Shown here: piece after piece, positions 1 through 64,000 of the stretch
How the letters are laid out: every line of letters begins with the position of its first letter
Numbering within the stretch: position 1 is the stretch's first letter
Sequence record: ON528725
From: Shigella phage ESh15
Reading direction: 5' to 3' (one strand)
DNA length: 64,000 bases
The notes under the pieces: model-generated
What the model saw: the letters and a program-made list of their open reading frames with translations, nothing else
What the model was told of the DNA's origin: nothing
Databases searched by the model: none
Made by a program: the position numbers and the translations under genes

Positions 1-698
1 CCAATTTGATTAGGCCATGCGCCTGGACTTGTTGCACCAGATTCTTTAAGCAAATCCGCCAATCGTTTTAAAAGGTCTTCACGATCTGAATCTGAATTAT
101 TCTTAGGCAGAACCAAACGAGATTCAATATCATCCCATGTGTGTACACGTTGTGCAGTACGAGGAATATCATCACGTTCACCACGGGCCAACCAATAAAT
201 CGGTACATTAAGAATTTCCGCCGCATGGTCACAGTGATGAGCTAAATCGTCAACATAACAAATCACGTTATATTTTGTTTTAGCTAGTTCGAATAATTGT
301 TCTTTTGAAGAATCATGACCACACATCATTACTTCAGAGAAAGCGCCTGGGAACAAAGCATTCAAATTAAATTGTCTATTCAATCGGGCATCAATTGAAT
401 CACCTAGCGCCGTCACGGCTACAAAATTATAGTCTTCTTTTAGTTTATTGATAACTCGAAGAGCATCCGAATAAGGCGCTAAGTAACGAATAAAATCAGA
501 GCGATTATATTTTTCTATTAATTGTTTACCAAGGTTATCGTCAGTATTGAACAGTTTACCAGGAGAAATAAATTTTTCGTCCTGAATCATTTTTAAAATA
601 TGTTCTAATGGAAGATTATATTTTTGGGCAAAATAAGGAAGTCCAGATTGCCAGCTTAAACATACACCATCAATATCAGTCAAAATAGTAGGCTTCAT
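1..698 (-). CDS. HAD-superfamily hydrolase-like protein (3' end runs off window)
   Basis: ATG at 698 overlaps upstream stop (ATGA); N-terminal ILTDIDGV fits HAD motif I (DxDGx); open frame continues to position 1. Confidence 0.45.
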   Translation of the reverse strand, partial: MKPTILTDIDGVCLSWQSGLPYFAQKYNLPLEHILKMIQDEKFISPGKLFNTDDNLGKQLIEKYNRSDFIRYLAPYSDALRVINKLKEDYNFVAVTALGDSIDARLNRQFNLNALFPGAFSEVMMCGHDSSKEQLFELAKTKYNVICYVDDLAHHCDHAAEILNVPIYWLARGERDDIPRTAQRVHTWDDIESRLVLPKNNSDSDREDLLKRLADLLKESGATSPGAWPNQI

Positions 699-1162
699 AA
701 AGAGTCTCTTAATAGGTTTAACACATCAATAAATTCAGCTTCGGTTAGTATTGTATCATCTTTTGTTAGGTGGCTAGCCATGCTGTGCTTCAAAATTTTT
801 CCTTTAGAGGCTTGTAAGGCATCACGAAACCCCTTATTTTGGATCGCGGCTTCAAAATATGCATTTGTGTATAATTCTTTCCACGCTTCAGAGTATCTTG
901 AAAATGGAACTCCTAACCAGAAGAGAGTTCCACGGTCCTGAGCTCTTGCATAAGACCTTCCAGCTTGCTGTGCAGCCAATCCAGACAACCCAAATATACG
1001 TCTTTGTTGTTCAACATTTTTCACCTTACATCCTTGGAGAAATCCTTCAAGACCTCCGAATTGAATACCATCCATAACAAAAGGCCATTGAGCAAAGTTA
1101 CTTAATGCACATGACGGCCACTTGAAATTACTTCTTATTTCTAATTCAGACATCTTTAACAC
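695..1162 (-). CDS. NADAR (YbiA-like) domain protein
   Basis: 155 aa; ALSNFAQWPFVMDGIQF..GFLQGCKV resembles the NADAR N-terminal signature (FSNF..WP..DG..E.YFQA.K); coupled to downstream HAD-like gene. Confidence 0.45.
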   Translation of the reverse strand: MLKMSELEIRSNFKWPSCALSNFAQWPFVMDGIQFGGLEGFLQGCKVKNVEQQRRIFGLSGLAAQQAGRSYARAQDRGTLFWLGVPFSRYSEAWKELYTNAYFEAAIQNKGFRDALQASKGKILKHSMASHLTKDDTILTEAEFIDVLNLLRDSL

Positions 1163-1358
1163 TTATAATTTCAACATCAGCCCAATGACCGTAACTAGGC
1201 AGACGGTCTTCAATAGATAAACCACCGTCATTTTTAAGCATTTTAATTGTCTTGATAAACGGTTCATCCTGTGGATGAATAGGCGAGCAGTCAGTTACAC
1301 GATAAGTAACTTCAATCATTTCCGTACCAAACAATTTCTGGATTAATTTATTCAACAT
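1146..1358 (-). CDS. hypothetical protein (70 aa)
   Basis: Track ORF in tightly packed minus-strand early array; no recognisable motif. Confidence 0.3.
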   Translation of the reverse strand: MLNKLIQKLFGTEMIEVTYRVTDCSPIHPQDEPFIKTIKMLKNDGGLSIEDRLPSYGHWADVEIISVKDV

Positions 1359-1545
1359 GTTTTAACCCTTTAATAGGAGACAGCTCTTTACCCATACGTA
1401 TGTCAGAAGTCCCATCAACCCATTGAACCGCATACGCTTCATTGATAATACCTGCGCTAGTTTTAAATTCATGGAGAACTTTAAAAATCATCCCAGGGAT
1501 TCCAACACCTTTTAATTGGACTGTTTGTGCTATTAAAAATTTCAT
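1348..1545 (-). CDS. hypothetical protein (65 aa)
   Basis: Track ORF; early promoter-like element (GTTTAC/TATAAT) at 1570-1600 upstream. Confidence 0.3.
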   Translation of the reverse strand: MKFLIAQTVQLKGVGIPGMIFKVLHEFKTSAGIINEAYAVQWVDGTSDIRMGKELSPIKGLKHVE

Positions 1546-1599
1546 ATTTTTCCACTTACTAAAGAAATCATTATACTCTAATCCATCCTTGGATGTAAA

Positions 1600-2217
1600 C
1601 TACTTAACGAAATTAATTTCTACCGGATGAACAACAGGTTGAGCAGTGATATATTGAGTAATTGCTTTCATGACTAGAGCTTCAGAACCAGGATTTTTCT
1701 CAACGAATTCACGTGCTTGGTTATGAGCTTCAAGTTCACTTAGTAAACCGCTTCGTTGGCATCCACGGTCTTGAGTACCCTGTTCAGATAAAAAGACGAC
1801 GATGTATTTTTCGTCATCATCATACGGTTTAGACGGTTGAGCAAATGTTCCTTTACTTCCGAAAGGAGAGTTATGCCGCCACATATCACCGTGAGGAGTT
1901 TCAACCTTCGTGTATTCATGCGGTCCATTTTTCTTAGTTTCTTTCCATGGAACTTCATGGACCTTAGGGTTAGGACATTCAATAAAATGCTCATCTAAAT
2001 CGGTAGAGAATATTAAAGTAAAACAATTACTGAATTTACCAGCACCTGCCTGATAAATTTTACCTTCAGAAGTTCTAATTTCACAAACTGAGCCGGCATC
2101 AGTAACTTCTAAAACTTCAAAAGGCTCGATAAGGTCATATGAGAACATGTTTTTAAGGCGTGGAGTAATATCCCCATTTTTAAAATTCATTTTATAAAAA
2201 GTATTAACTTTAAACAT
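1600..2217 (-). CDS. hypothetical protein (205 aa)
   Basis: Track ORF; RBS GAGGAAA directly upstream of ATG at 2217, preceded by a GGGAGC-UUCG-GCUCCC hairpin. Confidence 0.5.
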   Translation of the reverse strand: MFKVNTFYKMNFKNGDITPRLKNMFSYDLIEPFEVLEVTDAGSVCEIRTSEGKIYQAGAGKFSNCFTLIFSTDLDEHFIECPNPKVHEVPWKETKKNGPHEYTKVETPHGDMWRHNSPFGSKGTFAQPSKPYDDDEKYIVVFLSEQGTQDRGCQRSGLLSELEAHNQAREFVEKNPGSEALVMKAITQYITAQPVVHPVEINFVK

Positions 2218-2252
2218 AATTTCCTCAGTGGGAGCCGAAGCTCCCAGTTAAA

Positions 2253-2618
2253 TTAGATATCAAATTCATTAAGAACTACATCAAAGATTGCTTCGAGATG
2301 TTCAGGTTTAGCTCGGTTGCTCAGGATATGACGAATCCAAGTTTTAACCAGAAGTTTACGATTATCACCATTCCAGCAAGGATGAGTACCTAAATCACGC
2401 TGACGGAAATCATCATCTAATGCAATTTTAAAATTTGAACCTTCCATCGTGATTGAAACCGTGATACCATTTTCAAATCGCATATAAACGTAATTAGGAG
2501 TCATGCACTGTTCGATTTCACAAACTGTACCGTTTTTGTGTTTCCATAAGCAAATAACTTCAGAAGAACCAGCGATACCGTTAGAAACATATTTACGTTC
2601 GAAGTTGATGTAGTTCAT
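2253..2618 (-). CDS. hypothetical protein (121 aa)
   Basis: Track ORF with own early promoter-like element; shares a C..CMTP motif with the next ORF upstream. Confidence 0.45.
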   Translation of the reverse strand: MNYINFERKYVSNGIAGSSEVICLWKHKNGTVCEIEQCMTPNYVYMRFENGITVSITMEGSNFKIALDDDFRQRDLGTHPCWNGDNRKLLVKTWIRHILSNRAKPEHLEAIFDVVLNEFDI

Positions 2619-2659
2619 TTTATTCTCCAGATGTTTAAGTTGTTTGTTGGTACAGGTCT

Positions 2660-2688
2660 ATAATAACATAACCTGTACCAAAGTAAAC
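2660..2688 (-). promoter_or_regulatory. early promoter within a 10-bp inverted repeat (PeSL-like)
   Basis: TGGTACAGGT at 2648-2657 and ACCTGTACCA at 2671-2680 flank the -10; gtaaac at 2683-2688. Confidence 0.45.
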
Positions 2689-2692
2689 TGTT

Positions 2693-3061
2693 TTATGCAA
2701 CTTTAATCCAATTGTCTAAATTTAAAACACCTTTGGCTTTCATTTTTTCGATCAGGTTATCTGCTGTAATGCGTCCATTTTGATACCATGTAACATCTTC
2801 AGAGTAACCAGTTTCTTCGTCAACATATGTTTCTGAACGAATTTTACCGGTAATAATAGTTTTTAATTCGTATGTGTCACCTGTGAAAAAGTTTGCTAAC
2901 ACAATTTTCCAAGAGAAATCATCAGAAGGACCTTCAGGGGTCATACAACTTACGATCTCAAATTGCTCTTTGTATAACATCCACTGGAATTCTTTAATTT
3001 CGATAGCTTTATAACCGTCGTGGTCTTTACATTTGATGTATGAGTTCAGATTGATTTTCAT
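2693..3061 (-). CDS. hypothetical protein (122 aa)
   Basis: Track ORF with own early promoter-like element at 3104-3132; CMTP motif. Confidence 0.45.
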   Translation of the reverse strand: MKINLNSYIKCKDHDGYKAIEIKEFQWMLYKEQFEIVSCMTPEGPSDDFSWKIVLANFFTGDTYELKTIITGKIRSETYVDEETGYSEDVTWYQNGRITADNLIEKMKAKGVLNLDNWIKVA

Positions 3062-3103
3062 TTTGTTCTCCAGTTTGTTTTATTGATTAGGTGGTACAAG
3101 TCT

Positions 3104-3132
3104 ATAGTAACACATCCTACAGGAGAGTAAAC
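3104..3132 (-). promoter_or_regulatory. early promoter (GTTTAC-N17-TACTAT)
   Basis: Plus-strand atagta at 3104-3109 and gtaaac at 3127-3132. Confidence 0.45.
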
Positions 3133-3160
3133 ATCTTTTTAAACTTTTTCTGCCCTAAAC

Positions 3161-3186
3161 GCACAAAAGGGAGACCGAAGTCTCCC
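3161..3186 (-). terminator. intrinsic terminator after the small basic protein gene
   Basis: GGGAGAC-UUCG-GUCUCCC hairpin followed by UUUUGUG. Confidence 0.6.
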
Positions 3187-3191
3187 TAAAA

Positions 3192-3371
3192 TTATGCAAC
3201 AACCTTTCCAAAACGAGAAGCATCATCTCGAAGAACTGCACGTGCTCTGCGCATGATCTTCTCAACTGTTTGATTAATACGAGAGTTCGACCCACGCTTG
3301 TATCCAGCGCGTTTAGAGATACCATCAACTTTCTTTTCAACTGCTTTCTTTGCTTTAGCTTGTTTTGCCAT
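3192..3371 (-). CDS. small basic protein (59 aa, MAKQAKAKKAVEKK...)
   Basis: Hand-translated ORF below the 60-aa track cutoff; Lys/Arg-rich; followed by a hairpin plus U-tract terminator. Confidence 0.3.
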   Translation of the reverse strand: MAKQAKAKKAVEKKVDGISKRAGYKRGSNSRINQTVEKIMRRARAVLRDDASRFGKVVA

Positions 3372-3536
3372 TATAAATTCTCTTTAAATGAAAATGCAGG
3401 ACTTATTGACATTGCCTGCGCAAGCCCTCAAGGGGAACATAGGTTTTTGGATATTTAACGACCAGGATAACCATAAACCCGTCATCATACCAACCACGAC
3501 TTAGACAGATAACCTTTTTCTGACGCGTGATAGCAA

Positions 3537-3785
3537 TTATTTCAAAGTAATAACAAAATGACGAACTGCTTTACGAGCTGCTGAAGCCAAAGGCTTAGCA
3601 TATTTCAGTTCATCTTTTGCTTCCAGTTCAGCAGCCAGAGTAGCCTGAGCAGGATTCAGATGTTTGAAATAACGCAGGATTTCCAGTGCTTCGGCTTCAA
3701 CATCAATTGAAGCGCCGTAGTTTTCGTGACCGTTATTCCATGCGTTGCGTTGCAGTTCAAGAGCGTGTTGTAATTGTTTAATCAT
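3537..3785 (-). CDS. rIII: rIII lysis-inhibition accessory protein
   Basis: 82 aa, same length and strong resemblance to T4 rIII as I recall it; position next to gene 31. Confidence 0.75.
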   Translation of the reverse strand: MIKQLQHALELQRNAWNNGHENYGASIDVEAEALEILRYFKHLNPAQATLAAELEAKDELKYAKPLASAARKAVRHFVITLK

Positions 3786-3901
3786 TTTAAATTCTCAATT
3801 CGAGATAATATTTAGTAGCCACGTTCTTCTGAATTTCACCTTCTTTCGACAAGTCTCTCAGTTGTAGGCTACCGCTTAGAAGAGTGTTCTCTTCATATAG
3901 T

Positions 3902-3909
3902 TATTTATA
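3902..3909 (-). promoter_or_regulatory. late promoter TATAAATA upstream of rIII
   Basis: Exact TATAAATA on the minus strand just after the gene 31 stop. Confidence 0.4.
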
Positions 3910-4242
3910 TCACTTATAAAGACACGGAATAGCTTTATAGTGGCATGTTACGAATTTCTGTTTAATTTCTTTAGGTTGTTTAAGTCCCAAAGCCACAAAT
4001 GGATGTGGAACATTTCGAATTTGTCCAACTGGTAGTGGAGTCAAATCACCGACTTCAACAAAACCTTCAGGAACATCAGGACCTACAGAATGAACTACAC
4101 ATAGTTCAGGAACTTCACCTTGAACACGTTTACCAATCACAAGTCCTGATTCGGTAACTTCTTCATCACCTGCTTGAGCAGGTTCAGAAACCAGAATGAC
4201 ATATTCACCAACAGCACGAATTGGGAGTTGTACTTCAGACAT
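3910..4242 (-). CDS. 31: gp31 co-chaperonin (GroES analogue)
   Basis: 110 aa; [34 protein letters not shown]... near-identical to my recollection of T4 gp31. Confidence 0.9.
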
Positions 4243-4299
4243 CTTATTTCCTTGTTGTTTGACGATAGATTAATAATACCATACTATTCGTAAAGCATA

Positions 4300-4608
4300 T
4301 TACATAAGAAGCAAACGTTCTACCGGAGTACCATCAACCGAAATTACTTTATCAAGGCGGAAAGAACGCCACTGACCTAACTTGGTATCGAATGCTCGAA
4401 CTGATTCACGAGGTTCATAACGAACTTCTGTTGCCGGATTGTTATTTTCATATTTGACTTCAAGTTCATCGCGCGAAGCAAACATAGTGCGTACCTCACC
4501 GTTAGCCTTTTCAAATACAACACAATGAACGCCTACAGACAGAATAGTTTTAATACGTTCACGAAGAACCATAGTTTCTTGTTCAGTTAAAATCATATTA
4601 TTCACCAC
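4300..4608 (-). CDS. hypothetical protein (102 aa, 31.1 position)
   Basis: Track ORF between cd and 31. Confidence 0.45.
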   Translation of the reverse strand: MVNNMILTEQETMVLRERIKTILSVGVHCVVFEKANGEVRTMFASRDELEVKYENNNPATEVRYEPRESVRAFDTKLGQWRSFRLDKVISVDGTPVERLLLM

Positions 4609-5179
4609 AAAAGTTTCGAATTTGTTCCCAATTCAGAGAACGAAGATTATTACGAGAGTACTGAATTACTTCAATACCAGCTTGTTTAAGAATGTCTGCC
4701 CAATTTTCAGGAGATCGGTCATATAATTCTGCATATACAACCTTTTTAATACCTGACTGCGTAATAGCTTTAGTGCAATCAGGACACGGAGAAAGCGTCG
4801 TATATAACGTAGCACCTTCAATAGAATTACCTTTACGAGCTGCAAACAAAATTGCGTTCAGTTCCGCATGGATTTCGTTATTAGCAGACCATGCACTATG
4901 AGCGGCCCGGTGTTCTTTAGCCAAAACAAAATTATCGGCCCGTCCAAATGCTGTAGTGCCTTCTTTATGTCCAGCAACGATGACCGGACTTGGTTTATTC
5001 TTCAACCAGCCTTGTTCAGTAGCATGGTCACAACAGTTTATACCACCTGAAGGAGAGCCATTATATCCAGTAGAGATAATGCGTCCATCTTTTTCAATGA
5101 CTGCGCCAACTTTCCATGAACAACATTTTGATTCTTGAGAAATCAGATATGCAATCTGAAGGTATGTGCTAGCTTTCAT
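4598..5179 (-). CDS. cd: dCMP deaminase
   Basis: 193 aa; cytidine/dCMP deaminase zinc motifs (HAE...PCxxC) and close match to recalled T4 Cd. Confidence 0.9.
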   Translation of the reverse strand: MKASTYLQIAYLISQESKCCSWKVGAVIEKDGRIISTGYNGSPSGGINCCDHATEQGWLKNKPSPVIVAGHKEGTTAFGRADNFVLAKEHRAAHSAWSANNEIHAELNAILFAARKGNSIEGATLYTTLSPCPDCTKAITQSGIKKVVYAELYDRSPENWADILKQAGIEVIQYSRNNLRSLNWEQIRNFCGE

Positions 5180-6171
5180 TATTGAACCTTATTAATATAA
5201 GTTAACAGCTCTTTAGTTTGTTCCCAACTGATGCACGCATCGGTAATGGAAACGCCATAGGACATATTATCAGAAATTTTTTGATTTCCTTCATGTAGGA
5301 ACGATTCTATCATAATTCCTTTGACCAAATCATTAGCTGCTAAATTTTTACCAATACCAATTTGATTGCTATAATGCCCATCAGCGTTTGCATGGCTACA
5401 GTCAACCATTACATAATGATTCAGACCTACTGCCCTTGCTTTGTTAGAAGCTTCTTGAATATCAGAAGAATGATAGTTTGGGCCATTGGTCCCACCACGC
5501 AATACGATATGCGTATTCTGATTACCTTCAGCTTCAACAATGCCTACAGTACCATCGACGTCCATACCCATATACCGATGAGGCCAGGCGGCACTATACA
5601 TCGCGTCTGTAGCTACTTTAATAGAACCATTGGTTGCGTTCTTAAAGCCTACGCACATCGGTAGACCTGAAGCAATTTCACGATGTGTCTGACTTTCAGT
5701 CGTACGGGCGCCAATAGCAACCCATGAGAAAATACCAGAAAGATACTTAATCGTGAATGGGTCTAATACTTCAGTTGCTAATGGAAGTCCCATACGTAGA
5801 AGTTTACGACACAATGTTCGTGCAACTATAAGACCGTGGTTCATATCAAAACTTCCGTCAAGATATGGATCATTTACAAGACCTTTCCAACCTACGGTAG
5901 TTCGAGGCTTTTCAAAATAAACGCGCATCACTAACAGAACATTAGGAAGACGAGTTTGAAGTTCAGCCAGACGTTTGCCGTATTCAACAGCAGCAATAGG
6001 GTCATGAATTGAACAAGGACCTACAACAATAAGTTTGCGTGGGTCTTCACCGTTCATAATCGAATTAACTTGTTCGCGATGAGAAGCCACTTGTGATGCG
6101 TAAGCTTCCGACAAAGGAATAATCTCAGCCAGTTCTTTTGGAGAAATAAGTTTTCCGACGACAGGTAACAT
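5179..6171 (-). CDS. 3-deoxy-7-phosphoheptulonate (DAHP) synthase, class I (AroG/AroF/AroH-like)
   Basis: 330 aa; VVGPCSIHDP, VMRVYFEKPRTTVGWKGL, IGARTTESQ motifs as in E. coli AroG; RBS AAGGA; stop overlaps cd start. Confidence 0.85.
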   Translation of the reverse strand: MLPVVGKLISPKELAEIIPLSEAYASQVASHREQVNSIMNGEDPRKLIVVGPCSIHDPIAAVEYGKRLAELQTRLPNVLLVMRVYFEKPRTTVGWKGLVNDPYLDGSFDMNHGLIVARTLCRKLLRMGLPLATEVLDPFTIKYLSGIFSWVAIGARTTESQTHREIASGLPMCVGFKNATNGSIKVATDAMYSAAWPHRYMGMDVDGTVGIVEAEGNQNTHIVLRGGTNGPNYHSSDIQEASNKARAVGLNHYVMVDCSHANADGHYSNQIGIGKNLAANDLVKGIMIESFLHEGNQKISDNMSYGVSITDACISWEQTKELLTYINKVQ

Positions 6172-6291
6172 AACAATCCTTAGGAGATATAAACAGATTC
6201 TGATTCAACAATACCTTTAACCGGATTAGACAGGCTAAGTTGGTAGTGCTCAGATTTATGACCATTCTCTATAGTAATGAGATAGCTCTCA

Positions 6292-6528
6292 TTATAGTGT
6301 TCCATATACTCGAGTTGCTTCAACAAGACCATCACTGCCTAATTTAAGATTAGTAATTTGGTCACCATCTTTAGGATTAACGATTATGAGAAAAGAACGT
6401 GGAGATTCTTGAATAACTCGTAATGTTGCATCCTGGAAACGTTCAGACACTTTATTGATGAGTGCTTGAGCAAATTCTTTTACTTTAATCTGAAATTCGT
6501 GTACTGTAATTGGATTTTCACTTAGCAT
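6292..6528 (-). CDS. hypothetical protein (78 aa)
   Basis: Track ORF between DAHP synthase and pseT. Confidence 0.4.
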   Translation of the reverse strand: MLSENPITVHEFQIKVKEFAQALINKVSERFQDATLRVIQESPRSFLIIVNPKDGDQITNLKLGSDGLVEATRVYGTL

Positions 6529-6588
6529 TTCGATTTCCTCATTTGTTGGTAGAGTTATAGTACCACAACTCCACCATGTTGTAAACCA

Positions 6589-6864
6589 TTAAATTGCTTT
6601 GCATTCAATTTTTTGTGTACCGAAATTGATATCACATTGGATAACTAAATCGCCGTCAAGATCAAATACCACTATGACGTGTGCAGACCCAGGGAGAAGA
6701 GTAATAGCAATAGAATCTACTTGGTCTGGGAGCAAAGCATTGAGTACATGAGTTAGTTGAGCATGAACTCTGAGTTCGGCTGCATTATCAAGCACTTCAA
6801 ACATATTATTAGCAATAATCTGACTGAAGACTACCTTTACAATTTCAGAATAAGTTGGGAACAT
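6589..6864 (-). CDS. hypothetical protein (91 aa)
   Basis: Track ORF. Confidence 0.4.
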   Translation of the reverse strand: MFPTYSEIVKVVFSQIIANNMFEVLDNAAELRVHAQLTHVLNALLPDQVDSIAITLLPGSAHVIVVFDLDGDLVIQCDINFGTQKIECKAI

Positions 6865-6871
6865 AATTACC

Positions 6872-7096
6872 TCAGTGCACAGTATTTACTTTAACTCGAA
6901 CAACAAATCGCTCGGTTGGTTCACCTACAGGAACAAACTCTACATGATATTCGCCTTTGTAACGAGTATTCAGATCATTACGAATTCCTGCGAGTTTGTT
7001 GATTAATGTAGGACTCATATTAAGTCCCACTAGTTTACGAAGCATTTTGTATGCTTCATCTTCGATTTCATGATGTTTATCGTACATAGTTTTCAT
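6872..7096 (-). CDS. hypothetical protein (74 aa)
   Basis: Track ORF. Confidence 0.4.
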   Translation of the reverse strand: MKTMYDKHHEIEDEAYKMLRKLVGLNMSPTLINKLAGIRNDLNTRYKGEYHVEFVPVGEPTERFVVRVKVNTVH

Positions 7097-7267
7097 TTAA
7101 CCATTCAATTGCCTGGTCGACGTTATCAAATATACCACCGTCCAAACGTTCTTCATGCTCATAGTCCAGCACATCAATACCGAACTGTCCATTTACTAAA
7201 GGCCAGGCTACAAACAAATATTCTTTATGCTGTTCGACGGCCTCAATCACTTCATATAATCGTTTCA

Positions 7268-7268
<1 letters not shown>
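7077..7268 (-). CDS. hypothetical protein (63 aa)
   Basis: Track ORF directly downstream of pseT. Confidence 0.4.
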
Positions 7269-8354
<1,086 letters not shown>

Positions 8355-8355
<1 letters not shown>

Positions 8356-8654
8356 TATTTTATTCCTAAGAAAGCTTCAAGAATACGAATGTTATGTTCG
8401 CGCCGGTCTTTATTAATTTCAGCAACGTTTTTATTAATTGACGTGCTTCTAACGTTTGAAGAAATAAATTTAATCATATGACTTTTGAGTTGTTGCAAAT
8501 CCAACCCTTTTTCTTTAGCCGCTTTACGAAGAGCTTTACCTGCTTCATCTAGTGCCTTTGCAGCATCTTTGTCATAATTGTCGAGTGACATTCCATGGCA
8601 GATATCAATATACTCATCAGAACGTTTGATGTAATTCTCTAGTAATGTTTTCAT
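8355..8654 (-). CDS. hypothetical protein (99 aa)
   Basis: Track ORF with early promoter-like element at 8683-8712. Confidence 0.4.
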
Positions 8655-8711
8655 TTAGATTTCCTCAATTATCCATAGGAGCATTATACTCTGCTCCCGA
8701 GAGTTTGTAAA

Positions 8712-8936
8712 CTATTTTACTAAAGATTCAATATACTCATGAAGAGCTTTAGTCGCTACTGCCCATTTGTTTTGGTATTCATTTTTCAGATTAGCACGAG
8801 ACTGAACTAACAAGCGGTCATTAGTCGGAGGCAAAGATTCTAATCGTTGAATCTGGCGCCCATAAATCATAGCCGCCATTTCAGATTCATAGATAAGCCC
8901 TTTAATGTATTCATACTGTTCTTTAGTCATTGGCAT
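8712..8936 (-). CDS. hypothetical protein (74 aa)
   Basis: Track ORF. Confidence 0.4.
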   Translation of the reverse strand: MPMTKEQYEYIKGLIYESEMAAMIYGRQIQRLESLPPTNDRLLVQSRANLKNEYQNKWAVATKALHEYIESLVK

Positions 8937-9217
8937 TTTTCCTCTTTTAAACCACTACGATAATAACATAACATAGACTTCTGGTCATGTACATATCTTT
9001 TTACGTCGTTTAACCAGATACGAAATTCTTGAGAGTCTTCAAATGGCATTCCAACCCATGGATTACCATCAATAACCTTTACTTGCCATTTCTGGTTATA
9101 TTCAACAATAGATTCAGGCCATGGCGGATGTAAAGTTTCTTTAGGGCTTAAGGGCACATCCTGGGCACATCCAGCCAAAATGCCAATAGATAATACAACT
9201 GCGGTTAATTTAATCAT
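8927..9217 (-). CDS. outer-membrane lipoprotein, probable o-spanin
   Basis: Signal peptide with lipobox LAGC, paired Cys near C-terminus; follows an N-terminal-TM coiled-coil protein (T4 pseT.2/pseT.3 arrangement). Confidence 0.6.
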   Translation of the reverse strand: MIKLTAVVLSIGILAGCAQDVPLSPKETLHPPWPESIVEYNQKWQVKVIDGNPWVGMPFEDSQEFRIWLNDVKRYVHDQKSMLCYYRSGLKEEKCQ

Positions 9218-9570
9218 TCTGAGAGCTTCCTGAGGTCTTCTGCAAAGGAATCAAAGGACCTGTTGATTTGTTTTTCGACCAATCCTGGCTTACTTGCCAC
9301 CACGTTCTTCTTCTTCGAATCCTGACGGAGCTTTTCATTTTCGGCCTTAAGTTGGTCAACTAAAACACGGTTCTTATAAGTCATTTCTTCGATTGACTGA
9401 TATTGAACTTTGAAGTCGTCTAATACTTTAGCATTGTTTTTAGCAGTCTCTTTAACAGAAGCCAATTCAGTATTCAACGAATCAACTTTGTTGTTTAAGA
9501 CAACTATTGTTACAGTAGAAACTAGAGCAAAAGCTGCTACTATAGCGTAAATCGGATTTACTTTAAGCAT
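9214..9570 (-). CDS. type-II inner-membrane coiled-coil protein, probable i-spanin
   Basis: N-terminal TM (IYAIVAAFALVSTVTIVVL) then charged helical region; stop overlaps lipoprotein start. Confidence 0.6.
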   Translation of the reverse strand: MLKVNPIYAIVAAFALVSTVTIVVLNNKVDSLNTELASVKETAKNNAKVLDDFKVQYQSIEEMTYKNRVLVDQLKAENEKLRQDSKKKNVVASKPGLVEKQINRSFDSFAEDLRKLSE

Positions 9571-10058
9571 GTTTTAATAATCTCAATGATTTCATCTCGG
9601 GACAATCCATTGATAAGAACGGTTTTCAAACCATCACACTGGATTTTGTACGATTCAAACAATACACACAACTCTTCTGCTGTATGATATGGACTTGAGA
9701 TTCCGAGGCGGTTGAATTTGTCGGTAAGAGGGTCACAAATAATGTAGAATTTTATACCTGCGATATGTACGTTGGGTTGACTAATATTAATGAACACATT
9801 AGCATCATATTTAGTCAAATTGTTTTGAAGAAATTCTACCATAGCATTAACTGCTTCTGGCATCGCTTCGCGTTTCTCTTCAGCATATCGGGTTGAATAT
9901 TCCTTTTGCTTTAACTTCTTTTTAGCATTTTTCGCTAGAGTAGTACGAAGGTCCGTAAGATAACCAACTGGACGGCCTTTCTTAAAGACCTGGATTCCAT
10001 CTGTAGAATCACCAAATGCTGCCACAACCATATCGTTAGTAATCAATTGCATATTCAT
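9558..10058 (-). CDS. alc: Alc (host transcription shutoff on cytosine DNA)
   Basis: Start placed at internal ATG 10058 with RBS AGGAGA (166 aa); resembles recalled T4 Alc; position between pseT.x and rnlA. Confidence 0.7.
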   Translation of the reverse strand: MNMQLITNDMVVAAFGDSTDGIQVFKKGRPVGYLTDLRTTLAKNAKKKLKQKEYSTRYAEEKREAMPEAVNAMVEFLQNNLTKYDANVFINISQPNVHIAGIKFYIICDPLTDKFNRLGISSPYHTAEELCVLFESYKIQCDGLKTVLINGLSRDEIIEIIKTCLK

Positions 10059-10088
10059 AATTTTCTCCTCGTGTTGTTGACAAAAGCC

Positions 10089-10118
10089 ATAGTAACACCA
10101 TCCTTGGTGTTTGTAAAC
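10089..10118 (-). promoter_or_regulatory. early promoter upstream of alc with ACACCA-tcc-TTGGTGT palindrome in spacer
   Basis: Plus-strand atagta at 10089-10094 and gtaaac at 10113-10118; predicted start falls upstream of the alc ATG at 10058. Confidence 0.5.
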
Positions 10119-10120
10119 CA

Positions 10121-11254
<1,134 letters not shown>

Positions 11255-11270
11255 TCAGTTAGTTTTTTTT

Positions 11271-11300
11271 AATTGTACCACAATCCTTGTGGTATGTAAA
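11271..11300 (-). promoter_or_regulatory. early promoter upstream of rnlA with TACCACAA-tcc-TTGTGGTA palindrome in spacer
   Basis: Plus-strand attgta at 11271-11276 and gtaaac at 11295-11300. Confidence 0.45.
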
Positions 11301-11711
11301 CTACTTTTTCTTATGTTGGATATTCCAAGGCGGGTTGAACTTTTTGATAAAAAGTGGTTCTTCAAGGTCCATTGTTGCGATGGTCATTGAACCAAGTTCG
11401 TTGGTGACTGAAAGGTCAAAACATTGGCGGGCCCAGAATTCAACCTTTTTGCCTTGCATTAAGGCATCCAAAATCATAAGTGATTTTCTTGAATCTGAAG
11501 TCTGGTCTTTTCGATTTATGGCTGTTCGATAATAGTTAATGCGTTTCTTTAAATTCTTGGTTTTACCAATATACACAAGTTCGTCATCTATAGCAATAGC
11601 GTATATGACATTTTTCTTATTAGGGACATCAACTGTTTTAATTGTTGCATCTTCTAATAGCTCCAATTCTGTATATTTAATAAAGGAATATTCGGCGGCA
11701 ATATCTTTCAT
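11301..11711 (-). CDS. denA: endonuclease II (GIY-YIG)
   Basis: 136 aa; NVIYAIAIDDELVYIGKTKNLKKRINYYR GIY-YIG core; near-identical to recalled T4 EndoII. Confidence 0.9.
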   Translation of the reverse strand: MKDIAAEYSFIKYTELELLEDATIKTVDVPNKKNVIYAIAIDDELVYIGKTKNLKKRINYYRTAINRKDQTSDSRKSLMILDALMQGKKVEFWARQCFDLSVTNELGSMTIATMDLEEPLFIKKFNPPWNIQHKKK

Positions 11712-11719
11712 AATAAAGT

Positions 11720-11733
11720 GGGACCGAAGTCCC
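11720..11733 (-). other. UUCG-tetraloop hairpin abutting the denA translation start
   Basis: GGGAC-UUCG-GUCCC ends 8 nt upstream of the denA ATG in the 26-nt nrdB-denA spacer. Confidence 0.5.
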
Positions 11734-11737
11734 GTCC

Positions 11738-12916
11738 TTAGAAATATTTTTTGTATGAATTGATTACATTTTGGTCTACATCATTATCAATTTGTGCGAC
11801 AAGATAAGAACTGATTTCAACTTCCTGAGGAGCTGCTTGAACTAAATCAGAGTTCAGATATTCACGAATCCAAGGATACGGATGCTTGGTCGGAGCATCA
11901 GTGATTGGGCATGGCAAACCACACTGTTTCATACGAGACACAGTCAAGTAATCAACAAAAGCGCACATGCTCTGCGTATTGATACCAGGGCATGTACCGT
12001 CTTTAAAGAGGTGTGCAGCCCATTCCTTCTCTTGACTATTTACTTCCATAAAAATGTCAACTGCTTCTTGTTCACATTCTTTAGCAATTTGAACCCACTC
12101 ATCACCGTCAGTACCAGATTGAAGTTGACGGATAATGTACTGAGTACCCTTAAGGTGGAGTTGTTCGTCACGAGCAATGAACTTCATAATCTTTGCATTG
12201 CCTTCCATAATTTCCATGTTTTTATGGAAGTTAAAGGTACATGCGAAAGATACATAAAAACGAATAGCTTCCAAGGCGTTAATTACATGAAGGCAAAGAT
12301 AAAGAGATTTCATTAGCTCACGCTTCCAATATGTCTCATGCCCAATAGCATCTTCAATAACGTCTTCGTCTGCATTAATTTCTTTTTGGTATTCGATATC
12401 AGCTTTAGCGTTTTCCCAATAACGAGTTTTAACCAGAACATCATCGTAATATTTACCTATTGATTCAGCTCGTTTCATGATTGCTTCGTCTAATACAATC
12501 TCATCAAATACCTTAGATGGATCGGTATAAAGATTTCGCATAATATGAGTATATGAACGAGAGTGAATAGTTTCACTGAATGTCCATGTTGCAACCCATG
12601 TATCTAATGAAGGGTCGGAAATCAATGCCATAAGTACCGCAGATGGGGCCCTGCCTTGGATAGAATCTAATAATGATTGATACTTAAGGTTGTTTGTAAA
12701 GATGTCCTGTTGGAACTGAGGAAGCTTATTGAACTGCGCAGAGTCCAACATCAAGTTTACCTCTTCTGGGCGCCAGAAAAACGACAATTGCTTTTCAATA
12801 AGTTCTTCAAAAACTTTATGACGCTGAATATCATACCGTGCAAGACCAAGGCCGGAACCAAAGAACATCGGTTCGTTCAAAACATCGACTTGCTGTGTAT
12901 TAAAAACTGTACTCAT
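11738..12916 (-). CDS. nrdB: ribonucleotide reductase small subunit
   Basis: 392 aa, uninterrupted (no intron); di-iron/tyrosyl radical family, close to T4 NrdB. Confidence 0.95.
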   Translation of the reverse strand: MSTVFNTQQVDVLNEPMFFGSGLGLARYDIQRHKVFEELIEKQLSFFWRPEEVNLMLDSAQFNKLPQFQQDIFTNNLKYQSLLDSIQGRAPSAVLMALISDPSLDTWVATWTFSETIHSRSYTHIMRNLYTDPSKVFDEIVLDEAIMKRAESIGKYYDDVLVKTRYWENAKADIEYQKEINADEDVIEDAIGHETYWKRELMKSLYLCLHVINALEAIRFYVSFACTFNFHKNMEIMEGNAKIMKFIARDEQLHLKGTQYIIRQLQSGTDGDEWVQIAKECEQEAVDIFMEVNSQEKEWAAHLFKDGTCPGINTQSMCAFVDYLTVSRMKQCGLPCPITDAPTKHPYPWIREYLNSDLVQAAPQEVEISSYLVAQIDNDVDQNVINSYKKYF

Positions 12917-12970
12917 TATATTTTCTCACTTAGTTATAACTCATCCATGAGTAAATTATAATCAAAAGTC

Positions 12971-15226
12971 TTAAAGCTTACAAGCAGAGCAATCTTCGGC
13001 TTTAGGTGTTTCTAATTCGTAGTCATCTGTACCTGACCCATCACGAGTGTTATGATAGTAGAGATTTTTTCCGCCAAAGTACCAGAAGTAAAGCAGATCG
13101 TCAAGCATTACTGACATTGGCACTTTACCTTTCTCAAATACTGCAGGGTCATAGTAAGTATTAGCAGAAGCAGATTGGCACACCCATTTCAACATGATAG
13201 CAACTTGGGTCAAATAAGGTTTATTACCTTTCTTAGCAAGTTTCCACGCGTAGTCGTAAAGACTCATGTTATGTTCGATATTAGGAACAACCTGTCGGAA
13301 GTTGCCTTCTTTAGATTCTTTAATACTTACAGGTCCACGAGGTGGCTCTATACCGTTTGTGCTATTTGAGACTTGACTGCTTGATTCGCATGGCATGAGT
13401 GCAGACAACGTTGAGTTACGAATTCCATGTTCTTTGAGTTCAGCTCGAAGTTCTTCCCAGTCACAGACGTAGTTCGGGGCTGCGATTTGGTCAATCTTTT
13501 TATTGTACCAGTCGATAGGTAATTCGCCTCTAGACCATTTAGTGTCTGAATAATACTCACAAGGTCCTTTTTCTTTGGCGAGTTTGATTGAAGCTTTGAT
13601 AAGGCCATATTGCAATCTCTCAAACAATTCATGAGTCAAATCGTTAGCGTCTTCATATGAAGCAAAGTTAGAAGCTAACCATGCAGCATAGTTCGTCACA
13701 CCAACACCGAGATTTCGACGCTTTTTAGCTTTTAAAGCTTCTGGAACCGGATAATCTTGATAGTCTAACAGGTTATCAAGTGCACGTACTTGTACTTCAG
13801 CAAGTTCATTAATTTTATCTTGGTCTTGCCAATCAAATTTATCTAATACAAAAGCAGATAACGTGCATAAACCAATTTCAGCATCAGGACCATTCACATC
13901 ATTAGTTGGAATAGCGATTTCACAACATAAGTTACTCTGTCGAATTGGAGCTTTTTCACGAATAAACGGAGTGTAGTTATTCGTATTATCAACAAACTGT
14001 GGATAAATTCGAGCAGTACCAGAACGTTCAGTCATGAACAGTTCAAAGAGTTCTAGTGCTTTGATTCTTTTCTTTCTGATTGTTGGGTCTTTTTCAGCTT
14101 TCTCATAAAGTTCACGGAATTTATCTTGATCTTCAAAGAAAGAGTAATATAGTTCGCCTGACATTTCGTGAGGGCTAAATAAAGTAATATAATCATTTTT
14201 ACCAAGGCGTTCCATCATGAGGTCATTAATCTGAATTCCGTAGTCCATATGTCGAATACGGTTTTCATCCACACCTTTGTTATTTTTCAGAACCAACAGG
14301 TTCTCTACTTCTAAGTGCCACATCGGATAATACGCCGTAGCAGCACCACCACGAATACCACCTTGAGAACAAGATTTTACTGCAGTTTGGAAATGTTTCC
14401 AGAATGGAATAACACCAGTATGACGAACTTCACCCATACCAATCTTAGAACCTTCTGCACGAAGCATACCAACGTTGATACCGATACCAGCTCGTTTAGA
14501 AATATATTCAATAATTGATGCTGAAGTTTTGTTAATAGATTTTAACGAATCACCGGCTTCAATAACTACACAACTAGAGAACTGGCGAGTTGGAGTACGA
14601 GCACCTGCCATAATTGGGGTAGGCAATGAAACTTGATGAGTAGAAACAGCATCATAAAAACGAATAATATGTTTCAAACGGTCATGAGTTTCGTCTTGAT
14701 GTAAGGCCATACCAATAGCCATGATAGCAAACTGTGGAGTTTCATAAATCTTCCCAGTTGTTTTATCTTTAACCAGGTATTTTTCTTTAAGCTGCATAGC
14801 ACCAGCATAAGTCAGGTCAAAATCTCGTTCATGTTTAATTTGAGAATCGAGATAAATGATTTCTTCTGCAGAATATCTAGACAATAACTCAGGGTCGTAT
14901 TTGCCTTCATTAACACAATATGAGATATGGTCGATAAAAGCAGGAGGTTCAAACTGTCCATATACGTCTTTACGAAGCGCAAACATTAATCCTTTAGCGG
15001 CAACATATTGATAATCAGGTTCTTCGACAGAAATCGAGTTAGCTGCAACTTTAATACAAATCTTCTGGATATCTTTGGTGCTCATCCCATCAACCAGATG
15101 AGTCTTAATTTCTTCATACAATTCGTATGGGTCAATTTGTGTTCCTTCACATTGCCAAGTTAATACTTGAATAATTTTCTGTGCATCAAAATTTTGGGAT
15201 ACCCCACTGCTCTTAGTTACTTGCAT
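12971..15226 (-). CDS. nrdA: ribonucleotide reductase large subunit
   Basis: 751 aa class Ia RNR alpha; active-site region NLCCEI and C-terminal Cys pair. Confidence 0.95.
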   Translation of the reverse strand: MQVTKSSGVSQNFDAQKIIQVLTWQCEGTQIDPYELYEEIKTHLVDGMSTKDIQKICIKVAANSISVEEPDYQYVAAKGLMFALRKDVYGQFEPPAFIDHISYCVNEGKYDPELLSRYSAEEIIYLDSQIKHERDFDLTYAGAMQLKEKYLVKDKTTGKIYETPQFAIMAIGMALHQDETHDRLKHIIRFYDAVSTHQVSLPTPIMAGARTPTRQFSSCVVIEAGDSLKSINKTSASIIEYISKRAGIGINVGMLRAEGSKIGMGEVRHTGVIPFWKHFQTAVKSCSQGGIRGGAATAYYPMWHLEVENLLVLKNNKGVDENRIRHMDYGIQINDLMMERLGKNDYITLFSPHEMSGELYYSFFEDQDKFRELYEKAEKDPTIRKKRIKALELFELFMTERSGTARIYPQFVDNTNNYTPFIREKAPIRQSNLCCEIAIPTNDVNGPDAEIGLCTLSAFVLDKFDWQDQDKINELAEVQVRALDNLLDYQDYPVPEALKAKKRRNLGVGVTNYAAWLASNFASYEDANDLTHELFERLQYGLIKASIKLAKEKGPCEYYSDTKWSRGELPIDWYNKKIDQIAAPNYVCDWEELRAELKEHGIRNSTLSALMPCESSSQVSNSTNGIEPPRGPVSIKESKEGNFRQVVPNIEHNMSLYDYAWKLAKKGNKPYLTQVAIMLKWVCQSASANTYYDPAVFEKGKVPMSVMLDDLLYFWYFGGKNLYYHNTRDGSGTDDYELETPKAEDCSACKL

Positions 15227-15261
15227 ATATTCCTCAGTATAGGTTGATAGACATTACTCCA

Positions 15262-15284
15262 AACGGGATAGTATTTATCCCGTT
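15262..15284 (-). other. perfect 9-bp inverted repeat hairpin upstream of nrdA
   Basis: AACGGGATA-gtatt-TATCCCGTT between nrdA.1-position ORF and nrdA start. Confidence 0.4.
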
Positions 15285-15313
15285 AATTTATTATATACTT
15301 TTAAACTGAAGCG

Positions 15314-15568
15314 TTAATTATTCTCAGCAATAATTTCTTTATATTCTTTAGGAGTCAAGACCGTGATATCGAAATAAACCAACGGTTCTTTTTCTATACC
15401 ATAACCACCACAAAATTCACGATATTCATAAATTCGTTCATGTGAATGGCAAATGAATCGTTCACCTTTAACTGTGATTTCACTATTTGGTGAAGGGATA
15501 TCCAGTTCACTTGGATTTTTCATTTCAAAAATTGTGGTGCCATATGAATTAATAAAACGTAAAATCAT
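15314..15568 (-). CDS. hypothetical protein (84 aa, nrdA.1 position)
   Basis: Track ORF between td and nrdA. Confidence 0.45.
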   Translation of the reverse strand: MILRFINSYGTTIFEMKNPSELDIPSPNSEITVKGERFICHSHERIYEYREFCGGYGIEKEPLVYFDITVLTPKEYKEIIAENN

Positions 15569-15569
15569 T

Positions 15570-17265
<1,696 letters not shown>

Positions 17266-17275
17266 TTTATTCTCC

Positions 17276-17344
17276 TTAACAAGCTTTAATCAAAAGATAT
17301 AAACAAACTAACATAACCACTGCCATAATATAAGGTGCTAACAT
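17276..17344 (-). CDS. 22-aa hydrophobic micro-ORF (MLAPYIMAVVMLVCLYLLIKAC)
   Basis: Hand-translated; RBS GAGGAAA; stop lies inside the RBS of the frd.1-position gene; downstream of a promoter cassette. Confidence 0.25.
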   Translation of the reverse strand: MLAPYIMAVVMLVCLYLLIKAC

Positions 17345-17405
17345 TTTGATTTCCTCTCATTTGTTTTGATAGGACTACTATAACATAGCCCTATCTTGTT
17401 GTATA

Positions 17406-17795
17406 CTACTTTTTAAAAGTTTTTTGCAAAAGTTCGATGATTTCGTCGACGTTAGTTTCATCTACTACACAATGAATTTTTGTTACACCTAAAACTATGC
17501 CTTCGTTAACCGGTTGAGGCTTTTCTAAAGTTACCTCGTTGAAGTATTTGAATTCTTCAGGGTAAAGTTCAAAATATGTCTCTTCCGGACCACCAGCAGA
17601 ACATTCTGTGCCATCTTCCATGGTTACACATACTACGTTTAGGCATCCATCATAATCATGTTCCATTCCATTTACAACAAAACTTGGACCATGCTTCTCA
17701 AGCAAATCTAGCATAAAGCCGTTATTGTACGGGGCCTCTTCGATGAATTCATCTTTAAATAAAGGGTTAAAGATATAAGTTTTTCCGATTTCCAT
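17406..17795 (-). CDS. hypothetical protein (129 aa), paralogue of next ORF
   Basis: Shares M(E/K)IGKTYI.NP, LHGPSFVV, YFELY..EFK.F blocks with 17825-18187. Confidence 0.5.
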   Translation of the reverse strand: MEIGKTYIFNPLFKDEFIEEAPYNNGFMLDLLEKHGPSFVVNGMEHDYDGCLNVVCVTMEDGTECSAGGPEETYFELYPEEFKYFNEVTLEKPQPVNEGIVLGVTKIHCVVDETNVDEIIELLQKTFKK

Positions 17796-17824
17796 TTTGA
17801 TTTCCTCGTTTGTTGATTAATAAA

Positions 17825-18187
17825 TTATTTTATTCCAAAAATTTCTTTAATTTCTGCAATCACATCTCGAGCATTTTCTACAGTAACTTCAAAGATGAGT
17901 GACTGTTTAGAAATAGACTCTGGAGATACCTCGATGAAGTGTTTGAACTCATCATCGTAAAGCTCAAAATATGAACCTGGAGGACCATCAAAACCAAATT
18001 CAGTACCGTCTTGCATAGTTACGCTGGTTACGCATTTATCATCATCGTACTCAGTGTTCATGTCCTTTACAACAAAACTAGGACCATGGAGCTCAATCAA
18101 ATCCAACATATCAGCATTTTGTGGGCATTCATTGGCAAATGCAGCTTTACATTCTGGATTGATGATGTACGTTTTTCCAATTTTCAT
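17825..18187 (-). CDS. hypothetical protein (120 aa), paralogue of previous ORF
   Basis: Tandem duplicate, each copy with its own promoter cassette. Confidence 0.5.
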   Translation of the reverse strand: MKIGKTYIINPECKAAFANECPQNADMLDLIELHGPSFVVKDMNTEYDDDKCVTSVTMQDGTEFGFDGPPGSYFELYDDEFKHFIEVSPESISKQSLIFEVTVENARDVIAEIKEIFGIK

Positions 18188-18217
18188 TTCGATTTCCTCA
18201 TTTGTTTTGATAGGTCT

Positions 18218-18246
18218 ATAGTATCATATCTCAAGGAGAAGTAAAC
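18218..18246 (-). promoter_or_regulatory. early promoter for the frd.3-position paralogue
   Basis: Plus-strand atagta at 18218-18223 and gtaaac at 18241-18246. Confidence 0.45.
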
Positions 18247-18269
18247 AACTTTTTCGGTAATTTACAGAT

Positions 18270-18295
18270 ACTCAAAAGGGAGACCGAAGTCTCCC
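18270..18295 (-). terminator. intrinsic terminator downstream of gene 32
   Basis: GGGAGAC-UUCG-GUCUCCC hairpin followed by UUUUGAG on the minus-strand transcript. Confidence 0.7.
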
Positions 18296-18301
18296 GATTT
18301 A

Positions 18302-19204
18302 TTATAGACCGGCTAACAGGTCATCGAGGTCACCATCATCAGAGGATGAGGTAGAGCTCATGAAGTCATCTTCAGTTTTTGCAGAGCTAAAGGCTTCCAT
18401 GTCTTTATCAAAATCGTCAAGGTCAGAAGCAACTTTATCTGCAACAGAAGCTGCTGCGGCTGCTGCACCACCAAGAGCGGCAGTACCAAGAACCTTAGCG
18501 AAAGATTCATTTAATTTTTCAAAGGATTTGAACTGGTCTTTAGCCGTCAAAGTAGTAAGGTCTACCATCTGGTCATATAGTTCTTTCTGGAATGCTTCGT
18601 CATTAATACGAGGAATTTCAGATTGACCCAAGAATTTAGATTCGTCATAGTTGCTAAAACCGGAAACCTGCTTAGCTTTCAGAACGAAGTTAGCACCTTC
18701 AAACGGACAAGTAACATCAACTGGAGTTTCACCCATTTCGGTATCAACTGCAATCATTGCATTGATTTTGTCCCAAATCTTTTTACCGAAACGATATTTA
18801 AATACTTTACCTTCGTTATCTGGAGCTTGAGGGTCTTTAACAACCAGAATATTAGCCCAATAAGAAGTTTTACGTTTCAGTTGAGAATATTCAGTTTTGT
18901 TTGTATTGTACAGGTCATTTTTACTAATGTACTGACATACAGGACAAGAGTCGTAATCACCATGTGTAGAAGAGCAATTTTCAATATACCATTTACCATT
19001 TTTCTTGAAACCGTGGTTAACAAGAATTGCAAATGGTAGTGCATCATCAGTTTTTGCTGGCAAGAAACGAATTACCGCTTGACCATTACCTGATGCATCT
19101 AGCTTCAGCTTCCATTCGCCTTTATCTTCTGAAGAGAAACCTTTGTTACCGTTCAGTTTAGCCATTTGAGCAGCGAGGTCAGCAGTAGATTTACGTTTAA
19201 ACAT
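18302..19204 (-). CDS. 32: single-stranded DNA-binding protein gp32
   Basis: 300 aa; near-identical to recalled T4 gp32 including acidic C-terminal tail. Confidence 0.95.
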
Positions 19205-19270
19205 TATATTTACCTTTATTTAGATTATTTAATTTATTTACAGTTGGTTGCTACGACACTTATACCTCGT
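19205..19270 (-). promoter_or_regulatory. gene 32 5' leader / probable translational operator
   Basis: Long A/U-rich leader with UUAAA-type repeats immediately upstream of the gene 32 ATG, as in T4 autoregulation. Confidence 0.5.
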
Positions 19271-19273
19271 AGC

Positions 19274-19281
19274 TGGTATGA
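19274..19281 (-). promoter_or_regulatory. late promoter TATAAATA upstream of gene 32
   Basis: Exact TATAAATA on minus strand about 70 nt upstream of the gene 32 start. Confidence 0.5.
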
Positions 19282-19320
19282 TTTATTTATAAAGTAATTT
19301 TAACACACAAGAAATAAAGC

Positions 19321-19974
19321 TTAATACTTACATGATTTGATTGTTTCTATGAACAATTTCTTAGCAGCATTTCCATCGATTTGAAGTATTTTTCGATATG
19401 CCTTTAATTTGGTAGAATAATTTTGCCAGACTAAATTGTCAGTAAGTTCGTCATGCTTATCTATAATATTCAAGAATGAATCCAACAACAAGAAGGTTTC
19501 AAATGAAATTATATTGCTTTGTAGCAATTTAAATATGTAGCTCGACTGAACTTTATTATTATAATCAAATATCTCTTGAAGCGCACTAACTTCCACTTTC
19601 TTACTAAAATAGTAGATGTTACGTACATCTTCAGCAAACGTCTCCTTGGCTTGTTTGAGACGTCCAATATATTCCCTATAGAAAACTAATGCATCAGCGT
19701 CTGATATCTCACCAATCCATGCATCTTGGTTAGCAACTAAGTTGCTTATGAATATTAAGGTGAGTTCCTTTAACTTATATTTCTCTGCTAGTTTCTCAAA
19801 GAAATATTTATCTCGGCGTTTTTGATACGCATTATCCGAAACACGCATGCACCAGTTATATTTGATTACGTCATACCGACCATTAAAATGTTGTTTGCAC
19901 ATCAAGTATAGTTTGTATACCGATTTTCCGTTAATATAACGTTCTCCATCAGGAGGCATGCGTATTTTAATCAT
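19321..19974 (-). CDS. 59: helicase loader gp59
   Basis: 217 aa; close to recalled T4 gp59. Confidence 0.92.
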   Translation of the reverse strand: MIKIRMPPDGERYINGKSVYKLYLMCKQHFNGRYDVIKYNWCMRVSDNAYQKRRDKYFFEKLAEKYKLKELTLIFISNLVANQDAWIGEISDADALVFYREYIGRLKQAKETFAEDVRNIYYFSKKVEVSALQEIFDYNNKVQSSYIFKLLQSNIISFETFLLLDSFLNIIDKHDELTDNLVWQNYSTKLKAYRKILQIDGNAAKKLFIETIKSCKY

Positions 19975-20309
19975 AATAAGAAATCTAACGTATTAGTTTT
20001 TTCACCACGAGCAACTGATGGGCGAAGCATGTTTTCGTCAATTGCTTCACTTGTAATTTTTTCAACAATTCCTGTAGGAATAAATTTAGCGAATTGTGTT
20101 TCTGGAATAGAATTTTCTTCCAAGAAAGCAGTTGTTGCTTCTAAATAAGACATACCAAATTGTTCAACCATGGATTCGATAATGAACCCGTTTTCTTGAC
20201 GGTCAAGCAATTTAGCGATATCATCTTTATCATGTTTTACTGCTAATTCTTGTTCAGATAAACCGGCCTCATCAACCGGTTTAATATCACTTAGTGAAAA
20301 CTGTGTCAT
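19971..20309 (-). CDS. 33: late transcription co-activator gp33
   Basis: 112 aa; close to recalled T4 gp33; overlaps gene 59 start. Confidence 0.9.
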   Translation of the reverse strand: MTQFSLSDIKPVDEAGLSEQELAVKHDKDDIAKLLDRQENGFIIESMVEQFGMSYLEATTAFLEENSIPETQFAKFIPTGIVEKITSEAIDENMLRPSVARGEKTNTLDFLL

Positions 20310-20556
20310 AAAGCTCGACTACCTCTTCGTTTTCAGCTTCAAATTGGTCACGAGCATCTTTATGATAAAGAGCTAACAAACGATTAAACATTTTTCCATC
20401 AACGCCAAGCTCTTCTTTAGCACGAGTACGAATGTCTTTAATCAGTTCATTATAACCAGAAATTTTAAGTTTGTTATCGGAAGCTTCCTTGACTAGTTTA
20501 GCCAGTTCTTCACCATGCACATCTTGATTAAATTCAACTGCTTCTTTCTTAGCCAT
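20287..20556 (-). CDS. dsbA: dsDNA-binding protein DsbA
   Basis: Start placed at MAKKEAVEF (89 aa) as in T4 DsbA. Confidence 0.85.
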   Translation of the reverse strand: MAKKEAVEFNQDVHGEELAKLVKEASDNKLKISGYNELIKDIRTRAKEELGVDGKMFNRLLALYHKDARDQFEAENEEVVELYDTVFTK

Positions 20557-20563
20557 GTTTACC

Positions 20564-21481
20564 TCAGAATTCATTAATTACACTTGTTAATTTAGAAAGA
20601 CCAGATTTTACAAAGTATGAATAAATCTTGCCTTTAGGTTGTTGTTTATATGAGTTATAATACTCTATAATGGTTGAAGCAATATTATCAGGGATATAAT
20701 CAAAATCAATGAGAACCAAATTTTCTTGGTACCGTTTATATTCTTCTGCACTTAATAATACTTTAGCTTGAGAACGGTCATTAGCAATTGCTTCAATAAT
20801 CGTTGTTTTCATGCTCGGAGTTCGTTCACCTTCAACTCGAGTAAACCAGAAATCACCACGAACTCGAACAGACGCAACACCATCCTTACGGTCGCCTTTA
20901 AGAATTTTAGTCATGCAATCAATTTCAGCAGAACCGTTCTTAATTTTAACCCATTTTTTCTGTGGTGGCGACCACTGTTTAACGTTAGGATATTTGTGTA
21001 ATTGTGTAAAGTCACCATCTGATGCAACAATACATACCTTATGACCAGCTAATGACAAATATTTAGTTAATACACCAATATGGTCATCCGCTTCATACTT
21101 GTCAATATCCATTACAACGTATGGCATGTATTTCTTAATCTCATCAACAACTTGATGGAGTGCAGTAAAATATCCTTCCCAATCCCACTTTGAAGCTTCA
21201 CGATCGGTTTTACGATTTTTCTTATAATAGTAAGCAAAGTCACGTCGCCAATAACCTGAAGTAGCATTATCCATACACAATACAAATTTTGTATAGCCTT
21301 GCTTACGGAACATCACTACGTTTTTACGAATTGAATTCAAGATTACATGCCGAACCATTGGAACAGTAATTTTATCGCCGTCTTCAAAGTTGTTTAATGC
21401 GGCGGCCAATGCAATGTTACTAAAGTCGGCAAGTGCAATACCTTCTTTGTAATCTTCATCCAACATCATTTCTAAATCCAT
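20564..21481 (-). CDS. rnh: RNase H (5'-3' flap endonuclease)
   Basis: 305 aa; FEN-family acidic motifs; close to recalled T4 RNase H. Confidence 0.92.
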   Translation of the reverse strand: MDLEMMLDEDYKEGIALADFSNIALAAALNNFEDGDKITVPMVRHVILNSIRKNVVMFRKQGYTKFVLCMDNATSGYWRRDFAYYYKKNRKTDREASKWDWEGYFTALHQVVDEIKKYMPYVVMDIDKYEADDHIGVLTKYLSLAGHKVCIVASDGDFTQLHKYPNVKQWSPPQKKWVKIKNGSAEIDCMTKILKGDRKDGVASVRVRGDFWFTRVEGERTPSMKTTIIEAIANDRSQAKVLLSAEEYKRYQENLVLIDFDYIPDNIASTIIEYYNSYKQQPKGKIYSYFVKSGLSKLTSVINEF

Positions 21482-21546
21482 ATGAACCTCTTGTTCAGTT
21501 AGTCAACTTGACTATAGTAACACACTCATTTGAAAGCGTAAACTGG

Positions 21547-21554
21547 TATAAATA
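21547..21554 (+). promoter_or_regulatory. late promoter TATAAATA for gene 34
   Basis: Exact TATAAATA about 30 nt upstream of the gene 34 ATG in the divergent rnh/34 intergenic region. Confidence 0.7.
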
Positions 21555-21584
21555 AGTATTATTGAAACAATAAAGGAAAAACGA

Positions 21585-24500
21585 ATGGCCGACATCAAAC
21601 GTAAGTTCAGAGCCGAAGACGGTCTGGACGCCGGTGGCGACAAGATTGTTAACGTAGCATTAGCCGACCGTACAGTAGGTACTGATGGCGTAAACGTTGA
21701 CTTCCTTGTACAAGAAAACACCGTTCAAGTATATGATTCTACGCGTGGATATAACAAAGGATTTGTTGTTCTTTATGACAACCGTTTATATCAAGCAATA
21801 AATGATATCGTGTCTCCTTCCGGGGCATTTAACCTTTTACAATGGCGTGCAGTTCGTACTGATGCACAATGGATAACTGTAGCTTCTGGGGCTTATCAAC
21901 TTTCTTCAGGTGAATCGATTTCGGTTAACACTGGTGCCGGCAATGATATGGTTTTCACGTTGCCAAATACTCCGGTTGATGGTGATACTGTTGTTTTGGC
22001 TGATATTGGTGGACGAACCGGGACAGTTAAAGTACAGATTAACGCGTCTGTACAGAGTATTTTAAACTTTAGAGGTGAACAAGTTCGTACAGTTTTAATG
22101 ACGCGCCCACGTTCACAACTATTGTTTGTGTTTAGTAATCGTTTGTGGCAGATGTATATTACCGATTATGGTAAAGAATCAATCACTGTTACACCTGCGA
22201 CACCATATCAAGCACAAGCAAATGATTTTATCGTTCGTCGTTTTACTAGTGCAGCACCAATCAACATTACACTTCCACGTAATGCTAACAATGGTGATAT
22301 AATCAGCCTAGTCGATTTAGATAGATTAAACCCACTGTATCATACATTTGTTAAAACATTTGATGATACAACGTCTATTGGTGAAGTCGGGACTCATATT
22401 GCCGAAGGCAGAAATGACTCTGACGCGTTTTTTGTTTTTGATGCTGCAAATAGTTTATGGCGTATATGGGAAGGAGACCAGAAATCGCGTCTTCGTATTA
22501 TCCGTGCGGATTCAAATATTCGACCAAATGAAGAAGTTCTTATTTTTGGCACAAATAACGCTACACACGGAACTATTAATCTTACGCTGCCTTCCGGAAT
22601 TTTGAGCGGTGACACTGTTAAAATTTCAATGAACTACATGCGTAAAGGCCAAACGGTAAAAATTAAAGCTGCCGAAGGTGATACAATTGCTTCTTCTGTC
22701 GCATTACTTCAGTTCCCTAAACGTTCTGAATATCCACCTGATGCTCAATGGGTCTCTGTTACTGAACTAGAATTCAATGGTACTACTTCATATGTTCCTG
22801 TATTAGAATTAGCGTATATCGAAGACACCGTTGCTGGTACACGCTATTGGGTTGTTCAACAAAACGTCCCAACTGTAGAACGTGTCGATGCTGGAACTGA
22901 TACAACTAGAGCTCGTGTAGGTGTTATTGCTCTTGCAACTCAGGCACAGGCAAATGTTGATTTTGAAAATTCTCCGGCTAAAGAAGTTGCTATTACTCCG
23001 GAAACATTGGCAAATCGTACAGCAACTGAAGCTAGACGTGGTATCGCTAAAATTGCTACAACAGCACAAGTTAACCAGAATTCCACAGCATCATTTGTGG
23101 ACGATACTATTGTTACGCCTAAAAAACTAAATGAGCGTACAGCAACTGAAACTCGTCGTGGTCTTGCTGAAATTGCTACTCAGGTTGAAACCGATGCTGG
23201 TCTTGATGACACAACGATTATTACACCTAAGAAATTACAGGCACGTCAGGGTTCTGAAACACTATCTGGTATAGTTAAATATGTATCAACTACTTCTGCT
23301 ACTCCTGCTGAAACTCGTGGGGCCGCAGGCACTAATGTTTATAATAAAACCGTAAATAATTTAACTATTTCTCCTAAAGCCCTTGACCAATATAAAGCAA
23401 CTTATGCTCAACAAGGTGCAGTAATTTTAGCTGTTGATAGTGAAGTAATTGCTGGTCAATCTCAAGCAGGTTATTCTCATGCTGTAGTAACTCCTGAAAC
23501 ACTACATAAGAAAACTTCTACTGATGGACGTATTGGTTTAATTGAAATTGCTACGCAAGCAGAAACTAATGCTGGGACTGATTATACACGTGCAGTAACG
23601 CCTAAGACGTTAAATGATAGGAAAGCTACGGAAGGATTATCCGGCATAGCCGAAATTGCTACGCAAGTTGAATTTGATACTGGAACTGATGATACTCGTA
23701 TCTCGACTCCACTGAAAATTAAAACTCATTTTGATTCTTCTGACCGTACCAGTGTTAATTCTGATTCCGGACTTATTGAAGAAGGAACCTTGTGGAACCA
23801 TTATACTCTTGATATTTCTAAAGCAAATGAAACACAACGTGGTACACTTCGCGTAGCGACCCAGGCAGAATCTAATGCAGGAACTTTAGATGATGTTCTT
23901 ATTACTCCTAAAAAGCTTTTAGGGACTAAGTCCACTGAAACGTCTGAAGGTGTAATTAAGGTTGCTACTCAGGCTGAAACTGTAACAGGAACTTCTACTA
24001 ATACTGCTGTATCTCCTAAGAATTTAAAATGGATTGTCCAGAATGAACCAACATGGGCTGCTACCACAGCAATTCGTGGATTCGTTAAAACTTCATCCGG
24101 TTCTATTACATTTGTTGGTAATGATACAGTCGGTTCAACGCAACCTTTAGAATCATATGAAAAAAATAGCTATGCTATATCTCCATATGAATTAAACCGT
24201 GTACTTGCTAACTATTTGCCATTAAAAGCAAAAGCTGCTGACGCAAATTTATTAGATGGTCTAGATTCATCTCAGTTCATTCGTAGGGATATTGCACAGA
24301 CGGTTAATGGTTCACTAACCTTAACCCAACAAACGAATCTGAGTGCCCCTCTTGTATCATCTAGTACTGCTACGTTTGGTGGTTCAGTTTCGGCAAATAG
24401 TACATTAACTATTTCTAATACCGGAACAGCTACTCGTCTGATTTTTGAGAAAGGACCTCAAACTGGAACTAACCCAGCGCAGACGATGAGTATCAGAGTT

Positions 24501-25460
24501 TGGGGAAATCAGTTTGGTGGCGGTTCAGATACAACACGTTCTACTGTATTTGAAGTTGGCGATGAAACGTCTAATCATTTTTATTCTCAACGTAATAAAG
24601 ATGGGAATATAGCGTTTAGCATTAATGGCACTGTAATGCCAATAAACATTAATGCTTCCGGCTTGATGAATGTGAATGGTGTTGCAACATTCGGCCGTTC
24701 AGTTACAGCCAATGGTGAATTCATTAGCAAGTCTGCAAATGCTTTCAGAGCAATAAGTGGTGATTACGGATTCTTTATTCGTAATGATGCTGCTAATACC
24801 TATTTTATGCTTACTGCATCTGGTGATCAGACCGGTGGATTTAATGGATTACGTCCTTTGGCTATTAATAATGCATCTGGCCAAGTAACGATTGGTGAAA
24901 GCTTAATCATTGCTAAAGGTGCTACTATAAATTCAGGTGGTTTAACTGTTAACTCGAGAATTCGTTCTCAGGGTTCTAAAACTGCTGATTTATACACTCG
25001 TGCTCCTACTGCTGATACAGTCGGATTCTGGTCAATCGATATTAACGATTCAGCCACTTATAATCAGTTCCCGGGTTATTTTAAAATGGTTGAAAAAACT
25101 AATGAAGTGACTGGGCTTCCATACTTAGAACGTGGTGAAGAAGTTAAATCTCCTGGTACATTGACTCAATTTGGTAATACGCTTGATTCTCTTTACCAAG
25201 ATTGGATTACTTATCCAACGACACCAGAAGCGCGTACCACTCGCTGGACACGTACATGGCAGAAAACCAAAAACTCATGGTCGAGTTTTGTTCAGGTATT
25301 TGATGGTGGAAACCCTCCTCAACCTTCTGATATTGGTGCTTTACCTTCCGATAATGCAACAATCGGAAACTTGACAATAAGGGATTTCTTAAGGATTGGT
25401 AATGTTCGCATTATTCCAGACCCTGTGAATAAATCTGTTAAATTCGAGTGGATTGAATAA
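21585..25460 (+). CDS. 34: long tail fibre proximal subunit gp34
   Basis: 1291 aa; N- and C-terminal regions nearly identical to recalled T4 gp34; internal TPKKL/TPETL repeat units. Confidence 0.95.
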   Translation: MADIKRKFRAEDGLDAGGDKIVNVALADRTVGTDGVNVDFLVQENTVQVYDSTRGYNKGFVVLYDNRLYQAINDIVSPSGAFNLLQWRAVRTDAQWITVASGAYQLSSGESISVNTGAGNDMVFTLPNTPVDGDTVVLADIGGRTGTVKVQINASVQSILNFRGEQVRTVLMTRPRSQLLFVFSNRLWQMYITDYGKESITVTPATPYQAQANDFIVRRFTSAAPINITLPRNANNGDIISLVDLDRLNPLYHTFVKTFDDTTSIGEVGTHIAEGRNDSDAFFVFDAANSLWRIWEGDQKSRLRIIRADSNIRPNEEVLIFGTNNATHGTINLTLPSGILSGDTVKISMNYMRKGQTVKIKAAEGDTIASSVALLQFPKRSEYPPDAQWVSVTELEFNGTTSYVPVLELAYIEDTVAGTRYWVVQQNVPTVERVDAGTDTTRARVGVIALATQAQANVDFENSPAKEVAITPETLANRTATEARRGIAKIATTAQVNQNSTASFVDDTIVTPKKLNERTATETRRGLAEIATQVETDAGLDDTTIITPKKLQARQGSETLSGIVKYVSTTSATPAETRGAAGTNVYNKTVNNLTISPKALDQYKATYAQQGAVILAVDSEVIAGQSQAGYSHAVVTPETLHKKTSTDGRIGLIEIATQAETNAGTDYTRAVTPKTLNDRKATEGLSGIAEIATQVEFDTGTDDTRISTPLKIKTHFDSSDRTSVNSDSGLIEEGTLWNHYTLDISKANETQRGTLRVATQAESNAGTLDDVLITPKKLLGTKSTETSEGVIKVATQAETVTGTSTNTAVSPKNLKWIVQNEPTWAATTAIRGFVKTSSGSITFVGNDTVGSTQPLESYEKNSYAISPYELNRVLANYLPLKAKAADANLLDGLDSSQFIRRDIAQTVNGSLTLTQQTNLSAPLVSSSTATFGGSVSANSTLTISNTGTATRLIFEKGPQTGTNPAQTMSIRVWGNQFGGGSDTTRSTVFEVGDETSNHFYSQRNKDGNIAFSINGTVMPININASGLMNVNGVATFGRSVTANGEFISKSANAFRAISGDYGFFIRNDAANTYFMLTASGDQTGGFNGLRPLAINNASGQVTIGESLIIAKGATINSGGLTVNSRIRSQGSKTADLYTRAPTADTVGFWSIDINDSATYNQFPGYFKMVEKTNEVTGLPYLERGEEVKSPGTLTQFGNTLDSLYQDWITYPTTPEARTTRWTRTWQKTKNSWSSFVQVFDGGNPPQPSDIGALPSDNATIGNLTIRDFLRIGNVRIIPDPVNKSVKFEWIE

Positions 25461-25468
25461 GAGGTATT

Positions 25469-26596
25469 ATGGAAAAATTTATGGCTAAGTTTGGACAAGG
25501 ATACGTCCAAACGCCATTTTTATCGGAAAGCAATTCAGTACGATTTAAATTAAGCATAGCGGGCTCTTGTCCGCTATCAACATCTCCTACTTATATTAAG
25601 TTCCAAGATAATCCACTTGGGTCTCAGGTTTTTTCTGTTGGATTAAATGTTCGTGTAATAAATCCTACAACAGGTGCAGTAGTTGAATCTAAGTCATATA
25701 ATTTCTCTACTGAAAACGACGCCACGTCAAGTGCATTTGTTACTTACATGGACACATATGCTTCTAATTTTATATTTGCTCTTGTTACTAACGCTAAAAC
25801 AAACTTTCCTCCTGAAGTTCTTGCATGGTTTACTAAAGCTGGAAGTTCTGTTATTCCATTAGCACAACAAGTTTTAAATATAGTGGACATTTCTTATTCG
25901 GCATTTTATATTTCCGGTAAGAATGCTATAGCACTAGAACATATTAAGTATAGTAATAAGAAAACTTCAACTGACTATAGTACACCACTTGATGTTGTGT
26001 ACGACACTATCAATGATATTGGTGCTACCGGCTTCCCTAGTCGTACGTATGAATCGACAGACACATTTTTATCTGCTGTTGGTGGTACTAATAATGAAAT
26101 TAAAAGGATGCCTACAACGTCCATTATTACACCTCTCGCTGGGTATAAATTGAAGCCTGGAGATTTCCTTTATATGAAATTCCAACTAATGGCCGATGCT
26201 GATTTGTTAGCACAAGGGACGACACGACTTTCTATTCGTTTCTTTAAATCTCCTTCTACTTCACCTATTTCATTTAAGGATATAAACTTTGATGGGGATG
26301 CAGGTGAATGGAAGATATATGAAGACTACATAGAAATTCCTGCTGGTGCTGACGGGTTCACGATTTATTGTTATCGTACAGCTCCAGTCGGGCAAGGCGG
26401 ATTAAGAAACGTTATATTCACTGAAGTATCATGTAATGGAAGCGTTTCAAAACCTGCTGAGTTTGGTATAAATGGTATTCGTGTAAATTATGTTTCAGAA
26501 TCTTTAAGTGCCCCGGACATAATGTCATTACCTACTCAATCTTCAACCGATACTGGTAAGGTATTTGGACAAGAATTTAAAGAAGCATCAGAATAA
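25469..26596 (+). CDS. 35: long tail fibre hinge gp35
   Basis: 375 aa; position and size as T4 gp35; RBS AAGAGG. Confidence 0.85.
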   Translation: MEKFMAKFGQGYVQTPFLSESNSVRFKLSIAGSCPLSTSPTYIKFQDNPLGSQVFSVGLNVRVINPTTGAVVESKSYNFSTENDATSSAFVTYMDTYASNFIFALVTNAKTNFPPEVLAWFTKAGSSVIPLAQQVLNIVDISYSAFYISGKNAIALEHIKYSNKKTSTDYSTPLDVVYDTINDIGATGFPSRTYESTDTFLSAVGGTNNEIKRMPTTSIITPLAGYKLKPGDFLYMKFQLMADADLLAQGTTRLSIRFFKSPSTSPISFKDINFDGDAGEWKIYEDYIEIPAGADGFTIYCYRTAPVGQGGLRNVIFTEVSCNGSVSKPAEFGINGIRVNYVSESLSAPDIMSLPTQSSTDTGKVFGQEFKEASE

Positions 26597-26601
26597 ATTT
26601 A

Positions 26602-26626
26602 GGGAGACTTCGGTCTCCCATTTTTG
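26602..26626 (+). terminator. intrinsic terminator after gene 35
   Basis: GGGAGAC-UUCG-GUCUCCC hairpin followed by AUUUUUG. Confidence 0.7.
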
Positions 26627-26634
26627 TATAAATA
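26627..26634 (+). promoter_or_regulatory. late promoter TATAAATA for gene 36
   Basis: Exact TATAAATA immediately after the terminator, 25 nt upstream of gene 36 ATG. Confidence 0.7.
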
Positions 26635-26658
26635 TGGTATACATATAAGGAGACAACT

Positions 26659-27324
26659 ATGGCCGATTTAAAAGCTGGTAGTACAACTGGCGGTGCCGTT
26701 ATATGGCATCAAGGTAATTTCCCTTTAATGCCAGCAGGTGATGACGTCCTGTATAAAACGTTTAAACTCTATTCAGAATATAATAAACCACAAGCTGCTG
26801 ATAACGATTTCGTTTCTAAAGCTAATGGTGGTACGTATGCCGCTCGAGTAACATTTAATAACGGTGTGCAAATACCTTATGCCATAAATAACACAAATCA
26901 AAGTGGTATTTTCCCAGGCAACGGTGACAATGCAACATATGATATGGCAAACATCGATATTGTTTCATGGTATGGCATTGGATTTAAATCTTCTCAAGGT
27001 TCTGCATTACGTACTGTGGTTATTAACACTCGTACCGGTGATATCAGCACTAAGGGCGGTCTTTATGCAACTGGTCCTGTCCGTTCTAACGCTACTGCTC
27101 CTATAGCAGCAAATGACCTTACTCGTAAAGATTATGTTGATGGACGAATAAATATTGTTACGGATAACGCAAATTCCCGTGTATTGCGTAAAGGCGATAC
27201 CATGACTGGTACTTTAACAGCACCAAACTTTTTCTCACAGAATCCGGCCTCCGAGGCTAATCATGTTCCTCGTTTCGACCAGATTGTAATTAAAGATTCT
27301 GTTCAAGATTTCGGCTATTATTAA
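26659..27324 (+). CDS. 36: long tail fibre distal connector gp36
   Basis: 221 aa; position and size as T4 gp36. Confidence 0.85.
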
Positions 27325-27332
27325 GAGGACTT

Positions 27333-30300
27333 ATGGCTACATTAAAACAGATACAATTTAAAAGAAGCAAAGTAGCAGGAGTTAATCCTACTGCAGCACA
27401 ATTAGCCGAAGGCGAATTAGCGATAAACTTAAAAGATCGAACTCTTTTTACTAAAGATGACCTCGGTAATATTATTAGCCTAGGCTTTGCTAAGGGTGGT
27501 GATATTAACGGTAATGTAACTCAAACCGGCGATTATTTACAAAACGGCACATATAATCTTAATGGAAATCAGTTCGTTTATGCAGGAAAGTATATTGAAT
27601 TTTTGCCAAAAACTGCTGGAAATGGCGCTTGGGCTAACCAACACACAAATAAAGCCCCTATCTTTACAGATTTGAGTTCAACTACTTCAACTTCTGAATA
27701 CCACCCTTTGATTAAGCAACGTTATAAAGACGGTACTTTTTCAGTAGGTACATTAGTAAGCGAAGGCTCATTTAGAGTTCATTATATTGATTCTACAGCT
27801 CCAGACAATTCTAAACACTGGGTCTTTAACCGTAATGGTAATTTTATTGTAGATTCTGGTAGTATTGAGGTCCGCGCAGGTAATATTTCTGCGTCAGGCA
27901 ATATTAACTCCGCTAATGGTATAGTTTCTGCTCCACAAGTTAATACGAAAACCATTGTTTTAGACACAAAAGCATTCGGACAATATGATTCACAGTCATT
28001 AGTTCAATATGTTTATCCTGGAACAGGTGAAGAAAACGGTATAAACTATCTTCGTAAAGTTCGAGCTAAATCAGGCGGAACTATTTACCATGAAATCGCT
28101 TCGGCTCAAACTGGTAAGAATGATGAAATTTCTTGGTGGACCGGAAATACACTTACTACTAAATTAATGGGTCTTCGTAATGATGGCGCAATGGTATTAC
28201 GTCGTTCACTTGCTATTGGCACAATTACCACTGATGAAAATACTAACAACTACGGTTCTCCTACTCCAATGGGAGAAAGATATATTGCTTTGGGCGATGC
28301 TGCAACCGGTTTAAAATACATTAAGCAGGGTGTTTATGATTTAGTAGGTAATTGGAATTCTGTTGCGTCTATTACTCCAGATAGTTTCCGTAGTACTCGT
28401 AAAGGTATATTTGGTCGTTCTGAGGACCAAGGCGCAACTTGGATAATGCCTGGTACAAATGCTGCTCTCTTGTCTGTTCAAACACAAGCTGATAATAACA
28501 ACGCTGGAGACGGTCAAACTCATATTGGGTACAATGCTGGCGGCAAAATGAGTCATTATTTCCGCGGTAAAGGCAAAACTAATATTAATACTCAGGAAGG
28601 TGTAGACGTTAACCCAGGTATATTGAAGTTAACCACCGGCGGTGAAAGTATTAGCTTTAATGCCGCAACTGGAAGTATTAATTCTACATTAGCTTTTCGT
28701 CTTAATAAAGGCATAATTATTGATGGACCTGATAATCAGGGATTCCAGTTTAACGCTCCGACGGCTGCAGATGGTACTAGAAGTATATACTGGAACAGTG
28801 GTACTCGCCCAGGTCAAAACAAAAGCCCTGTTACAGTTAAAGCATGGGGTAATTCATTTAATGCCACCGGTGATAAATCTCGTGAAACCATTTTTGAAAT
28901 TGGTGACGGCCAAGGGTATCATTTTTACTCTCAACGTGCCGCGCCTACAAATGATGAAACTGTTGGCCCTGTATTAATGCAAGTTTCAGGTTCTTTAAAT
29001 GCAAAAGGAACATTGACCGCCACTGGCAACCTTTATGTGGGAGGATTGAGTACACATGAAGGTGCTGTGACCATGAATAATGGACTTAATTTAACTGGTG
29101 GTTCTTCTATTACTGGCCAAGTTAAAATCGGTGGAACAGCAGATGCATTGAGAATTTGGAACGCTAAATACGGTGCTATTTTCCGTCGTTCAGAAGATTC
29201 GTTGTATATAATTCCAACTCCGCGGGATGCTGGTGAATCAGGTGGTATTTCTAATTTGCGTCCGTTCTATATTTCATTAAGTGATGGTAAAGTCAGCATG
29301 GATCATGATGTTGATATCGGTGGTGGAAGATTTAAAGTAGAAACTAGTGGAACAACATCAGGGCAACGTATTACAGTTAATACTGCCTCCGATGCTATTA
29401 GAATAAATGCCCCAACACAAGAATCTTCTAACTTCATCCAAGGACGTAAAGCAGATGTTCCGAAATGGTATTTAGGTATTGGCGATGGCGGCAACGTCGT
29501 TCGTATGCACAGTTACACCTACTCCCATGGTATTGCATTAAACTCTGATACGGTTGATATAGCTAAACCTCTTAGAATAGGTTCAACCCAGATTGGTACT
29601 GATGGTAACATAACTGGCGGCACTGGTAATTTTGCTAACTTGAATACCACAATAAATAACCTTAAGACAGATATCGTCTCGAGTTACCCAATTGGTGCTC
29701 CGATTCCTTGGCCTACTGATACACCTCCTGAAGGTTATGCCATAATGGAAGGTCAAACATTTGATGCTGGCTTGTATCCTAAGTTAGCTGCGGTGTATCC
29801 TTCCGGCGCTCTGCCTGATATGCGTGGACAAACGATTAAAGGTAAACCATCTGGGCGTGCTGTATTAAGTACAGAAGCAGACGGTGTTAAGTCACACACT
29901 CATAGTGCAAGTGCATCAAGCACAGATTTGGGTACTAAGACCACTTCTAGTTTTGATTACGGTAGCAAAACGACTTCAAGCTTTGATTATGGTACTAAGA
30001 CCAGTAATACCACTGGCAACCACAACCATACAGTGAGTGGTAATACTAGTTCAGCAGGAGCTCACCAACACGCTCGTTCAGGCCCTCAAATGCAAGGCGG
30101 CATACCCACTAGCATATTCTATGATGGATACAATAGCGCGGGTCCAAACGGCAACGCTAAAATCACTGGAACCGTGAGTGGTGCTACTGCATCGTCGAAT
30201 ATGGCCAAAACTTCTTCAGACGGTGCCCACACCCATAGTTGGTCAGGAACTACTAGCTCTACGGGTAACCATGCTCATACTGTGGGTATTGGTGCTCATA

Positions 30301-30440
30301 CCCATTCGGTAGGTATTGGTGCTCATTCTCATACTGTTGCAATTGGTTCCCATGGACATACAATAACTGTAAATGCCACAGGAAATACAGAAAACACAGT
30401 TAAAAACATTGCTTTTAACTATATCGTTCGTTTAGCATAA
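27333..30440 (+). CDS. 37: long tail fibre distal subunit gp37 (receptor-binding)
   Basis: 1035 aa; C-terminal region with seven His-x-His boxes and ...[11 protein letters not shown] terminus as I recall for T4-type gp37. Confidence 0.92.
29931..30005 (+). repeat. 30-nt tandem repeat (about 2.5 copies) inside gene 37
   Basis: Encodes G(T/S)KTTSSFDY twice plus a partial GTKTS unit just upstream of the His-box tip. Confidence 0.7.
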
Positions 30441-30446
30441 GGAGAA

Positions 30447-30466
30447 GGGACTTCGGTCCCTTTTTA
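30447..30466 (+). terminator. hairpin plus U-tract between genes 37 and 38
   Basis: GGGAC-UUCG-GUCCC followed by UUUUU, 5 nt before the gene 38 ATG. Confidence 0.55.
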
Positions 30467-30470
30467 TAAT

Positions 30471-31022
30471 ATGAAACTCTATCACTATTATTTTGACACT
30501 AAAGAATTTTACAAAGAAGAAAATTATAAACCATTAAAAGGCGTAGGATTTCCGGCTCATTCGACACCAAAAAAACCTTTAGACCCTAAAGAAGGCTATG
30601 CTGTTGTATTTGACGAACGCGAACAAGAATGGGTATATGTTGAAGACCATCGTGGAAAAACAGTATGGACATATGATAAGCAAAAAATTGTTATTGACAC
30701 TCCAGGTGCTCTTCAAAATGTTACTACAGAAGAACCTGGTGAATTTGACATTTGGACCGACGACGGGTGGAAGGAAGATGAAGCATATAAACGCGTAGTT
30801 CAACGTGATAAGAAAATTCATGAACTCTATAAATTATTCAGTGTTTTAAGTTCTCTTATTGACGCAGAGGTTGCTAATAGAGAAGAAAAACGAAAATTTA
30901 AAGAGCTCAAAAAATTCTTTGCCCTTTTAGAAAAACATGAACATCTTGGCGGCGAATTCCCTAAATTCCCTGACCTTGAAAACAAATCTATTGTCAAAGC
31001 GATTATAAATATCTTTAAGTAA
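30471..31022 (+). CDS. 38: gp38, T4-type tail fibre assembly chaperone
   Basis: 183 aa; MKLYHYYFDTKEFYKEENYKP... and C-terminal FFALLEKHEHLGGEFP match recalled T4 gp38. Confidence 0.9.
   Translation: MKLYHYYFDTKEFYKEENYKPLKGVGFPAHSTPKKPLDPKEGYAVVFDEREQEWVYVEDHRGKTVWTYDKQKIVIDTPGALQNVTTEEPGEFDIWTDDGWKEDEAYKRVVQRDKKIHELYKLFSVLSSLIDAEVANREEKRKFKELKKFFALLEKHEHLGGEFPKFPDLENKSIVKAIINIFK
31004..31011 (+). promoter_or_regulatory. late promoter TATAAATA for holin gene t
   Basis: Exact TATAAATA inside the 3' end of gene 38, about 25 nt upstream of the t start and its RBS AAGGAGG. Confidence 0.65.
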
Positions 31023-31031
31023 GGAGGTATT

Positions 31032-31691
31032 ATGGCAACACCAAAAGTGTCATTTTCGCCTAGTGATATTCTATTTGGGTTGCTAGATCGTATTTTCAAA
31101 GATAACGCTACTGGAAAGGTTTTAATGTCCCGAGTAGCGGTAATTATTCTTTTGTTCCTAATGGCACTAATATGGTACAAAGGAAGTATTTTGCTGGATT
31201 ATTATGTAAGATCTAAGTATGATACTTATACTGAAATAATCCAAAAAGAACGAGCTTTACGTTTTGAATCTGCGGCTCTAGAACAACTGCAAATAGTTCA
31301 TATCTCATCTGGTGCAGATTTTAGTGCTGTGTATTCTTTCAGACCTAAAAACTTAAATTATTTCGTCGACCTTATAGCTTATGAAGGCAAACTACCTAGC
31401 ACAATTTCTGAAAAGTCTCTTGGTGGATTCCCGGTGGATAAAACGGCCAATGAATATATAATTCATTTAAGTGGCCGTCATTTCTCGTCTAAATCAGAAT
31501 TTGCATTTTTGCCTACAAAATCTAAGACTGCCGAACTTTCTTATATGTATAGTTGTCCATACTTTAATTTGGATAACATCTATGCTGGAACTGTGACGAT
31601 GTATTGGTATAAGGGGAATAATATACTTGAGGAAGACCGCTTAGCGGCTATATGCAACCAAGCGGTCCGAATACTAGGAAGGGCTAAATAA
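31032..31691 (+). CDS. t: holin T
   Basis: 219 aa; single N-terminal TM and large periplasmic domain; close to recalled T4 T holin. Confidence 0.92.
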   Translation: MATPKVSFSPSDILFGLLDRIFKDNATGKVLMSRVAVIILLFLMALIWYKGSILLDYYVRSKYDTYTEIIQKERALRFESAALEQLQIVHISSGADFSAVYSFRPKNLNYFVDLIAYEGKLPSTISEKSLGGFPVDKTANEYIIHLSGRHFSSKSEFAFLPTKSKTAELSYMYSCPYFNLDNIYAGTVTMYWYKGNNILEEDRLAAICNQAVRILGRAK

Positions 31692-31964
31692 TTAGTTGTT
31701 AGAATACATCGCTAAATGACGATAAATATTTTCAAAACCTTCATTGAATTCACTAATCAGTGTTTTCTTTTCTTCGGCAGTTAAATTTGTAATTAGTTTT
31801 CTGAACGAATTCTGATTTAGCTGCCGACCATCTTTTTTAATTCCAATCTCATTCAAGAATCCGATGAAACTTGCTCGGTCTTCAACAATATCTTCCCTAG
31901 AGAATTTAATCAAAATAGAAGCAATAGTAATAATTTCACGTACGATTTCAATATCTTTATTCAT
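31692..31964 (-). CDS. asiA: anti-sigma-70 factor AsiA
   Basis: 90 aa; close to recalled T4 AsiA; convergent with t. Confidence 0.9.
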   Translation of the reverse strand: MNKDIEIVREIITIASILIKFSREDIVEDRASFIGFLNEIGIKKDGRQLNQNSFRKLITNLTAEEKKTLISEFNEGFENIYRHLAMYSNN

Positions 31965-32010
31965 AACGTTTTATTCATTCCACTTAATTGATAGGAGTAT
32001 AATACCATTA

Positions 32011-32226
32011 TCAGTGTTGATTGTAAACGGCTTTTTCTACGCTTTTAACGTAATCAATGTAGTCTTCCTGTTCGTACGAGTTTAAGGCTAAAAACGAGGC
32101 TAATAGTTCATTATAGACTAAAGCCTCACGCTCACGTTCGGCCTCTACTACGTTCTGAAGATTATGACTCATATCGTTCCTTATAACTATCAATGTAGTC
32201 CTGTATGTCAAAGAATGACATTTCAT
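32011..32226 (-). CDS. hypothetical protein (asiA.1 position; true start probably internal)
   Basis: Track ORF overlapping the 3' end of the upstream ORF. Confidence 0.3.
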   Translation of the reverse strand: MKCHSLTYRTTLIVIRNDMSHNLQNVVEAEREREALVYNELLASFLALNSYEQEDYIDYVKSVEKAVYNQH

Positions 32227-32461
32227 ATTCTAGGACATTAAGAGCCCGTTCTTCAGTATAGTCAGAACCAAAGACGATAGTTATTTCACCAGGCTTCATA
32301 TGGTTGAAATCAACACTAAAAGGAATACGAGAACATACTTCGTCTGCCATATCTACGATAACACTACGACACACTTCTCGGTTAACCTGATAAAGCTCTG
32401 CAAGTTCTTCACAACGAATAACAAGTTCAGTGGCAGGATTTTCTTTGATTTTAGTAAGCAT
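32162..32461 (-). CDS. acidic protein at arn position (possible anti-restriction Arn)
   Basis: 99 aa acidic protein in the position of T4 arn between asiA and motA; sequence identity not confirmed. Confidence 0.35.
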   Translation of the reverse strand: MLTKIKENPATELVIRCEELAELYQVNREVCRSVIVDMADEVCSRIPFSVDFNHMKPGEITIVFGSDYTEERALNVLEYEMSFFDIQDYIDSYKERYES

Positions 32462-32535
32462 AGTCTTTACCCTTATGTTTTTGTTTGCGTTTAGATTGAA
32501 GTTCTGATTTCTTCTTGTCCTTATGGACAGAAGCC

Positions 32536-32763
32536 TTATTGAAATCGTGTTTTGCTACAAGATTGTTCATAATGATTTATAACCTCATTTAAACATTTGT
32601 CTGTGAAAGAAAACTTTTTAGCCACAGAACATTCGATAATGTGCTCTTTCAAATCTTTAGAGTCAGTATAACCCATCTCAGTAATAAAGTGGCGAATTAA
32701 AGCTTTATTCTTATCATTAACAGAATTAAAATAATCTGCTTTAGAATCAATTATTCTCATCAT
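32536..32763 (-). CDS. hypothetical protein (75 aa)
   Basis: Track ORF, arn.x position. Confidence 0.4.
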   Translation of the reverse strand: MMRIIDSKADYFNSVNDKNKALIRHFITEMGYTDSKDLKEHIIECSVAKKFSFTDKCLNEVINHYEQSCSKTRFQ

Positions 32764-33028
32764 CTAATTTCCTTAATTGATATTGCAACGAGCTAATAAT
32801 TTCTTCGTTCATTTTAATATACATGTCGCGCAAGAAAGGTTTTAACCCATCACGAATAATTGCTAACGTATCACCTTTACATAAATTAACCAAATAAGGA
32901 TGGTCTAAAGCGTCCCAACCAGGCTGATTAGCGTACATACCATAATTTTCTTCCATCATAGCATTCAGGCGTTTGATATGATTAATGTGGGCTTCAATAG
33001 CATCAATCTGGAGTTGTTTAAGATTCAT
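32747..33028 (-). CDS. hypothetical protein (93 aa)
   Basis: Track ORF, arn.x position. Confidence 0.4.
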   Translation of the reverse strand: MNLKQLQIDAIEAHINHIKRLNAMMEENYGMYANQPGWDALDHPYLVNLCKGDTLAIIRDGLKPFLRDMYIKMNEEIISSLQYQLRKLDDENN

Positions 33029-33489
33029 TAGTAAAGGTCCTCAGAGTAAAGTTCTTTTTCATTACCACCACGTTCAATACGTACTTGTCCAGCGTAAGTT
33101 GCAATAATCATTGCTTCTTCACGTGTCCAATAATTACTATATTGGTCAATAAACCCTTGGTCATCATCACAAACTTGTTGAGTAACTAATTGAGGTTTAA
33201 CTACATCTAAAACTTCTGCCATATCTTTAGAATAATGACGAGCACCTGGAATAATAAGAGTTCGTCCATCTTTTAATTTAAAACGGTTGGCTGCACAGAC
33301 AATTCGTCGTTGATACTTTTGGTTTTCATCCCAATACAAAGTCTGCCAACAGATTTCAGGAACTTCATCTAAAACATTTTGTTCTGTATATTCACCACCA
33401 TAAGAAGCTAATTTAGCAGCCAGACTTTCCGGGGTCTCACGCGACAAAGCTTTATCTAACAGAGCTAAACGTTCTTTAAAAGTTTTCAT
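33028..33489 (-). CDS. hypothetical protein (153 aa)
   Basis: Track ORF, arn.x position. Confidence 0.4.
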
Positions 33490-33815
33490 TTAAACCATCC
33501 TTTAATACGTTGCCAAATAGATTTTTGTGATTGTTTATTTACACCAATCGAACGAATAACCGGTTGTGACTGCTGATATTCTTTATAATCTTCTTTATAG
33601 ATTTCGTAAGCTGCATCAACAAATGAACTGATCGCTGCCATGTAGTTTTTACGAAGGCCAAATGGCGCGTCATTATTTTCACGAATAACCGTATATTGGC
33701 CTGCTTTAATCTTTACAATTGTCCCTAAATAAGCCCCGTGGTACCAAATATCCCATCCTTCCTGAGTAGGTTCTGCACATTTACGAAGTTCGTTAATAAT
33801 ATTCAGCTTATTCAT
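33486..33815 (-). CDS. hypothetical protein (109 aa)
   Basis: Track ORF, arn.x position. Confidence 0.4.
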
Positions 33816-33825
33816 TATGTATTCC

Positions 33826-34458
33826 TCACAGTACGTTAGTTACAAGGGTAATGATTTCTTTGGACACATTAGGGAAGTCAATGTAAGTATATTTACCACC
33901 GATTTTAATCTTAACATCATTTTCAAGAGAAGTAAACAGCTTTGATTCAGTTTCTGACATGTTGTATGCAAAGATTCTAAGAGCGCCATCTCGTCGAATT
34001 TCAATTTGGCGAATACCTAGAACTCGTTTTGCAAATCGAACTTCCAAGTTACTACGGTTTTCACCAATTTCTTTAACTTCAACTTTATCTTTAATATTTT
34101 CAAAAACAAAGTTTGCTAATTCATGCATTTCAGGAGTAACTCCACGTGCTTTTCTGGTGTTACGTTTCTGAAGAAGTTCTGGAGCATTTTCTTGGGCAAA
34201 GAGGTCTGCAGCTTTTTGGATAATATCCATTGCTTCGCCTGTTGCTACAAGTCCATCACCGGATTTTTCGACTAAACCTTTCTTAATCAATACACCAATG
34301 TTAGAGTTAACAACTGATGCATTGTATTCTGCTTCCAGAGCTTCACGGACATTGGCAGCAGTGGTGAAGTTGTTCTTAATGATATAAACCATTATTGCAG
34401 CAGTTTTTTCATTCAGAGCGTTTTCAGAAGCTTTGATGATGTAAGTAACTTTAGACAT
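33826..34458 (-). CDS. motA: middle-transcription activator MotA
   Basis: 210 aa; close to recalled T4 MotA. Confidence 0.9.
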   Translation of the reverse strand: MSKVTYIIKASENALNEKTAAIMVYIIKNNFTTAANVREALEAEYNASVVNSNIGVLIKKGLVEKSGDGLVATGEAMDIIQKAADLFAQENAPELLQKRNTRKARGVTPEMHELANFVFENIKDKVEVKEIGENRSNLEVRFAKRVLGIRQIEIRRDGALRIFAYNMSETESKLFTSLENDVKIKIGGKYTYIDFPNVSKEIITLVTNVL

Positions 34459-34495
34459 TTTATTTCTCCAAATTAGTATTTGTTTTGATAGGTCT

Positions 34496-34524
34496 ATAAT
34501 ATCATGTTTGAAGCAAAAGTAAAC
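34496..34524 (-). promoter_or_regulatory. early promoter (GTTTAC-N17-TATTAT) for motA
   Basis: Plus-strand gtaaac at 34519-34524 and ataata at 34496-34501 read as -35/-10 on the minus strand. Confidence 0.5.
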
Positions 34525-34561
34525 TTTATTTTGGGCTCTTTTTCAAAAGCCCTGGTAAAAT

Positions 34562-34777
34562 TTACAAACTCATTTCTTTAATAAGGCTAATAAGTTTTGC
34601 CTTTTTAGAACGAAGCTTTTCTAAATGATGTCCATTTGAACCGCGAACAACTAAAGAATTGATTTCAACTTCTAAGAAATTTAATTCTTCAACAAGTGCT
34701 TTACGTAGAGCATTCATACCAGGTTTAACTTTACCGAAACGAGTAGTTGTGTTTTGGGTTAATTTCATTTTAGACAT
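34562..34777 (-). CDS. hypothetical protein (71 aa, motA.1 position)
   Basis: Track ORF preceded by a near-duplicate of the motA promoter cassette. Confidence 0.4.
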   Translation of the reverse strand: MSKMKLTQNTTTRFGKVKPGMNALRKALVEELNFLEVEINSLVVRGSNGHHLEKLRSKKAKLISLIKEMSL

Positions 34778-34826
34778 TTTATTTCTCCAATTTGGTTGTT
34801 TTGTTTTGATAGGTCTATAATATCAT

Positions 34827-34855
34827 GTTTGAAGCACATGTAAACTGTTTTGTGA
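34827..34855 (-). promoter_or_regulatory. early promoter, near-identical copy of the motA promoter cassette
   Basis: About 45 bp TTGTTTTGATAGGTCTATAATATCATG...GTAAAC repeated at 34479-34524 and 34809-34855. Confidence 0.5.
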
Positions 34856-34861
34856 GAAAAA

Positions 34862-34886
34862 ATGCACAAAAGGGAGCCGAAGCTCC
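34862..34886 (-). terminator. intrinsic terminator downstream of gene 52
   Basis: GGGAGC-UUCG-GCUCCC hairpin followed by UUUUGUG. Confidence 0.65.
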
Positions 34887-34963
34887 CTAATCGCGATTGT
34901 CCAACCAATACAGCCAAATCACTAGTACAGCTATTGCACCGAGAAATCCTAAGGCTAGGGCAC

Positions 34964-36289
34964 TCAAAGTGCCTCCAAGTCTTTAGTGTACTCTGTCACA
35001 ACATCAGTAGACTTCCAATACTCATTTTCTTCTTTCTTAGCTTTAGCTTCTTCTGCTAGTTTACGTGCTTCATCGGAAGTGATATGGAAGATGTTAAGAC
35101 CTACCAGTTTATCGACATGTTCTTTATACATTTCTATTTGTGCTAGCTCTTCAGTCAAAGCTTTACGAGTCTTGCCCTGAATCACAATTTCGCCATTGAT
35201 AACTTTTTTGATGAAGTGTGCCTTAGCAAAAGCAAGTTTAAATGCTTTTTCAGATTCAAGGATTTTGTTGTCAATACGTTTCTGAACGTAAGTCTTACGG
35301 ACTTCAACAAAATCTTTGATTAAGTCTACTACATTATCGTAGACCGCTAATTTACCCTTTTCATTAATCACTGTGATGTTTTGTGAACGACGTTCGATGA
35401 GGCTAAAATCTTTCATGATTTTTTCATGACGTAGCTCTTCATCGTCTGGAAGCGAGTACTCTTTACGGAACTTCACCTTAAACCCAAAGCCGTGTTCACC
35501 ACAATCATCTTCCCATGAGATTAGACCTTTATCTTCTAATGGGTCAAGAACCTTACTCACATACGTTTCACGGTCGAATTTATATGGTATTTCGGTTATC
35601 TGCATTTGAGTACGAGATGTGAACTTATATGTTCCGTGAATCTCATAACGCCCATCAACTTCATGCACTTCACCACGGAATTCTGGAAATTCAACTTTTG
35701 GCTTAGCGACATTTTTACCTTGAAGAGCTTGTAATACAGCCTTTTTGACAGATTTAAAACTATGAGGCAGAATATTTGTTGCGTAACCGGTTGCAATACC
35801 AGAGACACCATTCAAAAGAACTGTCGGAATAATAGGAAGATAGAATTTTGGTGGAACGTGTTCTTTATCTTCATGAGCTGGAGCATATTCAGTATCTTTA
35901 TAGACATTATAGAAATTTTTACTTACACGAGCAAAAATATAACGAGATGCTGCAGCTTTTTGGACTGTTCGAGAACCAAAGTTGCCTTGACCATCTAATA
36001 GTGGATAGTTGTTATTCCATGTGTTAGCCATCAATGCACCTGCATCTTGTGCAGAAGATTCACCATGGTGATAACCTAAATCTGCAACACCGCCTGCAAT
36101 TGACGCAAGTTTATGAAATTTTTCTTTATTACCACGAGCCAAATCTAATGCACGATGAACCACAAAACGTTGAACCGGCTTAAATCCATCAATCATATTT
36201 GGGATTGCACGGTTTTCAACGGTGTACATCGCATATGCTAAGGCTTCGTTATCAATAATACTTTTTAGATTACGAGAATTCAATTGCAT
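34964..36289 (-). CDS. 52: DNA topoisomerase II medium subunit gp52
   Basis: 441 aa; close to recalled T4 gp52 (GyrA-like breakage-reunion domain). Confidence 0.95.
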   Translation of the reverse strand: MQLNSRNLKSIIDNEALAYAMYTVENRAIPNMIDGFKPVQRFVVHRALDLARGNKEKFHKLASIAGGVADLGYHHGESSAQDAGALMANTWNNNYPLLDGQGNFGSRTVQKAAASRYIFARVSKNFYNVYKDTEYAPAHEDKEHVPPKFYLPIIPTVLLNGVSGIATGYATNILPHSFKSVKKAVLQALQGKNVAKPKVEFPEFRGEVHEVDGRYEIHGTYKFTSRTQMQITEIPYKFDRETYVSKVLDPLEDKGLISWEDDCGEHGFGFKVKFRKEYSLPDDEELRHEKIMKDFSLIERRSQNITVINEKGKLAVYDNVVDLIKDFVEVRKTYVQKRIDNKILESEKAFKLAFAKAHFIKKVINGEIVIQGKTRKALTEELAQIEMYKEHVDKLVGLNIFHITSDEARKLAEEAKAKKEENEYWKSTDVVTEYTKDLEAL

Positions 36290-36293
36290 ATTT

Positions 36294-36434
36294 TCACCAT
36301 ATTAATGAACGAATATCCATTATAACATCTGAAATGAAAAGCACTACTTGGATTAGTCCAAACATCACACCGTAGTACAGAACCGTAAGCAACAACAAGA
36401 GCCCGAAGGCTCCTGCTAAGATTTTCTTAATCAT
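36294..36434 (-). CDS. 46-aa membrane peptide at ac position (acridine-sensitivity-like)
   Basis: Hand-translated MIKKILAGAFGLLLLLTVLYYGVMF...; stop 5 nt before gene 52 ATG; ATG overlaps upstream stop (TAATG). Confidence 0.4.
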   Translation of the reverse strand: MIKKILAGAFGLLLLLTVLYYGVMFGLIQVVLFISDVIMDIRSLIW

Positions 36435-36580
36435 TACTCGCCTTTTAACACGTTAAAAAGAGCTAAGACCGCTAAGGTGCCTTGTGATACGGCCTGTTGA
36501 AATACCGTTGTTTCGCCTGTAACTAAAGTGTTAACGAATAAAAACGACCAACACAACAATGCAATAATCCATGATACCAT
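36434..36580 (-). CDS. 48-aa hydrophobic peptide
   Basis: Hand-translated MVSWIIALLCWSFLFVNTLVTGE...; RBS GAGGT. Confidence 0.3.
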   Translation of the reverse strand: MVSWIIALLCWSFLFVNTLVTGETTVFQQAVSQGTLAVLALFNVLKGE

Positions 36581-36632
36581 TTTAATTACCTCAAAAATAA
36601 ATTAAAGGCCTAACTTAATAGGCCTGTATAAA

Positions 36633-37079
36633 TTAGTAACTCTGCAGAATGAATTTGAAATTATCGGCCAGAAGACGGTTCATTTCAGTGAGTGTTTGAT
36701 ATTCTGATGTATGGTTGCGAGTGAACGCTAGAGCCAATTGTCCTTTACCATAACCAGTAGTCAGAGGTTTCATGTTCTTAGCTGAAACAAAGATTACATC
36801 GTATTCAATATTGTTAGTGCCCATGGTACGAGCCAGTTGTGAACGGCCTTGACGAATGTGAGAAAGAATTGCATCCAACCCTTGTTTAGAACGTTGACGT
36901 CCTACAAAGAATCGTGCTGCTACTTGACGCCAGTCAGATGAACCTTTAACAAAGAAGTAAAAACCTTCACGAGAACGAAACTCTTTAGAAACTTCAGAAC
37001 CATATTCGCCATTACGAACTACTGCAACAACTTCACCGCCAACTGCCAGAAGGTCTTTACGAGTTAAATATTTGGTCAT
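36633..37079 (-). CDS. ndd: nucleoid disruption protein Ndd
   Basis: 148 aa; C-terminal [38 protein letters not shown] matches recalled T4 Ndd. Confidence 0.85.
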
Positions 37080-37155
37080 GCTAATTTCCTCAATTGATTA
37101 ATGTTTTTGTAATCCATGAGAGCATTATACTCTGCTCTCAAGAGTTTGTACAATT

Positions 37156-37356
37156 TTATTCAGTAATATCAGAACGTTCAAAAAGCTCTTCAACAGTTAA
37201 ACATTCGGTGTCATCTTCAATAAAGAATCGAGTCCAACACGTTGGGGCGATACAGTTATGAGTTTGTCCTGCGATAGAAGCTACACGAATAAGCTGCTGA
37301 CCATTATTCAGAACAAATTTTTCACCAATTTCAACATCTTTAAAAAGCTTAGCCAT
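37156..37356 (-). CDS. hypothetical protein (66 aa)
   Basis: Track ORF, ndd.x position. Confidence 0.4.
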   Translation of the reverse strand: MAKLFKDVEIGEKFVLNNGQQLIRVASIAGQTHNCIAPTCWTRFFIEDDTECLTVEELFERSDITE

Positions 37357-37416
37357 TTTGTGTTCCTCATGTTTTGATAGGACTACTATACCATAATCCT
37401 ACCGTAATGTAAACAA

Positions 37417-37527
37417 TTAAATTACGTTAAAATATGTTAAAGCCAACCATGTTCCAGTGAACGAACATGCAATGTAAAAACCAGTATCACAAATTGTTCT
37501 TAGTACAATAAGAAGTGCATTTTTCAT
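37417..37527 (-). CDS. 36-aa hydrophobic micro-ORF
   Basis: Hand-translated MKNALLIVLRTICDTGFYIACSF...; ATG overlaps upstream stop (ATGA). Confidence 0.25.
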   Translation of the reverse strand: MKNALLIVLRTICDTGFYIACSFTGTWLALTYFNVI

Positions 37528-37610
37528 AAGTACCTCAATGCAATTGAAAATATTATACAAATCATAGGGATACTAAGCAACCATATTCCGATCCACATTT
37601 TAGAACTCAT
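37524..37610 (-). CDS. 28-aa hydrophobic micro-ORF
   Basis: Hand-translated MSSKMWIGIWLLSIPMICIIFSIALRYL; ATG overlaps stop of 37607-37870 (ATGA). Confidence 0.25.
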   Translation of the reverse strand: MSSKMWIGIWLLSIPMICIIFSIALRYL

Positions 37611-37870
37611 ATCTCAACTTCCGCGAGTTCCATATATCCTTTGTTGATAACCTCTTTAAGGTCTTTAGAAAGAATAACACCAAAATGGTCGTTCATATGT
37701 CCATTAACCAGACGAGTTATTTCGGCTTCAGATGACATATAAGGCACGTCCGAGTCCCAATGAGATAGACCTAAATGGGTATAAATCATCCCTTCGTCAT
37801 CTGCGGTGTTGTACATTGAAACAAATTCGCCGGTTACTTTATGTTTTGCGTAGAAAAATTTAAATTTCAT
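37607..37870 (-). CDS. hypothetical protein (87 aa)
   Basis: Track ORF, ndd.x position. Confidence 0.4.
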   Translation of the reverse strand: MKFKFFYAKHKVTGEFVSMYNTADDEGMIYTHLGLSHWDSDVPYMSSEAEITRLVNGHMNDHFGVILSKDLKEVINKGYMELAEVEI

Positions 37871-37938
37871 GATGTTATCCTCTTTTAGATAGGACTACTG
37901 TATCATAGTCCTACTTAGTTGTAAACACTTTTATGAAA

Positions 37939-38559
37939 TTAAAGTTGAAGATACCATCCGTTGTAGTTGCTCTTGCGGACGATTTTCTTTAGGTCTTCAT
38001 GGTCTCCCACGAACTTTATAGAATAAGAGAAGACGTCAGGTGAGGTTTCTTTGACATTCAATATAATAATACAGTCTGCAACTCGATGATTCAGGAAGGG
38101 CCCTATGTTGATTCCGTTGCCACCTGGATAATCACCGCTGTATCCTGTGGTAACAGAAATCCATTTAGAATCCATCTGATGTGTCTTGACTTCTACACGA
38201 ATTCCACAATATTTAGGATGGGCTAACACGTCCCACGCATATGTGTACGGGTCTTCTACGTCTTCATTACCTTTATTAACATATCCGTCTAGCCAATTTG
38301 CTACTACATACTCTGCAAAGACTGCAACCTTACAACGTCGAACTACATCTTCTTTGTTTTGGTCTGGATTTTGGCTCAGGGAATACCGAGCAGTGTCAGC
38401 AATCTTCACTTTCATTTCACTAGTCAAAAACTCATTCGACAGGATAAATGTCGGAAGATTCTTCAGTCTCAACAGTCCCAAGTTCGTCTTTACCATAGAT
38501 ACCTCTGATGTGTAGTTCGCCAAAATAAATGCGGTCACCTTCTTCAAGATATTCAGCAT
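37939..38559 (-). CDS. protein at denB position (possible endonuclease IV; start uncertain)
   Basis: Position between ndd.x ORFs and rIIB as T4 denB; internal Met at 38496 would give 185 aa; sequence identity not confirmed. Confidence 0.35.
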   Translation of the reverse strand: MLNILKKVTAFILANYTSEVSMVKTNLGLLRLKNLPTFILSNEFLTSEMKVKIADTARYSLSQNPDQNKEDVVRRCKVAVFAEYVVANWLDGYVNKGNEDVEDPYTYAWDVLAHPKYCGIRVEVKTHQMDSKWISVTTGYSGDYPGGNGINIGPFLNHRVADCIIILNVKETSPDVFSYSIKFVGDHEDLKKIVRKSNYNGWYLQL

Positions 38560-38758
38560 CTACAGGTGGAATTTCATTAACAACTTCGTCACATTCTAAC
38601 CAGCCATAGTGTGCATCACCAGGATGTTTTACTAATTTAGCACAATAAACTGATTTACACTTATGATGACCACGAAGATTAGCAATTTTGGATTCTGATA
38701 CGTCAAATGGATGAATCATAATTACCCCTAAAGAAAAAAAGGGGACCGAAGTCCCCAA
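38432..38758 (-). CDS. hypothetical protein (denB.1 position)
   Basis: Track ORF directly downstream of rIIB. Confidence 0.35.
   Translation of the reverse strand: MGTSVPFFSLGVIMIHPFDVSESKIANLRGHHKCKSVYCAKLVKHPGDAHYGWLECDEVVNEIPPVDAEYLEEGDRIYFGELHIRGIYGKDELGTVETEESSDIYPVE
38731..38756 (-). terminator. intrinsic terminator downstream of rIIB
   Basis: GGGGAC-UUCG-GUCCCC hairpin followed by UUUUUUUCUU. Confidence 0.7.
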
Positions 38759-38761
38759 TTA

Positions 38762-39709
38762 TTATTCTGCAAATAATTCAGTAACGTCTGAAATTACTTC
38801 ATAACGACAAGTACGCATCTTAGCATCACCGTAGTCAACCGGGATTGATACAACATCACGTGGATGAACTTTAACCTTAACAACTTTATCTGAGCTTGAA
38901 CCAAAGTGGCGAATATAAGATTTAGCACAAACATGTAGACCACGGGAACAAGTTTGAGTATCATCATCGTTAACACGAGTACGAGGCATTGAAACAACTT
39001 TACCTGGGGAGTTATCAAATGTACCACTATAACAGTCTAAATAGTCCTTACGAACTACTTTCCACGCATAGAAATACCCATCTTCAGTGATTTCAATATC
39101 ATTTGCAACCAAGAAGTCGAATAAACGTTGTACAGCTTTTTCGCTTGGGTTTTCTAACAGGTTTTCAAGGAACGGCAGATAGAATTTAAAGTCTTCGCCT
39201 TTTTCCATGGAATCAATAATACGATTAACCAGTCCTGAACGAATTTCTATACCTTGATAAAATAAACTACCACCTTCAATAGTAACATTACCATCAACAA
39301 ACTTACTAATAGCTTTCTTGATGTTAATAAGTTCGACAGCTTTACTAAGGTTTCCTGCGACCAGATTAGCTTTAATTTCTTCAAAATTTGCATGGCTTGA
39401 TGGGGTCGCATTGTATGCTACGCGTCCTTCAATAATTGAAATAAATTTAGATGACGCGTTCCATACGATTTCAGGACGATGTCCGCCGATAATAGGTTCA
39501 TCATTTTCTGGAACTTCTTCGATTACATAAGAGGCATCGTTTGCTTCAGGGACAACGCCTTCTGCTTTAAAATTCTTAACAATCTTACGAAGAGTATCTG
39601 TTGAAATGTCGAAGTAATCGGCAATTTCTTTACGAGTCCATTTGCCTGATTCAACCAGGCCGTAAGCTTCTAACTGTTCTTCTTGGGACAAGCATTTGAT
39701 ATTGTACAT
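38762..39709 (-). CDS. rIIB: rIIB
   Basis: 315 aa; C-terminal half near-identical to recalled T4 rIIB. Confidence 0.92.
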   Translation of the reverse strand: MYNIKCLSQEEQLEAYGLVESGKWTRKEIADYFDISTDTLRKIVKNFKAEGVVPEANDASYVIEEVPENDEPIIGGHRPEIVWNASSKFISIIEGRVAYNATPSSHANFEEIKANLVAGNLSKAVELINIKKAISKFVDGNVTIEGGSLFYQGIEIRSGLVNRIIDSMEKGEDFKFYLPFLENLLENPSEKAVQRLFDFLVANDIEITEDGYFYAWKVVRKDYLDCYSGTFDNSPGKVVSMPRTRVNDDDTQTCSRGLHVCAKSYIRHFGSSSDKVVKVKVHPRDVVSIPVDYGDAKMRTCRYEVISDVTELFAE

Positions 39710-39718
39710 AATGTTTCC

Positions 39719-41932
39719 TTATTTGGCCGCTTCTACGGCCTTCATGAATTTAACGATTTGAGCGACCTGTTCTTTAGAAAGAGTACCACGTCGTCCCATG
39801 TATTCTGACACAATATGATAATTGGTTTCGAATTCAATAACCATTTTATCATCATTATCGTAAGCATTATCTTTAAGCTTATCGAAAATTTTAGCACACA
39901 ATTCTAACTTCCTGTTAAGGTCTCTGTTATCAGCACCTGCGAATCGATTCCATCCCCAACGATTATTTACTGTTGAGAGTTTTGCAAAATCTTTACTGAT
40001 TTCTTTGTTTTTAGAGCTAAAATACTTACTAAGGAAGTTAAGCTCTTCATTACGAGTAATATGATTCAAATAAGGTTGAGCTCTACGACTTGGTGATACA
40101 TACTCATCATAATCCACTTTATCGATTAGCGTAATATAGTCATTAATTGATTTTTCGAACAAGCATTCTACTTCACCAAGTTTACGAACTTTCTTAGCAA
40201 TCTGTGGACGAACTACAGTGAACTCTTTAATACCTGACAAATCAGCAATACGAGTCAAGAAATTGGAGTCATAGTTCAACCAACCTTTATCTGCATCAAG
40301 ACATTCAGCATTAGAACGATTACGAACTATAGCATAACCTTGGATTTCATCTGCTTCACTCGCCGGAATAAAGAGGTCTTCTGATACCCAAACATTGTTT
40401 TCATTCTTAAAGAATCGATGAGCACTTGGCGATTTAGGACGAGGCTCATTAGTCCGTTTCCTGACTTCAATCCATGGCTTAACGATTTGTAAAAGCTCTG
40501 AAGTCTTGTACATGTTAATGTTGTCGCCATCAAAGATAACTTTAAGGCGTTCCAGAAGTTTCATTGCATCTTCGTCTGTAGGGTCAACGAATAGTACGCT
40601 TTTACCAAAACCGCGTGGAACTTTACCAGTTAATTTAACCTCGTCTTTAGACATTTCAATTGAATTAAGAGCTCGCATTAATGGAACGCGTCCCTTAACG
40701 TCGTCAATAACAATTTCAACATTTTTAATGTTAATGCCAATCAGACTGTTAATTGAAATGGTTGCCGTTGAGCTACCGCTTTCACGAATACGACGAAGAC
40801 GAGGGGATTCAACGATATCGTATACGACACCAAGATTACACCACTCAGGCCCCATTTTAAAACGTTTATACAACTCAGAATAAGTTAGTTGTTCTTTAGA
40901 GTATTTCAGTGATTCAATATTAGACCCGGCCTTTTCCATGTATTTACGAGCGGTATAGCCAAGAGAATCAATTTCACGGAACACATGACGTGGGTATTTA
41001 CAATCAATCCATTTCTTAGAATCTTCAGCGAACAATTTAGCATCGATTTCTGCAACGCGTTTATGGATATTTGCTACTGTACGTTTATCAAATGACAATG
41101 CTTCACGAGACGGAGCTACATCTAGTTCACCCATAGGGAATTTAATATAAGCTGTAGTGCATCGTGTCATCATCCATGTTTGTTCTTTAATAACACTTCC
41201 GATTGGATATACAATACCGCCATAAACAGCCATGATATTACCACGTTCACCCCATGGAGCTTCCTTGGCCAAATATACATCGTCAAATTCAGGGAAGTAT
41301 TTAATATCTTTAACACCACGAACTTCTGCAATATCACCTAGAGGACGCATAACATATGCAATTTCGGATGCGAACTTTTCAAAATCTTCTGGGTTAACCG
41401 GTACAACTACTTCTACACCTGTACGGTCGTCAGGACCCATCTTATCTACAAAGGTCGGCTTAATTTGTGGACCTGTGTCATCTTGGTAGATTACGTAACC
41501 ACGAACTTCACCGTTGTGATAAGACGTAAGGTTAAACGTATCGGTATATGCTAGCGGAGCTTTAGAACCGAGTCCGAATCCACCAATGAAATCGTTACTA
41601 GATGTTTTAGTTGAAGCAAAATATGAGTTATAGATTCCTGGCTCTTCGTCATTACCTCTAATGGTGAAATCGCTCATACCAGGACCAAAGTCTCGAACTA
41701 CAAAGCGTGGGTCTAAACGACCTGGAGCCTGAACAATAAACTTATCAGTGCAACCATTAAGAATTTGTCCATCAATACAGTTTGTGATTAATTCACGTAC
41801 ACAAGCCAATTCTTTGTTTGTATAAAGGTCATTAGACAAAATCTTATAAACTTTGCTATTGCCTTGAATAGTGAATGCTGTGCTCTTACCGCCTGAACCA
41901 ATAATCGTTTCTTTAGACGTTTCAATAATCAT
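39719..41932 (-). CDS. rIIA: rIIA
   Basis: 737 aa; N-terminal GHKL-type ATPase-like region; size and position as T4 rIIA. Confidence 0.93.
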   Translation of the reverse strand: MIIETSKETIIGSGGKSTAFTIQGNSKVYKILSNDLYTNKELACVRELITNCIDGQILNGCTDKFIVQAPGRLDPRFVVRDFGPGMSDFTIRGNDEEPGIYNSYFASTKTSSNDFIGGFGLGSKAPLAYTDTFNLTSYHNGEVRGYVIYQDDTGPQIKPTFVDKMGPDDRTGVEVVVPVNPEDFEKFASEIAYVMRPLGDIAEVRGVKDIKYFPEFDDVYLAKEAPWGERGNIMAVYGGIVYPIGSVIKEQTWMMTRCTTAYIKFPMGELDVAPSREALSFDKRTVANIHKRVAEIDAKLFAEDSKKWIDCKYPRHVFREIDSLGYTARKYMEKAGSNIESLKYSKEQLTYSELYKRFKMGPEWCNLGVVYDIVESPRLRRIRESGSSTATISINSLIGINIKNVEIVIDDVKGRVPLMRALNSIEMSKDEVKLTGKVPRGFGKSVLFVDPTDEDAMKLLERLKVIFDGDNINMYKTSELLQIVKPWIEVRKRTNEPRPKSPSAHRFFKNENNVWVSEDLFIPASEADEIQGYAIVRNRSNAECLDADKGWLNYDSNFLTRIADLSGIKEFTVVRPQIAKKVRKLGEVECLFEKSINDYITLIDKVDYDEYVSPSRRAQPYLNHITRNEELNFLSKYFSSKNKEISKDFAKLSTVNNRWGWNRFAGADNRDLNRKLELCAKIFDKLKDNAYDNDDKMVIEFETNYHIVSEYMGRRGTLSKEQVAQIVKFMKAVEAAK

Positions 41933-41944
41933 ATTTTTCTCTCA

Positions 41945-42145
41945 TCACAAGTTACGTTTAAAAATTTCTGCTACTTCAAGAAGTTCTTCTTTAGTAGCTG
42001 TATCGGTTTGTATTTTATATCGAATTTCTTTAAAGCGTTCTTTAAAGGACTCTGCTGACTCGATATCAAAAAATCTTTGGATAAGCCGGAATTCCCGGAG
42101 TACTGCTTTATCAAAAAGTTCCAAGTCCACGTTATATGTTCTCAT
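41945..42145 (-). CDS. hypothetical protein (66 aa, rIIA.1 position)
   Basis: Track ORF. Confidence 0.45.
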   Translation of the reverse strand: MRTYNVDLELFDKAVLREFRLIQRFFDIESAESFKERFKEIRYKIQTDTATKEELLEVAEIFKRNL

Positions 42146-42165
42146 AATATTCTCTTCAGTAGATT

Positions 42166-42226
42166 CCTAGGGCACTATTACTAAAGACCATATAATCTAT
42201 CATCTTATGTGTAATAGTGCCTCAGG
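42166..42226 (-). other. 16-bp near-perfect inverted repeat stem-loop with 29-nt loop
   Basis: CCTAGGGCACTATTAC ... GTAATAGTGCCTCAGG between the glycosyltransferase gene and the rIIA.1-position ORF. Confidence 0.5.
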
Positions 42227-42237
42227 CTATTCAGGAT

Positions 42238-43338
42238 TTACGCTGTGAAGATTTTATCCCACATCGCAACAACTGCATCTCGGTTATACTTCTTCCATAC
42301 GGCTTCAGCACGTTTAACTCGAGCTTCGTATGTGTCAGTGAATTCTAATACAGCTTTTGTGTAAAGCGCAACTACTTCTTTCTTAGGAGTAGAGGAATCA
42401 ATTTCTACACGCACAGTATCTGGGTCATATTCGAATGTCGCGTGCGGATAATCCTTAAAAACTAACTGAATCACAGGTACACCTTTAGAGATGGCTTCAA
42501 TAGAACTATTCTCTACCGTACCCGTGTCAGGACACGTATTGATAAGTGCTTTAGCTGTTTTAAGACGTTCCATAATTTCACTGTGTGGAGCATCAATAAT
42601 AACAGGATACTTGGCCGGTGGTGCCCATTTGCTTGGACAGTATCCTGCGCCATTTTCGCCTAATGCTTTAATCGCTTCAAGAGCAACATCAGTACGACGC
42701 ATCTTAGTGTCATAACGTTGAGCACTAATAATCAAATCAGTTGCTGGAAGAACTTCAGGTTTCTCATTCAAACAAATAACCGGATAATCTTCGGCTTCAA
42801 ACAACGGATTTGCTCGCCAATAATCATAATCAATTTTGTCAGTCAGTCCTGAAGTCATATAACAATATTTGCGTTCAAATTCACGGAAGGCTTTAGTAGG
42901 AGCATAACTCTTACCACCGTTCTTATGAATTTGAATAGTCTGGTCCCAAATTTGAACAATGCCACGAGATACCGGTTCAAATGGTGTCGCCATAAAATTC
43001 TTATGAACTTTAGAGAGACCTGCGTCTTTAATTGCCTGAACGGTTAGTTTGGTCGGTTCCATTGTAACAACGAAATCGTACTCATTGATGCCGGCTAGTT
43101 CAACAATCTTACGAGCCATAGTATAACTCATACCTAGACTGAATTTAGTCAGATGACCAACAGGATGATGATTAACCTTCCAGTCACCAAACGTGTCATT
43201 ATCAAAACCGATATAATCAATATCAGCACCGATGGACACAAGATATTTCAATACATTTAAATGTACTGCTTCAAGACCACCTTGTACACGTTCAGGATTA
43301 AATGGGACTGCACGAGATGGGATAAACATAACTTTCAT
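42238..43338 (-). CDS. GT-B fold glycosyltransferase (GT4-like), candidate DNA hydroxymethylcytosine sugar transferase
   Basis: 366 aa; C-terminal TGTVENSSIEAISKGVPVIQ fits the GT4 E-x7-E motif; occupies the slot between rIIA.1 and gene 39. Confidence 0.6.
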   Translation of the reverse strand: MKVMFIPSRAVPFNPERVQGGLEAVHLNVLKYLVSIGADIDYIGFDNDTFGDWKVNHHPVGHLTKFSLGMSYTMARKIVELAGINEYDFVVTMEPTKLTVQAIKDAGLSKVHKNFMATPFEPVSRGIVQIWDQTIQIHKNGGKSYAPTKAFREFERKYCYMTSGLTDKIDYDYWRANPLFEAEDYPVICLNEKPEVLPATDLIISAQRYDTKMRRTDVALEAIKALGENGAGYCPSKWAPPAKYPVIIDAPHSEIMERLKTAKALINTCPDTGTVENSSIEAISKGVPVIQLVFKDYPHATFEYDPDTVRVEIDSSTPKKEVVALYTKAVLEFTDTYEARVKRAEAVWKKYNRDAVVAMWDKIFTA

Positions 43339-43354
43339 AATTAAGCCTTATTAA

Positions 43355-43381
43355 AATTAAAATGAAGCTCCCGAAGGAGCT
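43355..43381 (-). terminator. hairpin plus U-rich tract at the 3' end of gene 39
   Basis: AAGCUCC-UUCG-GGAGCUU hairpin overlapping the gene 39 stop, followed by a U-rich stretch. Confidence 0.4.
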
Positions 43382-45198
43382 TAGGACATCCATTCTTTAC
43401 GAAGTTCTGAATCATCACCCATCAACATTTCAAAGAGTTCTTTCCAATTTTCAGGAAGTTTAACTACGTCGTACACAGGGTTCTGAATCATTTCACGATA
43501 TTCTGACTTTTCAAGGGAGCCTAATCCCTTGATGTATCGAATACTATGCTTAGGCAGCGTATCTTTAGCTTCTTCGTACTCAGCTACAGTATAAAACCAT
43601 TTTTGAGTTTTGCCGATTTGTGCAATAATTACAGGTGTTTTAACAAAGCGAATACGTCCTTGTTCAAACAATTCAGGCCAATTACTAAAGAAAGCAAGCA
43701 AAGCCGGATAGATACTTCCAAGACCGTCATGATCGGCATCGGTCATAATTGCAATATTACGATAGTTCGTATTCTCTGCTTTTTCACCAAGAATAAGACC
43801 TGTGATAGCACAGATATCAAAGAGCTCTTTGTTCTTCATCATATCAGCATATGACATACCCCAGCTATTCATCACCTTACCACGTAATGGGAATCCGCCA
43901 TGTAGTTCACGGTCACGAACATCAATGAGATATCCAATTGCCGAATCACCTTCTGTTAAGAACAATGTCGTATCTGCGTCTTTACCGCATTGGTTAGCTT
44001 TAATATGCTTATGAACCTTAGCTTTAGTGGCCTTTTTAGCTGCTTTAGTTTCTGCAGCCTTTTCTGCTGCCAATTTACGAGCTAATGCTGCTTCAACAAT
44101 AGGCATAATCAAGGCTTCGTTTTTAAGAAGTGCCTGAGCAATTTTCTTAGCATCTAATTGGATATGATTACGAATATCACCATATGTTGACGTTAAACGT
44201 TCTTTAGTCTGAGAATCAAAACGCATGTTACTCATGTCTCTAATAAACATCAACATTGTGAGGCATTCTTTAACACGAGCTTTAGTGACTTCAATACCCT
44301 TATATTTCTTTTTAATACCTGGCAAAAGATGTTCGCAGATATCGTCCATTACACATTCAACATGATGTCCACCATTTTTAGTATGGATGTTATTCACATA
44401 AGTTAAATGACGGAAGCCATCTGGTGATGTTGTGAATGCTATAGAGACTTTATCATTTTCTTGAATGATGTTATCTTCACCAAATTGTTTAGCAAATCGT
44501 TTAAAATTACCATCAACCTTTTTACCATTAAATGTGAACTTGATATCAGGATAAACGACTGCCAATGTTTGAAGTCGGTCTAAAGTAATATCTAAATAAA
44601 TTTGAGATAAATTATGCTCTTCAAATGAAGAGAAATCAGGAGTGAAGATTACTTTAGTGCCTTTACCTTTAGATTTCTTAGAAGACCATGATTTGTTTTC
44701 CATTCCGTTTGAACAGTTAACAGTGATTTCATTTTCGCCATCTGACGTGATGCCTGTAAACAACGTAGAGAAGATATTAGTTAAACTACTCCCGACGCCG
44801 TTCATACCACCAGTCTTGCGTTCAGAGTCATCACCAAAGTTACCACCGGCCTTTGGAATAGTCCAGGCTGCTACAGGCCCAGGAATTTGTTCACCTGTTT
44901 GGTCGGTAACTAAACCTTGAGGAATACCACGTCCGTTATCTTCCACAGAAACTTGATTATTTTTAATTTGCACATCAATTTTATTTGCAAACTTAAATGA
45001 TGTACGAATAGCTTCATCAACCGAGTTGTCAATAATCTCATCGATTAATTTAACCAGACCAGGAACATATTCAACTTGTTGATATTTACCAAACAAAAAA
45101 CGCTCATGTGCTTCTTTGGCCGAAGAACCAATATACATACCACTACGTTTCTTAATATGTTCTACATCCGACAATACCTTAATTTCATTTTTAATCAT
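43381..45198 (-). CDS. 39: DNA topoisomerase II large subunit, unsplit gp39 (39 plus 60 equivalent)
   Basis: 605 aa; GyrB-like ATPase and TOPRIM; C-terminal part corresponds to T4 gp60 without interruption. Confidence 0.92.
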   Translation of the reverse strand: MIKNEIKVLSDVEHIKKRSGMYIGSSAKEAHERFLFGKYQQVEYVPGLVKLIDEIIDNSVDEAIRTSFKFANKIDVQIKNNQVSVEDNGRGIPQGLVTDQTGEQIPGPVAAWTIPKAGGNFGDDSERKTGGMNGVGSSLTNIFSTLFTGITSDGENEITVNCSNGMENKSWSSKKSKGKGTKVIFTPDFSSFEEHNLSQIYLDITLDRLQTLAVVYPDIKFTFNGKKVDGNFKRFAKQFGEDNIIQENDKVSIAFTTSPDGFRHLTYVNNIHTKNGGHHVECVMDDICEHLLPGIKKKYKGIEVTKARVKECLTMLMFIRDMSNMRFDSQTKERLTSTYGDIRNHIQLDAKKIAQALLKNEALIMPIVEAALARKLAAEKAAETKAAKKATKAKVHKHIKANQCGKDADTTLFLTEGDSAIGYLIDVRDRELHGGFPLRGKVMNSWGMSYADMMKNKELFDICAITGLILGEKAENTNYRNIAIMTDADHDGLGSIYPALLAFFSNWPELFEQGRIRFVKTPVIIAQIGKTQKWFYTVAEYEEAKDTLPKHSIRYIKGLGSLEKSEYREMIQNPVYDVVKLPENWKELFEMLMGDDSELRKEWMS

Positions 45199-45242
45199 GT
45201 TGTCTCCTCGTTATGAAGGTATTCTATCATCCGAAATCTAAA

Positions 45243-45261
45243 GCAAAAAGGGCCGGAGCCC
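45243..45261 (-). terminator. intrinsic terminator upstream of gene 39
   Basis: GGGC-UCCG-GCCC hairpin followed by UUUUUGCUU. Confidence 0.5.
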
Positions 45262-45708
45262 TTATTTAAATTTAATTTTCTGAAGTGTATCAATTGCAGC
45301 TAAACGCCCTTGTTCACTTTTAACCGTAATGACCACATCACCTGATACGATCACCGAACCATCAACAAATTCTATAGAGCCTTTTTTGAAATCGACAGCT
45401 GTATCTGGTTCCGGAACTTCTTCAAAGAATTTAAATTCTGCACCATAAATCAGAATATCACCTTGCATACTATGAATAGTTCGGCCATAATCGCCTACGG
45501 CTTCTACAGCAATCACTGAAACACCATAACCAATCATCTCTTCCACAATAAAATCTTTAGACAATAAAGTAGTATGCAGATTAGTATTAAGACGTTTACC
45601 AGTCGTATTAAGAATTCTCAAGAAATTATCTTCCTGTCCTTTGATAATACGATATTTCTTACCAACTTCAAAACCTTTAAAACCTTTAAAAGACGTATTA
45701 AAAGCCAT
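45262..45708 (-). CDS. hypothetical protein (148 aa, 39.1 position)
   Basis: Track ORF. Confidence 0.45.
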   Translation of the reverse strand: MAFNTSFKGFKGFEVGKKYRIIKGQEDNFLRILNTTGKRLNTNLHTTLLSKDFIVEEMIGYGVSVIAVEAVGDYGRTIHSMQGDILIYGAEFKFFEEVPEPDTAVDFKKGSIEFVDGSVIVSGDVVITVKSEQGRLAAIDTLQKIKFK

Positions 45709-45710
45709 AA

Positions 45711-45890
45711 TTAACCCTTCTTAAGTAAGTCGTAAAAACCACCGTTCACATGTTTAGGAGCAGAAACCCGACGAGTAGACAGACGATGACATTCAGGGCA
45801 AACATCGTTTTCTCGTTCAGAAATCCTTTTAATTTTTTCATATTCATGACCACAATCTTCAGATTGACATTTATAGTCGTATAACGGCAT
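45711..45890 (-). CDS. FmdB-type zinc-ribbon protein (59 aa)
   Basis: Hand-translated MPLYDYKCQSEDCGHEYE...CPECH; two CxxC pairs with the MP.Y.Y.C..CG..FE signature. Confidence 0.45.
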   Translation of the reverse strand: MPLYDYKCQSEDCGHEYEKIKRISERENDVCPECHRLSTRRVSAPKHVNGGFYDLLKKG

Positions 45891-45892
45891 TA

Positions 45893-46321
45893 TTATTCCT
45901 TAAAATGTGCTTTCAACATTTGATACAAAGACCATGCCTGGTCGTTATTTTCGATAGTAATCGTCATCACAGGAAATTCAGACAATTCGTCAAGTTCACT
46001 AGAATCTTGCTCTTCAGACGCTTGATATGGATTTCCAACTTCGTCAAAGAACTCTGCTTCATTCGTGGAGAGCCAGATAAAGTTTTCATCAAGAATATCA
46101 CCGCCTGTTGCGTATCCAACCATACCAGTAGATGTCACAATTTTAGTAGGTCGTCCAAGATGGTCAACATCTAATACTTTAAATGGTTCCATGCCAAGAC
46201 GTCGTGCATAAATCCCATTATCAGTGTGGTTTTTAATAAACTCTTCTTGGGCACGTTTATCTTTAAATTGGTACCATGAGTTAACGCGGAATTTATTAGC
46301 CATTAGTAAGTTTCCTTCCAA
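45893..46321 (-). CDS. hypothetical protein (goF position)
   Basis: 142-aa track ORF in the position of T4 goF; identity not confirmed. Confidence 0.4.
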
Positions 46322-46575
46322 TAAGTTGTACCATTTTCAGTGATTTCACGGAAGATACCATAGATAGGCATTTCATCACCGAGTTTTTCGTAAACGTAAA
46401 CCACTTCAGTGTAGCATAAAAATTCAGTCCAGTTTTTCTGTACAACAACTAAATCAGGATTAAACAGAACATCTTCAAACTCATCGATGTTTGAATCAGT
46501 AGTTACGTTTTTAATGATTTGACGTTTCATAATATTCTCCTCTTGTTTTGATAGGTCTATAGTATCATAGACCAT
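46303..46575 (-). CDS. hypothetical protein (cef position)
   Basis: Track ORF; real start probably an internal Met. Confidence 0.35.
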
Positions 46576-46587
46576 AGTTGTTGTACA

Positions 46588-47112
46588 TCATTTTAGCAAA
46601 ATAAAATCAACTTGTTCTGCCAATGAACGTCTGAACATTAATTGACAACTTCCGAGGATGAAATCAGGTGCTTCATAGACCGCGATGTAGTATCCTTTAG
46701 CTTTCAAGAGTTCAACATCCACCTGGTCATCAAACCATGCATAAACCGCGTCAACACTTTCAAATCCAAAATAGAACCCTTGAGCCCAATCTTCACTCAA
46801 TTCAAATGTGTGCTCAATTCTATAGTATCTTAAGATATTTTGTTCAAGGAGTTTATCTTCATTTACTGTAGGACGATTAGGGACATTATAGTTGTCGCCG
46901 TGATGGTAGAAATTACCTGAGAGTATTCCATGTTTATCAAGGAACTCCCATGTTTCTTCAGAGTTGTCGGTGCCTGACCAACCGTAAGGTGAGCGAGGTT
47001 CTTTATTCCAAGAGGTTTCCCAAATTCTGACGGCTTTACCGTCTTCGATGGCAATTCCTGGTAATGATTCACGTTGAGTACAAAAACTACGTTCTACGCG
47101 GTAAACTAACAT
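46588..47112 (-). CDS. hypothetical protein (motB position)
   Basis: 174-aa track ORF in the position of T4 motB; identity not confirmed. Confidence 0.4.
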   Translation of the reverse strand: MLVYRVERSFCTQRESLPGIAIEDGKAVRIWETSWNKEPRSPYGWSGTDNSEETWEFLDKHGILSGNFYHHGDNYNVPNRPTVNEDKLLEQNILRYYRIEHTFELSEDWAQGFYFGFESVDAVYAWFDDQVDVELLKAKGYYIAVYEAPDFILGSCQLMFRRSLAEQVDFILLK

Positions 47113-47138
47113 ATTATTCTCCTCTAGTCGATAGATTT

Positions 47139-47168
47139 ATAGTATCAAAACTAGAGGAGAAGTAAACA
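47139..47168 (-). promoter_or_regulatory. early promoter embedded in a 9-bp inverted repeat (PeSL-like cassette)
   Basis: CTCCTCTAG ... CTAGAGGAG arms at 47119-47127 and 47151-47159 flank the -10 region; GTTTAC at 47163-47168. Confidence 0.45.
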
Positions 47169-47171
47169 ACT

Positions 47172-47591
47172 TTATGCAAAAGATGCTGGACAATATTTTT
47201 TGATTTGGAACTCAGGAACTACCATGAACTGTCCAGCGAAAACGATGTTATAAAGCTTAACACCATCTTCTACCCATTGGTCGCTAATAAATCCGGCGAT
47301 TTGCTTAGTTTTCCATGGCGTTCCATCAGTTGCAGAAGCAATAGTAAATTCATGGTCTTTTACAACTAAAACAGACCTGCATAGTCCCCATTTGAACGCT
47401 TTTTCTTCTGGTTCAATGAATTGGCTTGAGACGTAGCCAATGTTGCCATCAGCATCACGAACTTTAACTTGATGCGGACTAAAGAGTCCACAACTTACAG
47501 AAAGAACTTCAACCAACTTCCCAGCAACTTTAGAGCGAGAAGCAACAGGTACATATACGTAATCACCTGTAGAGAGATTTGCAATATTCAT
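47172..47591 (-). CDS. paralogue family member 1 (139 aa)
   Basis: Shares SRSKVAGKLVEV, FKWGLC and C-terminal GFISDQWVEDG.KLYNIVF.G.F.VV blocks with the next two ORFs. Confidence 0.5.
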   Translation of the reverse strand: MNIANLSTGDYVYVPVASRSKVAGKLVEVLSVSCGLFSPHQVKVRDADGNIGYVSSQFIEPEEKAFKWGLCRSVLVVKDHEFTIASATDGTPWKTKQIAGFISDQWVEDGVKLYNIVFAGQFMVVPEFQIKKYCPASFA

Positions 47592-47600
47592 AATAATTCC

Positions 47601-48149
47601 TTAAGCTTTACGAGGAGACACATAGCGAGTGATTTCAGATTCTTCAACAACTCGGAAGTCACCTAAGAATACAATATTGTATAGCTTTTTACCATCTTCA
47701 ACCCATTGGTCGCTGATGAAGCCGCACATAGTATCAGTTTTGCTTGGATAACCATATTCGTCGATGAAATCAAATTCTTTATCAGTCTGGAATTCAACGC
47801 CTTTGCAAAGGGCCCATTTGAACTGTGCATTATGCTCTGTAGATTCAACTTTTTCTCTTGAAGCAAAAGCACTACTCACAGGCGTTTCCAAGAACTTTGC
47901 ACGAACATAAGCAAATTGGGTTTCCTGTGTCCCAAAACTAGGAATAATACGAACTTTTACCTCAGAATCTTCATCTTTAACGCCTTCTTTAAGTTGAATA
48001 CTTACAACTTCGACCAATTTTCCTGCGGCTTTAGAACGAGATTTGTTAGATACGCGAACGATTTCACCAATAATACCAAGATTCATAATTTCTCTCTCTT
48101 TGTTTAAATTGAATTCACTATACTCCATCCATCCTTGGATGTACAACAT
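47601..48149 (-). CDS. paralogue family member 2 (start probably internal, about 161 aa)
   Basis: Same conserved blocks as 47172-47591. Confidence 0.5.
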   Translation of the reverse strand: MLYIQGWMEYSEFNLNKEREIMNLGIIGEIVRVSNKSRSKAAGKLVEVVSIQLKEGVKDEDSEVKVRIIPSFGTQETQFAYVRAKFLETPVSSAFASREKVESTEHNAQFKWALCKGVEFQTDKEFDFIDEYGYPSKTDTMCGFISDQWVEDGKKLYNIVFLGDFRVVEESEITRYVSPRKA

Positions 48150-48640
48150 TAATTTAGAATATTAACCACAGCACTACGTGGAACTACACTAAAATCACCG
48201 GCATGAACAACGTTCAGAAGTTCAACCCCATCTTCAATCCACTGGTCAGTTACCCAGCCACTTACTGGACCAGCGAATGGGCGTCGAATTGAAACAGCTT
48301 TACACAACAAATCAGTAGGCTCAATAGGCTTAATCAGAGTACCATACATACAAGCGATATCCATATCAAAGATGTCTTTAACTGGTTCTACTTCTTCAAT
48401 CAACAGTTCAAAGTCGGTGCTTGGAAGGGCGGTAGTAGAAATTGTACCGTATGAATTTTTAATTTCTAAGAATAACCAAGGGCCTTCAGCTTGTTTGATG
48501 AAGTTAACAATAGTGAAACTATTACCTTGAGTGGCACCTAAAATTTCACAAAACTTTTCGTAAGCTCGCACTGAAGCACCGTACCAGTTGATTTGTTTTT
48601 CGTCTTTCAGGATGTAAGTAGCCATAGCAGTGATATTCAT
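48149..48640 (-). CDS. paralogue family member 3 (163 aa)
   Basis: Shares the C-terminal GWVTDQWIEDGVELLNVVHAGDFSVVP block. Confidence 0.5.
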   Translation of the reverse strand: MNITAMATYILKDEKQINWYGASVRAYEKFCEILGATQGNSFTIVNFIKQAEGPWLFLEIKNSYGTISTTALPSTDFELLIEEVEPVKDIFDMDIACMYGTLIKPIEPTDLLCKAVSIRRPFAGPVSGWVTDQWIEDGVELLNVVHAGDFSVVPRSAVVNILN

Positions 48641-48671
48641 AATGTTTTTCCTGTTTGGTTAAGATAGATTC

Positions 48672-48701
48672 ATTATACTCCAACCATCCTTGGTTGTAAA
48701 C
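48672..48701 (-). promoter_or_regulatory. early promoter (GTTTAC-N18-TATAAT) with CAACCA-tcc-TTGGTTG palindrome in spacer
   Basis: Plus-strand attata at 48672-48677 and gtaaac at 48696-48701. Confidence 0.45.
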
Positions 48702-48706
48702 TGTTT

Positions 48707-49384
48707 TTATCGCTGTTTTACACTTAACGGGTCAGGATTCTCAGGGACATCTTCAAGGCCAAGCGCATAACGCTGAGCATATTTTAACATCAAAATATCT
48801 TTAGCACAATCGTGAATACTATCATGGGCAACGAATCCTTTTAGCGCACCCATCGGTAATGGACACATACTTAATCCTCGTGTCAACGAGTAAGCTTCGA
48901 TTGCCGTACGAATATCGCGTTGAGCCCAGAATTTAACAGGTTCTAATTTATCAGTATCAATATCTGGTTCAAGAACACCTTCATCACGATAGAGGTCACG
49001 AATCAAATCGACCAATATCGGGAAGTCAAAGCTCATACCACGGCACCACATCTGTGATTTCCATTGGTCAACTTTATTAGCTCGACAATAATCTAAAAAG
49101 ATTTTAATGCCTTCAAGCGTAGTGACATCGTCTTCAGACGGAGCCAGGTTTTTACGTGCTTCTGCTGATTGTTCTTTCCACCATTTCATAGTGGATTTAG
49201 CGAAAACTCGCTTCCCTTTCTGAGAAGCTAAATTAAATTTAATTCGCTTACCTCGTTGAACAAGTTCTTCGAATGTTTCAACAACTTCAGGGTCGGAATT
49301 ATATGCAATAACCGCCAGGTCAATAACAGCCGCTTTTGATGTATTGCCGAATGTTTCAAAATCTATAATAACATCAGTGCTCAT
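48707..49384 (-). CDS. dexA: exonuclease A (DEDD family)
   Basis: 225 aa; N-terminal IIDFETFG exonuclease motif; size and position as T4 DexA. Confidence 0.85.
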   Translation of the reverse strand: MSTDVIIDFETFGNTSKAAVIDLAVIAYNSDPEVVETFEELVQRGKRIKFNLASQKGKRVFAKSTMKWWKEQSAEARKNLAPSEDDVTTLEGIKIFLDYCRANKVDQWKSQMWCRGMSFDFPILVDLIRDLYRDEGVLEPDIDTDKLEPVKFWAQRDIRTAIEAYSLTRGLSMCPLPMGALKGFVAHDSIHDCAKDILMLKYAQRYALGLEDVPENPDPLSVKQR

Positions 49385-49393
49385 AATTTTCTC

Positions 49394-50707
49394 TCAAATA
49401 AAATGGACGTCAAAACGACCACGAGTCGTGCCGACATACAATAACTGTTTAGCTAATTCTGAATCGGCATAATGGATACACGGTGTATAAACAAAGGCCG
49501 TGTCAACAGACATACCCTGGGCCTTATGGAAGGTTGATACTGGTAGTGCCTTTACCTTAGTGAACATACGTTTAGCATCCCAGAATTCACTCCATGGAGC
49601 TTTACCACCTTTATTCCAGAATTTGTATGTTTCTGCTGTCTTAGCCAAAAACAAATTGAATTTATAAAGCTCTTCTTCAGAAGAAATAACCTTTATATCC
49701 TCGCGGACGTATTCTTCATCATCACCGTATGTTTCTACTGTAAGATTCCAGTATCGTATCATATATTCGCCTGAAACACCACGTGCTTTAACGAATGTAG
49801 ACGTTTCTACAGCGTCTCGAATACGAACGAATTGCCCGTTATTGAAAAGCATTTCGGTCATATTTTTGCCATCTAGCTTATATGTCTTAGTAAATGGCTC
49901 TTGTAGAACAATGACTTCGTCTTTAATAAATGGTTTTTCTGTTTCAAGAAGTTTTCGGCGAATAATTGAATTTAACTTGTCCACCGACTTATTTGTGAAT
50001 GCCATCATTCGATTTTCGAAAAGGTCTTCAGGAGTTTTAACGACATTAAAATAGTTCATCATATACGATTTAAGGTCTGTATATCTATGAACACCGTGCC
50101 CGTCAACTACTTTATCGTAAATCCATTTGCCATTACGAATATCAGTCGCAACATCAATAATTGGTGCATTGCTACGTTTAACTTCTGTAAGGTTGCATTG
50201 CACGAAGTCTTTGTGAGTGAAGAAAGGACTTAGATACGCAGTTGATTCGCCTGGGTCTACCGGTCGAATCTGGCATCTGTCGCCGATTCCAATTACTGTA
50301 CACCATTTAGGGATACTAGCTAACATTATTTTAAACAGAGAACGGTCACACATTGACGCTTCATCAAATAACAGTACACGGCACAAGGCTAAGTCTGGAA
50401 CCTTTTTCTGTTCAAATAATACGTTTTCTTCGTATGTAGTTGGGTTGATTTTAAGAATGCTATGAATAGTCGATGCTTCTTGACCTGCAAGTTTGCTTAG
50501 AACCTTTTTAGCAGCGTGTGTTGGTGCTGCTAAAATAATACCTGATTCTCCAGAAGAAATAAGGGCTTCAACGATGAATCTAGTAAGGGTTGTTTTACCT
50601 GTACCTGCAGGTCCATTAATAGTTACGTGATGTTTCTTTTCTTTAATAGCTTTCATAACAACGTTGAAGGCGTTTTTCTGGCCTTCAGTCAAGTCATCAA
50701 ATGTCAT
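49394..50707 (-). CDS. dda: Dda DNA helicase (SF1B)
   Basis: 437 aa; Walker A GPAGTGKTT; near-identical N-terminus to recalled T4 Dda. Confidence 0.95.
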   Translation of the reverse strand: MTFDDLTEGQKNAFNVVMKAIKEKKHHVTINGPAGTGKTTLTRFIVEALISSGESGIILAAPTHAAKKVLSKLAGQEASTIHSILKINPTTYEENVLFEQKKVPDLALCRVLLFDEASMCDRSLFKIMLASIPKWCTVIGIGDRCQIRPVDPGESTAYLSPFFTHKDFVQCNLTEVKRSNAPIIDVATDIRNGKWIYDKVVDGHGVHRYTDLKSYMMNYFNVVKTPEDLFENRMMAFTNKSVDKLNSIIRRKLLETEKPFIKDEVIVLQEPFTKTYKLDGKNMTEMLFNNGQFVRIRDAVETSTFVKARGVSGEYMIRYWNLTVETYGDDEEYVREDIKVISSEEELYKFNLFLAKTAETYKFWNKGGKAPWSEFWDAKRMFTKVKALPVSTFHKAQGMSVDTAFVYTPCIHYADSELAKQLLYVGTTRGRFDVHFI

Positions 50708-51015
50708 CGTAAAGTCCCTGCAATTGGAATACTAACAATACGGCCGGTATCTAGAATTCGTTGATACAATCTTTGCGTCTCTGCATCTAGTTTAACGTGT
50801 TTCATTTCAAGCTTATTAAACCAGAACTTACGCGGAGTTTCGACCATTCTTAGAACTCCCATTTTTAAATCTGTTTTATACTGTGTTTTCAAAGTATCGA
50901 AAACTTTATCTGCAATATCCTTTCTAAAAAATACTGCAGGACGATGTTCATCAAGTGGAACCGGGACAGTAAATCCTTCCATATCTCGATAAACTATTGC
51001 ATATACATAAACCAT
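50704..51015 (-). CDS. hypothetical protein (103 aa, dda.1 position)
   Basis: Track ORF overlapping dda start by 4 nt. Confidence 0.45.
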   Translation of the reverse strand: MVYVYAIVYRDMEGFTVPVPLDEHRPAVFFRKDIADKVFDTLKTQYKTDLKMGVLRMVETPRKFWFNKLEMKHVKLDAETQRLYQRILDTGRIVSIPIAGTLR

Positions 51016-51017
51016 AA

Positions 51018-51764
51018 TTAACCTTTAATCAGTTGGAATAATGATGCGCTAAGTGGTAAGCCACGTTTCAATTTTAATTTACCAATGAAACCAATCTTTT
51101 CAAAACGTTGCAGACCTTGGATAACTTTATCATATGTATCGAAAAGCGATTCAGCGTCAGTTAATTTAGTTTTAGTTTTCCAGTCAGAGCCTTTAAGAAG
51201 AACGTTGAGTTTAGTAAGTTCATGGCCTTCTGCTTGGTGTGAGCCATTAATGCGTGCTTTCAAAGCAACAATTCTAAGTTTAGATTCGTTGGATAAAGGT
51301 TGATTTTTCATCATGTTCGCCATATGCTTAACACGATTTTCACGTTTTGCTCGGATTTTTAAAATAGTGCCATAAACCTTTTTAATTTGGGCCCATTTCT
51401 TCTCGTCGAGATTAAGTTTCTCTACTTTACGGACAGAAGGATTAGCGATACGTCTTGCAATGGCATCACGTTTCTCAATAAGTTCTTCTAATGTTAAATC
51501 AGAACGGGCCGTGTTATATTTTTTCTTAACTGGGATAACATTACCTTTAATGTAGCCGATATCGTTATCAAAACGTTCTAAGGATAATTTCTCACCTTCA
51601 ACAGAGTTATTGAAAGATTCACCTGAGTAAGCGCAGACCTTTTGATCAAGAATGTTTTTAAGGTAATTAAAGTCTAAGTTAAAATCCTTAGAGCGTCTCT
51701 TCGCAGAAGCTCTGGTGTGGTCAAGACGACGATTGATTTTGTTAATTTTATTATTTGATAACAT
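51018..51764 (-). CDS. srd: Srd-like protein
   Basis: 248 aa basic protein in the T4 srd position between dda.1 and mod; identity by position and size only. Confidence 0.5.
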   Translation of the reverse strand: MLSNNKINKINRRLDHTRASAKRRSKDFNLDFNYLKNILDQKVCAYSGESFNNSVEGEKLSLERFDNDIGYIKGNVIPVKKKYNTARSDLTLEELIEKRDAIARRIANPSVRKVEKLNLDEKKWAQIKKVYGTILKIRAKRENRVKHMANMMKNQPLSNESKLRIVALKARINGSHQAEGHELTKLNVLLKGSDWKTKTKLTDAESLFDTYDKVIQGLQRFEKIGFIGKLKLKRGLPLSASLFQLIKG

Positions 51765-51915
51765 AATATTTTCCTCTGTCTTACGGACGTTAGGTCATTT
51801 AGCTGATAAGCTTATAATATCATGCCCTCAGGTAGTGTACACTCTTTTTCGTAAAATGCTTTAATTTTTTATGTGTTATAATGGTTCTGAGTTCCATCCG
51901 GTTATTCCAATCCAG

Positions 51916-52524
51916 TCAGTAACTGACAATAGTCAGATTCCAGATTGTATAATTTCCGTCTTGAATAATAGAATCTACACGCAGTGTAGTCCCTATAGGG
52001 AGCATAAATTCACATTCGTCAGATATAAGTCTAGCATTAGACCGTCTTGTCGCTTCAGGGAAAGCTCCATTGAACTCACAAGATGGCGCAGCCAGAATCA
52101 TGTTAAGCATATGTTCACGGAAGTTGAAAGCAAATGGTGCATCTTTGATACAGAACATATTAAATGTTCCGTAAAAATTATACGAAGCGAAGTTACGTGC
52201 TACACCGAACACCGGGCTGAAGCTCATTACTCTGTCAAATTTAATAATACTACCAATGCCTTTATCAACGAGTGTGGCCATAGTTTTCTTAGAGATTCCA
52301 CGATACATTGTCTCAGGAACAGAAGACGTCCAATTTCTACGAACGATTGAACTTAACTCCTGTTGAATACAGTCTGGCTTGTTTTCCATACACTGCCACA
52401 GTATACTTTGTTCAATGTCGCTGAATTGACTATCAATTTCGTACTGCAATACATCTTGATATTCGGGGTTTTGAGCACGACGAACCATTTCTTCAATTTC
52501 ACACTCGTTATACGGCATAAACAT
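51916..52524 (-). CDS. ModA/ModB-type ADP-ribosyltransferase (single copy)
   Basis: 202 aa in mod position; YRGIS and ECEFMLP resemble the R-S-E ART signature. Confidence 0.6.
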   Translation of the reverse strand: MFMPYNECEIEEMVRRAQNPEYQDVLQYEIDSQFSDIEQSILWQCMENKPDCIQQELSSIVRRNWTSSVPETMYRGISKKTMATLVDKGIGSIIKFDRVMSFSPVFGVARNFASYNFYGTFNMFCIKDAPFAFNFREHMLNMILAAPSCEFNGAFPEATRRSNARLISDECEFMLPIGTTLRVDSIIQDGNYTIWNLTIVSY

Positions 52525-52932
52525 TTAGGTTTCTCCTGTGGTTGATAAAGGTATAGTATCATCATCGGAAGAGTTTGTACACTAAAAATTCAACATTTTT
52601 AAATGAATGATTTTGTATAATCGAGATAAAGGGTCATATTCTAAGTCTTCAATTTCCACAATCTCAAATCGAGAGATGCCTGAGACCATGTACTCTTGTT
52701 CAGATTGACATGTCATGATAGACCTCCATTTAAAGATAAGCCTATCATAACACGAGAGGAGGGAATGTAAACTACTTTTTAAGCTTTCCGACTAAAGGTC
52801 CATCAGGGCCAGGTTGTTCTATCATGAATAAGGATGCTTTAAGAAGCAATGCTAACCCTTTCACCATTCGATACCATATCTCAAAGTCCTTTTTCTTGGT
52901 TTCCACTAAGAATTGCTCTTTCAAATGCTCTT

Positions 52933-53121
52933 TCATTTCCAAGGACTCCATGGTGGTGGGTCGTCATAATAAGAGGCTAGGTCTTTCAGGACTTCTAATG
53001 GTAAACTAAAACCATGGCGTTGTATAATACTATCAATTTCATTGACAAGATCACCACGTTGTTCTTTAGGAGCCTTGACTTCAGGCTCATCAAACATACT
53101 CATCAAGTCCATATTATTCAC
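52933..53121 (-). CDS. hypothetical protein (62 aa)
   Basis: Track ORF. Confidence 0.35.
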   Translation of the reverse strand: MNNMDLMSMFDEPEVKAPKEQRGDLVNEIDSIIQRHGFSLPLEVLKDLASYYDDPPPWSPWK

Positions 53122-53578
53122 CGAGATAAAAACTAGCCGGTTCAGAGAATGTTTCTAGTGCTATACCTTTTGTCTTAAAAAATTTCCAAATAGCTCGTTG
53201 CAAATGGATTAAATCTGCTAATGATGTAATAAAGTATTTTTTGGCAAAATACTTATGGTCTCGCTTTTCAAACAGGTCTAAACGCTTTTCAGGATTCACA
53301 TAAACAGCATTTTCTGTAGATTCGTACCCTAAATCCTTTATGCCTTCTTCAAGACTAAACGGAGAATTTTTAGAATGAGTAATAGCTCCAACTCGCTCTA
53401 CACGAATTTTGTAACCTTTAGGAATCTGCAATTTGCAGAATTCTTCTACGATATATTGCGGATTATTTAGACTTTTGTTAATGAGAATAGCTATTTCTAG
53501 TGGAGTCTTATCTTCTACTGGTATATGTTTAAATGACTTGGCTTCAAGCAAATACATTTTAAATAACATAGCATCCAT
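53114..53578 (-). CDS. hypothetical protein (154 aa, mrh position)
   Basis: Track ORF. Confidence 0.4.
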   Translation of the reverse strand: MDAMLFKMYLLEAKSFKHIPVEDKTPLEIAILINKSLNNPQYIVEEFCKLQIPKGYKIRVERVGAITHSKNSPFSLEEGIKDLGYESTENAVYVNPEKRLDLFEKRDHKYFAKKYFITSLADLIHLQRAIWKFFKTKGIALETFSEPASFYLGE

Positions 53579-53784
53579 TATAATTTCCTCAATGGTTCAC
53601 CCATATAAAGTTTTACAATACGTTCGCCTTCATCTTCGACGAGCTTTTCTTCATGTTTCTGGAATTCTTTAGCCATATTCTCTTCAATAACATCCAGCCA
53701 ATCTTCTGGACCGACACCATCGTCCCAGCTTTTAAACCATTTAACTATCTTGTTCATTCGCAGCTCCCTGAGCTTGAACCACAA
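53578..53784 (-). CDS. hypothetical protein (68 aa)
   Basis: Track ORF. Confidence 0.35.
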   Translation of the reverse strand: MWFKLRELRMNKIVKWFKSWDDGVGPEDWLDVIEENMAKEFQKHEEKLVEDEGERIVKLYMGEPLRKL

Positions 53785-53954
53785 TCAGAATAACTTGACC
53801 CGGAATCACCAGGCCAAGACGATACGTATGAATGATTATAACTTGAAGAGCTTGAAGCATTAACCTGTTTTGTTTTTGGACGAATAACTTCTTCCATCAT
53901 GCCGTCACCAATGTATTCCCAACTTTTTTCATGTGTATCAGGAATAGGCATCAT
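53754..53954 (-). CDS. Ser-rich small protein with C-terminal Cys pair (about 67 aa)
   Basis: Start placed at internal MM to avoid overlap with the upstream gene; ...SSSSSYNHSYVSSWPGDSGSSYSDCGSSSGSCE. Confidence 0.3.
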   Translation of the reverse strand: MMPIPDTHEKSWEYIGDGMMEEVIRPKTKQVNASSSSSYNHSYVSSWPGDSGSSYSDCGSSSGSCE

Positions 53955-53967
53955 CCCTTCGCCTGGT

Positions 53968-54195
53968 TTAACAGCAAACAACTTCTTCAGTATCGTAAGC
54001 ATTAATTGTTCCTCGAACAAAACGAACACCACCATCATCCCAACGGATTTCGGCATTAAATTTGACGTCTTCACCATCCATCATGAATGAGTGTACGACT
54101 ACATCATCGTAATATCCAAGACCGTATTTCAACGAAACTTCTTGAGCAATCAAAGCACCTAATGTGTTATTAGGTTTAATCCAACGATTTAACAT
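53968..54195 (-). CDS. hypothetical protein (75 aa)
   Basis: Start placed at internal Met with RBS AGAGGAG. Confidence 0.4.
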   Translation of the reverse strand: MLNRWIKPNNTLGALIAQEVSLKYGLGYYDDVVVHSFMMDGEDVKFNAEIRWDDGGVRFVRGTINAYDTEEVVCC

Positions 54196-54260
54196 ATTGT
54201 TCTCCTCTTGAGTAAGTAAGAATATCTTAACACAGTTTTTAGTGGTTGTAAACTGTAGAA

Positions 54261-54288
54261 ACAAAAAAAGGAATCCCGAAGGATTCCT
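54261..54288 (-). terminator. intrinsic terminator downstream of soc
   Basis: AGGAAUCC-UUCG-GGAUUCCU hairpin followed by UUUUUUGU. Confidence 0.65.
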
Positions 54289-54296
54289 TAAATTAT

Positions 54297-54533
54297 TTAA
54301 CCACTTACTGGTGTAGGGGTAAACATTGCAGCGTTCTTAGTTTTCCAAGTTGCTGCATCAGAAACGACATCAGAATACGCTGCCTTTTCTGATGGAAAGA
54401 TTTGGTAATGAGAATCTGCAATCCGATGTTCGTTTGAATAAATCTCAAACGGAACAGAAACTTCCATACCTTTAACTTCTTTGCCTTCACCAGCAGGATG
54501 CGTAAAGGTTTTGATGTTTACATAACCACCCAT
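54297..54533 (-). CDS. soc: small outer capsid protein Soc
   Basis: 78 aa; GYVNIKTF and YQIFPSEKAAYS match recalled T4 Soc; RBS AAGGAG. Confidence 0.8.
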   Translation of the reverse strand: MGGYVNIKTFTHPAGEGKEVKGMEVSVPFEIYSNEHRIADSHYQIFPSEKAAYSDVVSDAATWKTKNAAMFTPTPVSG

Positions 54534-54565
54534 AATTAACTCCTTTGTTGTTTAATTACAGGTGT

Positions 54566-54573
54566 ATTTATAA
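54566..54573 (-). promoter_or_regulatory. late promoter TATAAATA for soc
   Basis: Exact TATAAATA on the minus strand about 30 nt upstream of the soc ATG. Confidence 0.65.
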
Positions 54574-54578
54574 CTTAA

Positions 54579-55100
54579 TTAGTAACCATTATCCTGACGT
54601 TCAAAGTTGTGTTGGTTTTTCAAGTAATACAGTTTAAAGATTTCTTCAGCCGAAAGACCTAGACCTTGGAACATATTCAGAACAAAGTGGAGGATATCAA
54701 TCATCTCGAATTTAATTTCAAGCTGGTCTTCAGGAGACAGTTCATCGATACGTCGATTTCGATATTCAGCATGTTGTGCTTTCCAAGGCTTCCATACACT
54801 GCTGGCGGCTTTTTCACCATTGCTCATACCACCAAGTGAAGTCAGCAGTTCACGGAATTCATCATCAATATAATCTTTCTGATTACGCAGCCAATCAACA
54901 ACATCACCAGCAGTAGCCAATTCATCAGGATGTTTGTTATGTTCAGGCTTGTCATTTGCCAGACGAACCTGTAAAGATTTCTGCATATCAAGCATAACTT
55001 GCAGTGGGTCTTTATCTTCGTGAATCAGAGCATTAAAATAAGCTTCTTCTGCTTTATCAACACCAGAAATAAGTTGTGAACATTCGTTAAAGTGTGCCAT
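54579..55100 (-). CDS. 56: dCTPase/dUTPase gp56
   Basis: Start placed at MAHFNEC (about 172 aa); close to recalled T4 gp56. Confidence 0.9.
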   Translation of the reverse strand: MAHFNECSQLISGVDKAEEAYFNALIHEDKDPLQVMLDMQKSLQVRLANDKPEHNKHPDELATAGDVVDWLRNQKDYIDDEFRELLTSLGGMSNGEKAASSVWKPWKAQHAEYRNRRIDELSPEDQLEIKFEMIDILHFVLNMFQGLGLSAEEIFKLYYLKNQHNFERQDNGY

Positions 55101-55189
55101 TATTTTTCCTTTCAATTCAGTAATAAGTGAGTTAATTCTAACATTAATTTTATAAAGCGTAATAAATAATAGGTAACTAAGGAGATATT

Positions 55190-55387
55190 ATGTTTAAACT
55201 TCCATCGTTAATCAACGCTATTAAAGGCAATAAAAAGAAAACTGCTATCGCTGCAATAGTTGTAGGCGGCATTATTTCATGGAACTTCGGGATTGCACCA
55301 TTGTTAGTTGCCCATGGTGTTATAGTTCCTTCTGTTCCATTGGATACTGTAGTTGATTTGGCCTTTGCTATTATAGGGCTTGTTTAA
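55190..55387 (+). CDS. small hydrophobic membrane protein (65 aa), opposite strand to neighbours
   Basis: Strong RBS TAAGGAGA 6 nt before ATG; hydrophobic core AIAAIVVGGIISWNFGIAPLLVAHGVIV; sits between 56 and 61. Confidence 0.4.
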   Translation: MFKLPSLINAIKGNKKKTAIAAIVVGGIISWNFGIAPLLVAHGVIVPSVPLDTVVDLAFAIIGLV

Positions 55388-56406
55388 ATCTTCGAATAAC
55401 GAGATAATCTCATTTTAGCATGCAACCCACTTGAAATATTCTGTTTCATATATTCTAAAATTTCTTGTGGTGTTGCATTTTCTTTCATTACCATATCATT
55501 CACATCCTTTGATCTCCACGGAGCTCGGTCCCAGAACATGACACGTTCGCCTGCATCAACTAATCGCTTCATGCGAGCTATAGTATCCGGATGCCTAGGT
55601 TCATTATCCATTACCCATACCCGACGTTCTTTAAATGGTACCACATCTAAATCTATTGAGCCGCCTGTAATAGCGATTGCATTGGGTATGAATAAACTAT
55701 CAATAGGGCCTTCCATTACCCAGACGTCTCCTTCCTTAACACGTTCAACACCATAAATTTTTGTTGCAGACTCAAACGCTTTAATAGTGATATATTTTTG
55801 AGGAGCATCTTTGCGAAGTGCACGTCCTTGGAATGACTCGGCCTTCCCGTCTTTATTAAAAATAGGAATCACTAAACGTGGTTCGGGAATCTCTTTCTTA
55901 TACGTACCAGGTTGAATCTTGTTGACCAATTTAGGCCATTCTAGTGTGAACCATAATCTGTTCCACGATTCTTTAGGAATACACCGAGACTTAACATATT
56001 TCACAATAGGATGCTCTTCAGGCAGCTTGTCCAGACGAGAACAAGACGGCAAAGAATTTATAGTCTTTTTCTCCGGTTCTGGTTTATGTTCAGGAACCTT
56101 TTCAATCTTTGGTTCCATTCTAGCTTTTTCTTTACGAACTTCCATTAGATACTCACGATAAAGCTCTTCATCATACTCTTTTAAGTATCCGGAAATCGTA
56201 TTATGATATTGGCAGTTATAGCAATGCACATTACCTGGAGTACCGCCATAATACCATCCGCGAGCTTTCATTGCATCTGTCTGGGAGTCGCCACAAACTG
56301 GACATCGAAATGTTAATTTAAATGTGCTTGAATTATTGATTTGTCTAAAACGAGGTAGGTGAGAAAACGCACGATAAGCAAATTCATTATCTATCCATTC
56401 AGCCAT
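55384..56406 (-). CDS. 61: DNA primase gp61
   Basis: Start placed at MAEWIDNEFAYRA (about 340 aa); zinc ribbon CPVCGDS...CYNC and TOPRIM; close to recalled T4 gp61. Confidence 0.92.
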   Translation of the reverse strand: MAEWIDNEFAYRAFSHLPRFRQINNSSTFKLTFRCPVCGDSQTDAMKARGWYYGGTPGNVHCYNCQYHNTISGYLKEYDEELYREYLMEVRKEKARMEPKIEKVPEHKPEPEKKTINSLPSCSRLDKLPEEHPIVKYVKSRCIPKESWNRLWFTLEWPKLVNKIQPGTYKKEIPEPRLVIPIFNKDGKAESFQGRALRKDAPQKYITIKAFESATKIYGVERVKEGDVWVMEGPIDSLFIPNAIAITGGSIDLDVVPFKERRVWVMDNEPRHPDTIARMKRLVDAGERVMFWDRAPWRSKDVNDMVMKENATPQEILEYMKQNISSGLHAKMRLSRYSKI

Positions 56407-56443
56407 AGTATTCTCCAGAGGCCTTATTAATAAGGCCATCATA

Positions 56444-56938
56444 TCACAACTTATTGATATTTACTTTAATTCGCTTTCTTTTCTTGGAAGGAATTTGTTC
56501 TGGACCTTTATTTACGACTGCACCTGTAGTTGTTCCTGATGCAATAGCTTGAGGGCTGCCACCTGAATCGCCAGCAACCATATCCTCAAATAAAGGGAGT
56601 TCTTTAAATATTTCTTTCTGCTGTTCTTCTGTAATGTTATAGCGGGATGCTACAGCACTCCAGGCAGACATCATTGAGGCCATTCCATTAAGACCAGGAA
56701 CAGTACTCATCATTCGCTTCATTGAACGAACTGAAGCATGAAAAGGTGTATAAGCCGCTTTCTCTTCAGGAGTAGAAGGACGTTTAAGAACACTTCCACG
56801 TTCGTCGATTATTTTGGCTTCGTACGCTTTCCATTCTGTAAAAGGTTTTTGCATTAGTCGAATAAACTTATACGCATAAACTGAATCTATTGCAGTGTTA
56901 ATAATACCCATAGGTACCTCCTGAGTATATTTAATCAA
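56444..56938 (-). CDS. hypothetical protein (164 aa, 61.1 position)
   Basis: Track ORF immediately upstream of primase. Confidence 0.45.
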   Translation of the reverse strand: MIKYTQEVPMGIINTAIDSVYAYKFIRLMQKPFTEWKAYEAKIIDERGSVLKRPSTPEEKAAYTPFHASVRSMKRMMSTVPGLNGMASMMSAWSAVASRYNITEEQQKEIFKELPLFEDMVAGDSGGSPQAIASGTTTGAVVNKGPEQIPSKKRKRIKVNINKL

Positions 56939-57128
56939 TCACAAAGATCGCTTTATCACCGTTCGCATCTGTGACTTCATATGTAGTGTCTTCATAGTGT
57001 GGAATATTCCAAATTACACCATCATTAGCTTTTACGCTAATATGGCATTGGTGTTTTGAAACAACTTCATAATCTTCAAAACTTGTAAAAACACTAATTT
57101 TAGAACCAGTGCAAATTGCAGTAGTCAT
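56931..57128 (-). CDS. hypothetical protein (65 aa)
   Basis: Track ORF. Confidence 0.35.
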   Translation of the reverse strand: MTTAICTGSKISVFTSFEDYEVVSKHQCHISVKANDGVIWNIPHYEDTTYEVTDANGDKAIFVID

Positions 57129-57129
57129 T

Positions 57130-57789
57130 TTAACCTCGATTCATAAATGCATTAAATATTTGGTCATCAACAGAAATTTCTAATTCGACTTCAATTGCTT
57201 CAGCCTTTTCTTCAGGTGGTAATTCGTATCCACACACTACAATTTTTTCATCGATATCAAAATATACAGAAGCAATACGATTAATGTTACTTTCAGTTAA
57301 GTCTAAATCAACATCAACATCTTTTTGACCTACACTTAAAGGATAACTAATACGAGTTATTTTATTATCTTTAACAAAGAGTCCACCAACATACTCTGTA
57401 CTACGTTTGAAGTTTACACGTTTCCGAATTGAAAGATATGATACATCTTTACCGTGAGCTCGGCTCATAGGACATAATGAATAACTAGAATAAGAGATAT
57501 CAAATCCTACGCCTTCAACATGTGCCAGAGTATCATGAGTAAACCAATTATAGTCGTATGCCAAATCCATTAAATTATAATATGTGAACGGAACTGGATT
57601 AACGTCATACGTTGTACCTTTAAAATCTGCCCAGGCAACGATTTCGTTATCTTTAACAATTACAAAAATTACACCAATATGGTATCCGTTATTATTTTCA
57701 TTCGGCGTTATATTATAACATTGTGCATTAGGAAATTTACCATATTTAAACGGTGCGTTTTTGTGCATATAATAAAGCATATTATTCAC
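57130..57789 (-). CDS. protein at 61.2 position (possible AdfA anti-DarT factor homologue)
   Basis: 219 aa ORF immediately downstream of spackle, the position of T4 61.2; assignment by synteny and size only. Confidence 0.4.
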   Translation of the reverse strand: MNNMLYYMHKNAPFKYGKFPNAQCYNITPNENNNGYHIGVIFVIVKDNEIVAWADFKGTTYDVNPVPFTYYNLMDLAYDYNWFTHDTLAHVEGVGFDISYSSYSLCPMSRAHGKDVSYLSIRKRVNFKRSTEYVGGLFVKDNKITRISYPLSVGQKDVDVDLDLTESNINRIASVYFDIDEKIVVCGYELPPEEKAEAIEVELEISVDDQIFNAFMNRG

Positions 57790-58075
57790 CTGTGATTTCG
57801 GTTACGATATCTTTGTTATCGAAATTAGGGTCACAATACAAAACATAGTTGTACTGCATGATACCACCAGACTTAAGTTGTTCAACAACTTTATTAACCA
57901 TATTAGGACGGTCTCGTTTAGTGATGTTCATGATATCAGAGAAGATTTGTTGTTCAACATCTTCTTGATTTGCAGTCATTGACCACTCACAGAGGTCTTT
58001 ATCATAACCTGCCGTAACTGGAGCCGGTGCACATGATACTGCAAGTAAGATTGCTGCCAATGATAACTTTTTCAT
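57782..58075 (-). CDS. sp: Spackle periplasmic protein (61.3)
   Basis: 97 aa with signal peptide; GYDKDLCEWSMTA, DIMNI.KRDRP and LKSGG.MQYNYVLYCD match recalled T4 Sp. Confidence 0.75.
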   Translation of the reverse strand: MKKLSLAAILLAVSCAPAPVTAGYDKDLCEWSMTANQEDVEQQIFSDIMNITKRDRPNMVNKVVEQLKSGGIMQYNYVLYCDPNFDNKDIVTEITGE

Positions 58076-58104
58076 TTTAACTCCTTAGTTGATTTGATAG
58101 GACT

Positions 58105-58134
58105 ACTATACTATAGTCCATCTATAATGTAAAC
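58105..58134 (-). promoter_or_regulatory. early promoter for sp
   Basis: Plus-strand actata at 58105-58110 and gtaaac at 58129-58134. Confidence 0.45.
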
Positions 58135-58138
58135 AAGT

Positions 58139-58387
58139 TTATTCTTTTTCGCGAATAATAATTACTTGTTGAGGCTGCTGAGCAGATTTCTTTTCGGCAA
58201 CGATAGACCAAATTAAAGTTCCAATCCAACCAACCATCGTCCAGTTAAAGAGCAAAGATACAAAGAAGATTGCTGTTGTGCTTTTTGTGCCACGAATAAG
58301 TGCGATTACCCAAGGCAACATGTAAATAATGATTGAACCAATACCTGCGATTAAAACTGCTACTGAACTAGCTACGAATAATTCCAT
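58139..58387 (-). CDS. Imm-like superinfection immunity family membrane protein
   Basis: 82 aa, two hydrophobic segments; LPWVIALIRG...LLFNWTMVGWIGTLIWSI resembles the GWT..GW signature of that family. Confidence 0.5.
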   Translation of the reverse strand: MELFVASSVAVLIAGIGSIIIYMLPWVIALIRGTKSTTAIFFVSLLFNWTMVGWIGTLIWSIVAEKKSAQQPQQVIIIREKE

Positions 58388-58415
58388 GTTAATTTCCTCT
58401 TGATTTGTTATGTTT

Positions 58416-58445
58416 ATAATATCTTGTTTTAACTTTGATGTAAAC
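58416..58445 (-). promoter_or_regulatory. early promoter for Imm-like gene
   Basis: Plus-strand ataata at 58416-58421 and gtaaac at 58440-58445. Confidence 0.45.
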
Positions 58446-58448
58446 CAA

Positions 58449-58817
58449 TTAATTAAATTTGTTTAAACGTTCAATACACTGGACGTAGTTATTCGCGATT
58501 TGTTTCTGGGTAGGCTCTTTACCAGTTGTTTCAACATAGCGAATGAATGCGATTTCAGTAGCCTGTAAGCAATGTTCTTTAACGCGTTGTTCTTTTGACA
58601 ATGCTACAGTATCAGAATCACGATAACGTTGAGCATGGGCATCAGCTTGAATCATTCGATTACCTACAGTAACCGGGTCTTCCACTTCAACTTTAGGTTG
58701 GTTGTACTGTTTAACATTCGGGTTATAAATCAATTGGCCGACGTTATTAGGGATAAAGCCATGAGCACCACATCCAGTTAATCCGAATACCATTGCTAAA
58801 GCGATTAATTTTTTCAT
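58449..58817 (-). CDS. lipoprotein (122 aa)
   Basis: Signal peptide with lipobox LTGC (MKKLIALAMVFGLTGC); own promoter at 58846-58875. Confidence 0.55.
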   Translation of the reverse strand: MKKLIALAMVFGLTGCGAHGFIPNNVGQLIYNPNVKQYNQPKVEVEDPVTVGNRMIQADAHAQRYRDSDTVALSKEQRVKEHCLQATEIAFIRYVETTGKEPTQKQIANNYVQCIERLNKFN

Positions 58818-58845
58818 TTCAATTTCCTCTGTAGTTGATAGAAAG

Positions 58846-58875
58846 ATAGTAACACAGTATGTGGTGCTTGTAAAC
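58846..58875 (-). promoter_or_regulatory. early promoter for lipoprotein gene
   Basis: Plus-strand atagta at 58846-58851 and gtaaac at 58870-58875. Confidence 0.45.
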
Positions 58876-58888
58876 AGCTATTTTAAAA

Positions 58889-59098
58889 TTATCGAAAATC
58901 TGCTTCAAAAACTTTCTCGTCATTAATAAATGCTTTAACTAACGCGTTGTTCACTTCAGCAAGTTGTACCGTAACCCACTCGATTTCTTCACGATCACCT
59001 GATAACATGATATCTTTAGTGAACATCTCACCGCTTTTAAACCAGCCAATAAAAGTAACTTTAGTTAATTTGCCCATATTTCCTCGCAAAATGCCCAT
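58889..59098 (-). CDS. hypothetical protein (about 62-69 aa)
   Basis: Track ORF overlapping the 3' end of the Arr-like gene; start probably internal. Confidence 0.3.
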   Translation of the reverse strand: MGILRGNMGKLTKVTFIGWFKSGEMFTKDIMLSGDREEIEWVTVQLAEVNNALVKAFINDEKVFEADFR

Positions 59099-59391
59099 TC
59101 AGCATGATAAACTGTAGCACCTTTAGTATCATTCATTTGAACTACGTCTACCGGAGAAATTACTCGATAGAGACGTGGTTCGCCTCCATAAGAGCGTGCT
59201 GCTCGTCCTGCATAAATCTTTGCTAAACCGATATCTTCAGTAAAAAATACACGATTCAAGTTTTTCTTACGCCCGGTTTCAGACAGAACTCCTGTTTCTT
59301 CAGGAGGACAAAGCATGTTTTTGATGTTAGCTGAACTACTTGAACCGTGATAAAAAATCTTAAATTCTGCTTTACAATCGATGGTTTTCAT
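59065..59391 (-). CDS. minimal Arr-like (H-Y-E class) ADP-ribosyltransferase fold protein
   Basis: 108 aa; FYHGS, RVFFTEDIGLAKIYAGRAA and RLYRVISPVD align with my recollection of Arr blocks FYHGT, HIYFSALMEPAVWGAELA, GYIYIVEPTG; RBS GGAGA. Confidence 0.5.
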   Translation of the reverse strand: MKTIDCKAEFKIFYHGSSSSANIKNMLCPPEETGVLSETGRKKNLNRVFFTEDIGLAKIYAGRAARSYGGEPRLYRVISPVDVVQMNDTKGATVYHAEWAFCEEIWAN

Positions 59392-59409
59392 TTTGTTCTC
59401 CAGTAGTTG

Positions 59410-59446
59410 ATAGGTCTATAATAACACAACTACTGGAGAAGTAAAC
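59410..59446 (-). promoter_or_regulatory. early promoter inside a perfect 10-bp inverted repeat (PeSL-like cassette)
   Basis: CCAGTAGTTG at 59400-59409 and CAACTACTGG at 59427-59436 flank the -10; gtaaac at 59441-59446. Confidence 0.5.
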
Positions 59447-59821
59447 TTAAAAACGTAATTTATATATATCTGCGTTGATTTCGTTTTGGTTTGCGTCGTA
59501 TGCAATTAAACGAACCGCTTTAAATGGGTCATTCAATGCATAGAAATGATGGAACATTGCTCGAACGATATCACCATTTACGAGTTCTACCTGGATAGGA
59601 GAACCTTTTTCGAGTTGGAAATGTTCATAAGCTTTGATGGTTCGCAGATAATCAAGTTTTTGATTTCCGGCTCCAACGATTTGTACGATACGTTTGCCCA
59701 TGTTTTCCATACGAGATACAATAGTTTTAGGAGCAAGAATAACGTAGGTTGCCAATGGAGAAACTACTTCAACAGTTGTGTTTTCGGTGATTGCAGTAAA
59801 AATTGCTTGAGACATATTCAT
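59447..59821 (-). CDS. hypothetical protein (124 aa)
   Basis: Track ORF; RBS AAGAGGAAA; own promoter cassette at 59851-59880. Confidence 0.45.
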   Translation of the reverse strand: MNMSQAIFTAITENTTVEVVSPLATYVILAPKTIVSRMENMGKRIVQIVGAGNQKLDYLRTIKAYEHFQLEKGSPIQVELVNGDIVRAMFHHFYALNDPFKAVRLIAYDANQNEINADIYKLRF

Positions 59822-59883
59822 AATGTTTTCCTCTTGGTTGGTGTAAGTACATCATATCATGCCTAGAGGAAGATGTAAACCCC

Positions 59884-59903
59884 GAAAGGAGACCGAAGTC
59901 TCC
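59884..59903 (-). terminator. hairpin downstream of gene 41 (weak U-tract)
   Basis: GGAGAC-UUCG-GUCUCC hairpin 7 nt after the gene 41 stop. Confidence 0.4.
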
Positions 59904-59909
59904 TTTTTA

Positions 59910-61352
59910 TTAAAATTTTAACTCATTGGCTAAGCTATCTAGGTCAGCACGTGTTGCTTTGGCTTTACCTACGCGTTCCGTACGATTCACCTCTGCCTGA
60001 CGCATCTGAGCACCTGCGTTTTCATTTACTGTGTTAGGTGTGTTCATGCCTTCTTGCTCAATCTCAACCCATTTCTGATTGCCTTTACGTACACCCATCA
60101 AGAACTTGTTCCACTTATTCTTATCACCGTATCGTGATTTGATTTGTTTGATAAGTTGTTGTTCAGCTTGTGCAAGTTCTTCGGTTTCAATTACGGCCAA
60201 CATGAAATCTGCCGTTGCTGGTAAACCTGCTGATTCTGCAATATCACTCATGTTCATGTCTGAAGCATCCCATGCTGCACGTCCTACTTGAGCTGCAGTC
60301 CATAGAACTGTTTCAGATTCTACTGCTAATGCACGAAGTTCTTCTGCGATAGCTTTAACTAATGTGTAACTATTTTCAGTGTAAACTCTGATACGACAAG
60401 ACCCACAAATACCCAAGTAATCGACTATGATTACAGACGGCACAAAGTTCTTCTTGAGTTTCAATTCATTAAGCAATGCACGGAATGTATTAGCATTAGC
60501 TCCGCCAGTAGGATACTGTTTGACTACTAAACGTCCTAATGTGGATTTTGAACGCCATTTTTCCATCTTGGCTTTATATTCAGCATAAGATACGTTACCA
60601 TCATCGATATCATCGAGTGATACGTCAAGCATGTTTGCATCTATACGCTTAGCACAAACTTCTTCAGCCATTTCCATGGAAATATAAAGAACATTATGTC
60701 CTGTTTGAAGATAATCTGCAGCAAGTGAACAAAGGCCTAAAGATTTACCAACGTTAACACCGGCCATTAAAACGTTCAGTGTACCGGTTTCAGCACCACC
60801 TTTAGTGATTTTATTCAGAATGTTTAATTTGAACGGGACCTTACGTGCTTTATTTAGATAAGAAAGCCAGCGTGCTTCATAGTCTTCCATCCAGTCGTGA
60901 CCAACATAACTATCAAACGAAATTGAAAGTGCTTGACGCATAATATCAGGAATAGCTCCTACGTCAGGCATTTTCTTGTTACGTTGTTCTGGAGGTAGTT
61001 CAGCATTAGTCTGAATCTCAATGATTTTGGACGTGGCATTATACATTGCTTTTTGCTGGACATATTTCTCAGTTTCTTTAACCAACCATTCGTGGTCTTC
61101 AGGAGTATCAGCCAATTTTTCAATTAAGTCTGAAGTTCCTTTATATTCGGCTTCAGTTAAAGAACTGTTATCTAAAGCCACCTTTAATGCATTAATGGAT
61201 GGCATTGCATTATATTCGTTAACGTGGCTCTTTATAATTTTAAAGACGTTTTTTGCCGGTCCACGCTCAAAATACTCAGAATCCATATAAGGCCAGACCT
61301 TAGAAAAATAAGCCTGGTCGTATACGAGATGAGACAAAATAATTTCTACCAC
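59910..61352 (-). CDS. 41: replicative DNA helicase gp41 (DnaB-like)
   Basis: 480 aa; Walker A GVNVGKS; near-identical to recalled T4 gp41. Confidence 0.95.
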   Translation of the reverse strand: MVEIILSHLVYDQAYFSKVWPYMDSEYFERGPAKNVFKIIKSHVNEYNAMPSINALKVALDNSSLTEAEYKGTSDLIEKLADTPEDHEWLVKETEKYVQQKAMYNATSKIIEIQTNAELPPEQRNKKMPDVGAIPDIMRQALSISFDSYVGHDWMEDYEARWLSYLNKARKVPFKLNILNKITKGGAETGTLNVLMAGVNVGKSLGLCSLAADYLQTGHNVLYISMEMAEEVCAKRIDANMLDVSLDDIDDGNVSYAEYKAKMEKWRSKSTLGRLVVKQYPTGGANANTFRALLNELKLKKNFVPSVIIVDYLGICGSCRIRVYTENSYTLVKAIAEELRALAVESETVLWTAAQVGRAAWDASDMNMSDIAESAGLPATADFMLAVIETEELAQAEQQLIKQIKSRYGDKNKWNKFLMGVRKGNQKWVEIEQEGMNTPNTVNENAGAQMRQAEVNRTERVGKAKATRADLDSLANELKF

Positions 61353-61361
61353 GATAACTCC

Positions 61362-61724
61362 TTAAAAGAATTTAAATTTTTTCTTGGTTCGTTCATTAAA
61401 AGCTTGTTGTACCTGCATTGTAACACATTTTTCAACATGTGGTGCAAGTTCTGCTTTTCTGTCCTGGTCAAGAACTGCAAAGTCCATTACGATTTTACCA
61501 TCAACCCAATCTAGTTTTGTAATATAGACTATATGATGGGAACCGTCTTCAAGCGTAATCAGAATCTCTTGAATGACATTTTCCATTGCTGAACGGATAA
61601 TTTTAAGAGATTCATTAAACACTCGTTCTTTGCGAATGTCCTCCCCTTCCGAAGAAGGGGATTCATCAACGATTTCTAGATTTAAATCATCGAGATTATT
61701 CATCGAAATCTTCCATTTCGTCAA
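61362..61724 (-). CDS. 40: gp40 head vertex assembly protein
   Basis: 120 aa in gene 40 position between uvsX and 41; overlaps uvsX 3' end. Confidence 0.65.
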   Translation of the reverse strand: MTKWKISMNNLDDLNLEIVDESPSSEGEDIRKERVFNESLKIIRSAMENVIQEILITLEDGSHHIVYITKLDWVDGKIVMDFAVLDQDRKAELAPHVEKCVTMQVQQAFNERTKKKFKFF

Positions 61725-62868
61725 GGTCGTTTTCTATATCTGCTGCAGATGGAGCATCAGAAGTTTTAACCGGAACTTTAGTTGTTGCTTTGCAATTAAT
61801 AAGGTCGTTAACAGCGTCATCAACTTCTTTAATAGAAGAGATAGCGCCTAGTTTATATTTAGTTTCAATTGCATCTCGGAAAGGTTTGTGTTTAAACAAC
61901 GGTCCCCAGAATTCTACGCAATCAGTAGCTTTAGCACGCCATGATTTCTCTTCACGAATCATTTCACCTGTTTCTTCGTCAAGGAATTCACGAGCATACC
62001 AACCGGCTTTAGGTTTAACTACAAAACCAATTTCAGTTGCCATTTCTAGCAAGCCACTGAATGGGTCGATACCACCATCAAAATTAACCGTGATTGGGAA
62101 AGTAGATTTTTCTTTAACAGTACGAGATTTTTCTGCTTTCAACGTGAAGTCATAACCGGTCAATTCTGTACCTTCTTTAACCTGACGTTTAGAGATAAAG
62201 AATACAGTGTTAGCAGAGTAAAGAATACCTGTACCACCACCCATAATCTCTTTAGGATATAATCCGCCGATTTCCATTGCTGTATGGTTGATTGCAACAC
62301 ATGGAATATCTTTAATAGTCAGATACGGGGTTACAATACGGAAAAGAGATTTAAGTGCCTTAGCACGAGACATATCACCTACGACTTTCTCGTTCAATGC
62401 ATCTTCGGTTTCTTTCTTAGATGCAGTATTACCGATTGAATCGATAAAGATAATAACTTTATCACCGCGTTCAATAGCATCAAGCTGATTAGTCATATCA
62501 ACTTTAAGTTGTTCGACCGATTGAATTGGTGTATGAACTACACGGTCTAAATCAACACCCATTGAACGAAAATAAGATTCTGAAGCACCAAATTCCGAAT
62601 CATAGAACAAACAGATTGCATCTTTATATTTCTTCATATACGCTGCAACCATAGTTAGTCCAAACAATGTTTTAAAATGTTTAGAAGGTGCAGCAAAAAT
62701 AGTTAAGCCTGATTGCAATCCTGCATTCAGAGCACCACCTAGTGCAATATTCAACATCGGAATACGAGTAGGGACTTCATCACGATTATTAAACAGCTTA
62801 GACTTAGTCAAGTCTGCAGTCATTTTAGAAGTAGAAGCTTTAATCAGACGAGATTTTAAATCAGACAT
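61696..62868 (-). CDS. uvsX: UvsX recombinase (RecA-like)
   Basis: 390 aa; RecA-fold motifs and acidic C-terminus; close to recalled T4 UvsX. Confidence 0.95.
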   Translation of the reverse strand: MSDLKSRLIKASTSKMTADLTKSKLFNNRDEVPTRIPMLNIALGGALNAGLQSGLTIFAAPSKHFKTLFGLTMVAAYMKKYKDAICLFYDSEFGASESYFRSMGVDLDRVVHTPIQSVEQLKVDMTNQLDAIERGDKVIIFIDSIGNTASKKETEDALNEKVVGDMSRAKALKSLFRIVTPYLTIKDIPCVAINHTAMEIGGLYPKEIMGGGTGILYSANTVFFISKRQVKEGTELTGYDFTLKAEKSRTVKEKSTFPITVNFDGGIDPFSGLLEMATEIGFVVKPKAGWYAREFLDEETGEMIREEKSWRAKATDCVEFWGPLFKHKPFRDAIETKYKLGAISSIKEVDDAVNDLINCKATTKVPVKTSDAPSAADIENDLDEMEDFDE

Positions 62869-62967
62869 TGTATTTTTCCATAGGCATCATTATATTTTAC
62901 TCATGTTTAAAAGATAAGATGATTATATACTAAGAGTTATACAGCATTTAAAACTTTAAACAGGCTC

Positions 62968-63516
62968 TTAACGAGCCCATTTGATGATTTCTGTAATCAA
63001 ACCATTACGTTCGCTTGCATTAAATCCTATAACTTTGTTAGCACCATCATGATTAAGTAATTGATACGTTTGGATTTTGTTATGAATTGCAAACTCTTCA
63101 AAATGTGAAATGACTGTATTAAAACCGAATGAAGACAAAGTAATAAGGTCGTCTTCAAAACTTTCAGTCATTTCATTACGTGTTAAAATAATTGTGAACA
63201 CATCATGGTTTTGGCAAAGACGAACATAGTCCTGTTCATAAACGTCAAGAATCGAGTCCGCATCTTGTCGAATACGTCCATAAACCCAGTTACTAATATA
63301 TCCACGGTCTAACAGATAAATCTTAGTAGGGTCTAAATAATTCAACATCGTTTCGAAACAGCCAACTTCATTTCGAGACTTAACATCGAAACGTCCATCA
63401 ACTGTTCGTTTAGGGAAATCAATCTTCACATATCTTTCACTAATTTCCATTATGTCATTAATGAAAGTTGTTTTACCGGCATTATCCGGGCCATCTACTA
63501 AAATAATTTTAGCCAT
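62968..63516 (-). CDS. P-loop nucleotide kinase, thymidylate-kinase-like fold
   Basis: 182 aa; Walker A VDGPDNAGKTT and LLDRGYISNWVYG fitting the D-R-x-x-x-S-x-x-x-Y element of dTMP/dNMP kinases. Confidence 0.55.
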   Translation of the reverse strand: MAKIILVDGPDNAGKTTFINDIMEISERYVKIDFPKRTVDGRFDVKSRNEVGCFETMLNYLDPTKIYLLDRGYISNWVYGRIRQDADSILDVYEQDYVRLCQNHDVFTIILTRNEMTESFEDDLITLSSFGFNTVISHFEEFAIHNKIQTYQLLNHDGANKVIGFNASERNGLITEIIKWAR

Positions 63517-63517
63517 T

Positions 63518-63982
63518 TTATTCCTCGATTACGACATCTTCGTATTTAGGTATATTATACGGTGAAGAAATTAAAGCATTAAAGTAGATGAACTCACCAA
63601 GACCTGGATGGAATACTTCTTCAGGATTTTCGAAATATTGAATTTTCGGACGTCCTTTAAGAATTTGATAGTACTCAGTTTTAGTTGGTTTAAAAATTCG
63701 AATCAGTGCTTCTTCAGGATACTTATTTCTGTCGAAGCTATTATTTGGATCGGTTATATAAAGCGGTTGACCTAATTGAATTGCACATTCAACCACTTGT
63801 TCAAAACGATAACATGGGTCACTAATTCGAAATGGATGAAAAATACCATCTACATGAATAGGAGCCAAATCACCTACAAGACGCTGCATGATGGAAGGAC
63901 GTATAACTTTCTGCGTTACGATAATCTTATTACCATCTGCACCTGCGTTAACCAGCACTTCTTTTTGACGTTCATTCAACAC
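63518..63982 (-). CDS. hypothetical protein (154 aa)
   Basis: Track ORF upstream of the kinase-like gene. Confidence 0.4.
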   Translation of the reverse strand: MLNERQKEVLVNAGADGNKIIVTQKVIRPSIMQRLVGDLAPIHVDGIFHPFRISDPCYRFEQVVECAIQLGQPLYITDPNNSFDRNKYPEEALIRIFKPTKTEYYQILKGRPKIQYFENPEEVFHPGLGEFIYFNALISSPYNIPKYEDVVIEE

Positions 63983-64000
63983 AGTAGTTTGAAGTGAACG

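Follow-up and report, generated by a model that had tools for sequence, protein, structure and literature searches.

A small, probably late-expressed gene for a predicted inner-membrane protein at the 3′ end of primase gene 61 in Tevenvirinae phages

What is a single small gene doing on the opposite strand of an otherwise uniformly oriented block of phage genes? The question is raised by a 65-codon open reading frame (ORF) of Shigella phage ESh15 (ON528725), located on the plus strand at positions 55190–55387 (ATG 55190, TAA 55385–55387) of the 64,000-nt stretch analysed here, which is referred to below as the window. Its predicted product is MFKLPSLINAIKGNKKKTAIAAIVVGGIISWNFGIAPLLVAHGVIVPSVPLDTVVDLAFAIIGLV. 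A preliminary description based on the letters of the DNA had presented it as a lone plus-strand ORF among minus-strand genes, with a strong ribosome-binding site, a stop codon overlapping that of the primase gene and a hydrophobic product, and each of these points was borne out. Every sizeable ORF around it between 51.9 and 58.8 kb lies on the minus strand. A Shine–Dalgarno sequence, AAGGAG, occupies 55179–55184, 5 nt ahead of the ATG, and the protein has a GRAVY index of +1.24. The ORF converges with gene 61, which encodes the DNA primase (55384–56442, minus strand; PHROG 47, E=3.6e-102, and annotated as primase in relatives), and the two genes share 4 nt at their stop codons (55384–55387) inside a TTTAAA palindrome at 55383–55388. 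On the other side is gene 56, encoding dCTPase (54579–55100, minus strand; PHROG 173, E=1.8e-45), whose ATG was taken at 55100 following the annotation of phage HX01, where the CDS measures 522 nt. Over the 1.9 kb that carry genes 56 and 61, the window is 97–98% identical to the Mosigvirus (RB69-like) coliphages HX01, ATK47 and vB_EQ1, and it is itself an RB69-like Mosigvirus. In most Mosigvirus records of the HX01/ATK47/vB_EQ1 type the ORF is labelled "hypothetical protein".

The gene was already known: it has been annotated since publication of the RB69 genome and is catalogued as PHROG 2024. The product matches the profile of that family over residues 1–65 of 65 (E=2.1e-27) and the orthologue of the ORF in RB69 is RB69ORF029w (positions 16061–16258), with which it shares 63 of 65 residues as well as position, strand and the 4-nt overlap with gene 61; nothing material differs between the two. 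Copies in Mosigvirus are 95–100% identical to the window protein. RB32ORF030w, VR7 gp033 and many entries called "hypothetical protein" are further names for members of the same family. The ORF is in this sense an ordinary one and represents neither a new kind of element nor a replacement for dam.

This last idea deserves comment, as the preliminary description had placed the ORF where T4 carries dam and had noted that the methyltransferase gene appears absent. The absence holds, since a tblastn search of the 64-kb window with T4 Dam gave a best hit of E=0.5. The comparison with T4 is nevertheless misleading because T4 has dam plus an orthologue of the ORF. In NC_000866 the latter occupies 17738–17938 on the plus strand (3239–3439 of locus L004) and encodes a 66-aa protein with 55% identity to that of the window. 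It lies between dam (16846–17625) and gene 61 (17935–18963), overlaps the gene 61 stop by 4 nt, and is preceded by an AAGGAGG ribosome-binding site and by a GATAAATA box 28 nt ahead of the ATG. The two loci differ in their upstream neighbour, which is dam in T4 and gene 56 in the window. A replacement of dam by the ORF was therefore rejected, and the ORF is better seen as stably associated with the gene 61 3′ end. The window also shows a strong depletion of GATC: 35 sites are found in positions 1–64000 for about 203 expected under a second-order Markov model (ratio 0.17), all other 4-nt palindromes having ratios of 0.76–1.36, so that this depletion is unique. Elsewhere, a 5.5-kb fragment of RB69 has no GATC for 15 expected, a T4 fragment has 8 for 16 and RB49 has 98 for 98.

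How widespread is the gene? A tblastn search with the window protein returned 692 phage records, 685 of which cover at least 80% of the query, and the frame is intact in approximately 99% of genomes. Among the records are those of T4 and further Tequatrovirus phages, with identities of about 55%. The family occupies one locus, convergent with gene 61, in all ten Tevenvirinae genera sampled (among them Tequatrovirus, Mosigvirus, Gaprivervirus, Dhakavirus, Marfavirus, Gelderlandvirus, Kanagawavirus, Moonvirus and Jiaodavirus). In every Tevenvirinae case the plus-strand gene, or the last gene of a tandem pair, is convergent with gene 61, usually with an overlap of 4 nt. This overlap is annotated in RB69, T4, VR26/VR25 (for the second copy), pzk-kv8, Entb_45 and Moon and is present on two metagenome contigs; for JS98 and PEi20, whose records do not annotate the ORF, it can be deduced from the coordinates of ORF and primase. 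A GGAGG-type or AAGGAG site precedes every orthologue examined. RB49 (Krischvirus, outside Tevenvirinae) has no ORF between genes 61 and 56, which are only 14 nt apart there (L025 491–2052), and for this reason the plus-strand gene at the gene 61/56 junction is specific to Tevenvirinae.

Two subfamilies can be recognized. Type A (AIKGNKK...LWNF...P.A.AHGV..P.V.LD..VD) is found in Tequatrovirus, Mosigvirus and Gaprivervirus, and type B (MGT.FYQIWKL.DKKDKK...LWNLLVVPIAATQGV.LPQVT.EH) in Dhakavirus (JS98), Marfavirus and Gelderlandvirus, while Kanagawavirus, Moonvirus and Jiaodavirus have forms that diverge further. The Gaprivervirus phages VR26 (L005 1501–1698 and 1707–1907) and VR25 (L007, same coordinates) carry a type A and a type B gene in tandem. 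These paralogues are approximately 23% identical, are separated by 8 nt and form a two-gene plus-strand unit, whose second member has degenerated in SP18 and TH54. Truncated or frameshifted copies are otherwise rare (a48, P0085 and P0100), and the copy of phage a20 has lost 3 aa. Judging from these altered copies, the gene appears to be dispensable, or at least tolerant of change, in some phages.

Because a word-based protein search with a single sequence reached close relatives only, profiles were used for the wider survey. Searched exhaustively with an independently built profile, 1.8 billion representative proteins gave only 16 clusters, with lengths of 33–70 aa. A few distant members (PHROG 2024, E ~1e-9 to 1e-11) are encoded by unrelated low-GC phages and prophages, where they are located within or at the end of a late region carrying tail-fibre and lysozyme genes or in accessory regions at prophage ends. 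At two of these loci the distant member is immediately followed by genes encoding a RelA/SpoT-domain protein of 352 aa and a DUF2188 protein (L022, 129–308 followed by 325–1383; L027, 4827–5120 followed by 5137–6195). The block at both loci includes a tail-fibre gene, a gene encoding a small coiled-coil protein with a membrane anchor, and a lysozyme gene, with the distant member at its end.

A short frame, the sole one on its strand in the region and unannotated in the T4 and JS98 reference records, might be a chance product of an AT-rich intergenic spacer. This was examined with Nei–Gojobori comparisons in the plus frame of the ORF. Between JS98 and pzk-kv8, differences at the three codon positions number 8/6/38 (pN 0.106, pS 0.84), and between Entb_45 and PEi20 they number 2/3/21, with a dN/dS of 0.06. 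The window and RB69 give a dN/dS of 0.09, and the window and T4 a dN of 0.43 with synonymous sites saturated. Over all ORF comparisons dN/dS ranges from 0.06 to 0.35. Since the substitutions fall mainly at third codon positions, the ORF codes for a protein, and this protein is under strong purifying selection. In addition, five residues (W31, N32, P37, G43 and P47) do not vary among 28 sequences whose identity falls as low as 17%, and the window product has both the core motif (W-N-x4-P-x5-G-x3-P) and the size (57–70 aa) that go with it. A spurious ORF, which is refuted by these comparative data together with the family-wide profile match, the almost always intact frames and dN/dS values well below 1, was rejected and retains next to no probability.

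When would such a gene be expressed? The promoter scan found no sigma-70-type promoter on the plus strand near the ORF, and inside it, on the minus strand, only a weak sigma-70-like match. Upstream is a late-promoter-like box, AATAAATA (55161–55168, plus strand), of the TATAAATA type with A at position −13 and lacking a −35 element, from which transcription would start near 55174. Counting both strands, the window has only 13 copies of the ATAAATA heptamer, and four of them are boxes located 27–38 nt ahead of late-gene start codons, at 21548 for gene 34, 26628 for gene 36, 31005 for holin gene t and 54571 (minus strand) for soc. These four genes have a common layout, with the box followed after 9–18 nt by AAGGAG and after a further 4–6 nt by the ATG, and the ORF, with 28 nt from box to ATG, is organized in the same way. 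With soc and t in particular it shares the TATAAATA-type box, the short leader, the AAGGAG and the ATG spacing, although soc is on the early strand and t is inside the late tail-fibre block whereas the ORF is on the opposite strand of an otherwise early/middle block.

The box is also conserved across the family. Of ten lineages, eight have the exact heptamer 19–28 nt ahead of the ATG and two have TTAAATA instead, and the distance between box and ATG is kept while the flanks diverge and the upstream gene changes (dam in T4, gene 56 in the window and other ORFs elsewhere). With a heptamer background of 1.7e-4 per nt the nominal probability of this arrangement is ~2e-17, an optimistic figure as the lineages are related yet were treated as independent. 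The first base of the box is A, G or C, and not T, across lineages. An A at −13 is an accepted variant, found in 9 of 50 listed T4 late promoters (PMC2988020); A(−13) is common in RB69, and position −13 is poorly conserved in RB69-type phages (PMC1524935). The late-promoter list that Nolan et al. obtained for RB69 with a hidden Markov model does not include a site at 16.03 kb (PMC1524935), the AF158101 record has no promoter feature at the locus, and literature searches for expression or functional data, or for names of the ORF family, returned nothing relevant. On the strength of its sequence and placement, we infer that the box points to gp55-dependent late transcription.

The box is located back-to-back with a predicted MotA-dependent middle promoter of gene 56 on the minus strand (55135–55159), which consists of a MotA box (CGCTTTA, 55153–55159), 12 nt and a −10 element (TAGAAT, 55135–55140). 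Its counterpart is Pm:16038 of RB69, a published prediction (PMC1524935 supplement), whose MotA box and −10 are the same as those on the minus strand of the window. Together the two elements make up a compact divergent promoter region. That ATAAATA might be kept only as part of the gene 56 promoter was also considered, and was rejected as the box follows the ORF when other genes lie upstream.

The transmembrane prediction that the preliminary description had suggested as a check supports a membrane protein. A transmembrane segment is indicated by hydropathy and by an AlphaFold2 model, and a segment at residues 21–41, without a signal peptide, was predicted for RB69ORF029w by Nolan et al. in 2006 (PMC1524935). 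Kyte–Doolittle averages over 19 residues reach maxima of 1.93 at residues 22–41 and 1.94 at 44–62. The model, based on an alignment of 28 sequences (pLDDT 84), has helices at residues 3–11, 15–41 and 51–61 and an extended stretch at 42–50, so that the coding sequence can be divided into a part with basic residues (1–17), a membrane helix (~15–41) and a tail (42–65) that includes a short helix. N-termini are rich in lysine or arginine in all subfamilies and an acidic residue opens the C-terminal helix. The conserved motif, W-N...P...G-x-x-x-P-x-V-x-L-D/E, is followed by a short amphipathic helix, and the C-terminus, ...LDTVVDLAFAIIGLV, is hydrophobic with two Asp residues only. No Pfam family was identified for the protein; Foldseek found no fold match in the PDB and only the protein's own family in BFVD. 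By the positive-inside rule, this distribution of charge suggests, together with the model, a single-pass inner-membrane topology with the N-terminus in and the C-terminus out. Alternatively, the second hydrophobic stretch (44–62) could form a re-entrant hairpin.

The preliminary description had offered other roles for the locus, one being that the transcript itself is regulatory. The functional product would then be a late antisense RNA that pairs with early mRNA and helps to shut off primase or dCTPase expression, the ORF being incidental. The arrangement lends itself to this: convergence with gene 61 is conserved everywhere examined, the ORF mRNA would be complementary throughout to an early mRNA reading through from gene 61 to gene 56, and T4 has sites where transcription proceeds on both strands, at different times (PMC2988020). 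The terminator scan, moreover, found no intrinsic terminator on the plus strand between 55300 and 64000, so that a late transcript would continue antisense into gene 61. As the primary function, however, antisense RNA is contradicted by selection at the protein level, amino acids being under strong purifying selection while synonymous sites are saturated and the five residues remaining invariant across subfamilies that share ~20% identity. The strong ribosome-binding site is conserved, and members exist in unrelated phages in which no primase gene adjoins. Nor is RNA structure downstream of the ORF stop significant (z=0.10), and Rfam has no plausible match, the two weak hits (a eukaryotic miRNA and a histone 3′ UTR model) being far below gathering scores. 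We therefore consider an antisense RNA very unlikely to be the functional product; what stands of the proposal is read-through into gene 61 as a possible by-product.

The other suggestion was of a toxin-like or exclusion factor. A membrane toxin, second holin or pinholin-like pore former with a direct role in killing or lysis would suit a product that is small and hydrophobic and contains one or two hydrophobic segments, whose promoter architecture is nearly identical to that of holin gene t and whose distant relatives are encoded within 1.5–2 kb of a lysozyme gene; the depositor of OE5505 even labelled the T4-type orthologue "Holin". In its size, its hydrophobic segments and its probable expression late in infection, the protein does resemble the small holins of phages (classes II and III, for example phage 21 S and T7 gp17.5). 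The ORF product nevertheless ends in a hydrophobic and acidic stretch and not in the charged hydrophilic tail typical of holins, and matched none of them by sequence or fold. In T4-type phages the gene is not part of a lysis cassette and does not adjoin the endolysin gene, its neighbours in the window being those for primase and dCTPase, and the window already has a canonical T holin at 31032–31691 (PF11031, E=1.8e-92). No holin family was matched in Pfam or PHROGs. The label is unsupported and a holin role is unlikely. Equally unlikely is a superinfection-exclusion or anti-defence factor acting in the membrane like Imm or Sp. The protein is small and probably located in the inner membrane, Sp and an imm-like gene are encoded nearby, at a distance of a few kb, and distant relatives are found in prophage-end accessory regions, with the RelA/SpoT-domain gene next to them in L022 and L027. 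Exclusion would, however, need early expression, while strand and box point to late expression and the scan gave no plus-strand sigma-70 promoter; the protein resembles neither the Imm nor the Sp family, PHROG 2024 being the sole hit. The toxin or exclusion idea is thus without support in these data. Type I toxin–antitoxin peptides, which are also small and hydrophobic and have an mRNA that overlaps an antisense transcript, appear to fit poorly too: neither a dedicated small RNA nor a host-type promoter was found for the ORF beyond the weak sigma-70-like match on the minus strand, and the ORF has a strong unmasked ribosome-binding site on a short leader and a phage late-promoter box, and the invariant polar, proline and glycine residues of its product suggest a specific interaction.

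Taken together, the observations are explained best, and in our estimation probably correctly, by a genuine but non-essential gene of T-even-type phages (Tevenvirinae) that is transcribed late with gp55 and specifies an inner-membrane product. RNA polymerase with gp55 would transcribe the ORF from the (N)ATAAATA box ~28 nt before the ATG, giving a leader of ~16 nt that includes the strong ribosome-binding site. The 65-aa product would insert into the inner membrane through a single helix (~15–41), leaving its lysine-rich N-terminus in the cytoplasm and its conserved 24-residue tail at the periplasmic face. The tight conservation of the motif suggests that the tail binds a specific envelope partner rather than taking part in generic pore formation. 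We would guess, with low confidence, that the protein plays an auxiliary part in some event at the envelope late in infection, for instance in the timing of lysis, in lysis inhibition or in assembly at the membrane, and antisense transcription into gene 61 would be a side effect. A more general proposal is that every T-even-type phage, T4 included, makes a late inner-membrane protein which acts on an envelope partner through a motif at the periplasmic face, and that its transcript may also silence primase mRNA late in infection. This must be regarded as tentative and rather doubtful. That the ORF is a real gene, with selection on its protein, conserved synteny at the 3′ end of gene 61 in Tevenvirinae and a conserved promoter-like box, is shown by the comparisons; that it is expressed late and that its product is a small inner-membrane protein is probable.

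What the analysis adds to the existing record is that a late-promoter-like box is conserved family-wide, that the family splits into two subfamilies, which form a tandem pair in Gaprivervirus, that distant relatives exist outside T4-type phages, and that the reference annotation of T4 omits the gene. In a model phage as heavily studied as T4, the 310-bp interval between dam and gene 61, unannotated in the curated NC_000866.4 and AF158101.6 records, holds a conserved gene under purifying selection; the recent automated annotation in OZ209023 does call it. If the protein is truly late and membrane-bound, the envelope biology of T-even phages late in infection gains an additional component. Some family members have evidently been given wrong product names, namely "dCTP pyrophosphatase", "DNA packaging ATPase" and "Holin" (records of CGG4-1, L014 1201–1425, and of SAKp28, VAC36 and OE5505), and the HX01 RefSeq record lists several tiny plus-strand ORFs of 25–37 aa in the early region (L001 3012–3089, 1670–1783 and 1790–1867) which look spurious.

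Follow-up and report, generated by a model that had tools for sequence, protein, structure and literature searches.

In phage T4, Imm and Spackle (Sp) each have a part in exclusion and in resistance against lysis from without (PMC6832632). Imm is a protein of the plasma membrane and takes part in exclusion and in withstanding damage from secondary adsorption, and T-even exclusion does not block adsorption itself (PMC6832632). Sp acts in the periplasm, where it binds the gp5 tail lysozyme and inhibits it allosterically, and a Cys29-Cys81 disulfide has been described in this protein (PMC7677548). As the original prediction had stated, the two genes occupy separate loci in T4: imm is in the 43-42 interval and sp in the 41-61 interval, approximately 6 kb apart. 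The arrangement is different in RB69, whose public record (AY303349) has shown the annotated order sp-imm-imm.1-61.4-dmd since 2003.

The sequence analyzed here is a stretch of 64,000 nucleotides from Shigella phage ESh15 (record ON528725; hereafter the window), in which a row of three small envelope-protein genes next to an ORF at the 61.2 position had been flagged as a possible entry-blocking module. The best explanation, to which we give a probability of roughly 0.85, is that the window belongs to a Mosigvirus, i.e., an RB69-like T-even phage, and that the flagged stretch, which lies between genes 41 (helicase) and 61 (primase), is a standard early-gene region of this genus. It contains known genes that are predicted to be expressed independently, and their adjacency would stem from the relocation of a cassette within a variable region.

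Known genes in the 41-61 interval

All genes of the interval are encoded on the minus strand. In transcription order, helicase gene 41 (59910-61352) is followed by an ORF041c-like gene (59447-59821), an ORF040c-like gene encoding a 108-aa protein (59065-59391), and dmd (61.5; 58889-59077), the neighbor upstream of imm.1, which was recognized from its Pfam match (PF17587, 1.3e-20), the RB69 annotation, and spacer alignment. Then come imm.1, imm, sp, and adfA and, further on, two small ORFs and primase gene 61. The ORF list and profile matches indicate that the region 57130-58817 consists of four real ORFs, none of them a chance ORF, and the predicted row of Spackle, an Imm family member, a lipobox lipoprotein, and a 61.2-position ORF was borne out by Pfam, PHROG, and lipobox patterns. 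NCBIfam gave no matches for Imm or Sp, and only sub-threshold, signal-peptide-type matches for Imm.1. As a side observation, when the 108-aa ORF was considered as an Arr-like ADP-ribosyltransferase, Pfam returned only an E-value of 0.097 and PDB sequences no match; its single-sequence AF2 model (pLDDT 45) was unusable.

The Pfam comparison that had been proposed for the 82-aa protein (58139-58387) returned Imm_superinfect (PF14373; E 1.8e-15, 56.9 bits for a gathering cut-off of 27.9), with all of profile positions 1-42/42 aligned to residues 21-62, which contain the LLFNWTMVGWIGTLIWSI signature quoted in the original prediction. The protein also has a PHROG match, to 1039 ("immunity to superinfection"; 1.2e-30), and aligns with T4 Imm from end to end at 64% identity (53/83 identical positions, one gap, E 4e-37), including a non-membrane, cytoplasmic-type tail, QVIIIREKE. 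Its Kyte-Doolittle profile displays hydrophobic segments at 1-34 and 40-59, with a short basic loop (R32/K35) between them; it would be a two-segment inner-membrane protein, like T4 Imm, which stops superinfecting phage DNA from crossing the inner membrane. Since the 82-aa ORF sits directly upstream of sp, in the slot held by 61.4 in T4, it could alternatively be the 61.4 orthologue, its resemblance to Imm being a generic artefact of transmembrane helices, an identity that the original prediction had itself raised. RB69 possesses a separate 61.4 gene farther upstream, and the absence of any BLASTP match between the 82-aa ORF and T4 61.4 at E<=100, together with the identity to full-length T4 Imm, rules this candidate out, with next to no probability left to it.

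In addition, tblastn found imm at a single place per genome (1040 places in 1040 matching phage records), and there is no imm within the RB69 42-43 interval; the 82-aa ORF is therefore the only imm gene. Judged by homology, its product is the genome's single imm orthologue and not an additional Imm-like paralogue, so that the predicted family membership holds, while the suggestion of an extra gene does not.

The 97-aa product of sp (spackle, 61.3; 57782-58075) matches Pfam T4_Spackle (PF25676; 1.1e-42, 145 bits, cut-off 27) and PHROG 1586. It is 66% identical to T4 Sp and retains both Cys29 and Cys81 as well as an N-terminal export signal; by extension from T4 Sp, it is predicted to be secreted and to inhibit the gp5 tail lysozyme. 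Sp thereby resembles the MliC/PliC bacterial lysozyme inhibitors, which are also proteinaceous and periplasm-facing, but these are beta-sheet, loop-insertion inhibitors, whereas Sp has an alpha-helical bundle fold and an allosteric mode of action (PMC7677548).

A separate observation concerns the Spackle signal region. Its S14-C15 dipeptide is invariant in 21/21 sequences, whose identities span 46-100%, and the remainder of the signal peptide is variable. This dipeptide is preceded by A/L/V and A/S/V (giving AVSC, LASC, VASC, or VSSC) and fits a PS51257-like lipobox pattern. MliC is lipid-anchored, and the invariant lipobox-like motif of Sp, a pattern match only, would be a further point of likeness. 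The "mature" Gly23-Glu97 Spackle of the structural work is a recombinant construct (PMC7677548), and no paper presenting Spackle as a lipoprotein was found among the entries of a literature hit list. The motif prompts the question of how complete the "soluble periplasmic" picture of Spackle is.

Next to sp, the 61.2-position ORF has a mechanical extent of 57130-57789, with a GTG as its first codon (219 aa). For adfA (gene 61.2, anti-DarT factor A; 57130-57780), the ATG at 57780 is a likelier start, since the Pfam and PHROG matches start at residue 4 and phiC120 is annotated with the same start. The product matches Pfam AdfA (PF23813; 393.8 bits, E 2e-118) and is 65% identical to T4 gp61.2. AdfA neutralizes DarT1 only as the H164 allele, R164 being reported as non-neutralizing (PMC11257639); the window protein carries Arg at RB69 position 164, which is the RB69 wild-type allele, and not His164.

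Lastly, the 122-aa lipobox protein (58449-58817) matches Pfam DUF5481 (PF17578; 3.8e-09, 37.3 bits, cut-off 27) and PHROG 1754, a family of unknown function (2.5e-29). Its alignment with T4 Imm.1 spans 97% of the length at 32% identity (E 1e-18), and on these matches it is the imm.1 orthologue.

The window was assigned to the Mosigvirus genus from DNA identity. Over bases 56900-59900 it shares 98.5% identity with phiC120 and 97.3% with RB69, and its match to about 150 other Mosigvirus genomes falls in the 97-98.5% range. At least 80% of this stretch is covered in 152 phage records, and about 150 Mosigvirus genomes share the layout. Genes, order, strand, and spacers are alike in RB69, whose Imm.1 is 100% identical to that of the window and whose imm-sp and imm.1-proximal spacers are identical as well. 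RB69 differs by the presence of gene 61.4 between dmd and imm.1; the window lacks this gene, as do phiC120 and many other Mosigvirus genomes. The 41-61 interval is a variable region in this respect, with 61.4 present or absent and with ORF040c and ORF041c being genus-specific. The order sp-imm-imm.1 is also annotated in many other Mosigvirus records and is thus an already known, genus-wide, and ordinary layout. Our literature search found no paper discussing the adjacency of sp and imm in RB69. The three genes of the proposed triad are indeed adjacent, and the triad is the known imm.1-imm pair (found in T4, T2, and T6) located beside sp, as in AY303349. With four known families in an order already annotated in RB69 and other Mosigvirus records, the row of genes itself has little discovery value.

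Probable relocation of imm.1-imm to the vicinity of sp

The proteins encoded by the T4 genes are orthologous to those of the window (Imm, 64%; Sp, 66%; Imm.1, 32% identity), and the order and orientation, imm.1 and then imm, are shared. The T4 pair is located about 6 kb from sp, whereas the window pair abuts it; relative to T4, only the imm/sp junction is new. The pairing of imm.1 with imm is general: imm.1 is directly upstream of imm and on the same strand in the window, RB69, T4, T2, T6, the lineage of the metagenomic homologue P0005, and IMG/VR loci L007-L013, and it adjoins imm in every lineage that has it.

The position of the pair varies more. T4, T2, and T6 display the order 43-imm.1-imm-42, which is also that of a third, metagenomic lineage whose Imm.1 (P0005) is 47% identical to that of the window, and Gaprivervirus and fDHCT2 have 43-imm without imm.1. 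When 72 IMG/VR loci encoding Imm relatives were scanned for neighboring marker genes, imm was found directly after gp43 in 21 non-Mosigvirus T4-like loci, from about five lineages, and imm.1-imm-sp-adfA in only 2 loci, both from Mosigvirus. Because several other T4-like lineages share 43-imm and only Mosigvirus differs, the most parsimonious view is that imm was originally next to gene 43 and that its location in Mosigvirus is derived; this direction comes from parsimony over about six lineages and not from a rooted phylogeny.

Footprints of such a move are visible at both ends. At the new site, the promoter-proximal part of the spacer between dmd and imm.1 aligns with the T4 spacer between 43 and imm.1 (CTGTTTACAAG...TACTAT...CTATCAACTAC), which suggests that the cassette moved with its promoter. 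At the old one, RB69 ORF054c aligns with the T4 spacer between imm and 42, and the former imm.1-imm slot is occupied by ORF055c, a GutQ-like sugar isomerase gene that belongs to the arabinosyl-hmC cluster. Taken together, the imm.1-imm cassette and its own early promoter would have been transferred from the slot just downstream of gene 43 to the position immediately upstream of sp, probably by the promoter-cassette shuffling that is typical of the hyperplastic regions of T4-type phages.

The early promoter consensus TTTACW-N17-TAYWAT has been described for PeSL cassettes in T4-type phages (PMC4122927), and the sites in the three window spacers match it. A PeSL-mediated move is plausible. Among the spacers of the three genes, a clear hairpin exists only between imm and sp (predicted spacer fold, -15.0 kcal/mol). 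The other clear hairpin of the region is in the spacer between 41 and ORF041c; no clear PeSL-type stem-loop was found between dmd and imm.1 or between imm.1 and imm, and thus not at both borders of the cassette.

Expression signals and the question of a combined module

Minus-strand TTTACA-N17-TAyWAT sites, which are consensus matches only, are present in 3/3 spacers: upstream of imm.1 (58846-58874, TTTACA-17-TACTAT), of imm (58416-58444, TTTACA-17-TATTAT), and of sp (58105-58133, TTTACA-17-TATAGT), this last site overlapping a GGACTAT/ATAGTCC hairpin. A strong Shine-Dalgarno sequence lies downstream of each. The gap between imm.1 and imm is 61 nt with a promoter-like site in the window, versus 11 nt without a promoter in T4. 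A terminator scan did not detect any intrinsic-terminator-like site between imm.1, imm, and sp. As each gene has its own early-promoter-like site, nothing in these sequences indicates an obligatory imm.1-imm-sp operon.

This bears directly on whether the three genes form a selected, co-inherited entry-blocking unit, in which Imm.1 and Sp, in the outer membrane or periplasm, would cooperate with Imm in the inner membrane. Several features are in line with such a unit: the products are all predicted to be envelope-targeted, the genes all have early-promoter-like sites, imm.1 stays with imm in each lineage where it exists, both Imm and Sp aid exclusion as well as protection against lysis from without in T4, and the layout is fixed, with at least 95% protein identity, in about 153 Mosigvirus genomes. 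Common descent would, however, equally lead to fixation within one genus, and T4 imm and sp function from loci about 6 kb apart. The individual promoter-like sites and Shine-Dalgarno sequences similarly argue against such a unit, and the variability of the 41-61 interval makes a neutral landing site plausible. The analysis thus yielded no evidence for the combined module that had been put forward, and we consider it distinctly unlikely. Under the preferred reading, in which adjacency results from the relocation of the cassette, the three proteins would still act independently and in different layers of the envelope, as Imm and Sp do in T4.

Imm.1, a predicted exported protein that travels with Imm

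The lipoprotein signal of Imm.1 was assessed by the presence of a basic n-region, a hydrophobic h-region, and an L-[ASTVI]-[GAS]-C motif with the Cys at positions 15-35. It consists of MKK, LIALAMVFG, and then LTGC, with the lipobox Cys at position 16, and this motif is preceded by MKKLIALAMVFG; the residue at +2 is Gly. The signal fits both the classical and the PS51257-like patterns, and the lipobox anticipated by the original prediction is thus canonical. The T4 protein has LAGC in place of LTGC, downstream of a homologous imm.1 promoter region. The lipobox Cys is found in Imm.1 of the window, RB69, T4, T2, and T6, and in homologues P0004, P0008, and P0009. P0002 and P0005 lack it and carry an AHA-type signal-peptidase I site instead. 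An export signal is therefore conserved, and the lipid anchor is not and appears dispensable.

Two other cysteines, Cys83 and Cys114, are invariant among the homologues compared. In an AF2 model of Imm.1, computed from a 9-sequence alignment (pLDDT 62), the one confident part is a C-terminal helical hairpin, residues 75-120, which holds both of them. The product of imm.1 would then be a small, secreted, lipobox-bearing helical protein of the disulfide type. Its fold has no Foldseek match in the PDB at E<=0.001, and a profile search of PDB sequences retrieved only a chance match (E 7). Searched exhaustively with HMMER, 1.84 billion representatives yielded only 7 relatives, two word-indexed searches giving 3 and 6, and so small a family does not allow deeper inference. 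Between T4 and the window, Imm.1 diverges far more (32% identity) than Imm, Sp, and AdfA (64-66%), a pattern that fits either weak constraint or a partner specific to the lineage. Among T2, T4, and T6, Imm.1 is 98% identical, and no paper assigning a function to it was found in our literature search.

The original prediction had also suggested that the lipoprotein masks a receptor, in the manner of T5 Llp or Cor, by blocking adsorption or triggering at the outer-membrane receptor. Imm.1 does share with such proteins a small size, a lipobox, and predicted early expression and envelope targeting. The Gly at +2 of its canonical lipobox implies, according to the Lol rule, sorting to the outer membrane; as a small secreted protein with conserved cysteines, it is broadly like T5 Llp, and a divergence between T4 and the window that so exceeds that of the neighboring proteins could also be expected of a receptor blocker. 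On the other hand, T2, T4, and T6 use different primary receptors, and their Imm.1 proteins are nearly the same, so that Imm.1 does not co-vary with receptor specificity. Some Imm.1 homologues, P0002 and P0005, are not lipoproteins, in contrast to the T5 Llp/Cor type, and neither Pfam, PDB sequences, nor Foldseek revealed any similarity in sequence or fold to a solved lipoprotein or receptor blocker, Llp and Cor included. Moreover, T-even exclusion leaves adsorption unblocked (PMC6832632). Altogether, these data disfavor a receptor mask, which we hold to be very unlikely.

We infer instead that Imm.1 serves as an accessory of Imm. It may in addition be functionally tied to Sp, given that the AF2 model is only partly confident and that the PDB offers no counterpart in fold or sequence. 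That Imm.1 is a third component of T-even exclusion, a periplasm-facing and usually lipid-anchored partner of Imm, and that Spackle, with its invariant S14-C15 motif, is itself a lipoprotein, is a tentative idea that we regard as improbable. If both were true, Mosigvirus would have assembled a three-layer set of envelope defences within a single 1.1-kb block. As a protein that travels with imm, is exported, and is usually lipid-anchored according to prediction, Imm.1 is an obvious candidate for exclusion assays. The locus would provide a clean example of a promoter and gene cassette relocated between two T-even early regions, with footprints at both sites.

Conserved and variable cysteines in Spackle and Imm.1

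Residues 12-15 of Spackle (sp, window 57782-58075), the inhibitor of gp5 lysozyme, contain an invariant Ser14-Cys15 pair in lipobox-like surroundings, the variants being AVSC, LASC, VASC, LSSC, and VSSC. The pair is kept in 21 of 21 Spackle homologues (P0011-P0031; identity 46-100%), and also at 19 IMG/VR loci (L081-L099), amid variable flanking signal-peptide residues. An invariant Ser14-Cys15 within a varying signal peptide thus suggests that Sp may be a lipoprotein, and not a free periplasmic protein. Of note, the "mature" Spackle G23-E97 in the literature is a recombinant construct (PMC7677548).

Residues 26-37 of the exported Imm.1 protein (window 58449-58817) were compared between the window, T4, T2, T6, and four further homologues (P0002, P0005, P0008, and P0009). 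A further pair of cysteines (NCSSKFYNPNVKCY) occurs in the T4-type proteins and in P0002 and P0005, whereas the proteins of the window, P0008, and P0009 lack both at once, and there the region reads N-V/T/N-GQLIYNP-x-V/I-KQY. If an exported protein had an additional disulfide that was optional, its two cysteines would be expected to be present or absent jointly in this way.

Putative expression signals between gene 41 and dmd

Directly after gene 41, the minus strand of the 59822-59909 spacer (predicted fold of -22.8 kcal/mol) carries a strong hairpin, GGAGACTTCGGTCTCC, followed by T residues and then by a promoter-like sequence, TTTACA-17-TATGAT. By these features, the spacer is a PeSL-like unit, composed of a predicted terminator and a putative early promoter.

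Further downstream, upstream of dmd, an ORF on the minus strand (59065-59391) encodes a small protein of 108 aa that is absent from the T4 41-61 interval. Its relatives among T4-like phages (609 records, 60-90% identity) come from phages of Klebsiella, Acinetobacter, Aeromonas, Enterobacter, and other hosts. The protein matches the Pfam Arr-ms family (rifampin ADP-ribosyltransferase) weakly (E 0.097), and two records label it a putative ADP-ribosyl transferase; no match was found among PDB sequences, and AF2 run on the single sequence gave a model too poor to use (pLDDT 45).

The spacer preceding this ORF (59392-59446, minus strand; predicted fold of -21.5 kcal/mol) has a 14-bp hairpin, whose 3' arm includes the Shine-Dalgarno sequence of the ORF and which itself contains an early-promoter-like site, TTTACT-16-TATTAT. 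The ribosome-binding site would be masked by the hairpin in transcripts reading through into the ORF, and left unmasked in those begun at the internal site. Translational control through promoter placement is known in T4, and this layout would resemble it.

Alleles and gene content around imm.1-imm

AdfA (window 57130-57780, minus strand) has Arg164 in RB69 numbering, i.e., the RB69 wild-type allele. This allele was reported neither to bind nor to neutralise DarT1, while His164 does both (PMC11257639).

RB69 ORF054c (L004:7424-7534) and the T4 imm-42 spacer (L003:9721-9873) both code for a hydrophobic peptide, roughly 36 aa long and conserved between them, with the pattern …IY(Y/W)S(V/L)T(V/A)P(L/V)MIPT…GW…LQ(V/A)KYEC(I/F)N, which is not annotated in this "intercistronic" spacer in the T4 record NC_000866. 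The imm.1-imm pair moved, and the peptide-coding region remained at the gene 42 locus.

RB69 has gene 61.4 in the interval from dmd to imm.1; this gene is missing from phiC120 and from the window, where the corresponding spacer (58818-58888) has just 11 additional bases (TTTTAAAATAG) ahead of the imm.1 promoter region shared with RB69. Gene 61.4 is a presence/absence polymorphism inside Mosigvirus.

Follow-up and report, generated by a model that had tools for sequence, protein, structure and literature searches.

A divergent thymidylate-kinase-fold protein in the arabinosyl-5-hydroxycytosine cluster of an RB69-like phage, a candidate 5-hydroxy-dCMP kinase

The kinase gene and its neighbors

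The window, meaning the whole 64,000-nucleotide stretch of Shigella phage ESh15 DNA (record ON528725) that we analyzed, is by similarity of RB69-like Mosigvirus origin. The features of interest are:

62968..63516, minus strand: kinase gene, 182 codons plus stop, from the open reading frame list
63518..64000 and beyond the window end, minus strand: C-terminal 160 codons of the upstream glycosyltransferase gene, PHROG 3891, the frame being free of stops over 161 codons
63522..63526, minus strand: Shine-Dalgarno sequence GAGGA, within the last codons of the upstream glycosyltransferase gene, read from the sequence
61696..62868, minus strand: uvsX, the downstream neighbor, separated from the kinase gene by a 99-bp spacer
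42238..43338, minus strand: second DNA arabinosyltransferase, RB69 gp3 type, of the same pathway and with a narrower distribution than the kinase (PMC13326640, Table 1)

The translation of the kinase gene starts with MAKIILVDGPDNAGKTT and, as read from the sequence, contains DRGYISNWVY further in; the 182-residue P-loop reading frame with this motif was exactly as given in a preliminary description of this DNA. Its match to PHROG 761 ("thymidylate kinase"; E 9.7e-45), its presence in 343 phage records (tblastn), and the compactness of its protein family confirmed that it is a real gene, far beyond a chance frame. The protein was 100% identical over 182 amino acids to p000v AYN56375.1 and 98.4% identical over 182 amino acids to RB69 gp45 (RB69p045, NP_861735.1), the Mosigvirus orthologues of gp45 were 98–100% identical to it, and the surrounding 2.4 kb had 98% nucleotide identity to phages phiEC1, FP43 and p000v. 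By these sequence comparisons the gene is the orthologue of RB69 gp45, a member of the gp45–gp55 cluster. Both the gene and a fold-level label for it, as a predicted nucleotide kinase of the arabinosyl-5-hydroxycytosine cluster, are already known: gp45 and gp78 of Acinetobacter phage DLP3 are listed, in a table only, as "nucleotide kinase" (Lee et al., NAR 2026, PMC13326640). That published label came from fold matching only, and nothing material distinguishes the window protein from those two.

The modified base of RB69 DNA was initially taken to be arabinosyl-hydroxymethylcytosine (PMC6024577); the DNA is now known to carry mono- and di-arabinosylated 5-hydroxycytosine (5hoC), built by the gp45–gp55 cluster (Lee et al. 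2026, PMC13326640, Table 1), so that the hydroxymethylcytosine chemistry assumed in the preliminary description is outdated for Mosigvirus. According to the same work (PMC13326640), gp48, a flavin-bound ThyA homologue for which D169N is the diagnostic signature, makes 5-hydroxy-dCMP (5hodCMP); gp159, a kinase of the T4 gp1 type, converts 5hodCMP to 5hodCDP in vitro and together with the synthase suffices to put 5hodC into Escherichia coli DNA; the later arabinosyl transfers take place on DNA, the first transfer, by gp46:47, not being marked as experimentally confirmed; and the final DNA is without a phosphate adduct. Products gp55, gp52:53 and gp51 are proposed there to make UDP-arabinofuranose by analogy with HY126 AfhE and AfhF, the AfhE-type bifunctional enzyme acting as arabinose-5-P 1-kinase and pyrophosphorylase and AfhF carrying out a dephosphorylation (PMC13326640, citing He et al. 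2026, whose results we take from that citation).

The stop codon of the upstream glycosyltransferase gene (TAA, 63518–63520) lies one base from the kinase ATG and GAGGA falls within its last codons; the two genes are therefore probably translationally coupled. The glycosyltransferase fragment in the window aligned to positions 146–300 of the 306 in PHROG 3891; the gene is a 299-aa gene in p000v and is split into ORF046c/047c in the RB69 reference sequence, where its counterpart gp46:47 is the proposed arabinosyltransferase 1 (AraT1; PMC13326640). The gene order in p000v is 5hodCMP synthase, AraT1, kinase, uvsX, the first three abutting or overlapping. The window holds the AraT1 C-terminus, the kinase and uvsX, followed downstream by gp40 and gp41; the synthase lies outside it, and in RB69 and p000v the cluster is complete. 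The kinase gene thus ends a tightly packed string of 5hodCMP synthase, arabinosyltransferase 1 and kinase, and its assignment to a DNA-modification neighborhood held. Scanning of 62600–64000 for promoters and terminators gave nothing above the shuffled expectation.

In T4 the order is 42, b-gt, segA, uvsX, with segA immediately upstream of uvsX. Comparison of this order with those of the window and p000v puts the kinase in the slot of the homing endonuclease gene segA and makes the upstream glycosyltransferase gene (63518 to beyond 64000) the positional counterpart of b-gt. The preliminary description had placed b-gt next to uvsX in T4 and the kinase at the b-gt position; both placements have to be corrected. 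In Mosigvirus, Ac42 and Morganella phage Rgz1, the kinase gene follows a glycosyltransferase gene; in Dhakavirus, Marfavirus and Bragavirus it follows a HAD phosphatase gene, and because of these three genera Straboviridae gene order alone is compatible with either a nucleotide or a sugar role.

Fold and conserved residues

The AF2 model of the kinase had a pLDDT of 92.6. A search of PDB sequences with the family profile found YorR (2.3e-8) and vaccinia thymidylate kinase (TMPK; 2.5e-7), and hhalign of the family against a small TMPK alignment, made up of the vaccinia, human, yeast and E. coli sequences, gave a probability of 95%. No profile match to an unrelated P-loop family was obtained, and the earlier suggestion of a thymidylate-kinase-like protein was borne out for the fold, the P-loop and the DR..S..Y motif by the profiles, hhalign and the model. 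Conservation was counted over 51 homologues, and roles were assigned to residues from sequence alignments. The elements found were:

63466..63492, minus strand: P-loop G9-P-D-N-A-G-K-T-T17, aligned to vaccinia TMPK GLDKSGKTT
63406..63417, minus strand: F34-P35-K36-R37, counterpart by alignment of the dTMP-kinase FPxR
63367..63372, minus strand: N49-E50, E50 aligned by hhalign to the thymine-O4-binding Arg (vaccinia R72)
63280..63309, minus strand: D70-R71-G-Y-I-S75-N76-W-V78-Y79, counterpart of the dTMP-kinase DRY..S..Y (vaccinia DRYAFSGVAY)
63142..63180, minus strand: R113-N...F120-E-D122-D123-L-I125 loop, family-specific, at the LID position

Thymidylate kinases use their P-loop, FPxR and DRY..S..Y elements to bind ATP and, of the dNMP, the phosphate and the deoxyribose, the FPxR Arg binding the NMP phosphate in TMPK structures; in helix alpha3 of the vaccinia enzyme, F68 stacks on the base and R72 binds thymine O4. 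The invariant residues of the kinase aligned to the TMPK P-loop (GLDKSGKTT), FPQR and DRYAFSGVAY elements. In the P-loop, G9, D11, G14 and K15 were present in 51/51 homologues and N12, at a position that is Arg or Lys in type-I dTMP kinases, in 44/51. K36 was invariant and residue 37 was Arg or Lys in 41/51; D70, R71, S75, N76 and Y79 were invariant, the third residue of that motif being Gly here. The loop at the LID position, which the model predicted with the lowest confidence (block pLDDT 65), had R113 in 50/51, D122 in 51/51 and D123 in 50/51. F34-P35, V78, R83, F120, I125 and F132-N133 were also invariant or nearly so. Taken together, profiles and predicted model indicate that the kinase is a small divergent member of the thymidylate-kinase fold. 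With Asn12 in place of the catalytic Arg/Lys and a LID lacking the usual basic cluster, its catalytic geometry would not be that of a textbook TMPK.

Position 50 was Glu or Asp in 48/51 family members, in a register with vaccinia R72 that is uncertain because the alignment borders an 11-residue gap. An acidic residue there is what would be expected for recognition of the exocyclic amine of cytosine rather than the carbonyl of thymine, in parallel with ThyA homologues, in which a change from Asn to Asp allows dCMP to be accepted (PMC13326640), and argues that the kinase is not thymine-specific.

Comparison with characterized thymidylate kinases (PF02223; vaccinia A48R, 2V54; Thermus thermophilus, 5X7J) showed both the kinship and its limits. 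The kinase has the GxxxxGK[ST] P-loop, the DR motif and the overall fold, but it shares only 8–18% identity with them and is about 25–30 residues shorter, their base-binding alpha2/alpha3 segment, with its stacking Phe, being replaced by a short hairpin and one helix. Counterparts of the thymine-recognition residues (vaccinia F68, R72) were not matched in the kinase, the LLF segment being deleted in both the HMMER and the hhalign alignments, and the differences extend to Asn for the P-loop Arg/Lys, Glu/Asp at the aligned thymine Arg and an invariant DD loop for the LID. A Pfam scan of the protein gave no PF02223 match at E≤1, only sub-threshold AAA_14 and MMR_HSR1, and TIGR00041 scored 15.9 bits relative to a cutoff of 83.25. 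The RefSeq name of RB69 gp45, "thymidylate kinase," which many GenBank records also use, is probably too specific.

Other small kinases were less informative. YorR of the Bacillus subtilis SPbeta prophage (PDB 2AXP/3KB2) lacks the FPK spacing and the FEDDLI loop in the alignment, and as its function is uncharacterized, it offers no functional transfer. The T4 gp1-type dNMP kinases (RB69 gp159; 1DEL/1DEK) are likely functional analogues of different ancestry; structural similarity of the kinase to 1DEL/1DEK was not found. The 5-hydroxymethyluracil DNA kinases (5-HMUDK; Pseudomonas phage M6 gp54, PMC8989533) are also small phage P-loop kinases of pyrimidine-hypermodification clusters, but they act on a benzylic CH2OH, whereas 5hoC chemistry concerns a ring OH. 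We considered membership in that family and rejected it, since hhalign against M6 gp54 reached a probability of 87.8% over only about 80 columns around the P-loop and the FPK and DR motifs are absent from gp54; M6 gp56 was unrelated. The kinase family is acidic (median pI 5.1; net charge of the window protein −8), whereas M6 gp54 is basic (pI 8.7). No aGPT-Pplase or HhH transferase partner was seen in the window or the Straboviridae loci; no Pfam aGPT-Pplase model matched.

Distribution of the kinase and its partner genes

Among phage isolates, the 343 records with the kinase compare with 342 with an RB69-type synthase (E≤1e-40), co-occurrence being judged here from matching totals, genus counts and sampled loci. 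The counts of kinase and synthase by phage name were:

Escherichia: kinase 177, synthase 177
Acinetobacter: kinase 57, synthase 57
Klebsiella: kinase 25, synthase 26
Shigella: kinase 14, synthase 14
Enterobacter: kinase 9, synthase 9
Serratia: kinase 9, synthase 9
Enterobacteria: kinase 8, synthase 8
Proteus: kinase 7, synthase 7
Yersinia: kinase 6, synthase 6

The neighboring synthases had MRSQN, the D169N signature, in 6/6 sampled Straboviridae and likewise in IMG/VR loci; T4 gp42 has MRSND. A correlation of the kinase with the 42238–43338 glycosyltransferase, which the preliminary description had named as a check, was not supported, as that gene occurred in only 211 records, all from Mosigvirus and Acinetobacter phages. 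Nor did the kinase co-occur freely with b-gt in the phages sampled: T4 b-gt was found in 126 records, from other phages, and the kinase HMM had no match at E≤10 in the pol–uvsX regions of T4, Serratia PS2, Enterobacter PG7 and Acinetobacter AB1I1M-1.

Morganella phage MP1 departs from this pattern. Between pol and uvsX it has an intact kinase gene with every invariant residue, only two small genes lie between the polymerase and the kinase, and the block from A5P isomerase (A5PI) to glycosyltransferase is missing; the MP1 contig was not among the matches in a scan for the synthase pattern. Its relative Rgz1, at about 75% nucleotide identity, has the whole cluster. A kinase kept without the cluster suggests a broader substrate range or another role.

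Searches of 1.84 billion public proteins gave 30 family representatives at E≤1e-30 and 68 at E≤1e-10; as far as we have seen, the family is small and confined to phage contexts among those examined. In IMG/VR, 23 of 24 core kinase loci had the synthase, glycosyltransferase and arabinose genes within 10 kb. Conversely, a kinase-HMM match lay within 10 kb in 44 of the 45 evaluable D169N synthase loci, 43 of them at E≤1e-7, the one locus without it being L113. In an uncultured high-GC myovirus lineage (L096–L105) a compact cassette consists of a flavodoxin-like FMN reductase together with the synthase, the glycosyltransferase and the kinase (its E-values being about 1e-47); genes for A5P isomerase, AfhE-like enzymes or HAD proteins are missing from the surrounding 10 kb. 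In another lineage (L106/L107) the synthase is accompanied by a 438-aa protein of no assigned function, a remote kinase and a sugar epimerase that is NAD-dependent. Across the loci surveyed, the synthase and a glycosyltransferase are thus the constant partners of the kinase, while the sugar-supply genes vary. In Rhizobium phage RL38J1, a phage that hexosylates 5hoC, a "nucleotide kinase" predicted from its fold, tag 214, lies beside glycosyltransferase 215 and synthase 216 (PMC13326640, Table 1); a search of isolate phages with an L096-type kinase did not reach RL38J1, so that its link to the family is that of the published table. The kinase is the third component of a conserved phage cassette with the 5hodCMP synthase, a D169N, flavin-dependent ThyA homologue, and a DNA glycosyltransferase.

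More distant small kinases adjoin ThyA homologues in which the residue matching N177 of E. coli ThyA is Asp, the dCMP-type signature. After the core family itself, the closest relatives (E 1e-29 to 1e-13) are 314–357 aa long and join a gp45-like kinase domain to an HhH-GPD domain at the C-terminus. In their kinase part these fusions retain the P-loop, a DR..SD..Y motif and an acidic ED/DD/DS..K[IL] loop but no longer FPK; their C-terminal part shows homology to the glycosylase domain of MBD4 (PDB 4ew4, E 1.1e-9), the catalytic Asp of which is aligned. The fusion genes sit, in overlapping reading frames, after a ThyA homologue with MRSNN...YD (D169N plus N177D), a Glyco_transf_4-like gene follows wherever downstream sequence exists, and one fusion contig also has FMN reductase, A5P isomerase (48% identity to that of p000v) and an AfhE-like gene. 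Fusion of a gp45 relative to an HhH glycosylase-like domain recalls the pairing of 5-HMUDK with aGPT-Pplase. The fusions could reflect kinase action at the DNA level, a nucleotide supply tethered to DNA, or unrelated repair, for example removal of deaminated 5hoC.

Possible substrates and significance

From the fold, motif conservation, gene order and co-occurrence that we observed, we infer both the substrate and the catalytic activity of the kinase. We propose, giving the idea about an even chance, that it is a dedicated dNMP kinase for 5hodCMP. In such a pathway the synthase product 5-hydroxy-dCMP and ATP would be converted by the kinase to 5hodCDP, nucleoside-diphosphate kinase would make 5hodCTP, the phage polymerase would incorporate it into DNA, and the arabinosyltransferases would decorate the incorporated 5hoC on the DNA. 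The role would be analogous to that of T4 gp1, with a different ancestry. The context favors a modified nucleotide over a sugar as substrate because the kinase tracks the 5hodCMP synthase, also where arabinose genes are not nearby. The preliminary description had suggested either a modified nucleotide or a sugar-nucleotide precursor; the former remains plausible and the latter is unlikely, given the activities reported for the AfhE-type enzyme (as cited in PMC13326640). Points against a dedicated 5hodCMP kinase are the redundancy with gp159, MP1, the L113 locus, the non-textbook P-loop and LID, and the HAD-adjacent gene order. As gp159 performs the same step, gp45 would not be strictly required for 5hodCMP phosphorylation.

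Among the alternatives, a dNMP kinase of broader specificity (acting, for example, on dCMP and modified dCMP or on several dNMPs), which boosts or protects the nucleotide supply and has only a historical link to 5hoC, is the most probable, though still unlikely. The fully conserved MP1 copy, kept without the A5PI-through-AraT1 block that Rgz1 retains, would fit it, as would the ability of gp159 to handle 5hodCMP already. Outside MP1, however, the gene was essentially never found without a D169N synthase, and a general kinase would be expected more widely in T4-like phages than its absence from the sampled hydroxymethylcytosine/b-gt phage regions indicates. If the RefSeq annotation, shared by several submitters, were right and the protein were simply a dTMP (thymidylate) kinase, its best fold and profile matches, PHROG 761 and the many GenBank names would be accounted for, but the protein failed every curated threshold, lacks the base-stacking Phe segment, has an acidic residue at the O4-Arg position, and is distributed with a cytosine-modifying enzyme rather than with thymidylate metabolism. 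T4-like phages, moreover, already phosphorylate dTMP with gp1, and we regard a dTMP kinase as very improbable. Least credible of all is a role in sugar supply, in which the kinase would phosphorylate a sugar or sugar phosphate on the way to the NDP-arabinose donor; we rejected it on context. It would suit Dhakavirus, Marfavirus and Bragavirus, where there is an overlap between the gene and the end of the HAD phosphatase gene and a bifunctional NTP-transferase/kinase gene precedes it; against it, the AfhE-type enzyme and AfhF already cover those steps as reported in PMC13326640 from He et al. 2026, the gene persists in cassettes with no arabinose genes or with other sugar genes, and the motifs it retains are nucleotide-binding ones.

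Action at the DNA level, in which the kinase would transfer phosphate to 5hoC in DNA, at its 5-hydroxyl, or to some other group there, or serve as a DNA-associated partner of the first glycosyltransferase, seems to us distinctly unlikely. The position of the MBD4-like fusions, the nearest non-core relatives, between a D169N synthase and a glycosyltransferase gene speaks for it, as do the unconfirmed status of the first transfer by gp46:47 (PMC13326640) and the precedent of nucleobase kinases acting on DNA, the 5-hydroxymethyluracil DNA kinases (PMC8989533). On the other side, the core family retains the mononucleotide motifs FPK and DR..S..Y, of which the fusions lack FPK; the resemblance to M6 gp54 is confined to the P-loop, and the acidic character of the family differs from the basic one of gp54; a phosphate on the ring-bound oxygen would, we reason, block rather than activate O-glycosylation; and no phosphate adduct remains in the final DNA (PMC13326640). 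The universal trio of synthase, glycosyltransferase and kinase, together with the sister clade fused to an MBD4-like domain, also led us to the general form of this idea, that gp45-type kinases act on or at 5hoC in DNA, or act only together with the first glycosyltransferase, which we hold to be a shade more doubtful still.

Glycosylation of 5-hydroxycytosine was recognized only in 2025–2026 as a widespread anti-restriction chemistry of phages. In the literature covered by our search, we found no enzymatic assay of gp45 or any orthologue and no mention of a 5hodCMP kinase beyond PMC13326640; within that coverage, the kinase is the one conserved member of the cluster that lacks an assigned or tested role, such roles being on record for the synthase, for the enzymes of sugar activation and for the later transferases. 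What remains of interest is what a second kinase does alongside almost all 5hodCMP synthases. If gp45 acted on 5-hydroxycytosine in DNA, it would add to the 5-hydroxymethyluracil DNA kinases a second type of DNA kinase directed at a nucleobase. If it does something else, as MP1 and the glycosylase fusions allow, there is a gap in the pathway model. If, as we propose, it is a dedicated 5hodCMP kinase, the pathway would be complete, and the gene would be of use both for producing 5hoC DNA in heterologous hosts and, alongside the D169N synthase, as a genomic marker for 5hoC phages.

Arabinosyltransferase genes in the window

The two arabinosyltransferase genes of the window lie at the following positions:
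63518-64000, (-), C-terminal part of arabinosyltransferase 1
42238-43338, (-), second arabinosyltransferase, of the RB69 gp3 type

The first is a single continuous frame that extends past the window end. In the RB69 reference the same gene is divided into ORF046c/047c, a split attributed to sequencing error (Lee et al., PMC13326640), and in some GenBank records its product is named 'RNA polymerase binding protein'. Homologues of the second gene, called 'DNA alpha-glucosyltransferase' in some records, were found in 211 records, only from Mosigvirus and Acinetobacter T4-like phages; the Acinetobacter genomes often carry two copies each.

Kinase and synthase loci with differing gene content

An isolated plus-strand cassette was present on a high-GC myovirus contig (L096, IMGVR_UViG_3300016484_000735, 9481-12259) and in its relatives L097-L105. 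It comprises a flavodoxin-like FMN reductase, which is consistent with the flavin dependence of the synthase, together with the D169N synthase, a glycosyltransferase and the kinase; minus-strand genes, including those for tail sheath and an amidoligase-like protein, lie on either side, and no arabinose-pathway genes occurred within 10 kb. In Morganella phage vB_MmoM_MP1 (NC_031020; L019, 9334-10525) the kinase, located between polymerase and uvsX, is intact and keeps every invariant residue. The entire block from A5P isomerase to glycosyltransferase is missing from MP1, whereas it is present in Morganella phage Rgz1 (L069); a search of the MP1 IMG/VR contig for an RB69-type synthase found none.

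The sole clear exception to synthase-kinase pairing was the D169N synthase locus L113 (IMGVR_UViG_3300018410_000011, 10001-13700), where no kinase-family match was found within 10 kb. Genes resembling A5P isomerase, AfhE and glycosyltransferase were detected there, all weakly.

Directly 5' of the 5hodCMP synthase, several non-Mosigvirus clusters have a small gene that bears the label chorismate mutase, for example Rgz1 gp34 (L069, 18023-18400); the Serratia LC53 and Proteus Pm5461 annotations also include it.

Kinase-glycosylase fusions and remote kinase relatives

Five proteins combine a gp45-like kinase domain with an MBD4-like HhH-GPD DNA glycosylase domain, in which the catalytic Asp aligned:
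L124 8001-9074, fusion P0151
L125 1446-2390, fusion P0152
L126 127-1092, fusion P0154
L128 5454-6425, fusion P0157
L129 863-1807, fusion P0160

A ThyA homologue lies directly upstream of the fusion gene at all four loci with upstream sequence (L124, L125, L128, and L129), and all four homologues have the D169N/N177D signature. At loci with downstream sequence the fusion gene is followed by a putative glycosyltransferase, which at L129 and L130 is Glyco_transf_4-like. At L124 there are, in addition, genes for FMN reductase and A5P isomerase and an AfhE-like gene.

Remote kinase relatives (E about 1e-4 to 1e-5) at L010 (182-2080) and L009 (1419-4528) adjoin other ThyA homologues, in which the residue corresponding to N177 of E. 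coli ThyA is Asp, as is typical of the dCMP type; DHFR comes next after one, and the other lies amid dUTPase and dCMP deaminase genes. This suggests that ThyA homologues that modify cytosine are more generally paired with small kinases of the TMPK-like type.
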